Shown here piece by piece: positions 1 to 64,000 of a stretch of 64,000 bases of DNA; the stretch's first letter is position 1, and each line of letters opens with the position of its first letter. Location of the stretch: sequence record NC_091964.1; one strand, 5' to 3'. The notes beneath the pieces are model-generated. The model did no database searches. It was not told where the DNA came from and worked only from the letters and a program-made list of their open reading frames with translations. The translations under genes were made by a program, and so were the position numbers.

Positions 1-10
1 GGGTGGAGTA

Positions 11-262
11 ATGGAAAGAGATGTTCTGAAGGCATGGGACAATCGTATTGAGATTACGTTTATCTCTGATCCCGGTATGGCCCCTCATCGCGGTACTGAG
101 CACCGTACTACCACCATCATTTCTCAGTACAAGGATGGGCTTCTAGCACTGGAGAAGAAAGAAGAGGAAGTTACTAATTTCTCTCCTCGTTCTCCTTACC
201 AATCGCTGGATGAATTACTGGTTAGTCGTTTCCCCGTTATCTCGGAAGGAAGAGTAGAATGA
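11..262 (+). CDS. Hypothetical protein, 83 aa
   Basis: GGAG RBS at 5-8; stop overlaps the next start. Confidence 0.7.
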   Translation: MERDVLKAWDNRIEITFISDPGMAPHRGTEHRTTTIISQYKDGLLALEKKEEEVTNFSPRSPYQSLDELLVSRFPVISEGRVE

Positions 263-696
263 GAGACTATCGTCAGATGCTGTTCCAGTTAACGCTCATC
301 GTTAACGCTATTCGTTACTTCCGCGGAGAATTAATTGGCGCTTGCTTCGAAAGTAGAATCGGTCACCACACCCTAACCGATGTTCCTGGTTATTACGGTG
401 TGGCACTTAACCCTTCTCTTGGCGATATGCTTCCGCCACTGCCGCCTAATGATAGCGCGCTTTTCAACCGGATAACCATTCACGACAAGACCGGCCTTAA
501 TTTAAAGACGGAACATCTATTCGGTGGTGGTAATCGTAACGATATCAGCGAACAGGATGCTTTGTGGTGGTGGGGTCAAATTCGTGAATATGTCCTGGCA
601 AAAGACACACCTTACCCTCGGCTGACGTCCATGTGTGATCTGTACATGGATTATATCGACGGCATTGAAGAAAAATGGCAAGCTATTAATCAATAA
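259..696 (+). CDS. Hypothetical protein, 145 aa
   Basis: Coupled to the upstream ORF and followed by a terminator. Confidence 0.75.
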   Translation: MRDYRQMLFQLTLIVNAIRYFRGELIGACFESRIGHHTLTDVPGYYGVALNPSLGDMLPPLPPNDSALFNRITIHDKTGLNLKTEHLFGGGNRNDISEQDALWWWGQIREYVLAKDTPYPRLTSMCDLYMDYIDGIEEKWQAINQ

Positions 697-728
697 AAAC
701 AGGGGCTTCATGCCCCTGTTTTTTTTTT
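696..728 (+). terminator. Intrinsic terminator
   Basis: AAAAACAGGGGC-TTCAT-GCCCCTGTTTTT plus T-run. Confidence 0.85.
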
Positions 729-782
729 GACATTATTAGAACATCTTATGCTAATACCCATTAACTTTACACGGACACAGCC

Positions 783-1889
783 ATGCAATACAGCACTTTT
801 GACCAACGTAAAAATGACCCATTAAAAGAACCAATGTTCTTTGGTCAGTCAGTCAACGTTTCACGCTATGATCAGCAGAAGTACGAGATCTTCGAAAAGC
901 TGATTGAAAAACAACTTTCCTTCTTCTGGCGCCCGGAAGAAGTAGATGTCTCTCAGGACCGTATCGACTTCAATGCGTTACCGGACCATGAGAAACACAT
1001 CTTTATCTCCAACCTGAAGTACCAAACTCTTCTGGACTCCATTCAAGGCCGTAGTCCTAACGTCGCGTTGTTACCGTTAGCGTCTCTGCCGGAACTGGAA
1101 ACGTGGATTGAAACCTGGGCGTTCAGTGAAACTATTCACAGCCGTTCCTACACTCACATCATCCGCAACATCGTAAACGACCCGGCACTGATCTTCGATG
1201 ATATCGTTGTCAACGAACATATCCTGGCGCGTGCTAAGCCAATCGCTAAGTACTACGACGACCTGATCGAAATGACGCAGCGCTACAACCTCGATGGTGA
1301 GATGACTGGCGTTAAGCTGCGTGATATCAAAAAGCAGCTCTACATCTGCCTGATGTCAGTTAACGCATTGGAAGCAATTCGCTTCTACGTTTCCTTCGCA
1401 TGTTCGTTCGCGTTCGTTGAACGTAGTCTGATGGAAGGTAACGGTAAGATCATTAAGTTGATCGCTCGCGATGAAGCACTGCACCTGACCGGTACTCAAC
1501 ACATGCTGAACCTACTGCGCAGCGGTGCTGATGATCCTGAAATGGCAGAGATCGCTAAAGAGTGCGAACAGGAATGCTATGATCTGTTCCTGGAAGCAGC
1601 TAATCAGGAAAAAGAGTGGGCCGATTATCTCTTTATCGACGGTTCAATGATCGGTCTGAACAAAGATATCCTGCACAAGTACATCGAGTACATTACGAAC
1701 ATCCGTATGCAGGCTGTAGGGCTCGCTCTGCCGTTTAAAACCAAAGAGAACCCTATCCCATGGATTAACGCTCACCTCGTGTCAGACAACGTACAGGTCG
1801 CACCACAGGAGGTTGAAGTTTCATCCTATCTGGTAGGTCAGATCGATGCTGATGTCAACACAGAAGACTTCGGTGACTTCCAACTATAA
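783..1889 (+). CDS. nrdB: Ribonucleotide reductase class Ia beta subunit
   Basis: [33 protein letters not shown] and DEALH di-iron and radical motifs; closely resembles enterobacterial NrdB. Confidence 0.97.
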
Positions 1890-1898
1890 GGAGGCGTT

Positions 1899-2246
1899 AT
1901 GGAACAGACCAGACTTCCGACGATGCGTATGTATCGTCACTATAAGGGCGGCGAATATCTTCTGATTGCTATTGCTAACGAAGGTTCTGATCGCGAGGGG
2001 TTCGAACCTACTGCGGTCTACCATTCGTTGAAAGAGGGTAAAATATATTCTCGTGCCTTATCTGAGTTTTCGGATAAGTTCACGCTGATTGAGCCGGAAG
2101 AGAAGGTTATTCCGGTTATAGTTCAGCACGGCGCGTCGATAACTATATCCACTGAGCTAGGATGCTTCAATCGTCCTTTTAGAGCCGCAGAGATCCCTGA
2201 AGCGTTATTCGTTGCTTTTAATAAAGACATCGCTTTCGAGCTATAA
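1899..2246 (+). CDS. DUF1653-like domain protein
   Basis: N-terminal YRHYKGGEY...VYHSL...IYSRALSEF signature. Confidence 0.7.
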   Translation: MEQTRLPTMRMYRHYKGGEYLLIAIANEGSDREGFEPTAVYHSLKEGKIYSRALSEFSDKFTLIEPEEKVIPVIVQHGASITISTELGCFNRPFRAAEIPEALFVAFNKDIAFEL

Positions 2247-2251
2247 CAAGG

Positions 2252-2329
2252 GAAGGGCTCAGGCCCTTCTTTTTTTTTTGCTTTTGCAGATGAGACAAAA
2301 AAAAAACAATAAGGAGCCCGAAGGCTCCT
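2252..2329. terminator. Back-to-back terminators of convergent genes
   Basis: Plus strand GAAGGGC-TCAG-GCCCTTC-T10; minus strand AGGAGCC-CGAA-GGCTCCT with A-run and TGAGAC. Confidence 0.85.
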
Positions 2330-2335
2330 CGTATG

Positions 2336-3112
2336 TTAACTACCCTGCTGTCCGCCTTTGGTAAGGTCGGTCATCGGAGAGCTTTTGATGCCGTCGTTGA
2401 TATGGTTTACGATCAGTTGATCGCGTTTACCCATCACCTCACCTGGTCCACTTGCGTTGTCGAGAGGATCAGTCTCTTTTCTCCCCAGCTCAACTTCGAG
2501 AGTTTCCTGAACCGGTTCCAGGTAGAAGTAATCAATCGCAGTACGGTGTCCAGGTCCAGCCTTAACCGGCATGATAACGTAACCAACTTTTTCCTGGAGT
2601 GCTTCATTAAGATAAGCAAACGCAGGCTCCATACCAACATTCTTGCGGCATGGTAAGTTGAAGCGATCGAACTCGATCGTCATGTCGATGATTGCGGGGT
2701 TCAACTGCTCCAGCACTGACGTGACATAAGCAGCGATCTCTTGCAGCTCTTCAGATGCTTCCAGGTAGAACTTGCCTGGGAGTTTAATCTCGAACAGCTG
2801 AGCAACTGCTTCCATTTTACCGCTATCATCCATACCGAACAAGAACGGTGTGTAAGGACGATGAGTTGAGATCGTCTTATTCTGCTCCTGGATATAAACG
2901 GTATGCGGCGTATGGATAACCGACAGGACCTCGCGCGACTTACGGTTACGGAAGATGATAATGTTACCTTCGTTGAATACGGAAGAACGTACTTCAACAG
3001 ACTCATCTTCTTGCAACGGCATGATCTCTTCGCCCTGAATAAAAGGCATGAGTTCTTCTACCGTGTTTGCAATACCGGAGGATACAATCTTAACATACGT
3101 GTTAGGTTTCAT
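2336..3112 (-). CDS. Hypothetical protein, 258 aa (possibly late or virion)
   Basis: Long ORF with its own terminator; minus-strand TATG elements upstream at 3196-3199 and 3237-3240. Confidence 0.75.
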   Translation of the reverse strand: MKPNTYVKIVSSGIANTVEELMPFIQGEEIMPLQEDESVEVRSSVFNEGNIIIFRNRKSREVLSVIHTPHTVYIQEQNKTISTHRPYTPFLFGMDDSGKMEAVAQLFEIKLPGKFYLEASEELQEIAAYVTSVLEQLNPAIIDMTIEFDRFNLPCRKNVGMEPAFAYLNEALQEKVGYVIMPVKAGPGHRTAIDYFYLEPVQETLEVELGRKETDPLDNASGPGEVMGKRDQLIVNHINDGIKSSPMTDLTKGGQQGS

Positions 3113-3230
3113 TTCAATAAGCCTTGGTTACATGTTTATTTAAGTGGGTTTATGACTGTTTGGTGTTTAGTAGTGGTAGTGCAGTTAGTCATCTGCATAT
3201 AATGTCTTTTTCTACATCGTTACGTGTAAA

Positions 3231-3240
3231 TATGAACATA
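3231..3240. promoter_or_regulatory. Palindromic TATG-AA-CATA, candidate bidirectional late-type promoter
   Basis: Lies between divergent genes; TATG overlapping the start site is the known phiKZ late promoter element. Confidence 0.5.
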
Positions 3241-3301
3241 ACCTTCTGAAGAGATCATATGGCAGCAAGGACTGCCTAACTCTAAGAAATGGTATAGAAA
3301 A

Positions 3302-3892
3302 ATGACTAAGTTTACAGCAACAAATATTCGTCCCCTTTTAATAGGGTCGGGAGATCGTCCAAGTAAAGGAATTACACTTCGTTATCCGTCTGGTCCTGGT
3401 AAAGGATTCATGACAATACGATTCGTCGAGATACCTCTGGATTACGGTATTGAAAGTACGACTAAGTACGACGGGTTCCTATTACTGAGTTATAAGTGGA
3501 AGGAGAAGAAAGGTGAGGAGCGCGATGAGGATACAATCTTCTTGGGCGTACGCGGACAAGAGTGGGGTAACCTCTGTTCTGATCATCGAACGCTAAAACG
3601 TTTCTTAGACGAAGTAATATCACTTCATGCTAAGGAGCGAGGGATTGTTATCCTAAGCTACAAACCAAAAACGTTCCGCAATATAACTATAGACCGGAAT
3701 GGACCCGGTTTCAAGGTTAAAAATAATAAGCGGGCGGAATGCTTATTTAATAAGGAAAAGATTGTCGGGGATATCTTTGATTTCAAGATGTTCTCTTTTA
3801 TACCTCGCGGCACATTCCCGGTGAACAGCAACAAGTATACTGAGATGGTTCGCACTTGCATTTTAAACAATACTCGCTTTGTTGATATTTAA
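3302..3892 (+). CDS. Hypothetical protein, 196 aa
   Basis: First ORF of the rightward unit. Confidence 0.7.
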   Translation: MTKFTATNIRPLLIGSGDRPSKGITLRYPSGPGKGFMTIRFVEIPLDYGIESTTKYDGFLLLSYKWKEKKGEERDEDTIFLGVRGQEWGNLCSDHRTLKRFLDEVISLHAKERGIVILSYKPKTFRNITIDRNGPGFKVKNNKRAECLFNKEKIVGDIFDFKMFSFIPRGTFPVNSNKYTEMVRTCILNNTRFVDI

Positions 3893-3901
3893 GGACTACG
3901 C

Positions 3902-4264
3902 ATGAACCAAATCGATTTAACTCCTCAGGCTACTTTCGTTACCGCTGCTGTTGATTCGAAAGAATGGGTTAACTGGAAAGAGATTGCTGAGATCTTCCCG
4001 CAATACGAGGAAGACTATCTCGGTGCGATGTACAAACCGATGATCACTTTCTCCACTATTCCTGCCGCGCCGGACGAAGACTTTAACAGCGGACTGATTG
4101 CAGTAGTGCGTTTAGCTACAGGTTATCAGGAAGTTGTTATGTCACGTCCTCTGCCGCATAACCTCCAGAACTATAATCTGGTTGAAGGATTTACTCGCGC
4201 TGTCGACATGATCCTTAAGGCTGTTGGCGATTTCCACGCTGTTTCTGTTTATCTGAAAAAGTAG
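3902..4264 (+). CDS. Hypothetical protein, 120 aa
   Basis: AAGGA RBS; phage-typical codon use. Confidence 0.8.
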   Translation: MNQIDLTPQATFVTAAVDSKEWVNWKEIAEIFPQYEEDYLGAMYKPMITFSTIPAAPDEDFNSGLIAVVRLATGYQEVVMSRPLPHNLQNYNLVEGFTRAVDMILKAVGDFHAVSVYLKK

Positions 4265-4270
4265 GTACTA

Positions 4271-4615
4271 ATGGACCATTTAACTTCTCTTAGCCTCGGG
4301 CAAGTGGAAGTTGGTCAATTGATCATACCGGTCGGAACTATCGGGCCGGTATTCATCAAGGTTGGGGATGGCATTTATATCCCCGGCGACCAATTCCGCG
4401 AGATGGCAGCGGGCGACGATATTTCATCTATCGAAAAACGCCGTGCTTTTATTTTAAAGACTTCGTTCGATAGTGTCTTATCTAAACAAGGTCTGGGACA
4501 TCAGGCATTCTTTGCACTGACTGATGAAGAGGTACATTTACTGTACGTTGACTGCAAAAAGCTACGGGGTAATCCACATGTCTGCACTGATCGTTCTGTT
4601 GGTGCTCGTCACTAA
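4271..4615 (+). CDS. Hypothetical protein, 114 aa
   Basis: AGGT RBS; tight packing. Confidence 0.7.
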   Translation: MDHLTSLSLGQVEVGQLIIPVGTIGPVFIKVGDGIYIPGDQFREMAAGDDISSIEKRRAFILKTSFDSVLSKQGLGHQAFFALTDEEVHLLYVDCKKLRGNPHVCTDRSVGARH

Positions 4616-4916
4616 CTTCGCGTCTGGTCATTCTATTGACTGGAAACAAGAGCAATCTCTTCGCGTCGGTAAGCTTAAGCATTCCTGGACGATGTTAATT
4701 CTGAACGGGGCAACTTTTGTAGGCATTGTTTCGTGGGCAGGCTTCGGCATACTCACTGCGTGGGCGATTATACTCTCTGTCGGGTTCCTATTACCTCTGG
4801 CGCAGATTCCCTACAACGGTCGTTACAACTTTGCCTTTGCTAATGGCTGGCGACGTTACCGTTCGTTGAAGCACTGGACCTACGGCGCTGGTTTGGTAGC
4901 GTGGTGCTTCTTCTAA
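4578..4916 (+). CDS. Small multi-pass membrane protein (~112 aa)
   Basis: ATG 4578 after GGGGT; three to four hydrophobic segments. Confidence 0.7.
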   Translation: MSALIVLLVLVTNFASGHSIDWKQEQSLRVGKLKHSWTMLILNGATFVGIVSWAGFGILTAWAIILSVGFLLPLAQIPYNGRYNFAFANGWRRYRSLKHWTYGAGLVAWCFF

Positions 4917-4930
4917 ATAAATCTTGGCGA

Positions 4931-4945
4931 TATATTACTTAAGTG
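4931..4945 (+). promoter_or_regulatory. Early-type promoter
   Basis: TATATTACTTAAGTG contains the phiKZ early consensus TATATTAC. Confidence 0.7.
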
Positions 4946-5410
4946 ATATTAATCCATCACCCCATGGGCGGTAGATGTTCTTACTCTAAGAAAGGAGTAT
5001 CACTTTTGTTATTGCACAAGTTGAAGTACGATTTTAAGCTCGAAGTTTCAGGCCGGGAAGGCCGACAAGATCCTCTCCATGTTTATAGCATCACCTGCAC
5101 GTTGTACGAAACTAAAAGAAGACCAAACCCTGTACCTGAAAAGTTGTTAAAGACTTTTCAGAGTACGGGCGTTTGTGTCGTCGGCTTTTTAGAAGGACAC
5201 CGTGTAGAGCGTGAGAAAGTATGGGGAGGGTTCGAATACCGTTTGAAACGGGAAACCCAGATATTCGTAGGGAATACTCTCGAGAACACCATGGAACAAA
5301 TGGAAGCGTTCATTCAAGAGTCTATTCGCCTTAAAGATAAGTTTAGACCGCGCAGACCAAAAGCAGAAAAAGCCGTGGAACGTTTAACTAAATACAGTAG
5401 AGGTTACTAA
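4943..5410 (+). CDS. Hypothetical protein (true start probably a TTG near 5005)
   Basis: Annotated GTG overlaps the promoter; AAGGAG RBS near 4992. Confidence 0.65.
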   Translation: MILIHHPMGGRCSYSKKGVSLLLLHKLKYDFKLEVSGREGRQDPLHVYSITCTLYETKRRPNPVPEKLLKTFQSTGVCVVGFLEGHRVEREKVWGGFEYRLKRETQIFVGNTLENTMEQMEAFIQESIRLKDKFRPRRPKAEKAVERLTKYSRGY

Positions 5411-6141
5411 TGATTTTATGTAAAGACCAGGCATCTTACGATGCGCTGATGGTGCTCTGTGATGAGTTCCCCGATTCAATTGGTAACGTAAGAGAACAAG
5501 CTCGAGTAATCCAGCCCCAGGAGCTAATCGATTTCCTGGATCCTAACCATAGCTCTGATAAGCCGGTGATGCTAGTAGACCTTAGTGTTGTCGCTAAGCT
5601 TCGTGCGCATGAGTTACTTCATCAGCGTATTATAGAAGAGCATAATCGGGATAGTGCTTATAAAGCTCTTCGGTTAGACCTTCCTAAGGACGGGAATGTA
5701 ATTGCTCTTGCAGAGCGCGTAGAAGCTGTAATGAAGAAAGCACAGACTCTACCAAGTAGCTTAGGCCGTAAACTGCAAGGCTACCTTGAATCAAAAGCAG
5801 ATGATAAATACAGGGTTATCGTCAGTGAAGCTATGGTTGCAGAGCTCGAACGTATTGCCGGAATTGAACACCCGTCTCATAAGGTCGCTATTATTGGTGG
5901 TATGCCTATACGCGCTGGCGGTAGCACCTTGCAGGGCATTGTTACAAAAATGATAACAGAGACTACTCGTACTATAATCGACGAGTCGCCATTTGCTTAT
6001 TTTGCTGAACCACGGCGTGAAGGTCACGAAGTCTCCAAGAAAGGCCGTCGTGACGTTGTGGTATCGAAGAAGGGTAACGCTTATCCTTTACCGAAAGGAC
6101 AGCGTGGAATGCCGCGTGTTGGTCGTACGAGGGGTCGTTGA
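5410..6141 (+). CDS. Hypothetical protein with basic C-terminal tail, 243 aa
   Basis: Coupled start and stop; Arg/Lys/Gly-rich tail. Confidence 0.75.
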   Translation: MILCKDQASYDALMVLCDEFPDSIGNVREQARVIQPQELIDFLDPNHSSDKPVMLVDLSVVAKLRAHELLHQRIIEEHNRDSAYKALRLDLPKDGNVIALAERVEAVMKKAQTLPSSLGRKLQGYLESKADDKYRVIVSEAMVAELERIAGIEHPSHKVAIIGGMPIRAGGSTLQGIVTKMITETTRTIIDESPFAYFAEPRREGHEVSKKGRRDVVVSKKGNAYPLPKGQRGMPRVGRTRGR

Positions 6142-6764
6142 TGGCTAAAGTCATTTCTTGTTACCTTCGTCCATCTACTCTACTCCTGGACTTCCCGGAG
6201 TTCTGGCGAAAAGAGTGTAATCTGATTCTGGGTAAGGCAATTGGGGGTAATGAGGTTGTATTACGCCCTGAGGATATTAAGTCGGCTAGCCTGTTACCGA
6301 AAAGCGATCACGTTCTAAACGAGTCACTAATTATCCAGTCCAATCACGCACACAGGTACGTCGTCAATTGTAACACAGATGACGTCGAGTGGTTCAATAC
6401 GTTTGTAAGGAAGTTCGTTGAGGAGTTTGAAGCTGGCGGTAATGATTTTATTTATTACCGTAATGAAGCTGGGAAGGTTCTTTGTAATCGTCGCATTGTC
6501 TGCGCTGCGATGCGTATTGATGGCGTTGTTGTACTTGGGGCTCGTCACGGGTCACCTTTGATGAACCAGGCTATTGATCATGCATTTGATCACGATGAAA
6601 CTCGTGTTATCGCGGCTATGAGGTCTGAGCATATTGAAGGGTTCACTGACCAATACGATGTGTTCTGGGATCGTAAACAAGCGTTGACTATCGCTATCTG
6701 CGCTGGTCAAATTCGTAAACGTACACATGACCGCGAACAACTGTGGTCGGAAGATGTCTGGTAA
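6138..6764 (+). CDS. Two-domain hypothetical protein with a conserved phage C-terminal domain
   Basis: IVCAA...GARH...EGFTDQY...RKQALTIA..GQI pattern recalled from many phage hypotheticals. Confidence 0.7.
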   Translation: MMAKVISCYLRPSTLLLDFPEFWRKECNLILGKAIGGNEVVLRPEDIKSASLLPKSDHVLNESLIIQSNHAHRYVVNCNTDDVEWFNTFVRKFVEEFEAGGNDFIYYRNEAGKVLCNRRIVCAAMRIDGVVVLGARHGSPLMNQAIDHAFDHDETRVIAAMRSEHIEGFTDQYDVFWDRKQALTIAICAGQIRKRTHDREQLWSEDVW

Positions 6765-6781
6765 TAAGGAAAAAATAAGAA

Positions 6782-7156
6782 ATGAATACACTCGCGTCGT
6801 TTGTTATCTCGGCGTTAATTGCGCTACCTTTCGTGCTCGAAACATTTAAGGCGCAACGAAGAACCGAGGCAGTGTACGGGCGACACTACCATGGTCATTT
6901 TGTAGATATCCCTAACGGGTATAAATACTTACCAACGATTGCTTCTGCGGCGCTGGTTCTGATGCTATTCGGTTTCCAGTCGATGTGCATTGCGACGCCC
7001 ATTGCATTTCTTTTCAACTGGGCGGTTGGTAATATCGTGTTTAGCTGGCAGCTGAAGTGGTGGCGCGCTCGTTACATCGGTATGTTTCTGGCAAACGGTT
7101 CTTCGTTTGTCTTCTTCTGGTTTCTCTGCCTTTATGGCTTATTCGGGATGGAATAA
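6782..7156 (+). CDS. Four-TM membrane protein, 124 aa
   Basis: Hydrophobicity pattern; AAGGAAAAAATAAGA leader. Confidence 0.8.
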   Translation: MNTLASFVISALIALPFVLETFKAQRRTEAVYGRHYHGHFVDIPNGYKYLPTIASAALVLMLFGFQSMCIATPIAFLFNWAVGNIVFSWQLKWWRARYIGMFLANGSSFVFFWFLCLYGLFGME

Positions 7157-7542
7157 TGGACGGTTCTCAAGTGGTTCGTGTAATTGTAGCTTTAGCTGCA
7201 TCAACTTTCATGTTCGCCTGGCTTCTGGTTAAGATTATCGAAAGACACACTGAACTCAAAGTCTATATCGAACAGAAAGCCGAATATCTCCTTGCGCCCA
7301 AGCGTGATATGCCAATGCTCGCTGTTTCCTTTATCATGCCTTCTATTCCGGTGGCTATGGTAAACAATGGTATTGTCTGGTCAGGCTTCTTCTTGGCGGT
7401 AACGCTATGGGCTATTCTTTCCGATATGTTTGCAACTAAACGTGAAGGCGACTTGTCGCATTACAAGATACTTGCATGGTCGTATTCGGTATCGTTTAGT
7501 GTCGGGATATTGACAATGGCGTACTGTCTTATTTTCGAGTAG
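7156..7542 (+). CDS. Four-TM membrane protein, 128 aa
   Basis: TAATG coupling; same topology as the upstream gene. Confidence 0.75.
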   Translation: MDGSQVVRVIVALAASTFMFAWLLVKIIERHTELKVYIEQKAEYLLAPKRDMPMLAVSFIMPSIPVAMVNNGIVWSGFFLAVTLWAILSDMFATKREGDLSHYKILAWSYSVSFSVGILTMAYCLIFE

Positions 7543-7550
7543 GGTCAATT

Positions 7551-8114
7551 ATGTTCCAGTACACGGGCGTAGGTAGTCGAGATATTAGCGAGGAAGAAGA
7601 AGATCTTATATTTAACCTCGCTTATCACTTAGCTTCTATTGGCGGTAGATTAAGGTCTGGTAATGCACCGGGTTCTGATTTTACTTTCGAAGGAGGGCAT
7701 TGGCAGGCTTACGCTGATGGTTTGTGTAACTTCTTACCAGAGATATACGTCCCGTGGGCTGGTTTTGAACATGGAGATTTCCCCGGTAAACATCGCTATA
7801 TGTCTGAACGTAACCTAGGCTACGAATGGAGAAATGCTGCCCAGCTTATTTCAAAAATTCATCCTGCCTGGGATTATCTGAAACGAGGAGCAAAAGCGCT
7901 ACATACACGCAACGGATTTCAACCTCTAGGCCCATGGCTGTCTCATCCGTCGAAGTTACTACTAGCTTGTAGCGACATCGATAAGAAGGGTATTCCAAAA
8001 GGCGGTACACGTACTGCCTGGGTTCTAGCAACTGACTTTGGTATACCATGCTTTAATCTGCGTGGTAAAACTTTACACGAAGCAGAAAGCTTCATTAATT
8101 CCATTATCTGGTAA
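7551..8114 (+). CDS. SLOG-superfamily (DprA/YspA-like) nucleotide-binding protein
   Basis: YTGVGSR, LRSGNAPGSD, GGTRTAW and IPCFNL motifs. Confidence 0.8.
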   Translation: MFQYTGVGSRDISEEEEDLIFNLAYHLASIGGRLRSGNAPGSDFTFEGGHWQAYADGLCNFLPEIYVPWAGFEHGDFPGKHRYMSERNLGYEWRNAAQLISKIHPAWDYLKRGAKALHTRNGFQPLGPWLSHPSKLLLACSDIDKKGIPKGGTRTAWVLATDFGIPCFNLRGKTLHEAESFINSIIW

Positions 8115-8124
8115 ATAAAAATAA

Positions 8125-9153
8125 ATGAAACGCATTGTAATCGCTATTAATAATTCCGAGTTCAGTAACCAGTTTGCGCTTAACGATTTCCATGGGGTTA
8201 TTAATAACCCTAAGCATGGTAAGGTCGAATACTTCATTCACCGTAACCCGATGATGAAGATCAGTCCGGTTGGCGGATTGAAATCAAACTTCGATGTGTT
8301 GATAAATAACCCTTATCCGGGCGAGTCTACGGAGGGTGCTGACTTTATTAGTCTTCTTAAGCCACATCAACTCTTCACTAACAAGCGTGAAGCGAAGTCA
8401 ATCATGCGCCATCGACTGAATAGCATCGGTCCGTACTACAAGGGATTCACTCCTATCCCTGCATGGAAGACAACTGATCCTCTTCTACTGGGTCAGAGCG
8501 GTGGCTGGGGCAATGACATTGCTGGTATGGTTGTACTCAAAGACGAACATGGTGCTCGTGGTGCAGGCCAAGTATTGTTCTACGTAGGCGACCATTCTCC
8601 TGCTTGCGTTATCAGGGCAATTAAAGATCAGGCCGAAAAGCTCCATGAACTGGAAGAAAAACCTCGTACCGATCAAGAAATCATCGACGACATTAAGAAG
8701 GTTATCCCTAACGTTAAACTGGGTTACGATCTTAACGTTGGTATTCGTGAAACGGTTACCAAGCTTTCTACTAACGGGACCTACATTGAGCAGTTTGTCC
8801 CTGGTGTTAAAGAAGAGTTTCGTATTCTTCTTTGCCCTGGCAACCATTATGTCTTTAGTCGCGAGATTGAAAACGTTGATGGGTATAAACAAGCCTGCGG
8901 TTCCAAAGGTGGTATGCGTAAACCGGTAACTGATCCCCGTGTACTTGCGGTGGCTGCTGACGCCGTCGAACTTCTGAACAAAGCCGGTGTCGTTTACGGT
9001 TCTGCTGATTTGTTCGTTACCGATGAAGGTTGGGGTATTTTCGAATACTCTTCTCAGTTCGCTGCTAACGGTGTGGCTTCTGAATACAGCCGTGAAATTC
9101 AGACTGGCCTGATCAATCACGTTATTGAAAAATTCCTGGACGGAGAAAAATAA
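8125..9153 (+). CDS. ATP-grasp (RimK-like) ligase
   Basis: VVLKDEHGARGAGQVL, YIEQFV, EFRIL and GSADLF...GIFE motifs. Confidence 0.75.
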   Translation: MKRIVIAINNSEFSNQFALNDFHGVINNPKHGKVEYFIHRNPMMKISPVGGLKSNFDVLINNPYPGESTEGADFISLLKPHQLFTNKREAKSIMRHRLNSIGPYYKGFTPIPAWKTTDPLLLGQSGGWGNDIAGMVVLKDEHGARGAGQVLFYVGDHSPACVIRAIKDQAEKLHELEEKPRTDQEIIDDIKKVIPNVKLGYDLNVGIRETVTKLSTNGTYIEQFVPGVKEEFRILLCPGNHYVFSREIENVDGYKQACGSKGGMRKPVTDPRVLAVAADAVELLNKAGVVYGSADLFVTDEGWGIFEYSSQFAANGVASEYSREIQTGLINHVIEKFLDGEK

Positions 9154-9551
9154 TGAGAAGTTCTGATATTGATAAGTTGCTCGCTATTCCGTACATTCAA
9201 GAACTCTTGGATGAAGCTGGGCATTCAATGGAATGTTTCCGGCAAAATGTTGAAGAGTTCATTCCTGAAGTTACACCTAACGCTCAGTGGATCGAGGAGA
9301 ACGGGGTAGATCCTTTTGACGGGAGTTACAACTGTGAACGCAGTGAGCTCCCGATGGGACAGATGTCGGATTATGAGTTTGCCAACGAGCTCTTCCTGCA
9401 CGGCGATAACCAACCGTCAATCCAGGAACTGTTAGCGGGTACGAAGAAACGTCCTATCGTCTGGTTAACAGCCGGTAAAGAACGTATCCGTTGGTTAAGC
9501 TGGCAGAACCATCTGCTTGAGCAAGAAGTTAAACGTTTGAAAGGTCTGTAA
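9153..9551 (+). CDS. Hypothetical protein, 132 aa
   Basis: TAATG coupling to the ATP-grasp gene; followed by a terminator. Confidence 0.75.
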   Translation: MRSSDIDKLLAIPYIQELLDEAGHSMECFRQNVEEFIPEVTPNAQWIEENGVDPFDGSYNCERSELPMGQMSDYEFANELFLHGDNQPSIQELLAGTKKRPIVWLTAGKERIRWLSWQNHLLEQEVKRLKGL

Positions 9552-9555
9552 TAAC

Positions 9556-9582
9556 AGAGGGCTTCGGCCCTCTAGTTTTTTT
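9556..9582 (+). terminator. Intrinsic terminator
   Basis: AGAGGGC-TTCG-GCCCTCT plus T-run. Confidence 0.85.
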
Positions 9583-9594
9583 GTCGGGGAAATC

Positions 9595-9738
9595 ATGCTA
9601 GATTATTTTTTACTATTCTCTCTTCTTGGTTTGTTAGGGCTAGTAATCATAAGTCCTGCGCTTGGGGCTTATATTCTCTGGCGTGGGTTGAGAATGGTGT
9701 TCAGGAAAAGAGTTGGGGTTAACTATGCAAACTTATAA
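9595..9738 (+). CDS. 47-aa membrane peptide (below the ORF-track cutoff)
   Basis: GGGGA RBS; MLDYFLLFSLLGLLGLVIISPALGAYILWRGLRMVFRKRVGVNYANL; overlaps the thyA start. Confidence 0.6.
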   Translation: MLDYFLLFSLLGLLGLVIISPALGAYILWRGLRMVFRKRVGVNYANL

Positions 9739-10897
9739 CGATCGTCTACGTTTCATTTTGGAGCACGGCAAGAAGCGTGGGGACAGAACCGGGGTAGGTA
9801 CTATCTCTTATTTCGGCGGGCATGACGAATACCACATGTTCGACGGGTTCCCGCTTTATGGTAACCGGGCGATTTTGTTGCGCTGGATATTCATGGAACT
9901 CAAGTGGATGTTGCGCGGCGATAGTAACATCCAATGGCTGAAAGATCAGGGCGTCACTATCTGGGATGAATGGGCGGTTACGAAAGAGATGGTAGAACAT
10001 ATGGAGAACTTCAACTCCATACAGTTCACTCTCGATGCCGCTGGTCTACAAGTCGCTGGTAACGAGATTCCTAACGTTTACGACTGCGAGTTCCCAGAGA
10101 TTGTGGAGTTCTTCAGTAAAAACAAAGGAGTGTTGGAAGAGTACTTGTTTGTACGCGAAGGCGATCTGGGCCCGATCTATCCGACCATGTGGCGTAACAA
10201 CAACGGCGTAGACCAGATCCGTGCAACACTCGAATCTATCCGTAAGTATCCGTACAGCCGCCGTCACTGCGTGTCTGCATGGAACCCACGTTACTTGCCA
10301 AAAGAAAACCTGTCTCCTGAAGACAACGTATTCGAAGGCTATGCTGCATTAGCACCGTGTCATCACTTCTTCCAGTTCTACGTGGAAGATCTGACCGTAA
10401 CTGAACGCCTGTTAGTTGCGTGTGGCGATGGTCACAGCCGCCACTTCTGGCGTGATAAAGATGTTCGCAGCAAGGCCTGTCTCATTGCGTTTAATGAGAA
10501 CATTGAAGACGATGAAGAAGTTACTCGTCTACTGGATGACCTTAAGATCCCTTCTCAGGGACTGAGCATCCTGTTCCATATGCGCAGTAATGATACTATC
10601 CTCGGTGCTCCTTATAACATCGCCAGCTATGCAATGCTGCTGAAGATGTACGCAGAGATTCTGGGTATGGCTCCGTTGAAGGTCGTTCATCAGGTCGGCG
10701 ATGCTCACATCTACCTTAACCACGTAGATAAGATCGAAGAGATGCTGAACCGCCCTGTTCCGCCGCTGCCTTCTCTTAACTTCCGCGAAGATCTTCCTTT
10801 CGGTAAGTATAAAGATCCGGTCGAATTCGAGTGGACCGACTTCCAATTGGAAGGTTATGATCCGGGCCCGAAAATGGACTTCCCTATCGCCAAGTAA
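9725..10897 (+). CDS. thyA: Thymidylate synthase with two large insertions
   Basis: DRTGVGT, IWDEW, LAPCH, MRSND, PYNIASY and GDAHIYLNH motifs. Confidence 0.96.
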   Translation: MQTYNDRLRFILEHGKKRGDRTGVGTISYFGGHDEYHMFDGFPLYGNRAILLRWIFMELKWMLRGDSNIQWLKDQGVTIWDEWAVTKEMVEHMENFNSIQFTLDAAGLQVAGNEIPNVYDCEFPEIVEFFSKNKGVLEEYLFVREGDLGPIYPTMWRNNNGVDQIRATLESIRKYPYSRRHCVSAWNPRYLPKENLSPEDNVFEGYAALAPCHHFFQFYVEDLTVTERLLVACGDGHSRHFWRDKDVRSKACLIAFNENIEDDEEVTRLLDDLKIPSQGLSILFHMRSNDTILGAPYNIASYAMLLKMYAEILGMAPLKVVHQVGDAHIYLNHVDKIEEMLNRPVPPLPSLNFREDLPFGKYKDPVEFEWTDFQLEGYDPGPKMDFPIAK

Positions 10898-10959
10898 GGC
10901 CGTAAAAAACGAGTTAGTTGCCTATTAAAATGAGACACTAACAACTTAAGGATTTTGAC

Positions 10960-11301
10960 ATGGCACGTAAATTACACCGTCGTTCTTCTCAACGTCATTT
11001 CTTCCCTGATAAAGAGAAAGGTGGTTCTTTCGATACTATCTATAAAACGGGTAAAGGTATCCGTGACCGCATCGAAGAAACGCGCAGCGATCTTTTCGAT
11101 GGTATTTATAACGGAGCTGATGCTGTTCCTCACCATCGCGCCGATGAAATCCTTCGTCTGGCAGAAGCCGGGTTCGGCGATGAAGAAATTGCCGAGTTCC
11201 TGTTGATCCCGGTTGAAGATATCGAGGTCATTATTCGCGAAGACGAAAAACGCGAAGAGAAAGCACGAGCTGCTATTCGCGCCCTGTTTACAGATCTCTA
11301 A
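10960..11301 (+). CDS. Protein with C-terminal helix-turn-helix
   Basis: EILRLAEAGFGDEEIAEFLLIPVEDIEVII HTH-like pattern. Confidence 0.6.
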   Translation: MARKLHRRSSQRHFFPDKEKGGSFDTIYKTGKGIRDRIEETRSDLFDGIYNGADAVPHHRADEILRLAEAGFGDEEIAEFLLIPVEDIEVIIREDEKREEKARAAIRALFTDL

Positions 11302-11352
11302 TTATTAGGGGCCTTCGGGTCCCTGTCTTTGTTTCGTTTAGGAAAAGAAAAG

Positions 11353-13023
11353 ATGAAAGAAATAACTGCGATTCAAGAAATCAATAAAAACTATTCGCCG
11401 GTAATCAACGGTGTACTGACTCAGTGGGAACGTCGTGAAGGTGCTGTTGTATTCCGCGCGACCGCCGGTAACAGCATTCTCGATCAGCTGGGCGATCTGT
11501 TCGAAGCCAATCTCCCTCAAGACGGCCTTGGCCCTGGCGTTTGCTCCACCTGTCATTCGTTCATCAACACCTACGGTGATCTGGTTTACCATAACCGTAA
11601 AGGTGAGCCGGAATCTGCGCTGTGGAACCCTGACCACGTTCCCCCGAAGTACAAAGCTCTGTTCCGCACTATGCGTGACTTTGTACTGCGCGCTTATCGT
11701 GCTCCTTCTCAGCGCGGTGAGTTTAAAGACTCATATCCTGCTGCGGCTATCAACCAAAACATCCTACCGTACTTTGCGGAAGAGCGTGTGGTTGGTAAAA
11801 TGCAACACGGCAACTTCAATCACTTCTACCTGATCTGGGGCGATGAATCTTACGACGCCGGTAAAGAACGGGCGAAGTATAACGACGGTATCAGCTTCAT
11901 CATCTGGTTCCTGTCCGATCCGAAACGCGTTAAGCGTTTAGAGCGTATGCGTGAGTATGTCAAAGTCACTGACGTACTGGCAGAGAACAACAAGCTCATT
12001 GCTGCGCTGGACGATATGACTAACGTCCTGAGCAAGTGGAAAGAGCATAAACTTCAGTCTTCTGAAGACTTCGCTCATCGTCAAGAACGCATCGTCGGCT
12101 ATGCTCGAGGTAACGCGCATCTGATGTTATCCGAAGGCACTAAGCAACTGCGTGGTGGCGCTGCAAGCGTATTCTTCGAAAACGTTGAAACTCCGGATGA
12201 TATCCCGATGGTTGCTCTGGCGCAGTTCCTGAAAATGACTGACCCGGAAAACTACAAGCGTGTAACCAAAGACTTCAACGAGCGTACGCTGCGTAATGCA
12301 GAAAAAATGATGACCGATGCTGGGCTGGATAAAACGCTTCTGCGTCGTTGCGTTTATAAGGGCGAATCGCTTCCGTTCATCTGGGAAAAAGAAGTTACTG
12401 AGAAAGCGCGTAACCTCAGCTTCCTGGCAAACCTGGAAGGCCAGAAAAGCACCGTTAACACCGCCGCGGATCGCGAGCACCGTAAACGCGAAGTATCCTG
12501 GACAACGTTTGTTGATAAGTACTTGCCTCGTCTGAAAGAGATGTGGCTGGTTCCGCCTGCTAGCGCTAACTACGGTGGTCTGATGACTGCTGCTGAGCCT
12601 GAAGCCCCGAACATCTTTATCTGGGACGGTCCTCTGTCTGCATGGTTCTACACCAAGGGTTCTCACCCGCGTCAGTGGAATCTGAAAGTCGGCGAACTTG
12701 TTCCGGTTAAAGGCGTTATGTTCTCCCCTGAACATACCGGCGGGTTCTCGCCTCTGTTTGATCATCGTCATCTGTTGGTTCTTGATGATGGTTATCACGC
12801 TGGTCCTAACAGCCCGGCGTTGTTCAAAGACTACCTGGATCGTTATAAGTTTGATTATAACCAGCTGGCGAACATCGTGGCGTCCTTCAACGAACGTACT
12901 CCGGTCGATGAAGATAAAGATGCGGTTGTGGTCTATTCTGTAGCGAAAAGAAACCCGAACGTTGTTCTGTTCGCGGAACTGGATCGGGTCTGGACTCGCT
13001 TTGAAATCAAGACCTGGGAGTAA
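11353..13023 (+). CDS. Large conserved phage protein of unknown function (~556 aa)
   Basis: CSTCHSF motif; strongly biased codon use; resembles a widespread phage family (CxxC..FI..YG.LV; VSW..F....LP). Confidence 0.85.
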   Translation: MKEITAIQEINKNYSPVINGVLTQWERREGAVVFRATAGNSILDQLGDLFEANLPQDGLGPGVCSTCHSFINTYGDLVYHNRKGEPESALWNPDHVPPKYKALFRTMRDFVLRAYRAPSQRGEFKDSYPAAAINQNILPYFAEERVVGKMQHGNFNHFYLIWGDESYDAGKERAKYNDGISFIIWFLSDPKRVKRLERMREYVKVTDVLAENNKLIAALDDMTNVLSKWKEHKLQSSEDFAHRQERIVGYARGNAHLMLSEGTKQLRGGAASVFFENVETPDDIPMVALAQFLKMTDPENYKRVTKDFNERTLRNAEKMMTDAGLDKTLLRRCVYKGESLPFIWEKEVTEKARNLSFLANLEGQKSTVNTAADREHRKREVSWTTFVDKYLPRLKEMWLVPPASANYGGLMTAAEPEAPNIFIWDGPLSAWFYTKGSHPRQWNLKVGELVPVKGVMFSPEHTGGFSPLFDHRHLLVLDDGYHAGPNSPALFKDYLDRYKFDYNQLANIVASFNERTPVDEDKDAVVVYSVAKRNPNVVLFAELDRVWTRFEIKTWE

Positions 13024-13025
13024 GT

Positions 13026-13364
13026 ATGACGGATACCCAGTTTTATAACGTGATGTTTATTACTGGCGTATCCCAAGTACTAGCTCTGTTGTTCTGCTGG
13101 ACGGCTTGTTACGTCCAGCGCTTAGGTAAGGACTTAAAGGAACTGCTGATGTTGTTATGGATTATATTCAGCATTTTCCTTCCTTACCTGAGTACCGGCA
13201 TTAATGACATATGCCGCGGTATAATGTTTGTCTGTCTTGTTTGGGCCGCATGTACCTTTGCTAAGTACTTTGGAGATATACGTCGCCGTCGAGCTTTCTA
13301 TATACAGCTATTCATTTCATATATTGCCGCACTTGGATATCTCCTTGCGGTAATGGATCGTTAA
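13026..13364 (+). CDS. Four-TM membrane protein, 112 aa
   Basis: Hydrophobicity pattern. Confidence 0.75.
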   Translation: MTDTQFYNVMFITGVSQVLALLFCWTACYVQRLGKDLKELLMLLWIIFSIFLPYLSTGINDICRGIMFVCLVWAACTFAKYFGDIRRRRAFYIQLFISYIAALGYLLAVMDR

Positions 13365-13380
13365 TAAAAGGAAAATAAGA

Positions 13381-13782
13381 ATGTTACGTCTCGATAAGAT
13401 CAATGTTAATGTTGGTAAAGTTATTCAGTCACGCATCAGCCTGGGGGAAATGTCAGCTCCTCCCCAGCAATACCCGGTTGCCATGATGGAAGTTAACCCC
13501 GGTCAAAACCTGGGTATCACTATCAAACGTCTGGCGAAAGATATCATTTCTCTTCTGGAAGTGGATGTTCCCAATCTGAAAGAAGGTGATCTGGCAGAAA
13601 AGATTCAGTCTATCGTCGACACGGCACTGCCGAAAGGGTTTGCTCAAAACCCAATCCTCCGTACGCTGGAAGTTCCTGGCGAAACATTTGCTGGCGGTGA
13701 TCAACAGGGTAACATGGCGATCATCAGTGTAGGCTGCACCTACAAAAGCGTAGGTATCGGTAACCTGGTGCTCGACAAATGA
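13381..13782 (+). CDS. Hypothetical protein, 133 aa
   Basis: AAGGAAAATAAGA leader; biased codon use. Confidence 0.8.
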   Translation: MLRLDKINVNVGKVIQSRISLGEMSAPPQQYPVAMMEVNPGQNLGITIKRLAKDIISLLEVDVPNLKEGDLAEKIQSIVDTALPKGFAQNPILRTLEVPGETFAGGDQQGNMAIISVGCTYKSVGIGNLVLDK

Positions 13783-14108
13783 TGACGTTTACTCAGCCTT
13801 GGTTCCCGCTGGTCTTCGCTTATTCGCTAGTCATGATCGTGGCGTTGATGGCGTTGCATTTCATGTCGCGCCAACGATTCGCAGGGCATACGGGCGAATT
13901 AGTGATGGTTGTTTTTATGTCTACGGGAATGATGTTACTCGTCTGGGTTCCTATTCCTTGGGTAATCAAGATCTTCCCTGCTCTGTGCCTATCCCTTATT
14001 GGGGCCAGGTTAACGAAAGCACATGAAAGATCCGGGTATCTCATGGGTCAGTGCTGGGTAGCTCTATTCTACTACATCATCGGCGTTTCGGGTGTACTAC
14101 TGAAGTAA
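13779..14108 (+). CDS. Four-TM membrane protein, 109 aa
   Basis: ATGA coupling; hydrophobic helices. Confidence 0.75.
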   Translation: MMTFTQPWFPLVFAYSLVMIVALMALHFMSRQRFAGHTGELVMVVFMSTGMMLLVWVPIPWVIKIFPALCLSLIGARLTKAHERSGYLMGQCWVALFYYIIGVSGVLLK

Positions 14109-14150
14109 ACAGCAAAAAAGAAGGGCCCGAAGGCCCTTCTTTTTTTTTTG
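14108..14150. terminator. Bidirectional terminator (repeat family, copies at 19616 and 52502)
   Basis: A6-GAAGGGCC-CGAA-GGCCCTTC-T10. Confidence 0.9.
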
Positions 14151-14153
14151 CCT

Positions 14154-14690
14154 TTATTCAACCCACCAGTAGTTGAGTACGTAGTGAGGGTCGTACTGAA
14201 CATCATCGACTAAACCCAGTGGCCTCATGTTCTTTCTAATGAGATCCATTGTTTGGGTTGGCGTACCGAAAACAATTAGCCATATATCGACTTGAGGGAC
14301 AGCAGTCTGACTGTATCTCATATCGCCGACAAGAAGTTGATATGGGAGCGGGTTACCATCTGCGTCACAGGGGATACCTGTGGATTTCTGTAATTCAAGC
14401 TTAGCCAGCGCTGTCTGTGTACCGACCGGGGCCGAATATAGCGTAGCCTCTGTCTTCCAGTAACTCGCGTTACCTAACTTACCAGCCGCGTTATCACTGG
14501 AGGGATTATCTGGGTAATTACTCGACCAGTTACCGCTAGTGAGACTGCCCTTTAACTTCATCTTCGGAGCCAGTAACATCAGCTGCTCGATCGTTGTTGA
14601 TTGTGACTTCCCTCCTTGGGTAATCATCAACAAAGCATCCGCTTCGAGACTCTCTACTGTGGGTAGTTCAGAAACCTTAGTTTCGCTCAT
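14154..14690 (-). CDS. Putative tail-associated virion protein, 178 aa
   Basis: N-terminal TKVSELP...ALLMITQGGKS motif typical of tail appendage proteins; late-type promoter. Confidence 0.6.
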   Translation of the reverse strand: MSETKVSELPTVESLEADALLMITQGGKSQSTTIEQLMLLAPKMKLKGSLTSGNWSSNYPDNPSSDNAAGKLGNASYWKTEATLYSAPVGTQTALAKLELQKSTGIPCDADGNPLPYQLLVGDMRYSQTAVPQVDIWLIVFGTPTQTMDLIRKNMRPLGLVDDVQYDPHYVLNYWWVE

Positions 14691-14715
14691 AACTTCCTCC
14701 TTTAACAGCGCTTTT

Positions 14716-14726
14716 TATGAATCATA
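14716..14726. promoter_or_regulatory. TATGAATCATA, candidate bidirectional late promoter
   Basis: Near-palindrome between divergent virion genes. Confidence 0.6.
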
Positions 14727-14742
14727 ATAGGAGTGGCTAATT

Positions 14743-15594
14743 ATGTCTTACAGACCGGAATTAATTCTCGAGCTTGTTGGGGCTATAAATTCCCAAAACG
14801 ATCTCGATCTCAAAGTAGAGGATGTTGAACTCACCTCTCCTGTATTCAACGATGACGCTGTTATGGTGAAAATAGTTAAGGGAGGCGCAGACTATTACGG
14901 CCGTAAGTACGTGACTTATCGCCGCTTAGATCCATCCAAGTTCTTTAAGAACATCCCTGTAAGATCCATTGTTGACAACCTGGGAAAGACGGTTACGGGG
15001 ATACAAGTAATCGCTGTTATTAACACATACTGGCCTGATCTAATCCCTTACGAGGATATCGAACAAGAAGATCTGGAGAAACCGTATACGCTGGGTGAAC
15101 TTCTCTCGATGCCTGCAACATTCCGGTTCAAGGGATCTTCTCAATCGTGGAAAGGTACATTCTCCCTCTCCGTCGCCCAGCGTTTTATTAACCTCGGTTA
15201 TATTGTTGACAACGGTACTGTTAAACTTGAAGGTCCGTCGCCGCAAACCATGCGTAGTTACTACGCCGATTTCACTCCGTATGCTCAGTTACTAAGTGTT
15301 ACGGAATCGACCGGTACTCTTGATGAGGATCTCTTCTACCTTCTATCGAGAGGTTTGCCGGGAATTAACGTTAAGGATGCGGCCATCCTCTACAATGGTA
15401 AGACGGCTAATGCGACTGACTACAAGGTCAACACTGACTTTAGTCACGTAATGCTACTCAAACCTACCGGCGGTACAGAGAAAGATATTGTCTACGTCAA
15501 TTACAACTATAGCAATACTTCAGTAAACGCTATAGTTACAGAGAGCGGCGACATTCTTACCGATGAGTCCGGTAATGTCATTGTATTAGAGTGA
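14743..15594 (+). CDS. Putative tail fibre or baseplate paralog-family virion protein
   Basis: AINSQN...YRRLD N-terminal module of phiKZ/SPN3US-type virion paralogs; C-terminal TESGDILTDESG motif. Confidence 0.65.
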   Translation: MSYRPELILELVGAINSQNDLDLKVEDVELTSPVFNDDAVMVKIVKGGADYYGRKYVTYRRLDPSKFFKNIPVRSIVDNLGKTVTGIQVIAVINTYWPDLIPYEDIEQEDLEKPYTLGELLSMPATFRFKGSSQSWKGTFSLSVAQRFINLGYIVDNGTVKLEGPSPQTMRSYYADFTPYAQLLSVTESTGTLDEDLFYLLSRGLPGINVKDAAILYNGKTANATDYKVNTDFSHVMLLKPTGGTEKDIVYVNYNYSNTSVNAIVTESGDILTDESGNVIVLE

Positions 15595-15612
15595 CACTTA
15601 TAGGTGGATAAA

Positions 15613-18600
15613 ATGAGTGAAGAGTTTTATAAGGATTCAAAGACGGATATTGCTGATCAGCTGAATGCGAACAACGGCACGCACATCACGCCTGATAACA
15701 TCACGCTAGGTATAGTGAATGGCGATAAGGCTATTGTCGGCGATAATGTCAAATATTCTCAGTCGGCGGCTATTGATTTAGTTCCGCGGGACCTGAGTAC
15801 TCTGATTGGGTTCGCACCCATTATCGTAACAGATGTCGACTTTACTTCCGGTCAGATGAAAGTAAAGGACATCATCCCTCTCGTTAACAAAGCTGTAGGT
15901 ACTAACATCTCGGTAGGCGATATCATGAATGCCGAGTTTGTTATTCCTAAACCAATTACCGGTGGCCCTGCTGTAGTAGTGAACTTCAACGGTAATCGGG
16001 TATCCATGGTTAATGATTTCAATGTCATTCTTGTTAAGAAAGACTTCAACTTTTCTGACTGGACTGCTCTAAGCACTGACCATGATATAGAGTGGCTTGG
16101 AACATCAACTGCTCGTAACTACCGTTTCGAGCCAGACAGGTTCTCCGTTGCGATGATTCAGAATATGGAGGACGTCTATGTCGAGACTTGTCAATTCGCC
16201 ATATTGGGCGAAGGTGCCCCTATATTCTTACTGGCGTTAAACGACGCGGATAAGTTTGCGTTGAAGTGGCCAGAAAACATCCAATGGGTCGAGACAGATG
16301 TCCGTGACTTCAAAGGCTCAATGAAGTTCTATCTCTTTACTACGCAGAACAAGGGTCAGTCCTATCGAGCAATGCGTATTAACGGGGATGAACCTTGGGA
16401 AGAACTGCTCTACAAGATTCAGGGACGTTCTATCGACGATCGTCAGGTTGAGTACCTGCTGGATGGTCACGTTAAGTTCTTGAAGGATAACACTGGTAAG
16501 ATCGTGGACCCTCACACCGACCACTTTGTTATCAATGAAAAAGACGTGCTGGTAAACAACCGTCACTTCACGTACAACACTCGCCAGGAAGGACAGCCTG
16601 ATAGTGATGCTACAACCGAGGGTCATTCCCTATTGATCACTGGGTTCATCGAAGCTTATCGTTTAGCTAAATCTCGAGGGAATAGTCTCAAGGCAGCTGA
16701 ATATCTGGCGGCGGCTGAGAAATATTTTCTGTCCTATATCGAAGCGTTCTATGCAGGGGAGTTACCTCCTGACACTCCGTTCCGTTGGTCTTCTAACTGG
16801 ATCGTTAACGGTAAAAGCCCGGTACTGGCTCACTACCCGTTAGCTGCTAGCGATGACTTCCCTACTCACGGCGGGTTTATCGATATTGCGATTACCTTCA
16901 CTAATGGCGTTGGTAAAATTGCCGCAGGTGCGCCTTATTGGGGTGAGTATCTTGATGTTGTAGGTAAGGTCTACACTGGTAAAATGGGCTGGCAGCGTAT
17001 TGATGCGACGCCGTACATGACTGATGCAACAGGCTCACTTGACTGGAAAAATAAGGGTAAGGTTTACGAAGTTGAATCTATCCATACCTGGTCTATGGAG
17101 ATCATTTCTGGTGATGGGGATAAGATCGGTACGTTTACTGATGAATCCTTGAAGGGAACGGTTACACTTAAGGATAAAACGTATACCGGCGATCTCAATA
17201 GTTCCTTCGCTGCTCGCTTACCTGTTGAGCACGGTGGTTACATGTTGGCGACGAACGAATGTCAACATAACCGTCCTTTACAGGTTCCGGTTAATAACCT
17301 GTTCCGCGGTAATGCGTCAGATGCCGAGCAATGGTTCTGTGAAGCTGCCTACGACCTTTGGAAGATCACGGGTGACGATCTGTACAAGAAGTCCTTCGAG
17401 GCTTCTCTATGGACAATCATGGAGTATACGACGATCGATGCTAACGATAAGTTCATCCGTAAAGTTAAGGGTGATGTTCGTTATGACACCGACGGTATTA
17501 CGTACTACTACACCTACCCATCGCAACAGGCAGTTAAGATTGATCGCAACGCTGATGGTTATATTCGTATCCGCTCTGAACGCGCTGAGGGCTTGCAGTT
17601 TACCATGGAGCAGAACGCTATTCCGTTCCGTGTTAATCGTAACTCTGTTCTACAACTTCAGTATGGCGGGATGGATGATAACCAGGGTCTGGTAAACGCG
17701 CGTGCTCAGTTAGTGCTCTCTATCGATAAATCTAAAGAGAAAGAGAAGGTGTATAACATCCCTCTTCCTCCGACGATGGACTCCTTACCGGTGGAGATAA
17801 ATATCCCTATCGGGTCATTAGTAGAGATTACCGATAACGATCCGTTTGAATTAATGGCAGCTAGTGCTATCAGCTGGTCTGAGAATACGAAGGCTTTTCA
17901 GAAATTTGACAGTAGCGTATTCGATGGCCGCACTGCCTCTATTCTCCATGCCCAGCAAACGGACAGCGGAGATATGCAGTTCTCAGTTGGGTTGAGTAAG
18001 AAACGCGTTATCAGCAGTGTTATCTATCGTGCCAATATCGACATGAACATTCGTATCATTGATGCTGACGGATGGCGTTGGTGGGCGATGCTACCTGCGA
18101 GCACTGAATGGGTAGGGACTGATTACACAGATCAATCTTGGACCTTGGCTTCTTATCAGACCAATCCTGAAACAGACCCTCGCCCTACTGCGGTTAACTG
18201 GGGCGGCGGGGTTGATGAAGTGACTTTCCTGCCAGATGGAACCTCTAAGGAACTTGACTACATCGACCTGTACACTTTAAATGGTACGCCAACCACTTAT
18301 GCAGTAGATGACGGGTACACTATGTTGTTTGGTTTGACCTTCTACATGGATGCACCGGCGACTGTTTATTTGGGCGACTGTACTATTAAAGGACAGCGAC
18401 TGGATGCACTTCCTTATACCCCAGGTATCATTCCGTTCTCTAACAACAGTGTTCCTAACGCACCAACGTTCGACTCCTGGCGAGGACAGCCGTATCCGGG
18501 TTACCAATACCCGTTCTACTACGCCCTCCAAACTCTGGAAGAAAACCCTAACCGCGATCTCATGATCTCTAACGTTATTGACTTCTGGTACGACTCCCAG

Positions 18601-19611
18601 CAATGGTATCACCAGCAGTTTGGCGTAATGGGACCGGGAGCGTCGGCTTATGTTTGGGACCGTTGGGATATGCCAGATGGTGAAACGCCTAATACGTGGA
18701 CGATGTATCACTTCGGTACAAACGTTGCGTGGTCAGGTTATCAGCCTCGCGCTTTCTACGCTGCTGTTAAGATGTATGAAACTATGCGCGATCAGAAGCT
18801 GGATATTCCTGATAAGCTGGTAACATATGTCAAGAACTGGCTCCTGTTCTTACGTGACTTCGTGGAGGAAAATGATATTGTTCCTTCTGACTACCCGGTA
18901 GATAAAGCTCCAGAGCCTTTGGAGAACGACTTCACCGGTCACATGTCCGGGCTGTATCTGGCAGGTATCTGTAAAGCTTACATGTTAGGCTTGCGTATCC
19001 CTGGCCATATTGGTCTAGCCCGCACGGTCTATCAGGAGATTGTTGACAACTATGTCCAGCGTCCTGGTTACAAAGACATTATGAACGGATCGTGGTCGCC
19101 GTTTGCAGATCCTGTTAATAACGGGAAAGACGGTATGTTCTTTGGTTTCTGGGCGGGAGAGATTATGCGTGGGTTATCTATCTACGCTGAGTTTATCTTC
19201 TCGATCTTCCCTCGTGAAATCAATGCTGTCAGTGTCCTTAACTTCCAGGAAACTCTCGGTACGTTCGACGTCTTTAAATCCTTGGCGGCGCAAGATCTCG
19301 CCATTGACTATAATGATGTTACTGCCGAGCAGGTTGTGCAGATGAAGAAAGTCGCTACTGCGATATTTTCTTCTGGGCCTGATGATGACGAATATGTTAA
19401 TCTACCAACTGCTGTGGCTGGCATTGTGTACGGTATCAACAAGTTCGGGTCCTATGGAATGGATGAGGCGAAGTGGCGGACAATCGCCGCGAGTTTTGTT
19501 ATCAAGGAGAAGGTTCTCGCTACGACAGGTAACAACCACCTAGTTATTTCCTTCCAGGATAAGCAAGGGTATCCGTTTGTCAGTGACGTAACAATCGATT
19601 GGACGAACTAA
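15613..19611 (+). CDS. Large tail fibre or spike with GH8-like glycoside hydrolase region (~1332 aa)
   Basis: Virion anchor module at the N-terminus; ATTEGHSL and NASDAEQW resemble GH8 catalytic motifs; aromatic-rich inserts. Confidence 0.65.
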   Translation: MSEEFYKDSKTDIADQLNANNGTHITPDNITLGIVNGDKAIVGDNVKYSQSAAIDLVPRDLSTLIGFAPIIVTDVDFTSGQMKVKDIIPLVNKAVGTNISVGDIMNAEFVIPKPITGGPAVVVNFNGNRVSMVNDFNVILVKKDFNFSDWTALSTDHDIEWLGTSTARNYRFEPDRFSVAMIQNMEDVYVETCQFAILGEGAPIFLLALNDADKFALKWPENIQWVETDVRDFKGSMKFYLFTTQNKGQSYRAMRINGDEPWEELLYKIQGRSIDDRQVEYLLDGHVKFLKDNTGKIVDPHTDHFVINEKDVLVNNRHFTYNTRQEGQPDSDATTEGHSLLITGFIEAYRLAKSRGNSLKAAEYLAAAEKYFLSYIEAFYAGELPPDTPFRWSSNWIVNGKSPVLAHYPLAASDDFPTHGGFIDIAITFTNGVGKIAAGAPYWGEYLDVVGKVYTGKMGWQRIDATPYMTDATGSLDWKNKGKVYEVESIHTWSMEIISGDGDKIGTFTDESLKGTVTLKDKTYTGDLNSSFAARLPVEHGGYMLATNECQHNRPLQVPVNNLFRGNASDAEQWFCEAAYDLWKITGDDLYKKSFEASLWTIMEYTTIDANDKFIRKVKGDVRYDTDGITYYYTYPSQQAVKIDRNADGYIRIRSERAEGLQFTMEQNAIPFRVNRNSVLQLQYGGMDDNQGLVNARAQLVLSIDKSKEKEKVYNIPLPPTMDSLPVEINIPIGSLVEITDNDPFELMAASAISWSENTKAFQKFDSSVFDGRTASILHAQQTDSGDMQFSVGLSKKRVISSVIYRANIDMNIRIIDADGWRWWAMLPASTEWVGTDYTDQSWTLASYQTNPETDPRPTAVNWGGGVDEVTFLPDGTSKELDYIDLYTLNGTPTTYAVDDGYTMLFGLTFYMDAPATVYLGDCTIKGQRLDALPYTPGIIPFSNNSVPNAPTFDSWRGQPYPGYQYPFYYALQTLEENPNRDLMISNVIDFWYDSQQWYHQQFGVMGPGASAYVWDRWDMPDGETPNTWTMYHFGTNVAWSGYQPRAFYAAVKMYETMRDQKLDIPDKLVTYVKNWLLFLRDFVEENDIVPSDYPVDKAPEPLENDFTGHMSGLYLAGICKAYMLGLRIPGHIGLARTVYQEIVDNYVQRPGYKDIMNGSWSPFADPVNNGKDGMFFGFWAGEIMRGLSIYAEFIFSIFPREINAVSVLNFQETLGTFDVFKSLAAQDLAIDYNDVTAEQVVQMKKVATAIFSSGPDDDEYVNLPTAVAGIVYGINKFGSYGMDEAKWRTIAASFVIKEKVLATTGNNHLVISFQDKQGYPFVSDVTIDWTN

Positions 19612-19615
19612 AGGT

Positions 19616-19654
19616 GCAAAAAAGAAGGGCCTTCGGGCCCTTCTTTTTTTTTTG
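19616..19654. terminator. Terminator (inverted copy of the 14108 family)
   Basis: A6-GAAGGGCC-TTCG-GGCCCTTC-T10. Confidence 0.9.
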
Positions 19655-19690
19655 TTAAAGGAGTGGCATTTTCTATTTTTATTTTGCTTA

Positions 19691-19705
19691 TATATCACTA
19701 TAGTG
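19691..19705 (+). promoter_or_regulatory. Early-type promoter
   Basis: TATATCACTATAGTG. Confidence 0.65.
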
Positions 19706-19744
19706 TACACACCCTTGGTTACTATTATTAATAGGATAAAAAGA

Positions 19745-20353
19745 ATGGACAGGACATTTAGATTTGCCGACATCCATAAAGGTCTAGGTTATTTGGTCCG
19801 GATGACCGACTTCGACAACTATGAAATCTCTTCCGGGATACTGAATAAATTTCGAGAATTATCGATGATTGATGAGGGGGTTTACTTTTACTCTCTCCTC
19901 GGGTATATGGAAAGCGCCGAGAGTAGGAACCATCCATTGTACGATGGAACTAATCGCGTATATACCGCTTACTTAATTGGTTTGGATCGTATTGAGGAGC
20001 TTAACTGCGCGCTTACTAGAGGTATTCAAAAGCTCAGTCGGCGATGCAGGCTTACCCTTGCTTTTGTTCTGGCTTACCAATACGAAGCCACATTCTTCCA
20101 CATTGGAGTTAAGAAGAACGCCACGACATTTCCTTGGGAGACTTATGTTTCTAAAGGAACTATCTGGACTAAGAGCAGAGAAGAAGTGCTCAGCCATGTC
20201 ATCGAAAATCACTGGTGCCTTGAGAATCGAGCGTACCGCAGTGTATTAGTTGACATGATAAGGATCATGCGTTTGATGTATGTTGAGAAAGATTATCCGG
20301 CTATCGTTAAAGTTTTCGATAGTCATCGTGCTATTGCTAAGTTAAGAGGTTGA
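19745..20353 (+). CDS. Hypothetical protein, ~202 aa
   Basis: ATG 19745 downstream of the promoter, with AGGA RBS. Confidence 0.7.
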   Translation: MDRTFRFADIHKGLGYLVRMTDFDNYEISSGILNKFRELSMIDEGVYFYSLLGYMESAESRNHPLYDGTNRVYTAYLIGLDRIEELNCALTRGIQKLSRRCRLTLAFVLAYQYEATFFHIGVKKNATTFPWETYVSKGTIWTKSREEVLSHVIENHWCLENRAYRSVLVDMIRIMRLMYVEKDYPAIVKVFDSHRAIAKLRG

Positions 20354-20354
20354 T

Positions 20355-20927
20355 ATGTGGAAATGGTTAGCACTCCCCGGCACTAAGAAGAAAGAAGAAA
20401 ATCGCACTGAGGGTGTTTATAAAGAACCGGCTAAGGCGTCTTTTAAAGATCCGGAATTTGTTAAGAAAGTCGATACGATAATCGATTCTCTCAACATGCC
20501 TGTATCTAGCTACGTTCCAGACTTCACTGCTCTGGAACCCTCAGTTATGCGTACTACGGATAAATGGAAACAACAGGCGTATAAGAAAGCTCTGATTGAC
20601 TTCTTAGAGGCTTATCGTAGAGGCTGGTTTAGCGTCTGTATTGTTCATGAAGTAGCTGACGCATTTGAGGTGGACTATTACGACTCTTATCGGTTAAAGG
20701 AAATCCATAAGAAACTCGGACTCATTCACTGTGTTCACTGGAAAAACATGGATCCCGAAATCATGGAGGAGCTCCCATCTTTATTAAACGAATTTTTCCG
20801 TTTGATTGAAAGATTAGCCTACCCCGAAGAATACAGAGAAGGGAATACCTACGAAGGCGAATCTTTTTGCCATAACGGTAATGTCTACTCAATCGAGAAC
20901 GGGCAGCTGCGGGAAAAGTATCAGTAA
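20355..20927 (+). CDS. Conserved phage hypothetical protein
   Basis: GAGG RBS; FSVCIV...IHCVHWKNM motif. Confidence 0.75.
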   Translation: MWKWLALPGTKKKEENRTEGVYKEPAKASFKDPEFVKKVDTIIDSLNMPVSSYVPDFTALEPSVMRTTDKWKQQAYKKALIDFLEAYRRGWFSVCIVHEVADAFEVDYYDSYRLKEIHKKLGLIHCVHWKNMDPEIMEELPSLLNEFFRLIERLAYPEEYREGNTYEGESFCHNGNVYSIENGQLREKYQ

Positions 20928-21017
20928 TCTTTTTATAAAGCGCCATCGCTTACTGTGTAATTAGGTTTTGTGTTAAATAACCCTTGAGGATTACCAGTAT
21001 CGAATAGTGAGGCAACC

Positions 21018-21458
21018 ATGTTCACAGGCGCGCATGTTACACTAACCGCAGAGGGTATGTCATTAACAATAGTGAGAACAGAAGAGGAGATAGAACTTTG
21101 CGCTATCTCCGGCAAGTATCGTAGCCCTAAGATAAAAGCGTATAACCTCAATACGGCATTACGTTTGTTGAAGGGCTGGATTATCCTGAACGCCTCTATC
21201 AAGGAAGAAGAGGAATTTAAGGTGGTCGAGAATACGTTGTTTGATGAATTAGGTGGGGAGGTCATGAGTGACCAACTTACTTTCTTCAAATACGGCGAGT
21301 TCTTCAAACTTGTCATCAGCCCGGAAAATAAAGACGAATGGATCTGTATTAACGCCCAGAGTGGTGAACGACTCTATTTTAAAGAAGGGGACTTTGAGTT
21401 CGTTCGTTACAGCTACTTTAAAAAGTACGATCGCTCTGGTATAAGAGAGGTGACGTAA
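21018..21458 (+). CDS. Hypothetical protein (possible fusion of two small genes)
   Basis: Internal in-frame GGGGAGGTC-ATG near 21264. Confidence 0.7.
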   Translation: MFTGAHVTLTAEGMSLTIVRTEEEIELCAISGKYRSPKIKAYNLNTALRLLKGWIILNASIKEEEEFKVVENTLFDELGGEVMSDQLTFFKYGEFFKLVISPENKDEWICINAQSGERLYFKEGDFEFVRYSYFKKYDRSGIREVT

Positions 21459-21964
21459 TGAGTTTTAAGAACCTTACAATAATCAAAACTCCGGAATGTA
21501 CCCGAGGGGAAATGGCCATGATGTTAGATGGTCACCATATCGGGTTCGTGGCTGATATGACCGATGATGATAATGGGTCATGGAAGCTAGATGGTATTAT
21601 CATGACCAAAGGTCCCAAGTCCGATCATATTCTCGCTGTCGAGTTCATTGACGATTGGTGGGAGTTAGTGGAAAAAGGCGTTAACACCGCTGGCTTCACT
21701 AAGAAGATCGCAAAGCTCTGGGGCCGGGCGGGTAAAGGTTGGTCGTCGCGATTCTTCCGTGGTTACTACGAGAAGAAAGAAGGCGGTGTATACGATGCTT
21801 CCGATAAGCTGATGTATGACGATCCTCGTGATACCCGTAACGGTGAGTTGATGAACTACCCAACTCAAATCAGTCGTCGGGCTGTAGGTATCATCCGTCG
21901 CTTTGGTATTATCAAAGCGTACAGTCGGCGTGGACGTTTCGCTCGAGGAGGTTCTCGTGGCTAA
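21458..21964 (+). CDS. Hypothetical protein, 168 aa
   Basis: TAATG coupling. Confidence 0.75.
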   Translation: MSFKNLTIIKTPECTRGEMAMMLDGHHIGFVADMTDDDNGSWKLDGIIMTKGPKSDHILAVEFIDDWWELVEKGVNTAGFTKKIAKLWGRAGKGWSSRFFRGYYEKKEGGVYDASDKLMYDDPRDTRNGELMNYPTQISRRAVGIIRRFGIIKAYSRRGRFARGGSRG

Positions 21965-22295
21965 TCTCGTCCGCGTAAAGTCGGTTGGTATCTATTACAC
22001 CGACGAAGGTAATACTAACCCTGACAACATCGAGGCTACTTATCGTAAGATCGATGAGGATATCCGTGAGCCCATTCGCTTCTGCGAATTTGTTCCTGAA
22101 GTTGACGTATTCTTTGATGAATATGTTAACCGCCAGGAAGGGGTAATCGAAATCACTCCTAATCAGGTTGTGCGTGAAGTTACTGGTCTTCGGGACTTCA
22201 TCGCGCGATTACTGACTAACCATCGTATTTTAGATATAGGCGCTGTTTATGAAACCAAGCTCAGCACAGCAAGCGATTACGCGAAAAGGGTCTAA
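21957..22295 (+). CDS. Hypothetical protein, paralog A
   Basis: GAGGAGG RBS then GTG 21957. Confidence 0.7.
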   Translation: MANLVRVKSVGIYYTDEGNTNPDNIEATYRKIDEDIREPIRFCEFVPEVDVFFDEYVNRQEGVIEITPNQVVREVTGLRDFIARLLTNHRILDIGAVYETKLSTASDYAKRV

Positions 22296-22683
22296 GCTTC
22301 TCGGCCGCGGTGATCGTGAAGATGTATTACTGGATGCAATCTATATCCAGTATTCCGGCGCACGTATTAAGGATGATGTTCGTCTTGCAGCCGACGTCTA
22401 TGAACATAAGTTCTCTGTCGTTGGTCGTGTAGATGTAACTGACTTCATTGATCCGGAAACCGGCGAGGTGAAGATTCCTAACGAGTTCCTGACGAAGTCT
22501 GTCGTGGGATTCAAGGAATTCATCGAACGTTATTTCCAGGAACGCCAGCTTGCTAAAATGAGCATGGGGTTACGTGGAGATAAGTACCGCGTTGAATGGC
22601 GTGGACGTAAACGTAGTAAGAACGAAAAAGAAGGCTTTTCGCGTAGTGCGTTAGCCAAAGCAATTAACCCTGAAGATAAATAA
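22249..22683 (+). CDS. Hypothetical protein, paralog B
   Basis: Shares a G...I..N.....V.G.++FI.R segment with the upstream ORF. Confidence 0.7.
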   Translation: MKPSSAQQAITRKGSKLLGRGDREDVLLDAIYIQYSGARIKDDVRLAADVYEHKFSVVGRVDVTDFIDPETGEVKIPNEFLTKSVVGFKEFIERYFQERQLAKMSMGLRGDKYRVEWRGRKRSKNEKEGFSRSALAKAINPEDK

Positions 22684-22692
22684 GGATACAAA

Positions 22693-22968
22693 ATGAAACT
22701 GATCGGTTTTTCTGGTGCTAAAGTTGGTACTTCCGCAACTCTGACTCACATCGACGTTGCTAATAAAGAAGCGCACTTCGTTATCGACGATGCTCATGCT
22801 GCTTACAAATTCGAAGGCGACGCGCTGGACGCGAAACTGCTGAGCAAAGTAACCATCTCTGCTGGCGGCGAAGTTTCTCTGGCGGGGAAAGCGGACACCG
22901 GTAAGAAAGCAGTAAAAGAAAAGTCTGGCAGCACCGGTAACGGCGCGGCGTACGACAAACGCTACTAA
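22693..22968 (+). CDS. Small highly expressed protein, 91 aa
   Basis: AAGGA RBS; extreme codon bias; hairpin at 22976-22995. Confidence 0.8.
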   Translation: MKLIGFSGAKVGTSATLTHIDVANKEAHFVIDDAHAAYKFEGDALDAKLLSKVTISAGGEVSLAGKADTGKKAVKEKSGSTGNGAAYDKRY

Positions 22969-23015
22969 TTCATTCCGGGAGCCTTCGGGCTCCCGTTTGT
23001 GCTGTGAGGTTAAAA

Positions 23016-23306
23016 ATGAAACCAATAGAAGCTGGTTGTCTAGCTATTATCATTTACGATGAAGATGTTCGTAATATCGGAAAAGAAGTTACTGTACATT
23101 CTTTCGCGAAAAACCTTTCCCGTAATAAAAAATCAAACATGTGGAAAGTTGTATCGACAAGGACTCTTTTCGTTTTTAATGAGCGTTTGCAGAAAACACG
23201 CGAAATAAACAAAGGGATTTGTTACGAGAGTAATCTCATGCGTATCGATGGTGGAGAGCCTAAAGATGTTGTTGATAAACGCATTAATTTCTTGGAGGTC
23301 AAGTGA
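23016..23306 (+). CDS. Hypothetical protein
   Basis: GAGG RBS then ATG. Confidence 0.65.
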   Translation: MKPIEAGCLAIIIYDEDVRNIGKEVTVHSFAKNLSRNKKSNMWKVVSTRTLFVFNERLQKTREINKGICYESNLMRIDGGEPKDVVDKRINFLEVK

Positions 23307-23845
23307 CTACTTTGATTTATAGGGACGGGGAACTGGCCGGTGATCGGCGCTACGGTATGCCGTTAGCAGGCGAGCAGATAGTTTATGTTGATCGACCCAA
23401 GGTCCATCTCCATCCCAGTAAGAAAATAGCTTTTGGTCTTTGTGGTTCTACTAAAGGCAAAGATGTTGTACAGGAACTCGGCGACTACTTACTTACCGTA
23501 GCAGTGCTCATCGAGGAAGGTAATGTTCCCGATATGAAGGAAGTTTTGAAGGATTGGGCAGTGAACTCACTGAACATAGTCCTGATGACTCGTCAGAACG
23601 CCTGGTTGATCGTATACGAGGGTGAAGAGGTAAAGCTTACCAATCTAGACGATCTTCCTTACTACTCCGTAGGAAGCGGCCAGTGGTGTGGTGTGGCATT
23701 GTTGGGAGAGGGGTGTTCTTTCGAAGAAATCTATAAGATCACGCCAATGATTGATGGGATGACTGGTCCCAAGTTTGATGTCTACAAGAAAACCAAGCTT
23801 AAGGCTTTAAGGACTGCTCGTGCTCGCCGTAATCCAAGATCGTAA
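23303..23845 (+). CDS. HslV/proteasome-like Ntn peptidase
   Basis: MTT N-terminus, AGDRR, GLCGS and SVGSG motifs. Confidence 0.75.
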   Translation: MTTLIYRDGELAGDRRYGMPLAGEQIVYVDRPKVHLHPSKKIAFGLCGSTKGKDVVQELGDYLLTVAVLIEEGNVPDMKEVLKDWAVNSLNIVLMTRQNAWLIVYEGEEVKLTNLDDLPYYSVGSGQWCGVALLGEGCSFEEIYKITPMIDGMTGPKFDVYKKTKLKALRTARARRNPRS

Positions 23846-24422
23846 AGTTTATTTCCCTGAGTACATGGTGAGTACTCACAACCAGGGAGTCAAAACATCT
23901 CGTGATCGTTATTATCGCAATTTCATCTTTATTGCCTTTAACGAGGTTGGTAATCTTCCTTTACTCCACAACATGTTCAAGAACTTCCGCGCGCCCATTA
24001 TTCAGACTCGCGACATGATCCTTGGCCTGAACATCGACGTGATGGGATCGGTGAACGTGATCAGGGTATCTACCGGGGTTAAGAAAGGCGATGAAGAATC
24101 TAGTACCGAGATTGTTTCTACTCCTTTTATCACGGCAGTTGATCTTCCCACTAATGATGGAGAATGGAATGTTATTGCTGAGTATCCTGCAATGCACGAT
24201 TACTGCGCAGCGTTATTACATCATGGCGTTAAAGTTCCTGATGCGATTGCTAAAACGCTGTCTGCGATGGGGCACCCTAATGGTAATAAGATCAGCTCGA
24301 TTGCTATTAAGGATGCCGTAAAAGAACTCGAAGGAACTTACGTCTACGATAAAAACCTGAAAGAAGACAGCGAAGGCGTTCTACTTGATTTGATAAAAGG
24401 TTCTATCAAGTCACTGAAATAA
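23820..24422 (+). CDS. Hypothetical protein, possibly a degenerate Ntn-fold paralog
   Basis: Coupled to the HslV-like gene; similar size and secondary-structure pattern; no N-terminal Thr. Confidence 0.6.
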   Translation: MLAVIQDRKVYFPEYMVSTHNQGVKTSRDRYYRNFIFIAFNEVGNLPLLHNMFKNFRAPIIQTRDMILGLNIDVMGSVNVIRVSTGVKKGDEESSTEIVSTPFITAVDLPTNDGEWNVIAEYPAMHDYCAALLHHGVKVPDAIAKTLSAMGHPNGNKISSIAIKDAVKELEGTYVYDKNLKEDSEGVLLDLIKGSIKSLK

Positions 24423-24433
24423 AGGAAACGCTT

Positions 24434-24811
24434 ATGGAGCTCGTAACCGTTCAAAGAGCAAAAGAAAATCTTGCTCGATCAAATGGCTACGAATATGTAG
24501 ATACCACTGTTAAGTCCAACACATGTCCTCTAGCTCCCGAATGGGAAATGGTTATGCGTTGGAAAGATTATGAAAAAGGAATAGGTGATTACGACGAAGA
24601 GTGTTACACGCGGGATTATAAAAGATTACTGCGTAGAAGGTATAGAGAGGATCCTGATTGGTTCCACGAATTCTGTCAGAAGGAACGTGTTGCAGTAAGT
24701 TGTTTCTGTAACAAGTCTAAATTCTGTCATCGTTTCTTGATAGTCGATATACTAAGAAAAATATGTGGCTATCTTGGTATTGAATTTTATTACGTGGGTG
24801 AGTTACATTAA
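24434..24811 (+). CDS. DUF488/DUF4326-like C-x-C...CHR protein
   Basis: VAVSCFCNKSKFCHRFLIVDIL motif. Confidence 0.5.
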   Translation: MELVTVQRAKENLARSNGYEYVDTTVKSNTCPLAPEWEMVMRWKDYEKGIGDYDEECYTRDYKRLLRRRYREDPDWFHEFCQKERVAVSCFCNKSKFCHRFLIVDILRKICGYLGIEFYYVGELH

Positions 24812-24814
24812 TCT

Positions 24815-24843
24815 AGGGGACTTCGGTCCCCTTCTTTTTTTTT
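24815..24843 (+). terminator. Intrinsic terminator
   Basis: AGGGGAC-TTCG-GTCCCCT plus T-run. Confidence 0.9.
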
Positions 24844-24874
24844 GTTTCTTATGTTGACGACATAGGAGGCAACA

Positions 24875-25624
24875 ATGGCTATTGAACGCAATGAATCGAT
24901 CCGCAGTATTCAGTCTCGTCTGATTGCTGCTGGTCTGTTAACCGACAAGTCTGGAGCTGATGGTATTTGGGGACCCGCCTCCGAAGCCGGTTTCCAAAAG
25001 CTTCTGGGTAACGCAGGTACACCGGTGGATAAAGGCTACGACATTGCCTGGTCTGCTAAAGTAAGTCCGGAGTTCGTAACGAAGGTTAAGAAGATCGCTC
25101 AGATGCTTCAGATGCCTTCTACTGGTCCGGATGACCTTATGTCCTGTATGGCCTGGGAATCAGGCGAGTCTTTCGCTCCGGATAAACGTAATGGTGCAGG
25201 TAGTGGTGCAACAGGTCTGATTCAGTTCATGCCTGCTACAGCTCTGCCGTACTTTAACAGTGCTGCTGATATCGCGAAGATGGACGCTGCTACTAAGAAA
25301 GCGAAAGGTATCGAAGCTTGCAACCGTCTGGCAGCACTGACTGCTGAACAACAGCTTGACTTTGTTTATAAATACTTTGAGCCGTATGCAGGTAAACTCA
25401 AAAACCTGGGTGACTTGTACATGGCTATCCTCTGGCCGAAAGGCGTGGGCAAGACGGATGACTACGTACTTTGGAACTCTGCAACCGCACCGACAACCTA
25501 TCGCCAGAACATCGGCTTGGATGTCAACAAAGATGGAAACATCACCCGCGGCGAATGCGTATTCAAGGTACGTGAGAAGTATAACAAAGGTATGCAGTTA
25601 ACCAATCGTCGTCCGTTGGTTTGA
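24875..25624 (+). CDS. Modular endolysin: peptidoglycan-binding domain plus lytic transglycosylase
   Basis: IQSRL...ADGIWGPAS binding module; MAWESG...GATGLIQFMP catalytic motif; LYMAIL. Confidence 0.9.
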   Translation: MAIERNESIRSIQSRLIAAGLLTDKSGADGIWGPASEAGFQKLLGNAGTPVDKGYDIAWSAKVSPEFVTKVKKIAQMLQMPSTGPDDLMSCMAWESGESFAPDKRNGAGSGATGLIQFMPATALPYFNSAADIAKMDAATKKAKGIEACNRLAALTAEQQLDFVYKYFEPYAGKLKNLGDLYMAILWPKGVGKTDDYVLWNSATAPTTYRQNIGLDVNKDGNITRGECVFKVREKYNKGMQLTNRRPLV

Positions 25625-25631
25625 CTCCGCT

Positions 25632-25661
25632 GAGGGGACTTCGGTCCCCTCTTTTTTTTTT
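25632..25661 (+). terminator. Intrinsic terminator with the same stem-loop as 24815
   Basis: GAGGGGAC-TTCG-GTCCCCTC plus T-run. Confidence 0.9.
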
Positions 25662-25704
25662 GCCTGAATTATATGAACTTCTAAGAACTAAAGGAAAAAG
25701 AGAA

Positions 25705-26385
25705 ATGTTGTATAAATTAAATTTGCGTCCCGGTAACCTCAGTACTAAGGTTTGGCAGGGATTTGCTTCTGATCTATACGCAGCTGTAGTAGAGAAGAAA
25801 ATAGAAAACATCGGCGAGGCTATTGATACGATGTTGGCTCTTGATCAAGGTGCTCGTTTTGATCTGATGACTCCTGATCGCAATGACCCGGTGCTTTCTT
25901 CTGGCGGGAAGATCATGGGTACTGAGATTCCTATCACGTTAGTAATTGATCTCACGCCTGCCGAACTCATCTTCCAGCTTAACCGTTATGCAACCGGTGT
26001 TAATGGCGACATCATTGCTCACCTGGTGAGTATCGATGGTAAGTTGAAGCTCTACCGTCCGTTTGATCCTCGTATTCTTAAAGCCTGTAATAAGGACATC
26101 ACTAAAGTTCACGGTGTCGATATCATTTCTTTCAGTAGTAAAGAAGCGGGTATCGGTATTAAGAACTTCCTGGATAACAAGCTCTGTCATGCTATTGCCA
26201 GCATTGATGAGCCTCTGTTCGGGGTCAATCCTGAGGCGATCGATGGGTTGGGTTATTGGCTTGCCCTGAAACTGATTATCGATAAGACGCAGCGTAAGTA
26301 CCCGGAATACACGCTGGCTGACTTAGTCCGTGTTACTGTCGGTGATAACCCGCGTGATCTTGATGTAGACAATACTGCACCCTGA
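25705..26385 (+). CDS. Hypothetical protein, ~226 aa
   Basis: AAGGAAAAAGAGAA-ATG; TATG element near 25673. Confidence 0.75.
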   Translation: MLYKLNLRPGNLSTKVWQGFASDLYAAVVEKKIENIGEAIDTMLALDQGARFDLMTPDRNDPVLSSGGKIMGTEIPITLVIDLTPAELIFQLNRYATGVNGDIIAHLVSIDGKLKLYRPFDPRILKACNKDITKVHGVDIISFSSKEAGIGIKNFLDNKLCHAIASIDEPLFGVNPEAIDGLGYWLALKLIIDKTQRKYPEYTLADLVRVTVGDNPRDLDVDNTAP

Positions 26386-26426
26386 GACAAAAAAAAAAGA
26401 AGGAGAGGCCGCAAGGCCTCTCCTTC
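26383..26426 (-). terminator. Terminator of the tail operon
   Basis: GAAGGAGAGGCC-GCAA-GGCCTCTCCTTC with A-run and TGAGAC on the plus strand. Confidence 0.9.
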
Positions 26427-26437
26427 TGGGGCGGTTA

Positions 26438-27304
26438 TCAAACAGAGACTGCTTTCGCCGACTCCATGTTCGGGACGTAACCGGTATAGTCGATAGCCTG
26501 AACGTCTGCTTCTGCTTTCTGAATCCAAGCAGCGCGGAAGTTCGGGTCGATACCCGTCTGGTTTGCAGCGTCCAGGAAGCGCTGTGCCAACTGACGCACG
26601 CCGACACCAACCTGCTGAATACAGGTGAAGGTGATAGAGTGGGTTACACTCTCAGGCGTTGCGGTGATGTCACGGCCGCCCTCTACGCGAGGACCTTGCA
26701 TTGGCATCATGTTGGTGCAGAGCCAGGCTTCCACTACCCAACGCTCAGTCGGATCCGGTTCTACAAACAGCACCGTAAAGGCGGTGTAGTCCGGATACAG
26801 ACCGTACGGGGTGCTACGACCACGGGACACAACGGCAGGGACGTTGGTTTCCGGGTTGCCCAGGAGGTTGAGGATATAGCCGTTCCAGAAGTACTTAACT
26901 GGAGTACCAATCTTCTCAACCCATTCGAACTGTGGTTGCGAGCGATTCCGGCGGACTTTCGCCAGAGTTTGCATCATCTCACCACCGCCACCAAACGGGT
27001 TCTCGGAGTATTCTAACTCCAAGGACTGATCCAACCCGCTGATGGAACGTGGGTGGAGTTCGATGAGCGCTTTGAGGCACGCAAGCCATTTTTCAGGATT
27101 CGGCAGATCTTTGAAACCAGCCGGTCCTTCCATCAGGAATGCGATTACCGGACGACGGGTGTAGTCAGCGGCACCGTGGTAATAACGGATGTCAGTGACG
27201 TAGCCCATCTGGCCGGAATTGGTAAGGTCCGTTACCGGACCCTGGATACCCTCAGCATATGCCTCGTTAGCTTTGAGGATAGTGTTGGCGTCTTTATTAG
27301 CCAT
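26438..27304 (-). CDS. Tail tube protein (phiKZ gp30-like)
   Basis: 288 aa; directly downstream of the sheath; conserved synteny; LCTNMMP motif. Confidence 0.8.
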   Translation of the reverse strand: MANKDANTILKANEAYAEGIQGPVTDLTNSGQMGYVTDIRYYHGAADYTRRPVIAFLMEGPAGFKDLPNPEKWLACLKALIELHPRSISGLDQSLELEYSENPFGGGGEMMQTLAKVRRNRSQPQFEWVEKIGTPVKYFWNGYILNLLGNPETNVPAVVSRGRSTPYGLYPDYTAFTVLFVEPDPTERWVVEAWLCTNMMPMQGPRVEGGRDITATPESVTHSITFTCIQQVGVGVRQLAQRFLDAANQTGIDPNFRAAWIQKAEADVQAIDYTGYVPNMESAKAVSV

Positions 27305-29375
27305 TTAAGTCCTCCCGGCGATACGCGACGGTGTAGGCAGACATTACGGTACGCATCCCGTTTGCACCGATGTCGATCGGGCAGGTCCAGCTGTAACCAC
27401 GATTTTGGTCGAGGCGAGTCAACTGGGAGTGCGGGATAACGTCCATGCGGTCATCCATGGCACCGGCCGACTTGTTCTTGATCGATTCGTCGGAACGTTC
27501 GATCAGCTGAGCATCTTTCAGCTTCTGGTTGCCGGTCAGGTCACGCCAGGTTTCCCAAGCATAACGCGCCAGCTGCGCAACACACAGACCAACGATAGCT
27601 GAATTCAGGACCGAAGTCTGATCAGTATAGAAGGACTGCATACCAGGATAGAACAGGCGGTTGTTGTGGTCGTAATCTTCCACGTACACAACAGACTGGG
27701 ACCACAGACGGCGTTTGTTACGCCAGGTCTTATCGATCACGTTCAGACCTTTAACTTCAGTAACGATGTAGTTACCGTTGTCAGAGGTATCCGGTGCACG
27801 ATCCGGCGACAGGATGCCAGAATCCAACGCGCCGTAACGCATCAGTTTATAGGCAAGGTCAATCGCCAGTACAGCTGAGACGCGGCGTGAAGTACCCGCG
27901 AGCTGACCGACGTGTCCTACCAGCGCACCACGGAACGGAGGAGTTGCGTACTCCACACTATCCGGGAACATCTGAAGACGAGTGAGAATAGAAGACGCGA
28001 TAGACTCCTCAGACTCTTCGTCATTCGGAGAGCGGCTGATATCCTGTGTAGAAAGGATCAGATAGCTGTCCTGACGTTTGTTCAACAGGTTCATCAGCGA
28101 GTACTTGGTGCTCAGAGAGAAACCAGAATCGCAGAAGAAGTTGAACGGGAAACGTGCGACGTTATCCAGACGAACACCCGGAGCGGAAAGGTCATCGAAG
28201 ATTTCCTTAACCAGCGAATCCAGAGTCGCGTTGGACATGGTGCCGTCATTACCGCCTTCGAACCAGTAGTTCGCGTTTTCGGTAAACATGATAGAACCGC
28301 TGTTCATACCTTCCAACTGGACGGTGTGATACGGAACATCTTCAACGGTGCAACCACCGAAGAAGTTTACCTGGAGGTAATCTTTGTCGCCAGTGCCGAC
28401 AGTACCGAACGGAGATTCAGTTGCCTGAATGTCTTTCAGTACCGGGTTCAGATAGTTGCGGTAAAGGTGGAAATCACCAACCTGCGAACGCTGGTAGTAC
28501 TCAGCGCTATCATCTTCCCAGCCACCCGGCAGACGAGCGTCCATATCCAGAACAACGTCACCATCCTGAGTGGAGATAACGCCTTCGCCGAAGCTGAAGG
28601 TAGTCGACACTTGGTCGAATTTGTTAGGGATAACTTTCGGTGCTTCGAATACCGAAGGACGACGGACCAGCTTCATGCGGTTGATGAAGCTACCCACTTC
28701 TTCGTTCAGATCCGGATTACCCGGCACAGCAGAAGAAACGGTAGGTGCCCACATGCAGATACCGAGGTTGTTACCTTCGGAACCGAAGTCGGCTACAACA
28801 CCATCGGCCAGCGGGAAGCGGCGCGATTTTTCGCCAGCAATGGTGGAGGTCATTACACCGTCGGAAGGCTCACGCTTACCGAACAGGCTGACACCATTTT
28901 TATCCAGCGGAACAACAGTTTTGAAGAACGCGTAGCGATAGCCTACGACGGTTTCACCAGTGTCGATCAACGCACCCTGGTTATCACGGACATAGTTACC
29001 GGAATCGTCGCGCTCGTAGACCGGGAGATTGTCTTTAACGATCTCAAAGTCGAATGCGATTGTTGCTTCAGGTGCCGCATCTTTCGGACGCAGGCGCCAG
29101 AAGATACCGCGAGTTGCTGCCTTGATCGCACGACTGATATAAGTCATTGCGTGGGTAGCGTATTTGGAGTCAAAATCGATAACCTCTTCGCCGTAAGACG
29201 AAATGATTTCCGAAGTCGCCATCCACGCCGGGCCTTCTTTACCCATAGGGGAGAAGCCGAACATGATCGGACGAACAAACGGAAGGGGCGTGTTAGCCAG
29301 GCTGACCGGGCCTGCTGACTTATCCAACGTCCCTAACCAATAAAGACCCGGAGTCGAGCTGGTAATCTGCTCCAT
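27297..29375 (-). CDS. Tail sheath protein (phiKZ gp29-like)
   Basis: ~692 aa; GG.DG...., DSGFSL.TK and C-terminal sheath pattern; synteny; very high codon bias. Confidence 0.88.
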   Translation of the reverse strand: MEQITSSTPGLYWLGTLDKSAGPVSLANTPLPFVRPIMFGFSPMGKEGPAWMATSEIISSYGEEVIDFDSKYATHAMTYISRAIKAATRGIFWRLRPKDAAPEATIAFDFEIVKDNLPVYERDDSGNYVRDNQGALIDTGETVVGYRYAFFKTVVPLDKNGVSLFGKREPSDGVMTSTIAGEKSRRFPLADGVVADFGSEGNNLGICMWAPTVSSAVPGNPDLNEEVGSFINRMKLVRRPSVFEAPKVIPNKFDQVSTTFSFGEGVISTQDGDVVLDMDARLPGGWEDDSAEYYQRSQVGDFHLYRNYLNPVLKDIQATESPFGTVGTGDKDYLQVNFFGGCTVEDVPYHTVQLEGMNSGSIMFTENANYWFEGGNDGTMSNATLDSLVKEIFDDLSAPGVRLDNVARFPFNFFCDSGFSLSTKYSLMNLLNKRQDSYLILSTQDISRSPNDEESEESIASSILTRLQMFPDSVEYATPPFRGALVGHVGQLAGTSRRVSAVLAIDLAYKLMRYGALDSGILSPDRAPDTSDNGNYIVTEVKGLNVIDKTWRNKRRLWSQSVVYVEDYDHNNRLFYPGMQSFYTDQTSVLNSAIVGLCVAQLARYAWETWRDLTGNQKLKDAQLIERSDESIKNKSAGAMDDRMDVIPHSQLTRLDQNRGYSWTCPIDIGANGMRTVMSAYTVAYRREDLNG

Positions 29376-29415
29376 CTTTATCTCCAACTAATTAGTTTAG
29401 GTCAAGACCACGTAG

Positions 29416-29435
29416 TATGTACATAATACGTCATA
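29416..29435. promoter_or_regulatory. TATGTACATA palindrome plus a second CATA, divergent late promoters
   Basis: Perfect palindrome at 29416-29425 between the sheath and virion operons. Confidence 0.65.
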
Positions 29436-29479
29436 CTATTCGAACAGTTAACAGTCAAAATTAACGGAGTGAACAAATA

Positions 29480-30409
29480 ATGTTTCGAACCGCGTATAGC
29501 ACTAACGCTGCTTCTTCCTTCATGAGCCCTGAGATTTTGGGTCAGTTGGCTATTGCTTCGGCAGAGGGAACGTTAGTTAAAATTGATCCTAAAGTACCTT
29601 CCCTTCTCGCTCTGATTGACCGCGGCCCGCGTGGTAAAGAAATACCTCCGTTCGAGCACCCTGTTCACATTACAGGGAAAACTAGTAGTCACAGTGATCG
29701 CGGTTACTGGGTTATCGATATGCGTCCTTATGCTGGTCGCATTACGACACAAGATGGTGGATTCCTTGTCCCCGCTGATAGCCCCGCAGCGTTACTGATT
29801 CTGCGAGCTAAGGTTGAGATGTTCTGGAACCAACAGAGCCCTGGTGAAATGATGTTCTGGGGAGATCTTCCTTTTGTCGTATTTGCTCGCTGGTTGACTG
29901 GTACGCTAAAAAACCGTTTAGCTCTGGGACCGGATGATATTGCGCATGTCCAGGTTATCTCTGCGTACTACTTCTTCAACCTTTTCTACGAAGAAGGTGA
30001 TTTCGGTGCTAAGCAAAAACAAGCAGCTGCACTGAAGATCAACCGCATGCTCGGTATTCCGTTGGAGCGTGTACAAGGTTGGCTCCAGCCACTGGACTAC
30101 ATGGGCAACCTGAACGACCTTGCCCTGCGTCTCACTGAACAAGTTGATAACCCGGCTGTTCGTCTGATCGATGCTAAGTATCTGATCAATGCTACAATGA
30201 ACTCCTGGTTTGGTTCTGCTGACAGTCGCGCACTGATCGCAGTATCGCTCGAATTTCCTCCTGCCTTTATTGCAATGATTCTTGCCTGTGGTAATACGTC
30301 GCAGTACAAGAAGTCTGCAATCGGGGAAGCAGTAGAGCGTGAGAAAGCCAAATGGCGTTTCAATGAATACCAGCGTCTGGCGTTGGATGCCCTCAAATCC
30401 CTCAATTAA
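29480..30409 (+). CDS. Virion structural protein (phiKZ gp28-like)
   Basis: Synteny and size within the sheath-terminase block. Confidence 0.65.
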   Translation: MFRTAYSTNAASSFMSPEILGQLAIASAEGTLVKIDPKVPSLLALIDRGPRGKEIPPFEHPVHITGKTSSHSDRGYWVIDMRPYAGRITTQDGGFLVPADSPAALLILRAKVEMFWNQQSPGEMMFWGDLPFVVFARWLTGTLKNRLALGPDDIAHVQVISAYYFFNLFYEEGDFGAKQKQAAALKINRMLGIPLERVQGWLQPLDYMGNLNDLALRLTEQVDNPAVRLIDAKYLINATMNSWFGSADSRALIAVSLEFPPAFIAMILACGNTSQYKKSAIGEAVEREKAKWRFNEYQRLALDALKSLN

Positions 30410-30419
30410 AAGGTGAGTT

Positions 30420-32954
30420 ATGATCACTGATTTCCTCCAGGCGTACGTCGCCAAAAATATTTGGTGCGCGCCTTTCCAGGACAATCAGGTAATTCTGAAA
30501 CTCAGCAGGATGTCATTCCCATCAGGTACGGATAAACATACCGATATCTGGTGGGACGACATTACGTTACCTGATAAGACCAGTAAATGGACGATCTACA
30601 ACATCGGCCAAAACACTGCCTGGCGTACTAACTTACCAATGAAGAAAATGAAGTGGATGCCTCTGGCCTATTGGGGACAGCAGAACAAAACCATCTTCGA
30701 TCTTTATTTCAATAACGGTAAAAAGGTTCCGGCCTACCAGGCTTATGTATTGTTGACGGAAGACCAGGATTATGTTCTGGCTGTTCGCATGGCGGAAAAC
30801 TATTACAGCCTGATCAACAATACCCTTTATCTTCGTGCCTATCGTAACGGCTTCTGGAGTTCCGATCGCAGTGACTACTACCCTTACACGGTAGAGTACG
30901 GCGGCGGACGGGCAATGACTAAACAGCTTATTACCGAATACGCGCAGGACATTGCTATACTGCGACGTTATCCGGGTGTCGTGAACGTATTCCTTAACGG
31001 TGAGTGGGTTGATAATATCGACAACGCTCGTGTTAAGATTGGCGATTACGTTGAATACGTACATGACGGTTCAGTTGCGCGCATTGTTGACTTTAAAGTC
31101 ACCTCTCTGCGTGATTACCTTTCGGTACTGGACGGGGTACAGAAGTACCTCCTGCATCCGCCGAAAGAAAAGAACGGCGTTATCCGCTATCGCGATGATA
31201 TTGACCTGTTCCTTTATAAGCGTAATACCGATGGTACGCTGAAAGGTCGTTATTATCATCGTAACACGGAGAACTCTCTTCGCATGATTACCCATGCGGA
31301 TTACGGAATTCCGGTCGCTACGATTATGTCGTACGTTCAGGATCCGAAAGACCCGTGGGCTAAACGTGAAGATCTTTATCTGCGTTTGCACATCCGTGAT
31401 TCAGGGTACGCTCGTCCTTTAGTGGATGAACACACTCACCTGAAAGAGCTGTACCGGATGACCGACCTTGAAATAGCCCGTGCTCTTCTCGGTATCGATG
31501 CCACGTTGGATGAATGGTATGCGCCGAAGTTAGAGCAATCGTATTACACTGAAGTAATGCGTAAATGGTGGCCTCCATTCGACTACATGAAAATGCTGTC
31601 GATGTTGGGTTACGATGCACTGGCTAAGCTATTGTCGGACAGCCCTATTGATGTCCAGGTAGACGGTGGCGTTAAGATTATCCCGATGGGCGCAGGTCAG
31701 CAATCAGATGCAACTGTATTTGAGTACGATGCTGACGGTCTGTTCCTTGGCTGGTACTATCACAGCACTGGTGATGCGTATATTGTTCGTAATGACAGTT
31801 GTGCATTCGGGGAAATCTATTTGGGCCAAGGCAACAAGATCCTTGATTGGGTTCCTGGTAACAACGATTATTCGTTACTGGGCGGTCGTATGTATCGCTT
31901 CTATTACTGCGACAAGATTAAGGATGTCCCGACGCTTGAATATAAGGTCGCGGTCGAGGGTGTCAACTATGCTATTGATAATGGTGTAGTGAAGTGGATT
32001 CATTCCAAGACCAGTAAAGAAGGTTTGATCTGGTCGGATAAACGCTTCCTTATTAACGACGTGAAATGGCAGGCTCAGTCTGGGGTATATCGATTACAGA
32101 TTAACCACAGCAAGACAAATGCAACACCGTTGCCTATTCCTACCGAGAAGCTCATGCTTCTGATTAACGGTAAGTCGGCGGTCGAAGGTGTTGACTATTA
32201 TGTTCGCTGGCCAGAGATCATGGTCGTTTCTAAGACCTTGCTACATTTCGATAAGATCAACACCTTTACGATTGTTGGTCAGGGAATGTCGAAGGACTTG
32301 ATGCGGTCCACGCCGAAAGACGTCGGGTTTGCCTTCAAAGGGATTCTGTCAGTCAACGATCGTTTCGATCTGCGCGATGACCGGGTGATGCGCTTTGTGG
32401 TTGACGGTAAAGTAAAACGTCGTAAGGATGTTTACTTCGCTGAAGACTATCCTAGCGAGAACCTTCCGCTGGCGCGTAACGGCGCGATCTATGAATCTTC
32501 TCCGGTATATGTTCCTATCCGTGATTTGACCTTCGAGCAGATGGACAAGTTGCGTAGCGAGCAAGAAGACTTCAACAGTCGTCTGGAGGACTTCCTGACT
32601 GTCCGCCACCCGCAGCCTAAGATCGATGGACCTAACCCGATCAAGGCACGCTACCAGCTCTATAGCCCGATGCTGACTCAGATGTTGTATGACATCCAGG
32701 AAGGTACTCTGGTTGTTCCAGTGGTTCCGGAGAATATGGATGACTTGCAACGTGCGATGCGTCCTTATCTAGATTTCCTGGACTTCGAGCCAACGCTTGT
32801 GGGTATCAACCCCAACTACGTGATTGTCGTACCCCATCCGTTCGATAATATGGCGGAAGTTAACGAGCGTACTTACCGTTTCTTTGAGATGGTAGTCAAG
32901 ACGTACTTGAAGGGTGCTATCGACATTAATACTCACTTCATGATTAAGGGCTGA
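30420..32954 (+). CDS. Virion structural protein (phiKZ gp27-like), 844 aa
   Basis: NIWCAP.QD.Q N-terminus; synteny. Confidence 0.7.
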   Translation: MITDFLQAYVAKNIWCAPFQDNQVILKLSRMSFPSGTDKHTDIWWDDITLPDKTSKWTIYNIGQNTAWRTNLPMKKMKWMPLAYWGQQNKTIFDLYFNNGKKVPAYQAYVLLTEDQDYVLAVRMAENYYSLINNTLYLRAYRNGFWSSDRSDYYPYTVEYGGGRAMTKQLITEYAQDIAILRRYPGVVNVFLNGEWVDNIDNARVKIGDYVEYVHDGSVARIVDFKVTSLRDYLSVLDGVQKYLLHPPKEKNGVIRYRDDIDLFLYKRNTDGTLKGRYYHRNTENSLRMITHADYGIPVATIMSYVQDPKDPWAKREDLYLRLHIRDSGYARPLVDEHTHLKELYRMTDLEIARALLGIDATLDEWYAPKLEQSYYTEVMRKWWPPFDYMKMLSMLGYDALAKLLSDSPIDVQVDGGVKIIPMGAGQQSDATVFEYDADGLFLGWYYHSTGDAYIVRNDSCAFGEIYLGQGNKILDWVPGNNDYSLLGGRMYRFYYCDKIKDVPTLEYKVAVEGVNYAIDNGVVKWIHSKTSKEGLIWSDKRFLINDVKWQAQSGVYRLQINHSKTNATPLPIPTEKLMLLINGKSAVEGVDYYVRWPEIMVVSKTLLHFDKINTFTIVGQGMSKDLMRSTPKDVGFAFKGILSVNDRFDLRDDRVMRFVVDGKVKRRKDVYFAEDYPSENLPLARNGAIYESSPVYVPIRDLTFEQMDKLRSEQEDFNSRLEDFLTVRHPQPKIDGPNPIKARYQLYSPMLTQMLYDIQEGTLVVPVVPENMDDLQRAMRPYLDFLDFEPTLVGINPNYVIVVPHPFDNMAEVNERTYRFFEMVVKTYLKGAIDINTHFMIKG

Positions 32955-32956
32955 CA

Positions 32957-34687
32957 ATGGCAGCGGTAATTAATACTAACGACTTTGGCGTTCGTTACGC
33001 TACTGCGTTGACGGTAGAGACGCCTGATGACGTCCCCGTATGGGATCCGGAAGGGCTCCATAAAGAGTGGGGCGACTGGGAAGTCTACATGGGTAAGGAC
33101 AAGATCGGTGAAGGTAAGAAGGGACGTTTCGTCCCTAACCTCTACGATAAGGTCTGGGGCCCGGTAACAGGAACTCGCTACGTTAAGGAGCTGAACCCTA
33201 CTACACTTATTCCTGTACTGGAACGTGCGGTAGAACCAGTTATCGGTGGTGCTGATTCTAAGGACTGGTTACTGGGTGTAGGTGACCGTTGGCCTCAACA
33301 GGGCTTCTTCATCTACGCTGATAACTCGCAGACGATTCCTCGTATCTCTGTCGATGCGCAGGCGATCTTCCGTCATCCGAGCATCAGTTACTTCCGTCTG
33401 TACGGTACGGACCCGAATAACCAGAACGAAGTGCTATCGGCATGGTATAACCAGTCTGGTGAATACATCGATAACCAAATCCCTCGTCTGTTGGTCGAAT
33501 CGACCCATAGCCCTGACGGTTATCAGTACTACGTACCTGAAGTGTTCTGGGGAACTCGTCAGCTGAAAGAAGGTGAGGAAGTTAAGCTCATCGGATACAG
33601 TGCTGAGAACTCAGAGATCTCAGAAGCAGTGTTCGTGGTACGTCTGGGTAACAATGTCCGTCGTGGTAATCAGCCGGTGCGGCGTATTGCTTCTATCGAA
33701 CTGCGCTGTCCGTATCTGTCGACCACTGAGGAAAACCGTATTCGTATTCCTACCGGGACTAACATTGCCTCTGTTGCGATGATGTGCCGGTTGAACTACG
33801 AGAACGGCCAGTGGATCGATATTCCAATCGATGGCGTTAAAGTTCGTCTCCAGGGCCTGGAAGAAACTGTTTCCAGTTCCCCTGGTAAACTGCGTGACAT
33901 TATCCTCTACTATTACATGGGCGAGGGCGAGGTCTACGTAGGCTCTGATACGAACGACGGTAAAGCGATGGTTAAGGTCTACACCGTGGAAGTGGATCCT
34001 ACTCAAGAAACTTACGGCTTCAAGCTGTTTGGTTATCCGAGCTGGGTCAACGCTAACAACGGTTATGCGATCTTCTGGTTCCTACACGACTACGATCATA
34101 GCCAGGTCTACGATGTTACTAACATGGTGGAACTTACTGCTAACTCTGCTGAATGGGATCCGTTCCTGTACGGTAGTAAGCAGTACCTGCGCGTGGCACT
34201 TGACGTCGAGAAGGTTGATCCTCGCTACAGCACTTACCGTCATGCACAGACGATTCAGTTCACTCTGATGCAGGCCGGTCTGGTTGATACGCTCAATCAC
34301 TGGCGCGTATACTTTGAGGATGGTCAGGCTCCTGGTTACGGCGATGGTTGCCGTGCAGACCTTACCTACGTATCTTCACAAGTCTGGACGGGTGATCTCA
34401 CCTGTGGTTGTAAGACTCTGGATGAATGGCTGGATAAGCTGTACTACCGCACACTCCCGCTGTTTGATCCAACCACTGAGCAGGCGCCATCTGTACCGAC
34501 TCACTTCGTTTACACCATCCGTGGTCAACGTTATCGTCATCCTCTGTCTGACTGGAACCAGGTTATTCGTACTGCGACCGGCGGATCTGAAGGTGAAACT
34601 TCCGTTATCCACTTTATCTCTAGCGAGAATGGTGTAGACCTGTACCTGAGTACGGCTGGTCTGTTCACTCACCAAATCATTACTTAA
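32957..34687 (+). CDS. Virion structural protein (phiKZ gp26-like), 576 aa
   Basis: Synteny immediately before the terminase. Confidence 0.7.
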   Translation: MAAVINTNDFGVRYATALTVETPDDVPVWDPEGLHKEWGDWEVYMGKDKIGEGKKGRFVPNLYDKVWGPVTGTRYVKELNPTTLIPVLERAVEPVIGGADSKDWLLGVGDRWPQQGFFIYADNSQTIPRISVDAQAIFRHPSISYFRLYGTDPNNQNEVLSAWYNQSGEYIDNQIPRLLVESTHSPDGYQYYVPEVFWGTRQLKEGEEVKLIGYSAENSEISEAVFVVRLGNNVRRGNQPVRRIASIELRCPYLSTTEENRIRIPTGTNIASVAMMCRLNYENGQWIDIPIDGVKVRLQGLEETVSSSPGKLRDIILYYYMGEGEVYVGSDTNDGKAMVKVYTVEVDPTQETYGFKLFGYPSWVNANNGYAIFWFLHDYDHSQVYDVTNMVELTANSAEWDPFLYGSKQYLRVALDVEKVDPRYSTYRHAQTIQFTLMQAGLVDTLNHWRVYFEDGQAPGYGDGCRADLTYVSSQVWTGDLTCGCKTLDEWLDKLYYRTLPLFDPTTEQAPSVPTHFVYTIRGQRYRHPLSDWNQVIRTATGGSEGETSVIHFISSENGVDLYLSTAGLFTHQIIT

Positions 34688-34692
34688 GTTAC

Positions 34693-34722
34693 CAGAGGAG
34701 GGCTTCGGCTCTCCTCTGTTTT
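34693..34722 (+). terminator. Stem-loop or weak terminator before the terminase
   Basis: CAGAGGAGGGC-TTCG-GCTCTCCTCTG-TTTT. Confidence 0.65.
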
Positions 34723-34736
34723 AAGGAGTTCTCGTC

Positions 34737-36845
34737 GTGATACTGTTTGAAAAAGATTGGGATAAATACCCGAATGCTACAGTAAACCACTTGACGAAAA
34801 ATACTAGCTTCATCAACTATGCTGCAATTCTGAAGGCACTTGGCGTTAAGAACTATCTTTGGCCACTGTCTACATTGAACCCTGCTTTGGTTGGTGTCGA
34901 CCCTCATAGCCCGGAAATTAACTTGGCTCAGATGGGATGGATTAAGTTCGAGTGTGAACAAAACCCATGGTATTATTTACGCGAGTGTTTAATTGTCCCT
35001 GCGCCTTCCGGTATCGGCGGCGATCCATTCCGCGCTAACCGCGCTAACATGTCAATGATCTGGTCTTTCCTTAACCACGTTGACTACATGTTAATCCAAC
35101 CCCGTCAGACGGGTAAAACAATTACAATCTCTGGACTGATTAGCTGGCTGCTCTACATCAAACTGTGGAACACGCGTATTGGTCTGGTAACTAAGTCCGA
35201 TGACTTGCGTCGTGATACAGCCGAGAAGGTTCGTCAGATGCAAGGCGGCTTGCCAGGGTATCTAACAATTAATGATAGGCGAGATTCTATCACTGATGCC
35301 CTGGTGACGTACAAGACGCGTAAGAACCGATTCGTATTGTCAGTAAGTCGCGGAGATCCGGCTGGGGCGATCAAGGTTGGTCGTGGTAACACCGTACCTG
35401 TAAACTTATGGGATGAGTTCCCGTTCATACCTCACGTCAAGATAGCCTATGGGGCAGCAATGCCAGGTACTGACGCCGCGTATGCTAACGCCCGTCAAAA
35501 AGGTTTACCGTACGGTTCACTGATTACAACTACTGCTGGTTCACAGGACAGTCGTGATGGTCAATTTGCTTATTCGATTCTGAGTAAAGCAGCTAAGTGG
35601 TCAGATACCATGTTTGACTGCGATGATGAAAACGATTATCGCGAAACTGTTAAGGCTCACTGCCGTGGTCGTAAAATCATCGTTAACGGTACGTGGTCGC
35701 ATAGCCAGATGGGTGTACCTGATGCGGTTCACTACTCTAACATTGCCAACTCCACGCAGGAAGGCGATGACGCAGCTCGAGATTACTTCAACATCTGGAC
35801 TGTAGGTGGCGAATCACACCCGCTCGATAAAGCAACTCTGCGTAAAATCAAAGAGTCGCAAATCGATCCGCAGTATGATGAGAAGTTTGGTAAGTTTATC
35901 ATCAACTGGTTCTATCCTGAGCACATCGTTGAAACGTTTGTAAACAAGGTAATGTTGGTTGGGAACGATACATCTGAAGGTGGGGGTAATGACGGATTGA
36001 CGTTATACTTCATCGATCCTGAGGATGGTGGCGTATTAGGTTCTTGCTCATTGAACGAAACCTTACTGCCGCACTACGGGGAGTTTGTTGCCAACGTACT
36101 AATCAAGTACGAACGGTCACTCTATATACCAGAGCGTAAGTCTACCGGTCAGACATTTATTGATACTGTCTGTATCGCACTACACGCCGAAGGTATTGAT
36201 CCGTTCCGTCGTATCTTCAACAACATTGTCCAGGAATCTGATTCCGATGTGGATGCATTCACTAAGATCCGTGGAGACGTCCGTAGTCGTGATGATGCTT
36301 TCTATATCAAGCGTAAAACGAAGTTCGGTTTCTCGACTGGCGTGAAAACACGTAAAGAACTCTACGATTCAGTATTCCAGTTCATGGCTAAGAAGGCGGG
36401 TACACGTTGTCGTTGTGTAACGCTCATTAACCAGATAATGGGACTCGAGTCTAAGAACGGTCGTGTTGACCACAGCTCTAAGGGTAATGATGACTCCGTA
36501 ATCGCATGGCTGTTGTGTGGCTGGGTGCTGCTCTATGGTGTACACCTGGAGTATTATGGTATCAAGGTCAGTACTATCTTCTCCAAAGCTGCCGAAGACC
36601 GTGAGGTCAGTAGTGAAGAGATCATGCGGCGTATTGCTATTGAAGAGCTTAACGATCGTATGGAGGATTTACTGGAGCGCTTGAAGACTACTGACATCCC
36701 TATTCTTGTAACACGTTACGAGAAGGAACTCAGCTTGATCGAACAAGAACTGGCTGAGCTGGGAATGGAGTCGGTTAACATTCGCAGTAAGATCGATGAT
36801 ATCAACAAAGAGCGTTATAAGCGTGTAGAAAAGTATTACCGTTAA
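34737..36845 (+). CDS. terL: Terminase large subunit
   Basis: Walker A PRQTGKT, Walker B LWDE, nuclease acidic motifs GNDTSEG and NDDSV. Confidence 0.92.
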   Translation: MILFEKDWDKYPNATVNHLTKNTSFINYAAILKALGVKNYLWPLSTLNPALVGVDPHSPEINLAQMGWIKFECEQNPWYYLRECLIVPAPSGIGGDPFRANRANMSMIWSFLNHVDYMLIQPRQTGKTITISGLISWLLYIKLWNTRIGLVTKSDDLRRDTAEKVRQMQGGLPGYLTINDRRDSITDALVTYKTRKNRFVLSVSRGDPAGAIKVGRGNTVPVNLWDEFPFIPHVKIAYGAAMPGTDAAYANARQKGLPYGSLITTTAGSQDSRDGQFAYSILSKAAKWSDTMFDCDDENDYRETVKAHCRGRKIIVNGTWSHSQMGVPDAVHYSNIANSTQEGDDAARDYFNIWTVGGESHPLDKATLRKIKESQIDPQYDEKFGKFIINWFYPEHIVETFVNKVMLVGNDTSEGGGNDGLTLYFIDPEDGGVLGSCSLNETLLPHYGEFVANVLIKYERSLYIPERKSTGQTFIDTVCIALHAEGIDPFRRIFNNIVQESDSDVDAFTKIRGDVRSRDDAFYIKRKTKFGFSTGVKTRKELYDSVFQFMAKKAGTRCRCVTLINQIMGLESKNGRVDHSSKGNDDSVIAWLLCGWVLLYGVHLEYYGIKVSTIFSKAAEDREVSSEEIMRRIAIEELNDRMEDLLERLKTTDIPILVTRYEKELSLIEQELAELGMESVNIRSKIDDINKERYKRVEKYYR

Positions 36846-36860
36846 ACTTTTTGTCAAGTA

Positions 36861-36875
36861 TATATCATCATAGTG
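36861..36875 (+). promoter_or_regulatory. Early-type promoter
   Basis: TATATCATCATAGTG followed by a GAGGGAG/CTCCCTC hairpin. Confidence 0.65.
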
Positions 36876-36928
36876 ACGAGGGAGTTCAATCTCCCTCATT
36901 ACTTTTTATTTTTGGGATAAGAAAAGAA

Positions 36929-37675
36929 ATGTCTAAAGCAATTAATAACTTCGATGAAGGTGTTTTGGAAATTTTAAAGGGTTTAGAAATCAGCGATAAC
37001 CTGATTCACTTTGCACGGACTAATATCGAACGTAATGACGTTGCCCATTACTTCGATCACGTCGATGCAGTTATTCGTCAATCTCAGTTCTTAGCGGCCA
37101 TTGCTTTCGCTGAGAGCGATAAGTATAAGGACCCGTCCGTTAAACGGATCGTGGCCATCGCAGCATTAATGCATGATACCGCCTGCTGGGTAAACCGGGA
37201 CGATCACCATAAGATCGCCACAGAGTGGATGATGAACAATTTAGATTCTGAGGAATCTCTGAAGTTCTATGGATTAATACCAGCAGAAGTTCCAATAATT
37301 GCCACTTGTATTTTAGAGCATCGCGCGAGCTGGGATAAAGACCGCTCAAGCATTTACTCTGAAATCGTAGCGGCAGCAGACCGTGGTAAGTTGGAAATCA
37401 CGGAATGCCTTCGTCGTAGTTATCTCTACGGTCGTTTTGCAAAAGGCCTTGATGTTAAGGCTGCTACTACACACGCTTGTGATCATATCGCGGACAAGTA
37501 TGGTGAGAACGGATATGTTTATAACAAGCTCCCTAAACTTTGCCTTATGGCAACCGAAGATATCAATTTATTGAGGACTCAGGCTATGGATAAGAAATTA
37601 GGAAACTCAATCATCACTGATCACCGTGAGGGCTGGGAAAAATACTATCAGGAGGTAAAGTATGCTCGCGAGTAA
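36929..37675 (+). CDS. HD-domain phosphohydrolase
   Basis: HYFDHV, ALMHDT, DHH, LEH and AADR metal-binding pattern. Confidence 0.85.
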   Translation: MSKAINNFDEGVLEILKGLEISDNLIHFARTNIERNDVAHYFDHVDAVIRQSQFLAAIAFAESDKYKDPSVKRIVAIAALMHDTACWVNRDDHHKIATEWMMNNLDSEESLKFYGLIPAEVPIIATCILEHRASWDKDRSSIYSEIVAAADRGKLEITECLRRSYLYGRFAKGLDVKAATTHACDHIADKYGENGYVYNKLPKLCLMATEDINLLRTQAMDKKLGNSIITDHREGWEKYYQEVKYARE

Positions 37676-38174
37676 CCTGCGTACCCGTGACAAGGTGCGA
37701 CCGCCCGTCTATCGCTCTCAAACCCGTCAAGCGTCGTTGGAATTCCTGGCGAACTTTCGTCAGCAACAACGCCCTGTCATCAATTTGAAGTCGGAGAAAA
37801 TCGGACCAAAGGAACCTGCGTATTTATTGACCGAGCTTCCGGATGGAAGTTTTAAGGTCTATGGCATCGAATGTCCTCGCGTGAAGGATAACAAAACAGC
37901 TTTTACGGACGAAGAACGAAAAGCTATTATCGATGCTATGCCGTTTGAAGAGCAATTCGTCGCCATCGAGCGAGGCTTCAAATTCGAAGCTGACGAAGAA
38001 GCTAAAGAAATTACTGTTCTACTTGGTGACGATTGGCTGTTCGCTATCTGGGTAGATGAAGAAGCACAGTCGTACATGATCGAACGTAACAGTTATCTCA
38101 GCCCGGAATCAGATATTACTCTGATGCTTCGGGAAGTGGGTGCGGCTTTCCGCCAGACTGTAGAAGAAGAATAA
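37662..38174 (+). CDS. Hypothetical protein, 170 aa
   Basis: GGAGG RBS; followed by a terminator. Confidence 0.75.
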   Translation: MLASNLRTRDKVRPPVYRSQTRQASLEFLANFRQQQRPVINLKSEKIGPKEPAYLLTELPDGSFKVYGIECPRVKDNKTAFTDEERKAIIDAMPFEEQFVAIERGFKFEADEEAKEITVLLGDDWLFAIWVDEEAQSYMIERNSYLSPESDITLMLREVGAAFRQTVEEE

Positions 38175-38176
38175 AG

Positions 38177-38252
38177 AACAGGGGGCTTTCCGCCCCCTTG
38201 TTTTTTTTTTGCTTTCTTCACCTGAGACAAAAAAAAGCGGGGTTGCCCCCGC
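38177..38252. terminator. Back-to-back terminators
   Basis: Plus strand GGGGGC..GCCCCC-T run; minus strand AGCGGGG-TTG-CCCCGCT with A-run and TGAGAC. Confidence 0.85.
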
Positions 38253-38363
38253 TCCAAATTCTGGAAAAAGAAAAGATGTTTTGGTTCCAGTCGAAAGATC
38301 CTTTCCAGCTTGTGTCTTTGCCCGTAAAGTCACTTACTATCAGGGATGCGCTCTCTCAACATA
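38228..38363 (-). ncRNA. Candidate ~130-nt sRNA or long 3' UTR
   Basis: Minus-strand AGTATG just after the upstream stop; no credible ORF; ends at a terminator. Confidence 0.3.
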
Positions 38364-38376
38364 CTAAGGGTTGATA

Positions 38377-39600
38377 TTATGTTGCTGATGTAGGGAGGTT
38401 CGTATAATAGTTCATCGTCATGGCTCGAAGTACCATGTAAAGAATCACTGCTGTACGTTCCCCACTTACTGGGTAAGGGCTCTTCTTACCAATAGCCCGG
38501 CGGACGAGCTTATCGCCTTCAGTTCGCAGATAGATAACTTCACGCGAAGTATTACGCGAGGAGTTTACTGCCCCCTTAATAACCAACATGACTTCTGACA
38601 GGTTGTTTTGGTTAATCCCTTTATCCGTAATCAACTGGAAGGAGAAGTCGAGAGTACGCTTAACGAACTCCTGGATCTTCTTCTCTTTAGGACTGTTGTA
38701 GATACTGGAGAGATAGTTAAGGGTTGCCTGGAAATAACCCAGATTACCGGACGGGTTTGCGTCGGCTACAATGTCTACCAGGTTCTGACGAACGAAGCTA
38801 GCAGAATCGCCTATAATACCCTCCAAATAACGCCTGTACTGCGAGCTGTTGCGTTTTAAGTCCCTTACCCCTAACTCACCCTCCATTTCCATTAACGAGC
38901 TCGTGACGGAGATCCCAGCGCCTTCTGAGCGTACCTGGTAATAAAGCTCCGTTATATTCTTGATAGTCGAACGAGCACGGGTCTGTGTATCCGACAGAAT
39001 ATATTGAACATCGTCATCATCCCCAAAGCGAATGAAGGTCTGGTAGTGAAGTCCTTGGCGAGAAACCATCATGATCGATTTAGCTTCGCAAAGGTTATAC
39101 CAGTTACGGTGCACTCGCAGATCGTACTTAAAGTTCATGGACTCGTAAGTACGTTGGGCAATCTGCGGGTTGACGCCCCAGCGGAAGAAGTGATTTAAAA
39201 TTGAGGAAAGGAACTTATATTGTAGTATCGACAGTAGCTTGACCGCCACGTCCTCTTTTTGCTTTTGAGGCATGGATGAGGTCAGAGATCGATGTACTAA
39301 ATAAGTGATCGAGAGGTTAAAGGCATTTGATGCTACCTTATGTTCCGGGTTGACAGAATTCTCGGCATAGAGAGCCTTCTGTAACTCTTCCTCGTCGGCA
39401 TTAAGGATCTCTGAGAAATAACGGGCGGTATCGCTTGGCAGCCACTTTACTTCCGTCGACAATAAACCATTACCGAAGAAACGGATATGGTCTTCGTTTT
39501 TGTTAACGAAGTTCTTTTCGAAGGCAAGTACGCTGTTGGCAAATCGACTATCAATTTTCAGAGAACCGCAGAATTTATCAAATACGGATTTGATGGACAT
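38377..39600 (-). CDS. Conserved virion protein of phiKZ-like phages (gp32-like by recall)
   Basis: FVNKNEDHI.FFG motif; size and position near the terminase. Confidence 0.6.
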   Translation of the reverse strand: MSIKSVFDKFCGSLKIDSRFANSVLAFEKNFVNKNEDHIRFFGNGLLSTEVKWLPSDTARYFSEILNADEEELQKALYAENSVNPEHKVASNAFNLSITYLVHRSLTSSMPQKQKEDVAVKLLSILQYKFLSSILNHFFRWGVNPQIAQRTYESMNFKYDLRVHRNWYNLCEAKSIMMVSRQGLHYQTFIRFGDDDDVQYILSDTQTRARSTIKNITELYYQVRSEGAGISVTSSLMEMEGELGVRDLKRNSSQYRRYLEGIIGDSASFVRQNLVDIVADANPSGNLGYFQATLNYLSSIYNSPKEKKIQEFVKRTLDFSFQLITDKGINQNNLSEVMLVIKGAVNSSRNTSREVIYLRTEGDKLVRRAIGKKSPYPVSGERTAVILYMVLRAMTMNYYTNLPTSAT

Positions 39601-39677
39601 GGGTTCCTCCTAAAGGGGTTACACAAGAATCCATCGTTTACCCTATCATTCTTGTAAGGATTTATCAGGAGAGTAAA

Positions 39678-40328
39678 ATGTCTAAACTCACTCAACGAAA
39701 CATAGAGTCCAGTGGTGCTAACCTCCGTCTTCGTGCCAAATTGCAATCAGTTCAGTGGAAAGAAATCCCGGATGAACTTAAGGCTCTGATGCAGAACCTT
39801 AAAGAGATTGTAACCGGGGAGATGGGGCATGGTGGCTACAGCAACCATATGACTACTCTTAAATGCGACGGTAAAGAGTATACGCGGCTCGTACAGACGT
39901 TAAAGTCTGATCCTAAGTTCATTCCATCAGTTGAGGTCTTCATCTCACCAGAGGGCTTCTGTCACTTCCATATCGTACTCACGTTTGTAGGTACGCATGA
40001 CGAAGAAGTAGATACGGCTGTTGCGAAGGACATCGTAAACTTCATTTGTTCTCATTACGAGGATCCTGGTCAGGAAATCACTATAGTTATTCACCGTCGC
40101 TGGAAGAAGACCGCAAGTGATAAGAAAGCGATGTACACTACCGCTCTCTGGGGGAACGAATCGTTAACCGGTCTTAATGAACGCCTGTGCTACACACAGC
40201 AGCAGATCGCACTCAAACTGAAGCAAGAGCATAAAGATATCTGTGCTCACCTTGAGCAGGTCATACAGGCCGGAGAAATGGACCCTAAGAAAATGGAAGA
40301 GTACAAGGATCAGAAACTCACTCGTTAA
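39678..40328 (+). CDS. Hypothetical protein, 216 aa
   Basis: AGGAG RBS; terminator at 40335-40369. Confidence 0.75.
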   Translation: MSKLTQRNIESSGANLRLRAKLQSVQWKEIPDELKALMQNLKEIVTGEMGHGGYSNHMTTLKCDGKEYTRLVQTLKSDPKFIPSVEVFISPEGFCHFHIVLTFVGTHDEEVDTAVAKDIVNFICSHYEDPGQEITIVIHRRWKKTASDKKAMYTTALWGNESLTGLNERLCYTQQQIALKLKQEHKDICAHLEQVIQAGEMDPKKMEEYKDQKLTR

Positions 40329-40380
40329 TATCTGAAGATAGGGGCTTAGTGCTCCTATCTTTTTTTTTGCTTCTAAATTA

Positions 40381-40440
40381 ATTTCAGATATACATTACTT
40401 AAGTGAATAAACCTATTCAATTTTCTATCATGTTGAATAG
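40381..40440 (+). promoter_or_regulatory. Early-type promoter with 5' hairpin; near-copy at 43539-43584
   Basis: ATTTCAGATATACATTACTTAAGTGAATA; CTATTCAA/TTGAATAG stem. Confidence 0.7.
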
Positions 40441-40471
40441 ATCGTTAACTCCGGCTAAGGAAAATAAGAAA

Positions 40472-40687
40472 ATGCCAAAAGAAACAACTGCTCGTAAAAA
40501 TAAGATCGACTCCTCTTTCGCAATGCAGGTTGATACTAAACTGGCTGACAAAGGTCATGAAGGTATCAGCGTGCGTCAAGTAGGTTTGTTGAACAAGATG
40601 CACAATGCGGCAACCTGCAAGGAAAAGGTTGAGTGGATGGCGGCTTTCATCGAGGACTTCCGTAAGTCGGTATTATCCGAGGACTAA
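40472..40687 (+). CDS. Small early protein, 71 aa
   Basis: AAGGAAAATAAGAAA-ATG. Confidence 0.75.
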   Translation: MPKETTARKNKIDSSFAMQVDTKLADKGHEGISVRQVGLLNKMHNAATCKEKVEWMAAFIEDFRKSVLSED

Positions 40688-40690
40688 GTC

Positions 40691-40786
40691 ATGGGTGATC
40701 CTAGCAAATCTCCAGCTCCACCAATTGTACCAGATAAGAAGTTTCCAGTACCAACTCCACAGAGCAAACCAAACCCGCTCGATTAA
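40691..40786 (+). CDS. 31-aa proline-rich peptide (below the ORF-track cutoff)
   Basis: GAGGA RBS; MGDPSKSPAPPIVPDKKFPVPTPQSKPNPLD; fills the gap between two genes. Confidence 0.55.
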   Translation: MGDPSKSPAPPIVPDKKFPVPTPQSKPNPLD

Positions 40787-40814
40787 CTACTAGTATTACT
40801 AGAGGAATAAGAAC

Positions 40815-41219
40815 ATGTTACACGGATCTAAAGAAGAATTAACTGGCGCTGCGCGTATTTTCCTGAACAACTTATACGAACTTTACCAAGCTGGTTTAGC
40901 AGGTAAAGGTCATGACGAATCGGCTCAGAAAGTTCTTGAGTCAAACGACTGGGTACACGTTTACAATCTGGGGCAGCGCCTGCTGTTCATCAACACTCGT
41001 GATCCTCACTTCGGTGTTCTGGGCGAAATGGAAAAAGAAGCTCAGGAACAGAGTTGGGAAAACGGATTTGATCTGCGTTACCAAATCACGAACGATGGAA
41101 TCATCTTCCATTACGTGGACGGTAGCACTGGTGACTATCTGTATAGCATTGAGATCTGGTGTATCGATCGTGCTATTCAAGGTTTAAAGTTGAATATGCC
41201 TTCCGGCATTGAATTCTAA
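40815..41219 (+). CDS. Hypothetical protein, 134 aa
   Basis: AGAGGAATAAGAAC-ATG. Confidence 0.8.
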   Translation: MLHGSKEELTGAARIFLNNLYELYQAGLAGKGHDESAQKVLESNDWVHVYNLGQRLLFINTRDPHFGVLGEMEKEAQEQSWENGFDLRYQITNDGIIFHYVDGSTGDYLYSIEIWCIDRAIQGLKLNMPSGIEF

Positions 41220-41230
41220 GTATTATCAGC

Positions 41231-41300
41231 AAGCTACTATCGGGCAGGTAGTAGCTTTTACCAACACCCCTGTACATGGACTAGTATAGGGGATTTTTTT
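41231..41300 (+). terminator. Tandem hairpins ending in a terminator
   Basis: AAGCTACTA/TAGTAGCTT stem, then CCCCTGTAC/GTATAGGGG plus T-run. Confidence 0.75.
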
Positions 41301-41431
41301 CTTTGTTTATTATCTTGGAAATGTATGCTTTCATTTTTGAGGTAATTGTCTCTTTTTAAGAACCAACCCCCGGAAATACCCGGCACCGGCGTAGCCGCTG
41401 TGCTCTATTATGAAACGGGAAGGAATATACC

Positions 41432-41629
41432 ATGTATAACTTAATCATGAGTATACTAACGATTACTATCAGTACAGTATCAGGTACACTGTTAGCTATC
41501 GTACTGTACAGAGATGAAGATATTAACCTAGGACATATCACTGTATTCGTAATATGTCTACTGTTGATTATCTATACCATCTACATGTTACTAAGAGGTG
41601 AGAAGACTAAAGATGATGCAGACGTATAA
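41432..41629 (+). CDS. Small two-TM membrane protein, 65 aa
   Basis: GGAAGGA RBS; two hydrophobic segments; AT-rich. Confidence 0.65.
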   Translation: MYNLIMSILTITISTVSGTLLAIVLYRDEDINLGHITVFVICLLLIIYTIYMLLRGEKTKDDADV

Positions 41630-41840
41630 CGTTATCTTGAGAGGGTTGTATCCAGAACTTACTCCTCGAGAGATTAATCATATCTCCTTAGTTATTGTTA
41701 CTAAGTTACGTAAGGTACAAGATACCTTATCAAACGTTGAGTTATACAATCAACAGTTTGTTAGCTGTGGTTCTAATCAAGAACTCACCTCGGTAGAAGT
41801 ATTTAACCGTAAAGTACATATTCGTTTAACCTTCAAGTAA
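41598..41840 (+). CDS. Small hypothetical protein (start may be ATG 41619)
   Basis: AT-rich; overlaps the upstream gene. Confidence 0.55.
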   Translation: MRRLKMMQTYNVILRGLYPELTPREINHISLVIVTKLRKVQDTLSNVELYNQQFVSCGSNQELTSVEVFNRKVHIRLTFK

Positions 41841-41904
41841 ACTATTGCCTTAGGGTGGTGGTTTACTTGAGAATACCTTTATTTTTGTCTTTGGAGAAGA
41901 GAAC

Positions 41905-43047
41905 ATGTCAGACGTAATGAATATTATTGGTAGTATGGACGTAGTAGAGCATATTGCATTCACGGATAAGGAAGTGCTTGATCTGTTTTATCAAGGATTG
42001 ACAGAACGTACACACGGTCATTACCTTAGCTATATCAAAGGTCCGGTGAAGATTACTCTTACTGGGGAACTTACCGCCGAGATCAAGGGTAAGATCATCG
42101 ACGTAGCACCCGCATATGTCATGTCGGTGATGATGCAGCACCCGAGCAGCTTAGCTATTGAATCAGCAGCTAAGTATGTTAAGGATAAGTACGGGTTTGA
42201 AACCAAGAACGTGGAAGGGGAGATTTGTCCTACCATCACCTTAACAGACGATGTCATTGCTGGACTGATGCGTCATTACCCGGAGATCGCAGAAAAGGTA
42301 CGGTCTTTAGCAGAATCAAAAGTGAACTTCATGGGCGGTCGGAAGTTCCTTAACCGTGGGAGACTGGCCCCTTTAGGATCAAAGTTAGTTAACCTTGACC
42401 AATCAGGGATTACTGTTGAACTCACTCCTCCCTCTGACCTTGATTCTTTTGCGTTAACGCTCGCCGGTAATCGTCCAGTATGGCAACCTAACAAACTCAT
42501 CAGTGAAGGTTTTGCTTTTGCTGACGGTATATCGGATGAAACGTGGGAGCATCTTACAAAGTCCCCTGCCTGCGTTACCATGGTAGGCACGGACACTGTT
42601 ATGGTTACAGGTAAAGCAATTGACGTTTGTAACACGATGATGAGCTGTATGTTATCCTCAGGAGCATTACGCGCTAATATCGATAACGTGGGTAATCACC
42701 TGGCAGAGAAATACGGATTCCGTTATCCCGTTGACGGAGTTGCTCCTTGGATGGTGCGAACTACAGTCCGTCAGGGAAAAGCGTACAGTGCCCAGCCTCA
42801 GAAAGTGACGCCTTTCACATCCCCTCTCCAGCCTGTACAGGCAAAGTGGGAAGAGGGCTTCGTAGGGGAATCTGCTCCTAAGGAAGTGGAAGAGAAATAT
42901 GATCGCGCCGTTGAGATCTATAACGAGCTGAATTCCGCTAGACTACCCGGACCCGAACGCGCAGCGTTGTTAGCTGAAATGCAATCCATTACTAACTCAG
43001 GCGTATTGCTCTATGCATTGAAACGCCACCATTACGATGTTGAATAA
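41905..43047 (+). CDS. Hypothetical protein, 380 aa
   Basis: GGAG RBS; long ORF. Confidence 0.8.
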   Translation: MSDVMNIIGSMDVVEHIAFTDKEVLDLFYQGLTERTHGHYLSYIKGPVKITLTGELTAEIKGKIIDVAPAYVMSVMMQHPSSLAIESAAKYVKDKYGFETKNVEGEICPTITLTDDVIAGLMRHYPEIAEKVRSLAESKVNFMGGRKFLNRGRLAPLGSKLVNLDQSGITVELTPPSDLDSFALTLAGNRPVWQPNKLISEGFAFADGISDETWEHLTKSPACVTMVGTDTVMVTGKAIDVCNTMMSCMLSSGALRANIDNVGNHLAEKYGFRYPVDGVAPWMVRTTVRQGKAYSAQPQKVTPFTSPLQPVQAKWEEGFVGESAPKEVEEKYDRAVEIYNELNSARLPGPERAALLAEMQSITNSGVLLYALKRHHYDVE

Positions 43048-43058
43048 GGATATGTTAA

Positions 43059-43271
43059 ATGCAACAGAAAAGTTTCAGGGAGGTGCTCGCACAGACTAAC
43101 CGTAAATATCTGCCCGTACAAGAACCAAAACAAAAAGAACAATACGCCGAACACATTACCTTGGAGGAGTTAATCACTCCCCAGGGTAGGCTTATGTCTG
43201 ATATAAATGCAATAAGAAGGAATCGTGGATGTTTCCTAACTTCAGAGGTCGAGATATGTCAACACTTTTGA
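43059..43271 (+). CDS. Hypothetical protein, 70 aa
   Basis: AAGGA RBS. Confidence 0.6.
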   Translation: MQQKSFREVLAQTNRKYLPVQEPKQKEQYAEHITLEELITPQGRLMSDINAIRRNRGCFLTSEVEICQHF

Positions 43272-43534
43272 GAGGGCCGAAGGTAAGTAGTCGTCATCAA
43301 ACTTACACTGAGGCAGCCAAAGCTATTATCGACTTCGGTCAAAAATCTGATGACGTCCGTAAAGTAGTACTGGGTCCTATTAGTAACTTTAAGGGGAAGA
43401 CAAAAAAATTAAAGCTTCGCCCTAACCAATCCGGCGTCCAGGTAGACGTACTTGCAAACAATCAAATGCAAATCATCTACCTGATAGGCGATACGGATAA
43501 GATAGTAACGGCGTTGGATAACTTCCAACTCTAA
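43256..43534 (+). CDS. DUF2103-like protein
   Basis: KVSSRHQT...VRKVVLGPI...LKL.....GVQV.....QMQIIYL pattern. Confidence 0.6.
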   Translation: MSTLLRGPKVSSRHQTYTEAAKAIIDFGQKSDDVRKVVLGPISNFKGKTKKLKLRPNQSGVQVDVLANNQMQIIYLIGDTDKIVTALDNFQL

Positions 43535-43548
43535 ATCGATTTCAGATA

Positions 43549-43600
43549 TATATCACTTAGGTGAATAGATCCATTCAATTTCGCTTGGACTATTCACCTA
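43549..43600 (+). promoter_or_regulatory. Early-type promoter overlapped by an inverted repeat
   Basis: TATATCACTTAGGTG; TAGGTGAATAG pairs perfectly with CTATTCACCTA. Confidence 0.7.
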
Positions 43601-43632
43601 ATTAATCTAACAATACACATTGAGGTGACATT

Positions 43633-43932
43633 ATGAAAACTGCAAACACTACTGAAGTAAAAATCGTTATTCCTTTCAACTACGATAAAGAACCAGGTCG
43701 TCTTCTGATCGACTTCAAAGACAAACTCTCTATCGACTTCGAAGGTGCTAACGTAGTAGAAGCTTATTACGCTTCTATGGCTGAAGAGATCGTTGTTCGT
43801 GCACATGTCGATAGCGAGCTGATTACAACGTTGATGAGCAAGTACCGTAAAGGCGAACCTGTAATCATCTTCGAAGAGAAGAATGTCGACAATGGTCGAC
43901 TGGAGGTCATCAACCGCGCAAAGTGGTTGTGA
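43633..43932 (+). CDS. Small early protein, 99 aa
   Basis: GAGGTG RBS; biased codon use. Confidence 0.8.
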   Translation: MKTANTTEVKIVIPFNYDKEPGRLLIDFKDKLSIDFEGANVVEAYYASMAEEIVVRAHVDSELITTLMSKYRKGEPVIIFEEKNVDNGRLEVINRAKWL

Positions 43933-44072
43933 TCTTCTAACCATGAACGACTACGGTTCTGGAGATCAACTTATTTTTGGTCTAAGGGAGCCTCCTCCCA
44001 AAAGTGCTGTTTGGTATACACGACTCGATTAGTCAGTATACTAAACCGTACTTTGGCTAAAGGAGGTTTCTT
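43931..44072 (+). ncRNA. Candidate structured RNA (short hairpin plus long rod)
   Basis: Nested helices spanning 43984-44072 in a ~200-nt gap with no good ORF. Confidence 0.45.
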
Positions 44073-44095
44073 GTAATTAAAAGATAGGTTAAGTA

Positions 44096-44110
44096 TATAT
44101 TACCATAGTG
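44096..44110 (+). promoter_or_regulatory. Early-type promoter
   Basis: TATATTACCATAGTG. Confidence 0.7.
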
Positions 44111-44137
44111 AGCACTATCTGCTCAATTCATTAACTA

Positions 44138-44935
44138 ATGGAGTTTGAAATGGAACGTAAGATCAAGCTGTTTAATATCAATGAGACTGGTAAAGGTCTG
44201 TCTAAAGAAAATCGCGAGTTCTGGGCTAGCGAACTTCGGACCGTAGTCGAAGAAAAGAAATTCGCCAACGATAACATGACGCTGGAAATTAAGTTGGTGC
44301 GACTCGAAAATATGGACGAAAAGAAAGGTCCGATCTTCGGGCTATCCATGGACTTAGTTACTAACGGTTATAGTGCTCGCTACGTCAGTAACTCTTACGT
44401 TGACAAACGTTTTACTAAGGAGCTGAGTCAAGCTATCGGTAATGTCGATAAAAGCAATCTGATTAACCTTACCGAGCAATTCATCTTCTGCGACCATAAT
44501 GGTAATGAGATCGAATTCGAACGTCAGATCTTCTCTCTTTTCGACGTACCCGAAGAGAAGAAAGAAGACCGTTCTGGGTTTGATCGTGCAGTGCCTCGGG
44601 CAGAACGTCAGCGTCGTGAAGCTACGGGTGATCGCAACAATCGCCCCGGTCGCTATCGCCATCGCGAAGATGACAAAGTATCACGCGAAGAAGATCATGA
44701 CTATCGCGGCCGGTTCGGTCATCGTAATTCAGAAGATCATCGTCGCAATGTTGTATCCAGCCAGGAGATCGCTAAACATCTGCTGAAGCCTGTCCTGGGT
44801 TACGACTGCACTCGTTCTTTCTTCCGGGAGAACGAAGTAGTTGGCGAGATCGATACTCTCGGCGCGAAATTCGACCGCGCAGATGGCGGCCAGGTTATTA
44901 CCCTGGTTGTTCAGATCAAGATCGAAGACATTTAA
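44138..44935 (+). CDS. Hypothetical protein with an R/D/H-rich disordered segment
   Basis: 265 aa ORF downstream of the promoter (ATG 44138 or 44150). Confidence 0.8.
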   Translation: MEFEMERKIKLFNINETGKGLSKENREFWASELRTVVEEKKFANDNMTLEIKLVRLENMDEKKGPIFGLSMDLVTNGYSARYVSNSYVDKRFTKELSQAIGNVDKSNLINLTEQFIFCDHNGNEIEFERQIFSLFDVPEEKKEDRSGFDRAVPRAERQRREATGDRNNRPGRYRHREDDKVSREEDHDYRGRFGHRNSEDHRRNVVSSQEIAKHLLKPVLGYDCTRSFFRENEVVGEIDTLGAKFDRADGGQVITLVVQIKIEDI

Positions 44936-44959
44936 TTTAATTTACTAGAGGATACTAGA

Positions 44960-45412
44960 ATGGAAAACCAAGAAATGAACTTTGAGCATGTACTGACCCG
45001 TAAATTCACTTTCGGCGACGCTTCTATCATTTACACTGACAATGGTAATAAGCGTAAAGCTGAACTGCGTTACAAAGGTCAACGCATGGCTCAATGGGAA
45101 GGAGATGATAACAACAAGTGGATTGCTTCCGCACTGTGCGACTTCGCTCGCCAGCTGCGTACCAAATCTTTTACTGGCCATACCAACTACGCCATCTTCT
45201 GTTGCATTGGTTATGCAATGGCTGAGAAAAACGTTGGTCGCTATTGGCATGAATATAATAACCCGAACGAGATCCAGGCAGCTATTGCAACCTGTCAGGC
45301 ACGTACTAGCCGTCTGTTCAAAGTACCGGGTAATAAATTACAAGATTATAATAAACCGGTCGCGGCTGCAATGCAGACCGTCGGCCAGCAGACACCTGCA
45401 CAACTTCACTAA
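44960..45412 (+). CDS. Hypothetical protein, 150 aa
   Basis: GAGGA RBS; hairpin at 45422-45441. Confidence 0.8.
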   Translation: MENQEMNFEHVLTRKFTFGDASIIYTDNGNKRKAELRYKGQRMAQWEGDDNNKWIASALCDFARQLRTKSFTGHTNYAIFCCIGYAMAEKNVGRYWHEYNNPNEIQAAIATCQARTSRLFKVPGNKLQDYNKPVAAAMQTVGQQTPAQLH

Positions 45413-45492
45413 TCCAGTTTCGCCCTGTCGTGAGGCAGGGCTTTTAACAGTTATACGCAAAGTTGCTATCACATTCGTTTTAGGGGTTATAA

Positions 45493-46200
45493 ATGAACAA
45501 ACAAGAAGTCGGGTCTATTTTGCCAAATCAAGCATGGATGTTTGATGGACTTGTCACTGACTCCGAAGGAGCAGAAGTCGGTATTCACCTCATTATGGAA
45601 GTCGAAGGAAAAGCCCCAGCCTATAAGGTGGTATTCCCCGACTATGAATTACTGGCTCCGGTTGGACTACGCACTTATAAGCCAATCGCCGCTATACCAC
45701 CAAATGAACTTAGCCTGAAGGGGAATTTCACCACAATACCAGGAACCATCGTAGCACAATTTGCTGACGGCACGGACCTGACCGCATTGGTATTACTCAA
45801 TGAGGATTCCGGCCTCAGCCCAACTGAACCCCCAATCGGGACCATCGCTATCAGAAATAACTCTAGTGTAACCGGTTCGGTCCGCTGGATTTATTCTGAA
45901 CCTAAACCCTGGCATGAGGTATTCGCTGAATACTTAAACCTCATTGCCTTTAAGACAAAAGGTAGGGAAAGTAGTATGTTTAACGAATCACGCGCAAAAC
46001 CACGGGAAGTATGTGTTGACCGGCCGCGTGCTGATGACCCTATGCAGCAGAAAGCTATGGCGGCTAAAGAAATGATCGAGTCTTTCTTCGGGAACGGGGA
46101 CTTTGTACTCAACCTCAATCTGGAAGGACGTACTCTCGCAAATGGTGATCGGGAGCTCACCGGCGGTTTTACTTTCACGATTAAAGGTGAAAGCGAATAA
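45493..46200 (+). CDS. Hypothetical protein, 235 aa
   Basis: AGGGG RBS. Confidence 0.75.
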   Translation: MNKQEVGSILPNQAWMFDGLVTDSEGAEVGIHLIMEVEGKAPAYKVVFPDYELLAPVGLRTYKPIAAIPPNELSLKGNFTTIPGTIVAQFADGTDLTALVLLNEDSGLSPTEPPIGTIAIRNNSSVTGSVRWIYSEPKPWHEVFAEYLNLIAFKTKGRESSMFNESRAKPREVCVDRPRADDPMQQKAMAAKEMIESFFGNGDFVLNLNLEGRTLANGDRELTGGFTFTIKGESE

Positions 46201-46205
46201 GTTAC

Positions 46206-46406
46206 ATGTTCAGTAAAGAAGAACTTCATCCAGATGCACTTTTGGATATGCTGACCCGCCCTCGGGAGGCTGGAATACCACTTGTAATCTGCCTCCCGGA
46301 CAACACTCACATTGAGGAATACTCAGAAAATGGAAGAAGAACTCATGTTCAACATCGACGCGATCAATCCGCATCAACCGAAAGCAGTAGTGTACAGCAG
46401 CGATAA
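46206..46406 (+). CDS. Small hypothetical protein overlapping the next gene
   Basis: Fills the gap after 46200; C-terminal half is a low-complexity read-through. Confidence 0.45.
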   Translation: MFSKEELHPDALLDMLTRPREAGIPLVICLPDNTHIEEYSENGRRTHVQHRRDQSASTESSSVQQR

Positions 46407-46827
46407 CAAGGAGCGTTGCGTAATACAGCTCGGTCGATCTATCCACTTGTGGCATATCGATCTGGTGCTGGCAGCCTATCGTCTCTATTGGACTGGCGAA
46501 GGTAAACGCGATGCTTCCCTGAACGAAGAGGATGGTATTACTTACATAGCACCACCTGGTGTTAAAGATACTTCGAAAGATATGGCCACGCTTGCAAAGC
46601 GGATTATAAATGCAGTTTGTCGGAATGGTCGCTACGACCAACCAAACCTTCTGCGTAAAATAAACGATGGTCGTTATATCCTTTTGAAACGAGACTTTAA
46701 GAAAGACGTTGAGATTTATGTAAGCGGCGGATATGAGAAGCCCTACTTCTTTGTCCGCCGTATAGACTCTGCTGACGTTATTCAAAACTTCAACAGATTC
46801 GAAGATGCTATGGCATACAGCCACTAA
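46330..46827 (+). CDS. Hypothetical protein, ~165 aa
   Basis: GAGGA RBS then ATG 46330. Confidence 0.7.
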   Translation: MEEELMFNIDAINPHQPKAVVYSSDNKERCVIQLGRSIHLWHIDLVLAAYRLYWTGEGKRDASLNEEDGITYIAPPGVKDTSKDMATLAKRIINAVCRNGRYDQPNLLRKINDGRYILLKRDFKKDVEIYVSGGYEKPYFFVRRIDSADVIQNFNRFEDAMAYSH

Positions 46828-46861
46828 ATAAACTTTACTAGAATTTCTAGGAGAATACGAA

Positions 46862-47200
46862 ATGAAAGACGCTACCCCTATGGTCCGCCCTCTGGCTGAT
46901 TCAGAGATTCAGATTAAAATGAATCGCCGTGAAGTGAAACGCGCATTTGACTACCTGACTGAAAAGTTAGCAGGTAAGATCAAACCGACCGTTGTGCTCG
47001 ACACCAATAACTATAGAACTTTCTTCAGCCACTTCACTGGCAAGGAGTATCGTTACGAACTCACTTGGAATGAAGCATTACGTCTTCACTCCTATTTGCG
47101 TTTCTATATCGAGCGAGATAAGAAGAATAAGATCTCTATCTCAATGTCACAGATCCGCAACTTCCCAATTTATGGTTTAAACGTCGTCAAGGAGTTTTAA
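46862..47200 (+). CDS. Hypothetical protein, 112 aa
   Basis: AGGAG RBS. Confidence 0.75.
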   Translation: MKDATPMVRPLADSEIQIKMNRREVKRAFDYLTEKLAGKIKPTVVLDTNNYRTFFSHFTGKEYRYELTWNEALRLHSYLRFYIERDKKNKISISMSQIRNFPIYGLNVVKEF

Positions 47201-47201
47201 A

Positions 47202-47567
47202 ATGACCACCGCTAAAAAAGCACCACCATTCGCTGCCCAATTAAAGCTTGCTAAGTTAGCCGCAATTGCAGCTGGCGGTAGCGCAGAGAATGTCGAAGAA
47301 GATTTTGATAACTGGATCAGTATCCGTACTAATCCAGACGAAGGGGAATTAGCAATGTACTTAGCCCAGTACATCGCAACTGCTCAGCCAATTCCTCGTC
47401 CTGAGTTCCGTATGTCGTATTCGGAGTACGCTAACCTTACGTCTTTCCTTCCATCGAAAGGAGGTCGTGGTACAGTAGTCGCTCTGAAAAGAAACGAGAA
47501 TAACGATCTTCTGTTCGCCCTTGAAGGCGACACAAACATCACTCGCTTCGGTCAGCCGGAAGAATAG
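47202..47567 (+). CDS. Hypothetical protein, 121 aa
   Basis: AAGGAG RBS; terminator at 47594-47623. Confidence 0.75.
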   Translation: MTTAKKAPPFAAQLKLAKLAAIAAGGSAENVEEDFDNWISIRTNPDEGELAMYLAQYIATAQPIPRPEFRMSYSEYANLTSFLPSKGGRGTVVALKRNENNDLLFALEGDTNITRFGQPEE

Positions 47568-47670
47568 TTAAACCATGCTGTAAAAATTAAAGGAAAGAGG
47601 ATGTTCGCGCATCCTCTTTTTTTACTCTCGCGACGAATATAATGACCACTTATAAGAGGAAATAATAAGA

Positions 47671-48390
47671 ATGTTCTCCGGTAATGATTTTCCAAAGTAT
47701 CTGCGCAGTACTCCAATCTTAATGGAGAAGGATCATCCTTTTGCGCTGATGGAACCGAACTCAGGTAATCAGATTTTGCCTGAGCAATACAACACAGTTC
47801 TTTCACCTCGCCAACGTAAAGTAATCTCCGACCTGCAAATCTCCATTCGCGGTTGCGATACTTACGGTCAGCTTATTGACGTGCTGGAAAAACTGCGCGC
47901 TGATAAACCGGATGCTGTCGGTGAGGTTCTTCATCGTCTTCTTGAAGATGAAGATGGTAATTTTAACCTGGGCATGCAACTCGTACTGATTGGTGCGAAA
48001 GAAGACTTCGAAATCTTCTTAGCCACTGCTTTCAAGGTTAAGTTCGATCCGGAACTGTTCCAGGATATTTACCTGGACGAAGAGAGCCAGGAGGTCGATG
48101 ATCTCACCATGCTCTCGGTAACTGCTACTAATGCCATGACGATGTTAGTGCAGAACTGCGATATCGAAAACCCGTTGGTTATCATGGGTATCGAAGCTCA
48201 GTTGTCAGTACACGACGTAATCAACGAACAACGTTGGGCAGGCGTCAAGTGCGAACTCCTGGGCGGTATCCCGGCCGTTATTGTAATGCGTCGCTGGGGA
48301 TTGTTAAACAGCACCACTATTGTTGAACACGGCGTAGATGAAAACGCCATCTTCAGCGATCTGGTAGAAAGTCTTCTGGAAGGTAAGTAA
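47671..48390 (+). CDS. Acidic hypothetical protein, 239 aa
   Basis: AGAGGAAATAATAAGA-ATG. Confidence 0.8.
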   Translation: MFSGNDFPKYLRSTPILMEKDHPFALMEPNSGNQILPEQYNTVLSPRQRKVISDLQISIRGCDTYGQLIDVLEKLRADKPDAVGEVLHRLLEDEDGNFNLGMQLVLIGAKEDFEIFLATAFKVKFDPELFQDIYLDEESQEVDDLTMLSVTATNAMTMLVQNCDIENPLVIMGIEAQLSVHDVINEQRWAGVKCELLGGIPAVIVMRRWGLLNSTTIVEHGVDENAIFSDLVESLLEGK

Positions 48391-48876
48391 ATGAGCGAAA
48401 TAAAGAAAGAGATCCTCGATGATATCGAGATCATTCTTGGTGACAACGTAGCTATTGTCGACGACTCTAGTTACATTTGGGACGGGGAACACCATCGTGC
48501 GCCGATGGAGCAGGAAGCAACTGCTAAAGACCAAACTCCCATCTTTGTCATGCTGCCGTTTATGATCAAACAGCTCGAGCGTCCCGAAGTTGAATTGATC
48601 ATTATTGACGGCACCGAAGACCGCTTCCAGATCGCAGCTAAGACTGCGGATGGGATCGAGATCTTCACCGCTCACGACATTGCCTTCACGCAACGTCTAG
48701 CTGGGGAAAAAATAAAGACCAATTTGGCTCTTTATTTCAAGACTTATTATTTGCTAAGGTATTATCTCCTTGGCGGTAGTAAAAAATACGCAGTAACAAA
48801 ACTAAATGAGGGCTTTGTGGTTTACGCCAGCGATCCGGAAAAACCGGTTGTCTGGGCGGGACACAAAGTTTACTAA
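48391..48876 (+). CDS. Hypothetical protein, 161 aa
   Basis: Abuts the upstream stop. Confidence 0.75.
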   Translation: MSEIKKEILDDIEIILGDNVAIVDDSSYIWDGEHHRAPMEQEATAKDQTPIFVMLPFMIKQLERPEVELIIIDGTEDRFQIAAKTADGIEIFTAHDIAFTQRLAGEKIKTNLALYFKTYYLLRYYLLGGSKKYAVTKLNEGFVVYASDPEKPVVWAGHKVY

Positions 48877-48942
48877 GCTCTCTAAATCCCCAGCCAATGG
48901 AGCAGGTAGCGTAGCCTGCTCCAGTAACAGAGGACGAAAAGA

Positions 48943-49602
48943 ATGAACCTTAAATGGTTTTTATTACCCGTATTGCTTGTAATGAGCTTCGGGATTTTGG
49001 CTTCAACCAGCACCTCGACTGTTAAGTTTAACGAGAAGGGATGGAACAAGCACCGTAACGCTATCACAAGCGCTGCATACCGTACCAATCAACCTGTCGA
49101 TGCCTTGGCTGCATTTGCCAGTATCGAAACAACCATGGGGTTATCCAAAGACAGAAAAGGTTTGTTCCAATTCGTCGATCGTACCTGGCGTGATCAGGTT
49201 AAGCGAAATGGAAAGAAGTATGGGATTCGTATAGGAACACCGCAGACCAATGCACGTGCTAATGCACTCATGGCTGCCGAGTATATGCGAGAGAATCGAG
49301 AATACCTCGAACGCAAGCTCGGGCGAACAGTATCCCTATCCGAAATCTATATGGCGCATATGCTAGGAACATATGGCGCAGAAAAAATGCTGAAAGCTTC
49401 CAACGGAAAGCTAGCTAAAAATATCGTCCGCCCAGGCGGTAACAAAGCCTTCTTCTTTACGAAAGGAAAGGCTAGAACCGTCGGCCAATTTAAACAGTAT
49501 ATGGAGGCGTATGTAGAAAGACATGCGTCTACGTATCGACTAACCGCAGTGGCCTACATGGACACGCGTTTCGAATCTACCACACAGTTGGCAATGCGCT
49601 AA
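48943..49602 (+). CDS. Secreted lytic transglycosylase (SLT / phiKZ gp144-type catalytic domain)
   Basis: Signal-like N-terminus; ASIET (catalytic Glu), GLFQF, ANALMAAEY and IYMAHMLG motifs. Confidence 0.85.
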   Translation: MNLKWFLLPVLLVMSFGILASTSTSTVKFNEKGWNKHRNAITSAAYRTNQPVDALAAFASIETTMGLSKDRKGLFQFVDRTWRDQVKRNGKKYGIRIGTPQTNARANALMAAEYMRENREYLERKLGRTVSLSEIYMAHMLGTYGAEKMLKASNGKLAKNIVRPGGNKAFFFTKGKARTVGQFKQYMEAYVERHASTYRLTAVAYMDTRFESTTQLAMR

Positions 49603-49657
49603 CTATTTTTGAAAAGGGGCCTTGGAGCCCCTTAACTTTAGTTGTCAAGGACTAGCG

Positions 49658-50155
49658 ATGAAAAAGAACTTTTTAGGTGTAGTAGTAGCATCTGTTTTAT
49701 CTTTAACCGCTTTCAACGCATCAGCGCAACAAGTTCAGATGAACGAATGGACACGTGCTGAAAAAGGCGACTCGTTAATCGTATTAAACGTTAACCGCCA
49801 GCACGACATCCTCTCAGTAAACTGCCAGGCCGGGGACACATGGATCTCCATCGAAACAAGCCTTGGTCAGTTAGTCTACCCGGACCCTGATGCACGTCCG
49901 GGAGATGATTCCTTGTCATTAGAGTTATTAGTCGTAACGAAAGACGGAACCCTCGTCCGTTGGACTAAAGACGACCTCGACTTTACCAAACCGAACGGGG
50001 CTGGACAACAGCGCGCCCAGATCCTGTTCGACTCTTTACACGAGGCCAAGAAAGTAGAAGCATTACTCGGTGGCGAAATCGTCATCCCATTTGAGGGCGC
50101 ACCTTCTAAAGCGTTTCCTAAATTCAAAGAAGTTGTAGGCTTTTGTAAAGCATAA
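49658..50155 (+). CDS. Periplasmic protein with Sec signal peptide
   Basis: MKKNFLGVVVASVLSLTAFNASA/Q signal with an A-x-A site. Confidence 0.75.
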   Translation: MKKNFLGVVVASVLSLTAFNASAQQVQMNEWTRAEKGDSLIVLNVNRQHDILSVNCQAGDTWISIETSLGQLVYPDPDARPGDDSLSLELLVVTKDGTLVRWTKDDLDFTKPNGAGQQRAQILFDSLHEAKKVEALLGGEIVIPFEGAPSKAFPKFKEVVGFCKA

Positions 50156-50169
50156 ACTGGAGCTGTATA

Positions 50170-50853
50170 ATGACAGAACCGAATTCAAACCCTACCGATA
50201 CATTCGAGGTCCCTGGAAGATATCTTAATATCAACTCCATTGAAATCCGTCCCGCTGACATCTGTGCCTTGGTCGAGAAACCGATCAACTTTGTTCAACC
50301 GGCTAGCGACCGTTTCCGCGTAACTGATCTTACGCACCACGACCGTTGGCGTCCCTACCGGCTGAGCATTAATAAGGTGCAGCATCTGGTATTGTTCAAT
50401 AAAACGTTTGCGGCAGATAAGAAGGCAGTTGATTATTACATCACTCTTCTGCAACGCTGCGTTTCACTTGCCATCTCAGATGATGCAAAGTCCCCTGGAC
50501 GTTTGCGTATCGAAACAGATCCCGGACTCATTACCGGTGCTAAGGTTCAGAGTCCTCGTCTGATGGAGTTCTCAACGTTCTGTGATCTGTTGAGCAACGA
50601 ACTTAACTTCGACCGTAATCGCCACCGCGTGATCGTTTCGTTGTTACATTCTTTCGGTGTGAAACTGCAAACTCATGTAGAGAACGCAGTTATCGCTAAA
50701 TTCCCTAAACTGGAGACAACGACTAAATCCCAGTCAAAAAATAATCCAACCGGTAATCATTTGAAGAACACTCCGCCAAAATCTGAAGCTCCCCCGCACC
50801 AGACAGTTATGGCGGCCGCGTTGCAAGAAGCGCAGGACAAACAAAAATCGTAA
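50170..50853 (+). CDS. Hypothetical protein, 227 aa
   Basis: GGAG RBS; terminator at 50859-50887. Confidence 0.75.
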   Translation: MTEPNSNPTDTFEVPGRYLNINSIEIRPADICALVEKPINFVQPASDRFRVTDLTHHDRWRPYRLSINKVQHLVLFNKTFAADKKAVDYYITLLQRCVSLAISDDAKSPGRLRIETDPGLITGAKVQSPRLMEFSTFCDLLSNELNFDRNRHRVIVSLLHSFGVKLQTHVENAVIAKFPKLETTTKSQSKNNPTGNHLKNTPPKSEAPPHQTVMAAALQEAQDKQKS

Positions 50854-50912
50854 TGGCGTTGGGGGCTTCGTGCCCCCAATTTTTTTGCTTGGTCTGAAAA
50901 GGAAAAGAAAAG

Positions 50913-51485
50913 ATGAACGTAGAAGACGAAATCTGTCTGTTTGTTCGCCTTCCGGTGTTCACCATCGGGAAACTGGCGGATATGCCATACCAGCTTATGG
51001 TACAAGGAGATCTGAACACGACGTCCGCTAATGGCCTGCGTGTAACTAACCGCGTGCGAATGACTCAGTCATCTGATGATAACAAAGTCTTCACCACCGC
51101 AACGAAGTTCCGTTTACCGCGTAAGTCAGGTAGCGTAAGTACTCAGGCTCCTCAGGTCGAGTTTGAGATCAACGAAGAGGACTTTAACACGGTAATGGGT
51201 GCGTGTGAATCCCGTTACGTTAAACGTCGGTATAGCGTAAAGATCCCTTCCGGCGTTACGGTTGAGATTGACCGCTATATGGAAAAGAATAACGACTTCT
51301 CTAAGTTTGCTAAAATCGATATTGAGAAAGCAGACGAGGCGATGCTCGATATTTACCTGGCAGAACTCAAAGAGATCGGGCTGCACGTCGGCGCGATTAT
51401 CAACCCACCTGGCGTAGAGAGCCAGGAAATAAAAGAACAGATTGACGAGCTCATGGGCCGTCAGTGGAATTTAGTATCTAATTAA
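50913..51485 (+). CDS. CYTH / triphosphate tunnel metalloenzyme-like protein
   Basis: ExE N-terminus, RVR, TK, EFE, KRRY, EID and KIDIE strands. Confidence 0.75.
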   Translation: MNVEDEICLFVRLPVFTIGKLADMPYQLMVQGDLNTTSANGLRVTNRVRMTQSSDDNKVFTTATKFRLPRKSGSVSTQAPQVEFEINEEDFNTVMGACESRYVKRRYSVKIPSGVTVEIDRYMEKNNDFSKFAKIDIEKADEAMLDIYLAELKEIGLHVGAIINPPGVESQEIKEQIDELMGRQWNLVSN

Positions 51486-51517
51486 TCTCCTGTTTATAAC
51501 AGTCTAAGGAGCCTTAA

Positions 51518-52054
51518 ATGGCATCTGTCATTTGTGAAGAAGTAGTTTGTCCGTGCTGTAAAGTTGAACGTCCTGTTAAAGAAGTTGTTTGCGTGGACGA
51601 AAAGGCTAACTACTGGCAGTGCAAGATTTGTATCATGCTTGCAAAAGATCCTACCGTACCTGGTAAACCAAAAACAAAAGCTGAGATCGAAGAGTTCAAA
51701 GAAGCCGTCACGGCTCGTAAACTTGGTATGAATCGACCTAAGCCAAAAGTAGAGGTAACCTCTGCGACTTGTCCTGGTTGTCTTAAGACTTTGGATATCG
51801 TGGAATTTAAGGGTGTGGGAGGCAGGGTATTCTCTCACTGCAATTGTTGCAGAGATAATAATATTAAAATAGGTGATGAGCGCGCCAAGCAGCTTCTTGG
51901 TGGCGGACTGTTCTCTGGGGTATCTCTTACACTGGGTCGTTGTATTCAGTGCGGTCATACTGGGCAGATTACTACAGACTTCCCGGTTGACACAAAAGAA
52001 CCTACAGGTTATAAGCGCTACTGTCTCAAGAAGTGCGCCGGTCGCCGGAGATAA
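51518..52054 (+). CDS. Triple zinc-ribbon protein
   Basis: Three CxxC pairs: CPCC/CKIC, CPGC/CNCC, CIQC/CLKKC. Confidence 0.75.
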   Translation: MASVICEEVVCPCCKVERPVKEVVCVDEKANYWQCKICIMLAKDPTVPGKPKTKAEIEEFKEAVTARKLGMNRPKPKVEVTSATCPGCLKTLDIVEFKGVGGRVFSHCNCCRDNNIKIGDERAKQLLGGGLFSGVSLTLGRCIQCGHTGQITTDFPVDTKEPTGYKRYCLKKCAGRRR

Positions 52055-52058
52055 GCCA

Positions 52059-52499
52059 ATGAAAGTTAACGTTGAATTAGTCGATGGTAAAATCGATAAG
52101 ATAGAGTTGATCAAGGACGGTGTAGCTCTCTTCACGGTAACTCGCTGGCAGCAGGAAGGTCTGGGATTAGTAGCTTACAACGGAACAAGCTTAGACCTTT
52201 ACTACATCTATCGTCATGAAGTTGCGAGAGCGCAAGAAAAGCGTTTCCGCTATGGCTTGGACGTGATAGCCAGCCGTTTATTAAAATACCACGGCCTGAC
52301 ATTCAAAGGGCTATTTTGGGGTATACCAGTTTCAACAGAATATCTAAACGACCTATGGTACGGATTAGGTAATACGTTAATAATGTCTAACACAGGTGTT
52401 CTATCGGATTCTCTAAAGGATGCGATGATAAGAACCAAGTGCGCTGACGCATTGACTGACGATCTATTGACCAAGGTTAGGTTGTACGTTAATTATTGA
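52059..52499 (+). CDS. Hypothetical protein, ~146 aa
   Basis: GGAG RBS then ATG 52059. Confidence 0.7.
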   Translation: MKVNVELVDGKIDKIELIKDGVALFTVTRWQQEGLGLVAYNGTSLDLYYIYRHEVARAQEKRFRYGLDVIASRLLKYHGLTFKGLFWGIPVSTEYLNDLWYGLGNTLIMSNTGVLSDSLKDAMIRTKCADALTDDLLTKVRLYVNY

Positions 52500-52501
52500 G
52501 G

Positions 52502-52544
52502 AAACAGCAAAAAGAAGGGCCCGAAGGCCCTTCTTTTTTTTTTG
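52502..52544. terminator. Bidirectional terminator, near-identical to 14108-14150
   Basis: AAACAGC-A5-GAAGGGCCCGAAGGCCCTTC-T10-G. Confidence 0.9.
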
Positions 52545-52546
52545 TC

Positions 52547-53383
52547 TTAACGTGACTGTCCGGCTATCAAGCCGCGCAAAAAGGTCTGGTGACGCGCACC
52601 ATCGTTCATAGCGTTTACTGCCTGGATAACTTCATCGCGGTAATCGACGTAGTTATCGTTAGCGTCAGCATACCCATCGATGATCTGTTGAATACGACTT
52701 AGCTCTGCCCCACCATAGAGGTAGCCGCTATCGAGATCAATGATAGTGTTAGACCACACCCATGCCTTAGCAGCCATTACAGCGTAGCGACTGAGATGGA
52801 AGATTGCTGCTCCATTCCAGTTACTGAGCTCTTCGTCCTGCCCAACGCGAACGGTAAGCGACCCCTGTTGCACCTTACCCATGTAGTCGTTAATTACAAC
52901 GACGTTCTCACCAATCAACTCCACGTTAGCGGAGCTATTGATAGGAGCAGGAGAAGCAGCACGTAAGATCTGTTGAGCCGCACCCATCATCGGAGAGTTA
53001 CCACAGCTCTGGATGTTATAGGACGATGTCTGCCATCCGTTGTTTAAATCCGCAGCCACTGTATTGAACCAGTAGTTAAATGCAATGACCTGAGAAATAG
53101 GACGACCTTTGGTCAATGACTTAGGGACACGGAGCACCGTTCGATAATCCTGGTTCTCGAGGAACTGAACTTCAGCGTGCCGTAAAGGAACGTTAATAGT
53201 CTCAGCGCCCAAGATAGAAAGATCCACACGGATACGTGCATCAATAACCTTGTTACGGATTTCCCAATCCAGATCACCCGCGTACTTATGGTTACGACCT
53301 TTACGCTTCATGAAAGCGACTTCGAGAACTGGCGGTGGGATAGCCTGCTTAATCTCGAAGATTAATTTATCTATTACCGACAT
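52547..53383 (-). CDS. Conserved virion protein of phiKZ-like phages (gp42-like by recall)
   Basis: IP..VL..AF N-terminus; divergent from phuZ. Confidence 0.55.
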   Translation of the reverse strand: MSVIDKLIFEIKQAIPPPVLEVAFMKRKGRNHKYAGDLDWEIRNKVIDARIRVDLSILGAETINVPLRHAEVQFLENQDYRTVLRVPKSLTKGRPISQVIAFNYWFNTVAADLNNGWQTSSYNIQSCGNSPMMGAAQQILRAASPAPINSSANVELIGENVVVINDYMGKVQQGSLTVRVGQDEELSNWNGAAIFHLSRYAVMAAKAWVWSNTIIDLDSGYLYGGAELSRIQQIIDGYADANDNYVDYRDEVIQAVNAMNDGARHQTFLRGLIAGQSR

Positions 53384-53483
53384 ACTACCTCCAGTTGCAG
53401 TATCTGTGTAACAGTTTATTTTTTAGGTAAATTAACCTTGTTGTGTAACAAACTCACACAAGAAATCAATTAAAGAGGATATC

Positions 53484-54458
53484 ATGGAACAGACTAACAA
53501 AAAGATCGGCATCTATGGTTGCGGCGGTGGCGGCACTAATCTTCTGGCAATGGTCGAGAAGAAAATCAAAACCGAAAACCTGGCTGGCGTTTATGCCCCG
53601 TACAACGCTGTTTATATCGACAGCTCCGAATCTAACTTCGATGACCTGATCCCAGCCGGTGCCCAGAAGTATCGTATCGCTAACATGGATGGCGCGGGCA
53701 AGATCCGTGACGACATGCTCGAACCGGCTCGCCGCGAAGCGCCGAACATTCTTTTCCAGTACCCGCCTCAGGATGTTAACATTCTGGTCTGTACAGCAGG
53801 CGGCGGTACAGGTGCTATCCTGGCAACCGTGCTGGCTGAGAAAATGTGGGAAGCGGGTAAACGTGTTATCTTCGTTTCTCCGGCATCTATCGAATCCGGT
53901 AAAACAGCGAAAAACTCCCTGGGCCACATCCGTACCCTGAACAACCGTGCAAAAGCCAACGGCCAAACGTCGGTACTGTTCTACGACAACAACGAAGCCG
54001 GTAACAAAAACCGTAACGAAGTTGACCGTGGTATGGTGCTGGGTATCTGCGCCCTGCTCGATCTGTACAGCGGTAAACATCGTGAGATGGATACCAAAGA
54101 CGTTGAGCAATGGCTGAACCTGGGCAAATCCGCGAACCTGGAACCGCAGCTGGTACTTCTCGATATCGACACTAATATCGAAGATGCGAAAGCTCGCCAG
54201 TACCCGATCTCCATCAACGCGATCTACTCCGAAGCTGATGCGACCAAAGGTTCTCCTTCTGCCGACTATCTGTCCGAAGGTTATCGTCGCGATGGCGGCG
54301 GTTCTCTGTTCTTCAGTATCCACACTGACGGCCTGGGCAACATCGCCAACGACCTGCAAGCAGTTGTAACCAGCTACGAGCAGCGCGCTGCTGCCCGCCA
54401 GTCTACTGCTAACAATGCGCTGGGCTCCAGCAACAGCAACGACGGCTGGGAGCTGTAA
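53484..54458 (+). CDS. phuZ: PhuZ phage tubulin
   Basis: GCGGGG, IDSSESN, DGAG, AGGGTG signature, T7-loop DTKD and acidic C-tail DGWEL. Confidence 0.95.
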   Translation: MEQTNKKIGIYGCGGGGTNLLAMVEKKIKTENLAGVYAPYNAVYIDSSESNFDDLIPAGAQKYRIANMDGAGKIRDDMLEPARREAPNILFQYPPQDVNILVCTAGGGTGAILATVLAEKMWEAGKRVIFVSPASIESGKTAKNSLGHIRTLNNRAKANGQTSVLFYDNNEAGNKNRNEVDRGMVLGICALLDLYSGKHREMDTKDVEQWLNLGKSANLEPQLVLLDIDTNIEDAKARQYPISINAIYSEADATKGSPSADYLSEGYRRDGGGSLFFSIHTDGLGNIANDLQAVVTSYEQRAAARQSTANNALGSSNSNDGWEL

Positions 54459-54473
54459 TCCCGAGGAGGAGTC

Positions 54474-54824
54474 ATGTTCTTTACATACGGCTCCTCTACA
54501 AAGGGCCTAAGCCAGGAGCACTTAGCGGTTCTTCGTAGAGCCGCTATTTACGAGATTAACCTCGAGAAATATGCTGGTAAGCGTATAGTAGAAGTTAAGA
54601 TCGATGTTGAAGGCAGGACGATCAAATTGGTCGTCGTTGTTGCTAAGGAGGAGTTATGTTCGTCAAGTGGGAGCGAGGACTCTACGGCATCCGTCCCGTT
54701 ATCGAGTTCAACATTATGCAACCGGATGATCAACTTACTCCGGCGCAACGTGTTATCAAGAAGCTTCATTTTGATTATAATCGTCGAGCTTTTAGCTTTC
54801 CATTGGCGGGAAAGATCACGATAA
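54474..54824 (+). CDS. Hypothetical protein overlapping the next gene by 169 nt
   Basis: GAGGAGGAG RBS. Confidence 0.6.
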   Translation: MFFTYGSSTKGLSQEHLAVLRRAAIYEINLEKYAGKRIVEVKIDVEGRTIKLVVVVAKEELCSSSGSEDSTASVPLSSSTLCNRMINLLRRNVLSRSFILIIIVELLAFHWRERSR

Positions 54825-54931
54825 AAGATCTAAGTGAAACTATGGCTGAATACTATAGTCAGCCTCAATGGTCTAACGAATGGAGAGGAGGTCAGGCAAA
54901 TGCCGGTACGTTACCGCTTGCCCAAGGTTAG
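54656..54931 (+). CDS. Hypothetical protein, 91 aa
   Basis: AAGGAGGAG RBS. Confidence 0.6.
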   Translation: MFVKWERGLYGIRPVIEFNIMQPDDQLTPAQRVIKKLHFDYNRRAFSFPLAGKITIKDLSETMAEYYSQPQWSNEWRGGQANAGTLPLAQG

Positions 54932-55002
54932 CTTTAAGCCTTCCTTAATGGATCGGCTTTTAAAGCGCCGCTTGACGATGTGCAAGTAAAATAATACATC
55001 CT

Positions 55003-55272
55003 ATGTAGAAGACCGCTTGCGCTTCACTTATCATCCACGCTCGCGGTCGTAATTCTACATTAAAAATCTGGCAACTCACAAGCCGCTTTGGTGCGGAATG
55101 AGAAAGGCGATCTTCTGCGAAATTCGCCTGGTAGGGAATCGACACAATGCTGCTATGGCTAAGCGCTGCACGAGCGCCTGAGGACTAGCGGCTGAAAGTT
55201 CGTAGTACTTACTGTAAACTGAGATCTCTCCCTGCCTGATGGCAGGGTAGAGGTCACACCTTTATTTTTTTT
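55003..55272 (+). ncRNA. Candidate ~265-nt structured non-coding RNA
   Basis: TATG element at 55002-55005, long 5' hairpin, multi-branch domain, terminal hairpin plus T-run; no strong ORF. Confidence 0.6.
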
Positions 55273-55294
55273 TTGTTTAAGCAATTTACGGGTA

Positions 55295-55309
55295 TATATT
55301 ATCATTGTG
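55295..55309 (+). promoter_or_regulatory. Early-type promoter of the array and DNA polymerase unit
   Basis: TATATTATCATTGTG. Confidence 0.6.
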
Positions 55310-55402
55310 TAATATAAGCTCTGTAATCAATTTCTAAGAACTTTTCTTATTAAATGATGAAACGGTATCAGTTGATGTAAAAAACTCGGGAGGAATCGAT
55401 CT

Positions 55403-55870
55403 ATGGATTCTGAGAAGGTAGAGCTGCAAGCTTTTGTATTCGGGATGAGTTCGGTGCTTAAACTCCACCATCGCAAAGGGAAGTTACCAGCATCTCTTCC
55501 TAATATAGTTGCAGCTGCTATTAGTGCCTACTGGGAGAATGGTTCTTACGAAGGATTCTGTAAGATAATGTCGGAAAGGATTATCACCGTAGCAATAAAG
55601 GAAACAAGGATGTTGGCCGAGATCCCAGATCGGCTTTATAGTGAGAAGGATCACGCAGCATTCCTGGAAGCATTATACCAGGAAGTGTATAGCTTCTTTG
55701 AACTTTGCTTCATGGAAGACTATCGGTATCTCGCTCGCTCGTTTTATACAGGTGATTCGATCATGGTAGTGTTCGCACGTAAACCATGCACGGTGACTTA
55801 TATTGAGACGGGTCCATTCACCGGCGTCTATAAGGTCAGCATGGCCAAAATAAAAGAAGATGAGAAATGA
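55403..55870 (+). CDS. Array protein 1
   Basis: GGAGGA RBS; beta-start / helical / beta-end architecture. Confidence 0.75.
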   Translation: MDSEKVELQAFVFGMSSVLKLHHRKGKLPASLPNIVAAAISAYWENGSYEGFCKIMSERIITVAIKETRMLAEIPDRLYSEKDHAAFLEALYQEVYSFFELCFMEDYRYLARSFYTGDSIMVVFARKPCTVTYIETGPFTGVYKVSMAKIKEDEK

Positions 55871-56324
55871 CAAGTTAACGGTAATAATAGATATCAAAAG
55901 ACTCTTTCGCATCTGCGATGAGTTCTTCCCTTTTCTTAGTCAGGATGATTACAATGAAGTCATTCGATATAAGTTAAGCAAGGAGAACTGTTACGATGTC
56001 GAGGGATTCAGTCATCAGCATGTAGGTTCCTTCACTCACATGCTACTCAATCAAATACAAAATGCAGGTGGTTTCTTTATACGACTACCTCCAGGAGTAA
56101 TTAGCATTGGGGAGATCACGACGAATAAGACGACTGCTCGAATCGTCTGCTCCGGAAAGGGAGGAGTGTTTAATTCTGACGGAACCGTCCGCTCTGCGGA
56201 TTCTCCGTTACGACTTGGTGTTCACCGACAAGCTGAAAGACAGCGAGATAGAAGACTTGATTTTATCTTGGGTGACCGCTTACCAGGCACTTCGAACGCC
56301 GTTCGAGTCATTCTGGGAATTTAA
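55860..56324 (+). CDS. Array protein 2
   Basis: VIIDIKRL start; 3' part overlaps the next ORF. Confidence 0.7.
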   Translation: MRNDKLTVIIDIKRLFRICDEFFPFLSQDDYNEVIRYKLSKENCYDVEGFSHQHVGSFTHMLLNQIQNAGGFFIRLPPGVISIGEITTNKTTARIVCSGKGGVFNSDGTVRSADSPLRLGVHRQAERQRDRRLDFILGDRLPGTSNAVRVILGI

Positions 56325-56616
56325 ACTCTCCGAACGTAAGAGCTATATTGACGATCTAGGCGAACATCTACAAGCTTGGTTCTACGATAAGTTCTTGATG
56401 GACTTCACCGAGGATCTGAACGAAGAAGAAAAAGACAAGATCGAAGAGCGATGGTTCAATTGGCTCGACGTGATTGAGTTAGTCCAAACTTCTGATTACT
56501 TCGAACTGCTATACCGTTTCATCGAACAGATAGCGGATGTTGATTACGAAATCGACAAAGTCAAAGTAACCAGACGAAAGGTGATAATTGAGTATGGACA
56601 ACGTAGTAGTAATTGA
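56107..56616 (+). CDS. Array protein 3 (start uncertain)
   Basis: Acidic helical body; ends KVTRRKVIIEY. Confidence 0.7.
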   Translation: MGRSRRIRRLLESSAPEREECLILTEPSALRILRYDLVFTDKLKDSEIEDLILSWVTAYQALRTPFESFWEFKLSERKSYIDDLGEHLQAWFYDKFLMDFTEDLNEEEKDKIEERWFNWLDVIELVQTSDYFELLYRFIEQIADVDYEIDKVKVTRRKVIIEYGQRSSN

Positions 56617-57085
56617 CCTCAGAAGACTTATCCTTAACGCAGACATCTATATCGATCGTCTGTTACGCGAACATCCTAAACTCGCTACACGGATTACTTA
56701 CAGCCGTAGCAAGCGCGGGCCGTTACGCGAATACATCTACAACCGGTTCTGGAACATTCTCAACGAAACGACGAAATATAAGTTCGATGAGTTGGAAGAA
56801 GACCTTTACCTCGGACAGATGTTTAAAGACTGGAACCCGCAAAGTTGGTATCGTGACGAGAACAAAGATCTCATTATCGATGACCAGGGTTCTTTCGATT
56901 TTCTTAGTGGGTGGGTAGAAGAGCTTGATGGTGATCTTAATACGATCATCAGCAAAGAGCGTTTGAATGTCGGTTGGAAGATACTTCAGATCGATATCTC
57001 ATCTACCACACTTACCGTAGAGTTATACGGAGATTGGCGTGCGCAGAAATGGTGCGAGGAGAATAACATCGAATACAAGCTCTAG
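56594..57085 (+). CDS. Array protein 4
   Basis: VVVIDLRRL start; ends TLTVELYGDWR. Confidence 0.75.
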   Translation: MDNVVVIDLRRLILNADIYIDRLLREHPKLATRITYSRSKRGPLREYIYNRFWNILNETTKYKFDELEEDLYLGQMFKDWNPQSWYRDENKDLIIDDQGSFDFLSGWVEELDGDLNTIISKERLNVGWKILQIDISSTTLTVELYGDWRAQKWCEENNIEYKL

Positions 57086-57431
57086 ACCAGCTTTTATAAT
57101 TCCAATATCTGGTCAATTACGGTACTTCATACACGCAGTTGAAAAACTCGACGAAGATGCGGCGTTGGGTGTTAATGAGAAAGACGTTTTCCGTTGCCTC
57201 ATTACCGACGCCCTTGACATGGATGACCCCAGGCTTGCTCGTAAGTATGAACGCTTTGTCGATGAGTATGGGGCATTCGGTATCGATCGAATGGATATAA
57301 TGACCTTGTTCGAAGAGGTCGTTTTTAGATTAGAAGAATTATTCAGAGAGCACGGGGTTCATCCAGGACCCCGTTACTCTTTCAGCTGGCTTCCTAACAG
57401 CAGGAATGTATTCATTTACGAAGAGGACTAA
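57039..57431 (+). CDS. Array protein 5
   Basis: AFIIPIS strand; ends NVFIYEED. Confidence 0.7.
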   Translation: MRRNGARRITSNTSSRPAFIIPISGQLRYFIHAVEKLDEDAALGVNEKDVFRCLITDALDMDDPRLARKYERFVDEYGAFGIDRMDIMTLFEEVVFRLEELFREHGVHPGPRYSFSWLPNSRNVFIYEED

Positions 57432-57433
57432 CT

Positions 57434-57817
57434 ATGTATTTGATAGACGCTCGGCGTAAAAACAAGGAATTAATTCGCCTGGCGAAAGAAGCTAAAGATC
57501 GCTACCGTATTCAGCTGGTTGATTTCTATCGTCTGGCTACGATCACGGCATATGCGATCGAAATAACACCAATAACAAGAAAGTCGCAGCATTACGCAAC
57601 TGATATGTCTACCCTTACTTATGTCACGGATGAAATTATTCGTATATTAGGTGAGGATTACTTGGACAGAGAGTATCGTGGGCTACATGCGTTAATCGGT
57701 GTTGCAGGGACTGCCATGAGAAGTAACCTACCTCCCATCGACGAGGATACTGACTTACGTCGTCTTCGCGTTGCTCCTGACTTACTGAAAGGGTTGATTT
57801 ATGCGAGGGAGAGATGA
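57434..57817 (+). CDS. Array protein 6
   Basis: GAGGA RBS; MYLIDAR start. Confidence 0.75.
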   Translation: MYLIDARRKNKELIRLAKEAKDRYRIQLVDFYRLATITAYAIEITPITRKSQHYATDMSTLTYVTDEIIRILGEDYLDREYRGLHALIGVAGTAMRSNLPPIDEDTDLRRLRVAPDLLKGLIYARER

Positions 57818-58167
57818 TTATAATTCTACCAATGTCGAGGCCGCTCTATAAGTACTTAGACGACTTAGAAACTGGCAGCTTCGGCCAAAGTCTTCTTTCG
57901 ATTGTGCTCACGGGGTTCCTTAACAATATGATGGTAAGGAACTTCGACCTGAAATCTCATCTCTTCGATGTTGATTATATTGATGGGCTGTACGGGTCAG
58001 AGTGCACTGATATAAAACAAGCGATGTCTATGGTTATTGCCAAAATGACTATAGCATACAGAACGTACTTCCCCCACCGGAAGTATACCGATATTTCAAT
58101 ACGACGGGCTACCTACACACGGAGCTCGTTGAGGTTCTCGATCGAGGTGCCTGATGAGCGTCGATAA
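57814..58167 (+). CDS. Array protein 7
   Basis: ATGA coupling; MIIILPMS start. Confidence 0.75.
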   Translation: MIIILPMSRPLYKYLDDLETGSFGQSLLSIVLTGFLNNMMVRNFDLKSHLFDVDYIDGLYGSECTDIKQAMSMVIAKMTIAYRTYFPHRKYTDISIRRATYTRSSLRFSIEVPDERR

Positions 58168-58627
58168 ACACATCTTTATCGTGCCGTTACAGACAATGAC
58201 TCGTAAGTCTTTTGAGACGTACTTAAAAGACCGCTACGACTTTCTGGATTACGACTTCGTTTTAAGGAACGCTTTACAGTTATGGATTGATTACCTCCAG
58301 GACCCTGATGGAGAATGGTATACCAACGTAGAGGAAGAAATTCACCTCGACTATGGTAGCCAGATCTCTAAGATGGCAGGACGGATGGTCTTCCGTGACG
58401 GTAAGAACGACGCAACGCGTGATAGACGCATCGATTACAAGCAAAAACTAGTCGACACGATGGTGGCTGAAATCGGTAAGCATATTACGCATGTTAGCAA
58501 TTATATATCCGACCGGTTAGAGGAAGAAGAGATCGAAGATCTTGTTCTTGGCTCTGAGTACGAAGTTCTCGTTAAGTCGGCGTGGATGTCCGGTCGAAGT
58601 ATAAAGTTTGTAGTCGAGGAAATTTAA
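58154..58627 (+). CDS. Array protein 8
   Basis: GAGGTG RBS; HIFIVPL start; ends SIKFVVEEI. Confidence 0.75.
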   Translation: MSVDKHIFIVPLQTMTRKSFETYLKDRYDFLDYDFVLRNALQLWIDYLQDPDGEWYTNVEEEIHLDYGSQISKMAGRMVFRDGKNDATRDRRIDYKQKLVDTMVAEIGKHITHVSNYISDRLEEEEIEDLVLGSEYEVLVKSAWMSGRSIKFVVEEI

Positions 58628-58628
58628 T

Positions 58629-59009
58629 ATGGGTAGAAGACGCAGCAGTCCCGTCGTCGTCATGCCCGCAAGAGAGTTCATCAACAAAGTTAGCTTCTTG
58701 AATGCTTTTATTCCAGAAGGCGTCTATTTAGATGAGGCTAACTTCATCGGTAATGTCTTTGACAACGTATTCAACGAACTAGACATTCCAATCTCAGAGA
58801 TTGCGAGAACATGCTTCCACATGGTCCCGCACGCTGACCTGGATGATATTGCTTTTGCCAGAAATATCATCGATGAAAACTTTAGTCATTTTGCGGACTT
58901 ATTACGACTAGCGAAGGATAATGCTCGAGCTTATATGCCGAGCTATAATTACGTCGATTTAGTGCGGATAAGTTGGGATACAAAATCTTTATATCTGAAG
59001 GTGCTATGA
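58629..59009 (+). CDS. Array protein 9
   Basis: GAGGA RBS; VVVMPAR start; ends SLYLKVL. Confidence 0.75.
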   Translation: MGRRRSSPVVVMPAREFINKVSFLNAFIPEGVYLDEANFIGNVFDNVFNELDIPISEIARTCFHMVPHADLDDIAFARNIIDENFSHFADLLRLAKDNARAYMPSYNYVDLVRISWDTKSLYLKVL

Positions 59010-59320
59010 ATACGATAATTTGTATGCAAAGCCCAATGATTACCCGACTTGTTAGAATGTTGGATGAGCATCTGAGTGCGCAGGACATTCCGCCTTGCAT
59101 GGACTCGAGAAGTCAGTTCCTGACCAGAGCCTGTAAGATAGATTTTACTACCATTCATCCGGTCCGTAGTCTTTTCGACGATAACCGTGAACTGTTCAAC
59201 GCTTATCTTGATTTCTCTCAGGCGGTGATCGATAGTTGGGATCAACCACCCAGTGTACGTTCCATCGAAGTCATTTCCGTAAATGAAGTTAACGCGAAGC
59301 TCGCGATGGAATTTTATTAA
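59006..59320 (+). CDS. Array protein 10
   Basis: ATGA coupling; TIICMQS start; ends KLAMEFY. Confidence 0.7.
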   Translation: MNTIICMQSPMITRLVRMLDEHLSAQDIPPCMDSRSQFLTRACKIDFTTIHPVRSLFDDNRELFNAYLDFSQAVIDSWDQPPSVRSIEVISVNEVNAKLAMEFY

Positions 59321-59330
59321 AGAGGGCAAG

Positions 59331-59747
59331 ATGGACATTTTAGACAGATTCAACCTTAAAGAAACCGTGACGTTCCAATTATATACAGGGGCGTCAGCGG
59401 TGATACCAGATTCCTTTACGCGCTGCGCCGTCACCAGTAAAGTGGATTACGACGATGTACGTAACTTCGGTTTCGACCCGGACGTATTGCACCAGCTCGT
59501 TTTTCCAACGTTGCCTGCTAATACCTGTCCATCCGACCCCTCCAAATATAACTGGCTCATTGTCAAGACGTTGACCGGTAGCCGCGCATGTATCGGCGAA
59601 GACTGGATTAACCCTGAAACAATCGAAGCAACAACTAACACCGGCTTGACTATCTACTGTTCGGCTTCCCCGCGTAACAGTATTAACCTTGCTCGGCAAA
59701 TACTAACCGCTAACGGCTTTACTGTAGCCAGCATTGAGCCAGACTGA
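59331..59747 (+). CDS. Conserved core protein upstream of the DNA polymerase (phiKZ gp49-like)
   Basis: Synteny; D...LH..VFP.LP....P.DP..Y.W pattern. Confidence 0.6.
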   Translation: MDILDRFNLKETVTFQLYTGASAVIPDSFTRCAVTSKVDYDDVRNFGFDPDVLHQLVFPTLPANTCPSDPSKYNWLIVKTLTGSRACIGEDWINPETIEATTNTGLTIYCSASPRNSINLARQILTANGFTVASIEPD

Positions 59748-59781
59748 ATTACCGTAACTTGAACCGTTTCGTACTGGTTTT

Positions 59782-59823
59782 GAGAGAGGGATTTTCCCTC
59801 TCTTTTTTTTTTGTTTTTTTTTT
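59782..59823 (+). terminator. Intrinsic terminator
   Basis: GAGAGAGGG..CCCTCTC plus long T-runs. Confidence 0.8.
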
Positions 59824-59877
59824 GATTCCTTCTTGTATTGGTATAGAGAGAAATATTTTTTCCATTAGGTGGACTAC

Positions 59878-62079
59878 ATGGCAGCCTTTGTTAATAATCC
59901 ATTTAATCGCAAAGCTTCGGACTATGTCCGTGACATTAACGTCATCGAAGGTGCGATTAACCAGTTCGCGATTATCTTATCACGTACCTATAAACAATCT
60001 TATCAAGAAGCGCGTGATTATGTAGTCGATGAACTGAAGAACGGGAACAAACGTTTCCACGACCCGATCATGCGTTACCTCCAGCAAGATGAGAACGAAG
60101 ATAGACATCCTGCTGAAATGAAGTTCTCGCAGTACATTAGTTCTGCTGTTCGTGATAAGTTGTTAATGGCACCGACCTTTACACAGATCCTGCCACCTGA
60201 CCAGAAAGAATCATTACTTTCTAGCTACATCAAGGTCAACTTATCAAAACGTAATGCGGAGAAGAAGCTTCAGTTAAAAGCATCTAACCACGGCGACAAG
60301 TTCCGTGAAACTCTCCACAAGAACAACCAGAATAACAAAAAGATTCTGAACAACGCCATATCCGGAAACCACCGTTCCATTCACTCGATTCTTTACGATC
60401 GACCAGTGCATCCGATACTGACAAGCTGCTGTCGTATTGCGAACGGTTCTGCGAACTCGAATAACGATAGACTGTTAACAGGTTCGCGTCATTATTACAA
60501 TCCGGATGTCGTGCTAGCCAACATAGCCTCAATTATAGAGCTATCGGATTGGGACCTTGTTAAGAGAGCAGTGGATAAACATAATCTCCATCAACCAACA
60601 GTCGAAGAGACTATGGCGGTGATTAGACGATCAACTGACCTCTATTGGAATACGAGCAACGGATTACGCTACATTATCCAATTCGTAGAGCAGCTCGATG
60701 GGTATGAACGTGCAGCAGTGTGCTATATGGGCGACCTATACCACCTGGCGCAGTTTAATGACAGCGTGGTACGTGATATACTGGATTCTCTTGTAAACAT
60801 CCCTACGGAGCGTGTAGAGAACCATTTCGAATGGCTCAACCATGTCGACGAAGATACACAGGCGCAGATCAAAGTGCGATTCCCTGATATCGTCGGTAAG
60901 GAACACTTCTGGCATGATGATGTTAAAGCTCATCCGGATTACCCGCTTATCGGTTCAATGGCTAAGCAGATCTATTATACGCTGGACCATTACGCCGATG
61001 TAATAAATGCGTTCTTGATGTCTAAGAACGTACCGTTCCTTATTTCCGATTTCCCTTCCGCTGTCCGTCGTGCAGGGGTAGGCTCCGATACCGACTCCGC
61101 AATCTTTACTGTTCAGGATTGGGCAATATGGTACAACGGGAATGATGATGTCACGTACGACAACATTCTCCTATCGGAAGCAATGGCTTTCATTGTATCT
61201 GAAACCACAACGCACAACCTGGCCACCCAGACAGTCAATATGGGTGTAACCGACGAGAAGGAAGTATTCCGTCTCTCGATGAAGAACGAATATCTGTTCC
61301 CTGTCTTTATGCTGACGTCACGTGCCAAACACTACGCAGCGTTGCAGAAGGTACAGGAAGGTATTATCTTCGATAAAGCCAAACTGGAGAAGAAGGGCGT
61401 GGAACTACACGCATCGAACTCACCAGAAGGTATTCGTAAAGACCTTGACAAGATGATTGTCGATGTATTGACAAAACAAGAGAGAGGGGAGAAGATTTCT
61501 TTACACTCGATGTTGGTACATGTTGCCGAATGGGAACATCGAATCTTTAACTCGATTACCGCTGGCGAAACAACGTACCTTAAATCCGCACGTGTAAAAG
61601 AAGAGGATGGGTATACGAAGGAAGCAGAGAAGTCGCGTTACATGAACTTCATGCTTTGGTCTGAAGTGTTTGCTGACACTTATGGCGCATCATTACCGCC
61701 GCCGTATTCAGCACTTGCGTTCAGTATCATTCCTGATACGAAGAACAAGACAAAAAAATGGCTGGATGAATGGCCTAACCAAGAACGAGCAGAAAGACTC
61801 CGTTCGTTCATGGCCAGGGTTAAGAAAGACTACTTGGGTGAGATCCTCTTACCTGAGGAGAACGTCATGTCCTACGGTATCCCATCCGAGATTCTGGATG
61901 TGATCGATGTCCGTAAGATCGTTGCGAAAGCGGTTTCTCCTTTCTACTTGTTCTTAGAGTCATTCGAGTTCTACCTGCAAGATAAAGACCAATGTAAATT
62001 GATCATGGACTTTATCTCACAAGAGGACGTCGACAACTTTAAAGCAAGTAAGGAAGAATCCCCTTCTCAAAAAGATTGA
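59878..62079 (+). CDS. Family B DNA polymerase, polymerase-domain subunit of a split enzyme (phiKZ gp50-like)
   Basis: KKILNNAISG (motif B), GSDTDSAIF (motif C), KHYA and EKKGVEL; no exonuclease or motif A seen. Confidence 0.85.
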   Translation: MAAFVNNPFNRKASDYVRDINVIEGAINQFAIILSRTYKQSYQEARDYVVDELKNGNKRFHDPIMRYLQQDENEDRHPAEMKFSQYISSAVRDKLLMAPTFTQILPPDQKESLLSSYIKVNLSKRNAEKKLQLKASNHGDKFRETLHKNNQNNKKILNNAISGNHRSIHSILYDRPVHPILTSCCRIANGSANSNNDRLLTGSRHYYNPDVVLANIASIIELSDWDLVKRAVDKHNLHQPTVEETMAVIRRSTDLYWNTSNGLRYIIQFVEQLDGYERAAVCYMGDLYHLAQFNDSVVRDILDSLVNIPTERVENHFEWLNHVDEDTQAQIKVRFPDIVGKEHFWHDDVKAHPDYPLIGSMAKQIYYTLDHYADVINAFLMSKNVPFLISDFPSAVRRAGVGSDTDSAIFTVQDWAIWYNGNDDVTYDNILLSEAMAFIVSETTTHNLATQTVNMGVTDEKEVFRLSMKNEYLFPVFMLTSRAKHYAALQKVQEGIIFDKAKLEKKGVELHASNSPEGIRKDLDKMIVDVLTKQERGEKISLHSMLVHVAEWEHRIFNSITAGETTYLKSARVKEEDGYTKEAEKSRYMNFMLWSEVFADTYGASLPPPYSALAFSIIPDTKNKTKKWLDEWPNQERAERLRSFMARVKKDYLGEILLPEENVMSYGIPSEILDVIDVRKIVAKAVSPFYLFLESFEFYLQDKDQCKLIMDFISQEDVDNFKASKEESPSQKD

Positions 62080-63124
62080 CAACGACGCTTTCGTCTACGC
62101 CATTAATGCCACGGAAGGCACCACCGTTTTTGAGTTCGCGATAACGTTTCTGTAGAAAATTACGTGTCGCACCATTATCTTTTGAACCAGCTTGAAAACT
62201 AAGCTGAGCCAAAGTAGCCACCCAGGGAAACGACGCAAGTACGAGAGCGCCTGCGTTCATGCTACTGATTGAAATGTTAGGGAGTTGCATTACGTCCCAG
62301 ACAGATCGGTTATCCATCAGTAACAGTGCTTGCGACAAATCTAAGAGATTACGATCCTTTTTCTGATTGTTCTCTAAGATGTATTCAATATCTTCCTTAA
62401 CCGCCATGTGAACATCTGGCATTGAGAAGTTGTAATTCTTCTTCTGCGGTATAATAGGAAGACCAGTCGCGTAAGAAGTCAGTTGATTGAAGTAAGACAT
62501 GTTCAAGTCAGACTTCATCATGTTGACCAGCGGATACTGGAAAACAAACTGACCAATAGGTGGCATGATCTCTAAGTTACGTTCACACCACTTACGCCAT
62601 TTGTAATATTGCAGCGCTAGCAGTGGAATATCCACGGCGATAACTGCATAACCTTTAACACCTGATGTTTTAGAACCATCTCGTATGTTAAGGGTTAAGT
62701 CATTGAACGGATGGTACAGAATCTTGACGGGCGCAAAGTCCTTCCAGATACCATCTATAGAAACGAAGTCAGTGTACCCGTTACTGACCGAGACAACGAG
62801 TTCTGATATAGAGGAGTCGAAGAAAGAGTTTTTTGCAGATGCACCGACTTTAGCATTGATATCCGTGAACCCAACCGCTCGAGCGATGCGTGATGTTCTG
62901 TTATCTACTTCAGCGTAAAAGATCTTGTCATTCTTCTCGTAGGATAGTCCAATCTGCTGAAGAATCTTAATCAGGATGTGGTCAGCTTCTACGAAGTATG
63001 GCGTGCGACGATAGTTGTACGCTGCACGGGTGAGCGCTTCATCAAAACGCTCGGAGATATAACCATGACGAGGCGATGCTAACATTGCTTGGTTACGCCC
63101 CGTGGTTCTGAATAGCGAATACAT
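62039..63124 (-). CDS. Conserved core protein (phiKZ gp52-like)
   Basis: MYSLF start; convergent with the polymerase as in Chimalliviridae; minus-strand CCTATGTA at 63144-63151. Confidence 0.6.
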   Translation of the reverse strand: MYSLFRTTGRNQAMLASPRHGYISERFDEALTRAAYNYRRTPYFVEADHILIKILQQIGLSYEKNDKIFYAEVDNRTSRIARAVGFTDINAKVGASAKNSFFDSSISELVVSVSNGYTDFVSIDGIWKDFAPVKILYHPFNDLTLNIRDGSKTSGVKGYAVIAVDIPLLALQYYKWRKWCERNLEIMPPIGQFVFQYPLVNMMKSDLNMSYFNQLTSYATGLPIIPQKKNYNFSMPDVHMAVKEDIEYILENNQKKDRNLLDLSQALLLMDNRSVWDVMQLPNISISSMNAGALVLASFPWVATLAQLSFQAGSKDNGATRNFLQKRYRELKNGGAFRGINGVDESVVVNLFEKGILPYLL

Positions 63125-63227
63125 AGTAGCCTCCGGGATGGTTTACATAGGATACCGACAAGGTGCTTAAAGTCAATATAGTTATATATCATCCTAAGGA
63201 TAGAAGTTTATTCCTCAGGAGTTTCAA

Positions 63228-63869
63228 ATGGGAAGAGTTAGCGCTTTAATATCGGGACAGGTTTGCGGAAGATTAACTATTGTTCGTAAACTAGATGAAA
63301 GGATGAACAATCGTCCCCTTTGGGAGTGCCGTTGTCAATGCGGTAAAGTAATAAAGGTATTACAACAGAGCTTAGTATCTGGTAACACCAAATCATGCGG
63401 TTGTTTTAGAAAGGAAGCATTAGCAGAAAGAAGAGGGAGTCATCAATTATCTGAACATCCTCTTTACCATGTCTGGTATAACATGAAGAATCGTTGTAAT
63501 AATCCAAACCATGAACATTACCATCGTTATGGCGGGAGAGGTATTACATACGACCCTAGCTTTGAAACTATAGAAGGTTTCTTAGCTGGTATACCGGAAG
63601 GTTATCGTAAAGGACTTGAGTTAGACCGTATCGACAACGATGGTAATTATGAACCCGGTAACTTAAGATGGGCAACCCGTAGGGAGCAAGTACTCAATAG
63701 CTCAGCTACCACTAAAGTTACCGATCCCTATACTAACGAAACAATGTCGATTACATCAATGGCTAAGAAGTATGGTATTCCTTACTATACTCTTCACCAA
63801 CATGTTACTAATGGACACGATATTTTGGAGGTCCTCGAAACCGTTAAGAAGAAACGCGTTCAAAAATAA
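63228..63869 (+). mobile_element. Free-standing HNH homing endonuclease
   Basis: WECRCQCG...GNTKSCGC, W..MK.RC.N...Y..YGGRGI and LDRIDNDGNYEPGNLRWAT motifs; AT-rich. Confidence 0.88.
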
Positions 63870-63881
63870 ATATTGTCTTAT

Positions 63882-63976
63882 AGTATGTAGAACAGTGTTT
63901 GGGTAATCCCCAAGCATAGTGGTTTGGTGTCTGAGGTCAGGTTTTAAAAAAATCTCACCTATATATCATTTTGGTG
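63882..63976 (+). promoter_or_regulatory. Late-type (AGTATG) and early-type (TATATCATTTTGGTG, 63962-63976) promoters for the next gene
   Basis: Both motifs plus a hairpin in the terminal gap; synteny predicts chimallin beyond the window. Confidence 0.55.
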
Positions 63977-64000
63977 AAGTTACATAGTTAACTTTCCAAA

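Follow-up and report, generated by a model that had tools for sequence, protein, structure and literature searches.

A probable structured RNA family downstream of phuZ in Serratia phage PCH45 and related nucleus-forming jumbo phages

The DNA that we analysed (the window) is a stretch of 64,000 nucleotides from record NC_091964.1, which belongs to the jumbo phage PCH45 of Serratia. The tubulin gene phuZ is followed on its 3' side by a non-coding gap, and this gap holds a probable single-copy RNA gene of about 270 nt on the + strand. The upstream ORFs end with a stop codon at 54989, and an operon with its own early-promoter-like box lies downstream. From its motifs, the RNA is predicted to run from 55005 to about 55274 on the + strand, which is about 270 nt (~265). 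We infer its start, its end, and its abundance. The part from the linker to HP3 (55059-55129) corresponds to 179,059-179,129 of the record. The features of the locus, in positions of the window, are:

55002..55005, + strand: TATG late-promoter motif; the predicted +1 is G55005; conserved in 21 of 21 loci.
55005..55058, + strand: P1, a 5' hairpin that begins at the predicted +1 (GUAGAA/UUCUAC and GACCGC/GCGGUC, with a 16-nt apical loop).
55003-10 with 55053-60, + strand: outer part of this first helix, ATGTAGAA with TTCTACAT.
55011-16 with 55043-48, + strand: inner part of the first helix, GACCGC with GCGGTC.
55059..55082, + strand: single-stranded linker AUUAAAAAUCUGGCAACUCACAAG; family consensus CUUUAAAAAUCUGRAAC (alignment A7).
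55083..55096, + strand: hairpin HP2, with a CCGC/GCGG stem and a 6-nt loop (UUUGGU); within the covariance-model match.
55097..55104, + strand: junction J2/3, AAUGAGAA; family consensus uAAU (alignment A7).
55098-55181, + strand: ATG-initiated ORF of 27 codons.
55105..55129, + strand: hairpin HP3, with outer stem AGGCGA/UCGCCU, an internal loop, and inner stem UUC/GAA (55113-15 with 55119-21).
55130..55213, + strand: middle domain, in the PCH45 subgroup only (P4, P5, P6, an apical hairpin, and GAA/AGUA).
55130-35 with 55208-13, + strand: P4, GGUAGG with CUUACU; one compensatory pair.
55140-42 with 55200-02, + strand: P5; one compensatory pair.
55149-54 with 55187-92, + strand: P6, GCUGCU with AGCGGC; one compensatory pair.
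55163-77, + strand: apical hairpin GCGCU/AGCGC.
55223..55255, + strand: terminator hairpin, GAUCUCUCCCUGCC-UGAU-GGCAGGG(U)AGAGGUC, in the minimum free energy fold; its helix, the last one, covaries (pairs 240-274 of alignment A3).
55256..55274, + strand: spacer ACACC and U-tract UUUAUUUUUUUUUU; predicted 3' end (the T-run is at 55261-74).
55292..55303, + strand: GTATATATTATC, an early-promoter-like box of the downstream operon; lies outside the RNA and marks the element's 3' boundary.

The minimum free energy of 55003-55272 is -95.9 kcal/mol, versus -76.4 ± 4.6 kcal/mol for 200 dinucleotide shuffles (z = -4.25), and none of the 200 shuffles was as good. P1 by itself reaches -19.6 kcal/mol (z = -4.1). 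The original prediction, which was made from the letters of PCH45, had described a structured RNA with specific helices, and every element that it listed is where it was placed; these include the hairpins AGGCGA/TCGCCT (55105-29) and GCGCT/AGCGC (55163-77), as well as a long hairpin at 55223-55 that is followed by a T-run. It also had a second domain closed by AGCCGCT (55081-87) and AGCGGCT (55187-93). These segments are complementary in PCH45, but the pairing is not conserved. The CCGC of the first segment pairs locally with GCGG at 55093-96 to form HP2, and in the loci L010, L012, and L013, where CCGC has become CCGA, the local partner is UCGG. AGCGGC (55187-92) pairs with GCUGCU (55149-54) instead, and the corresponding helix in L006 is GUUGUU/AGCGAC.

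We compared the element across 20 loci from relatives of phuZ (PhuZ identity 34-98%; 19 of the loci are on distinct sequences) and Klebsiella phage KpLz-2_45. All 21 loci have a non-coding gap that opens with TATG in the same slot, and most share the same layout. The position is fixed, 3' of phuZ and just 5' of the early promoter. In KpLz-2_45, the slot is reduced to TATG, about 40 nt, and a terminator. The conserved core consists of the linker, HP2 (with loop UUAAGU), and HP3. Our covariance models of the core, R1 and R2, match PCH45 at 55058-55138 with 71.6-77.8 bits, and they match 11 distinct sequences at E ≤ 1e-6 (L050 is counted under R2). PhiEaH1, L018, and Moabite have weak matches, which are the top matches and are at the expected place. 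The core is single-copy in the whole 212.8-kb genome of PCH45 according to the covariance model, which gave no matches in 688 kb of unrelated viral DNA (a negative control, with 80 loci listed).

Compensatory base changes in relatives, which the original prediction had named as a check, are seen in the core, the middle domain, and the terminator. In the core they affect 13 of 13 pairs, and the covariation score is 0.592, versus 0.204 ± 0.037 in shuffled alignments (0 of 500 were as high) and at most 0.143 in slid controls. With a MAFFT-only alignment, the score is 0.485 versus 0.220 (0 of 500). All four pairs of HP2 have compensatory changes (for example, CCGA/UCGG, CACUCUC/GAGAGU, or CGGUC/GACC), as do all nine pairs of HP3 (GGCUU/AAGCC, AGCUC/GAGCU, or GACC/GGUC, and the inner UUC/GAA becomes AUC/GAU). 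PCH45 and L006 are 64% identical in the RNA and 90% identical in phuZ at the nucleotide level, so the RNA sequence evolves faster than phuZ while the core fold is retained. We believe that the element is very probably a real and conserved structured RNA.

The named phages with a recognisable core infect Serratia, Salmonella, and Erwinia, which are all Enterobacterales. Neither the model nor a search for HP2-like hairpins found the core in the distant Chimalliviridae loci (L023-L049) or in phiKZ. Several other searches were uninformative. MAFFT with RNAalifold on PCH45, SPLA10, and PhiEaH1 alone was of no use, as these are too divergent; our first PhuZ scans of IMG/VR gave no match or just a duplicate of PhiEaH1; a PhuZ scan of a genome contig collection gave no match; and the exact 14-mer CTACAATCTGAAAC had only chance matches in IMG/VR.

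Both the linker and the HP2 loop are predicted to be unpaired. In alignment A7, the letters of the linker are kept while the adjoining stems covary, and its predicted unpaired probability is 0.51-0.79 across nine homologues, versus 0.38-0.49 for the whole RNAs. The part of the linker that is strictly common across clades is only about 6 nt (AAUCUG). Within the family consensus of the HP2 loop (UUAAGU), U1, U2, and U6 are invariant. Judging by eye, the variable letters 3-5 have no covarying partner with which this loop could form a pseudoknot.

The peripheral domains are lineage-specific, and in PCH45 they are the 5' hairpin and the middle domain with its GAA/AGUA motif. P1 is the least conserved part of the element. 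L012, L013, and L016 have a strong equivalent, and L009, L017, and L022 have a weak one; L018 lacks it, and so does even L006, whose PhuZ is 96% identical. The loop is different in each lineage. Because its presence among relatives is so uneven, we consider P1 to be a variable peripheral element. The middle domain is replaced or missing in L010, L015, L016, and SPLA10. Across the eight sequences that we aligned for it, 89% of the cells are paired, and GAA (55136-38) and AGUA (55204-07) are invariant. Three of its pairs are G-U (G55130-U55213, G55134-U55209, and U55151-G55190) and would be A-C mismatches on the opposite strand, which fixes the strand of the RNA. Variability is greatest just before the terminator; in L015, nothing separates the core from the terminator. 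Both the terminator stem CUGCC/GGCAG and the GCGCU/AGCGC hairpin resemble known hairpins, and we considered mimicry of a CRISPR repeat or boxB by either of them. We dropped this idea because the loop and the stem of both hairpins are unconserved in relatives.

TATG is known as a late-promoter motif from phiKZ, where late transcription by the non-virion RNA polymerase (nvRNAP) requires it and starts at its G (PMC4666361). In phiKZ, TATG is necessary but not sufficient. The original prediction relied on a promoter context shared with a site at 63144. The same 10-mer, ATCCTATGTA, is indeed present at both places (54998-55007 and, as the only further copy in the window, 63144-63153 on the minus strand), but it is not enriched: with up to two mismatches, there are 35 matches in the window versus 55 expected. 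We therefore rejected the 10-mer as evidence, and the promoter call rests on the conservation of TATG in relatives.

At the other end, the terminator has a strong hairpin (-26 kcal/mol) and 10 U. A simple terminator scan missed it because 5 nt part the stem from the T-run. The same layout of a strong hairpin, 5-6 nt, and UUUAUUUUU is also found at 36903 and 41878 in PCH45. Most homologues have CUUUAUUUUUUUUU on the 3' side of the last hairpin. SPLA10 does not, and PhiEaH1 and Moabite have U-runs that are either weak or distant, so read-through into the downstream operon is plausible. The box at 55292..55303 is the only exact TATATATTATC in the window. It lies at a near-fixed distance 3' of the element in most loci of the PCH45 subgroup and is present in all of the other loci. 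The T-run may double as the T-rich upstream element of this early promoter, by analogy with phiKZ, whose early promoters are described as having such an element (PMC8244752). As there is no terminator in PCH45 between the upstream ORFs (last stop at 54989) and the element, the same sequence is also the 3' end of phuZ-operon transcripts.

We infer from these motifs that the promoter and the terminator belong to the element itself, and we consider a discrete, independent transcript somewhat likelier than not.

The element does not match any known family. When we searched 54000-56500 against Rfam 15 (which includes riboswitches, ribozymes, 6S, RNase P, SRP, group I/II introns, and 5S) at E ≤ 10, the only match was to isrC, on the opposite strand over the terminator, at 16 bits (E = 8; the gathering score is 39). 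A scan of 14 homologous loci at the gathering thresholds gave no matches, and ARAGORN found no tRNA or tmRNA genes in the whole window. These results agree with the original prediction, which had recognised no tRNA, tmRNA, RNase P, 6S, or ribozyme and had suggested a check against Rfam. Overall, its view of a structured, non-coding, and uncatalogued element with a late-type TATG start and terminator motifs holds up well. By sequence comparison, this appears to be an uncatalogued RNA family that occurs in one clade of nucleus-forming Enterobacterales jumbo phages.

To our knowledge, almost nothing is known about the non-coding RNAs of nucleus-forming jumbo phages. These phages part transcription from translation and export their RNAs. 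The closest known RNAs are those of phiKZ: the '5'UTR of p40' RNA (about 180-196 nt), the PHIKZ298 3'UTR RNA, and 17 candidates from ONT-cappable-seq (PMC8545117, PMC10914365). Like the PCH45 RNA, these are short structured RNAs of a nucleus-forming jumbo phage, without a convincing ORF, and they have, as we predict for PCH45, a phage promoter and an intrinsic terminator just 5' of genes. They are not syntenic with the PCH45 RNA, as judged by locus and description. In the literature that we searched, no covariation-supported family is reported for the phiKZ candidates.

We first suspected that one of them might be in the same slot because gp39 is PhuZ and Putzeys et al. wrote the name of a 196-nt ncRNA from Grad-seq as '5'UTR_gp40'. 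However, phuZ (PHIKZ039) and PHIKZ040 are only 55 nt apart in phiKZ, and we rejected this candidate. Gerovac et al. place 'p40' in operon 50 (PMC8545117), and the name appears to come from the locus-tag series PHIKZ_pNN and not to mean gp40. The core model gave only noise at the phuZ locus of phiKZ.

Two other comparisons concern parts of the RNA or its possible action. The bulged-G motif of sarcin-ricin and loop-E RNAs has AGUA opposite GAA. In PCH45, AGUA (55204-07) would likewise face GAA (55136-38) between Watson-Crick helices, the covarying P4 and P5, and a G-C pair adjoins the A of AGUA, so the letters look like a bulged-G signature. The resemblance is confined to a local motif that only the PCH45 subgroup has; a GAGA tetraloop is absent, and Rfam gave no similarity to 23S or 5S rRNA. 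The other comparison is with RNAs that sequester proteins, such as 6S RNA and CsrB/RsmZ-type RNAs. If our favoured mechanism is right, then the PCH45 RNA would resemble these as an abundant structured RNA that binds a protein, but it has no Rfam match, no mimic of a promoter bubble, and no array of GGA loops.

We propose that the non-virion RNA polymerase of the phage would initiate at the G of the conserved TATG late promoter and that most transcripts would end at the phage's usual terminator, a hairpin with a U-run. Its end hairpins, one at +1 and one on the 3' side, would stabilise the RNA, so it would accumulate in mid to late infection. The RNA would then act in trans, with the linker and the HP2 loop as the surface that is read by a partner and the hairpins presenting this surface. 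We favour a protein partner (in a scaffold or decoy ribonucleoprotein) over RNA-RNA pairing, because what is conserved is a set of structural modules, and the phage genome offers no complementary site that stands out. A trans-acting RNA that binds protein is a tentative assignment, and we would not bet on it. As for the explanation as a whole, mechanism included, it is the best that we have and is still a little likelier to be wrong than right.

More speculatively, and rather improbably, the RNA might be a subunit of a phage-specific ribonucleoprotein that is shared by several genera of Enterobacterales nucleus-forming phages, and possibly works in the early-to-late switch, in the movement of RNA through the nuclear shell, or as a decoy. 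One possibility is that it pairs with the arginine-rich micro-protein that is encoded just upstream in many members, for which an ARM peptide and its hairpin would be the model; in PCH45, a basic peptide of 29 residues is encoded at 54900-54989. Among the flanking proteins, only the upstream divergent DUF7484 gene has a family assignment. A decoy might target a host factor that binds or senses RNA; blastn against E. coli genomes found no match that would suggest mimicry of the host. PCH45 is already accessible to transposon sequencing and Cas13-based selection (bioRxiv 10.64898/2025.12.19.695335). With a clear covariation family, a defined single-copy core, and these genetic tools, the role of a jumbo-phage ncRNA can be tested directly, and our covariance models can be used to annotate the RNA in new genomes.

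A live rival, to which we give a minor share of the probability, is that the element is a late 5' leader or attenuator, in which case transcription from TATG would reach the downstream operon of small genes, the fold and the hairpin with its U-run would set the amount of read-through, and the short RNA would be a by-product. In phiKZ, many terminators in 5'UTRs give rise to abundant RNAs of under 250 nt along with read-through mRNAs, and seventeen such ncRNA candidates have been reported (PMC10914365, PMC8545117). The element is invariably just upstream of an operon, SPLA10 lacks a U-run after the last hairpin, and the slot in KpLz-2_45 has only TATG, about 40 nt, and the terminator, all of which would suit an attenuator. 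However, in every locus the genes are divided from the terminator by a separate early promoter, and the terminator hairpin of PCH45 is strong (-26 kcal/mol, 10 U). Also, no part varies more than the segment that adjoins the terminator, which is absent or variable in L015 and L016 (the core of L015 directly meets the terminator). A riboswitch or attenuator would share a transcription unit with the gene that it regulates and would have conserved and mutually exclusive terminator and antiterminator pairings; reading the alignments by eye, we saw no such conserved alternative pairing.

The RNA could instead be a base-pairing small RNA of the Hfq/ProQ type, which we consider unlikely. The seed for a host or phage mRNA would be the linker, alone or together with the HP2 loop, and the terminator and U-tail would bind the chaperone. 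The architecture is a good fit (a 5' hairpin, an accessible and conserved A/U-rich strand, hairpins, and a U-tailed terminator), the letters of the linker are conserved while the stems covary, and the hosts of the named core-bearing phages are Enterobacterales. Enterobacterial Hfq/ProQ sRNAs and phage sRNAs (PMC12197685) share with the element a conserved single strand, hairpins, a U-tailed terminator, and Enterobacterales hosts, and they have a stand-alone promoter, as the element is predicted to have. In contrast to these, the PCH45 RNA has several folded modules and, at about 270 nt, is long for the seed type; it showed no target complementarity in the phage genome; and it would be transcribed by the phage RNA polymerase inside the phage nucleus. 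Complements of at least 9 nt to the linker, HP2, or J2/3 are not in excess in the window or in the whole PCH45 genome; for 9-mers of the linker, 11 were observed in the genome versus 26 expected. The sole match of 11-12 nt, a 12-mer complement at ~65318-65329 of the record, runs antisense to a coding gene and is no more than chance would give, and we rejected it. The strictly common part of the linker, AAUCUG, is only about 6 nt across clades. A short seed of 6-8 nt may pair with host or phage mRNAs. The original prediction had speculated about antisense pairing between the 16-nt loop of P1 and the GGAAAAUAAG leaders; this finds no support, as the loop differs in each lineage and the hairpin is absent in L006 and L018.

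It is quite unlikely that the element is just a structured 3'UTR of the phuZ operon, with no function in trans, where it would stabilise transcripts against 3' exonucleases and insulate the late phuZ unit from the early operon. Its place after phuZ is conserved, and with no terminator from the stop codon of the last upstream ORF (54989) up to the element, RNAs from the phuZ operon must end at it. But a terminator by itself needs only about 50 nt, whereas the covarying core and the invariant loop letters are 130-170 nt upstream of the terminator, and in each of the 21 loci the 5' edge coincides exactly with TATG. Furthermore, in PhiEaH1 and L022 the stop of phuZ is followed by a hairpin of its own before TATG.

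An origin of replication is very unlikely. By analogy with the origins of T7 and T4, for which the model is a promoter plus an AT-rich tract, the RNA might be a primer or an R-loop RNA beside an AT-rich unwinding region, and the promoter, the structured transcript, the T10 run, and the AT-rich DNA do resemble such an origin. However, this is a resemblance only: the cumulative GC skew of the window has no inflection at 55 kb, the AT-rich tract is accounted for by the terminator and the early promoter, and nothing links the element to replication proteins.

Hardly credible at all is a 27-residue peptide from the ORF at 55098-55181, which the original prediction had called weak: it begins with ATG in PCH45, and L006, L012, L013, and SPLA10 have an in-frame ATG at UAAUGG, but L009, L021, L010, L015, L016, and L050 (six lineages) have no ATG start, the stops vary (at 12, 27, or 32 codons), there is no Shine-Dalgarno sequence, and the compensatory changes in the stems alter the residues (KAIFCEIRL, MAFFCELSL, MASFSERCR), so the ORF is not conserved. 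Another large gap, of 381 nt at 78852-79233 of the record, was also considered as an RNA candidate, and it reads as an unannotated ORF instead.

The gap downstream of phuZ in Serratia phage PCH45, a nucleus-forming jumbo phage of Serratia sp. ATCC 39006, encodes a structured RNA that is probably a stand-alone gene (predicted span 55005 to about 55274, + strand). Positions 54900-55420 of the window are 100% identical to the PCH45 genome (MN334766, where window position 1 corresponds to record position 124001). GenBank annotation is empty between record positions 178931 and 179403 (window 54932-55402), and the element lies inside this gap, downstream of:

53484-54458, PhuZ (tubulin), 324-residue ORF

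The helices, loop, hairpin, T-run, and 27-codon ORF of the original prediction all lie where it had placed them, and the region is structured as claimed: 55003-55272 folds at -95.9 kcal/mol, versus -76.4 ± 4.6 for shuffled sequences (z = -4.25). No known RNA class had been recognized, and the element matches no Rfam family (at E ≤ 10, the only hit was isrC, with 16 bits, on the opposite strand and over the terminator). Similarly, no tRNA or tmRNA is called by ARAGORN anywhere in the window. The element is like enterobacterial small RNAs in outline. The closest known RNAs are uncharacterised short RNAs of phiKZ, but these are not syntenic with it; phuZ and gp40 of phiKZ are 55 nt apart. We set aside the 'p40' RNA of phiKZ as an occupant of the same slot, as it appears to be from another gene than gp40.

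By PhuZ, the nearest relatives among GenBank phages (tblastn) are Salmonella phage SPLA10 (55.5% identity) and Erwinia phage PhiEaH1 (34%). A protein search gave 13 further relatives (36-96%), whose contigs we fetched; L019, L021, and L022 were added from a metagenome scan, and the phages Moabite and KpLz-2_45 were fetched too. In every locus of the clade, about 270-480 nt of non-coding sequence follow phuZ, either directly or after 1-3 small ORFs downstream of it. Read side by side, the gaps have this order:

1, TATG
2, P1, a variable 5' hairpin
3, single-stranded linker (consensus CUUUAAAAAUCUGRAAC)
4, hairpin HP2 with a six-letter loop (consensus UUAAGU; UUUGGU in PCH45)
5, short junction, then hairpin HP3 with an internal loop and an inner 3-bp stem
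6, lineage-specific domain
7, strong GC-rich hairpin, then (N)3-7 and UUUAUUUUUUUUU in most members
8, early-promoter-like box GTATATATTATC, at most about 20 nt on, in most PCH45-subgroup members

Clear members are PCH45 and seven close metagenomic lineages, SPLA10, and the loci L015, L016, and L050. Probable distant members are Iapetusvirus (PhiEaH1), Moabitevirus (Moabite), L014, L018, and L022; both genera belong to the Chimalliviridae. L017 is uncertain, with only TATG, a small hairpin, and a terminator in common. In L050 (2684-2936), about 180 nt separate TATG from the linker, replacing the short P1, and the contig ends inside HP3.

We built a covariance model (R1; 76 positions, 13 pairs) of the linker, HP2, and HP3, which we term the core, and searched the window and 46 loci (351 kb). 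There was one match in the window (55058-55138, 71.6 bits, E = 5e-11), and L013, L012, L009, L006, L021, L008, L019, SPLA10, L015, L010, and L016 matched at 49-86 bits. L050 scored 22 bits, which a second model (R2) raised to 50. In three further loci, the top R2 match was weak and lay at the expected position (PhiEaH1, 13.8 bits; L018, 13.1; Moabite, 15.2, spanning HP2, CGGA-UUAAGU-UCCG, and HP3). The complete PCH45 genome contains a single R2 match, and 688 kb of unrelated IMG/VR DNA contain none. R1 gave only noise on phiKZ and distant PhuZ loci, and the core was not found in phiKZ or at PhuZ loci of about 32% identity or less.

The core stems covary across the homologous loci. In a model-guided alignment of 13 sequences (12 distinct), which leans towards the structure, 84.6% of cells are paired, all 13 pairs show compensatory double changes, and the covariation score is 0.592, versus 0.204 ± 0.037 for shuffles (0/500 as high) and at most 0.143 with partners slid by 1-3 columns. 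With a plain MAFFT alignment and structure assigned by hand, 8 of 13 pairs are compensatory and the score is 0.485 (shuffles, 0.220 ± 0.042, 0/500 as high; slid controls, at most 0.194). Selection thus acts on the core fold. PCH45 and L006 are 64% identical in the RNA versus 90% in phuZ, which points to fast sequence turnover around a fixed fold.

One proposed helix does not hold up. AGCCGCU/AGCGGCU, which was thought to close the second domain, is not a conserved pairing: CCGC pairs locally in HP2 (CCGA variants have the partner UCGG), and AGCGGC pairs with GCUGCU instead (GUUGUU/AGCGAC in L006). The minimum free energy fold of PCH45 already favours these pairings. The 27-codon ORF, which had been judged weak, is not a gene: six lineages lack its start codon, its end positions differ, and stem changes that keep HP3 paired alter its residues.

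In PCH45, P1 (55005-55058) is highly stable (z = -4.1), but several relatives have only a weak version of it or none; one of these is L006 (PhuZ 96% identical). Eight PCH45-subgroup sequences share a middle domain (55130-55213) with three helices:

P4, GGUAGG/CUUACU, + strand
P5, CGA/UCG, + strand
P6, GCUGCU/AGCGGC, + strand

These are 89% paired overall, with one compensatory pair per helix. Between P4 and P5, GAA (55136-38) lies opposite AGUA (55204-07); both are invariant, and we take them to be the signature of a bulged-G (sarcin-ricin / loop-E) motif. The G-U pairs of P4 and P6 would become A-C on the opposite strand, and the models match only the + strand, so the RNA is read from the + strand.

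In 21/21 loci, the element opens with TATG. In phiKZ, TATG is the late promoter: the non-virion polymerase requires it and initiates at its G (PMC4666361). Where there is a small upstream ORF, it stops 12 nt before TATG in 10 of 11 loci (13 nt in L010). From these three facts we predict that transcription starts at G55005. The 10-mer promoter context in the original prediction does occur a second time in the window, but it is not enriched if mismatches are allowed.

That upstream ORF (54900-54989, + strand; MPVRYRLPKVSFKPSLMDRLLKRRLTMCK) is unannotated, has 29 codons and the ribosome-binding site GGAGG, and overlaps the end of an annotated 91-residue gene in a different frame. Its basic peptide, with the motif PSLM(D/E)xLLxRRL, is kept in L019, L006, L008, L009, L021, L010, L012, and L013, with more distant versions in L014 and SPLA10 (an annotated 32-residue ORF), and is missing where the RNA directly abuts phuZ (L015-L018, PhiEaH1, and Moabite). 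Another unannotated ORF (54474-54653, + strand, frame open to 54824) occupies the 197 nt that separate phuZ from the 91-residue gene. The sequence around its start (GAGGAGGAGTCATGTTC) is nearly the same as the next gene's (AAGGAGGAGTTATGTTC), and the matching gap of about 200 nt is also uncalled in L006, L009, L010, L012, and L013.

At the 3' end, the 5 nt between stem and T-run caused a simple terminator scan to pass over the hairpin. A hairpin, 5-6 nt, and UUUAUUUUU are also present at 36903 and 41878, and this looks like the standard PCH45 terminator. At these sites and at 55261 (all + strand), a strong hairpin is followed by a spacer ending in AC or CC and then UUU(UU)AUUUUU; this layout escapes standard scans, which allow no more than 2 nt between stem and T-run. 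SPLA10 lacks the T-run altogether. Early promoters of phiKZ carry a T-rich element upstream of -19 (PMC8244752), so the T-run may be shared by the RNA terminator and the early promoter. At 36855-36915 (+ strand), an early-promoter-like box (AAGTATATATCATC) is immediately followed by the hairpin GAGGGAG-UUCAAU-CUCCCUC, CAUUAC, and UUUUUAUUUUU; an early transcript from this box would be only about 45-55 nt long.

What might the RNA do? The letters themselves are conserved in the linker, the junction, and the loop of HP2, whereas the stems covary, and the linker and HP2 loop are predicted to be accessible. A surface recognised by a partner would look like this. Only about 6 nt of the linker are common to all clades. 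The 212.8-kb PCH45 genome has no over-representation of complements 9 nt or longer, the flanking proteins have no Pfam or PHROG match (except for a divergently transcribed DUF7484 gene), GC skew gives no sign of a replication origin, and the element has no similarity to E. coli DNA. Together, these suggest, with modest confidence, a stable, trans-acting late RNA, which would bind a protein more probably than an mRNA.

The main rivals include two cis-acting roles: a leader or attenuator of the downstream operon late in infection, which agrees with the terminator-bounded short RNAs of phiKZ, or a mere 3' end and insulator of the phuZ operon. Both gain some weight from Klebsiella phage KpLz-2_45, whose post-phuZ slot (L167 3866-3975) has only TAGTATG, about 40 nt, a terminator hairpin (GGAGCGGGG-UUUU-CCCGCUCC), a U-run, and an early box (ACATATATTACC). 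This minimal promoter-terminator unit without the folded core implies that the transcription unit is older or more widespread than the core. A seed-pairing small RNA is also a main rival. The literature open to search yielded no transcriptome of PCH45.

Past the early promoter, the 5' untranslated region (55322-55372, + strand) contains a conserved element (AATCAATTTCTAAGAACTTTTCTTATTAAATGATGAAAC) with the hairpin UAAGAA/UUCUUA nested in AUCAxUU/AAxUGAU; the element is recognisable in L012, L013, L015, L017, L018, PhiEaH1, and Moabite. It may be related to the recurrent leader named in the original prediction. In close relatives, an additional gene of 137-139 residues, which PCH45 lacks, separates the early promoter from the 155-residue gene's homologue, so the junction of RNA and operon is a site of gene gain or loss:

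L006/L007/L008 5807-6220, 137-139-residue gene
L009 1951-2370, 137-139-residue gene
L010 2748-3167, 137-139-residue gene

A second large unannotated gap in PCH45 (record 78852-79233; L169 28852-29233) contains an open reading frame (ATGGCGGGTAATGGACATGTC...) and is probably a missed gene, not an RNA.
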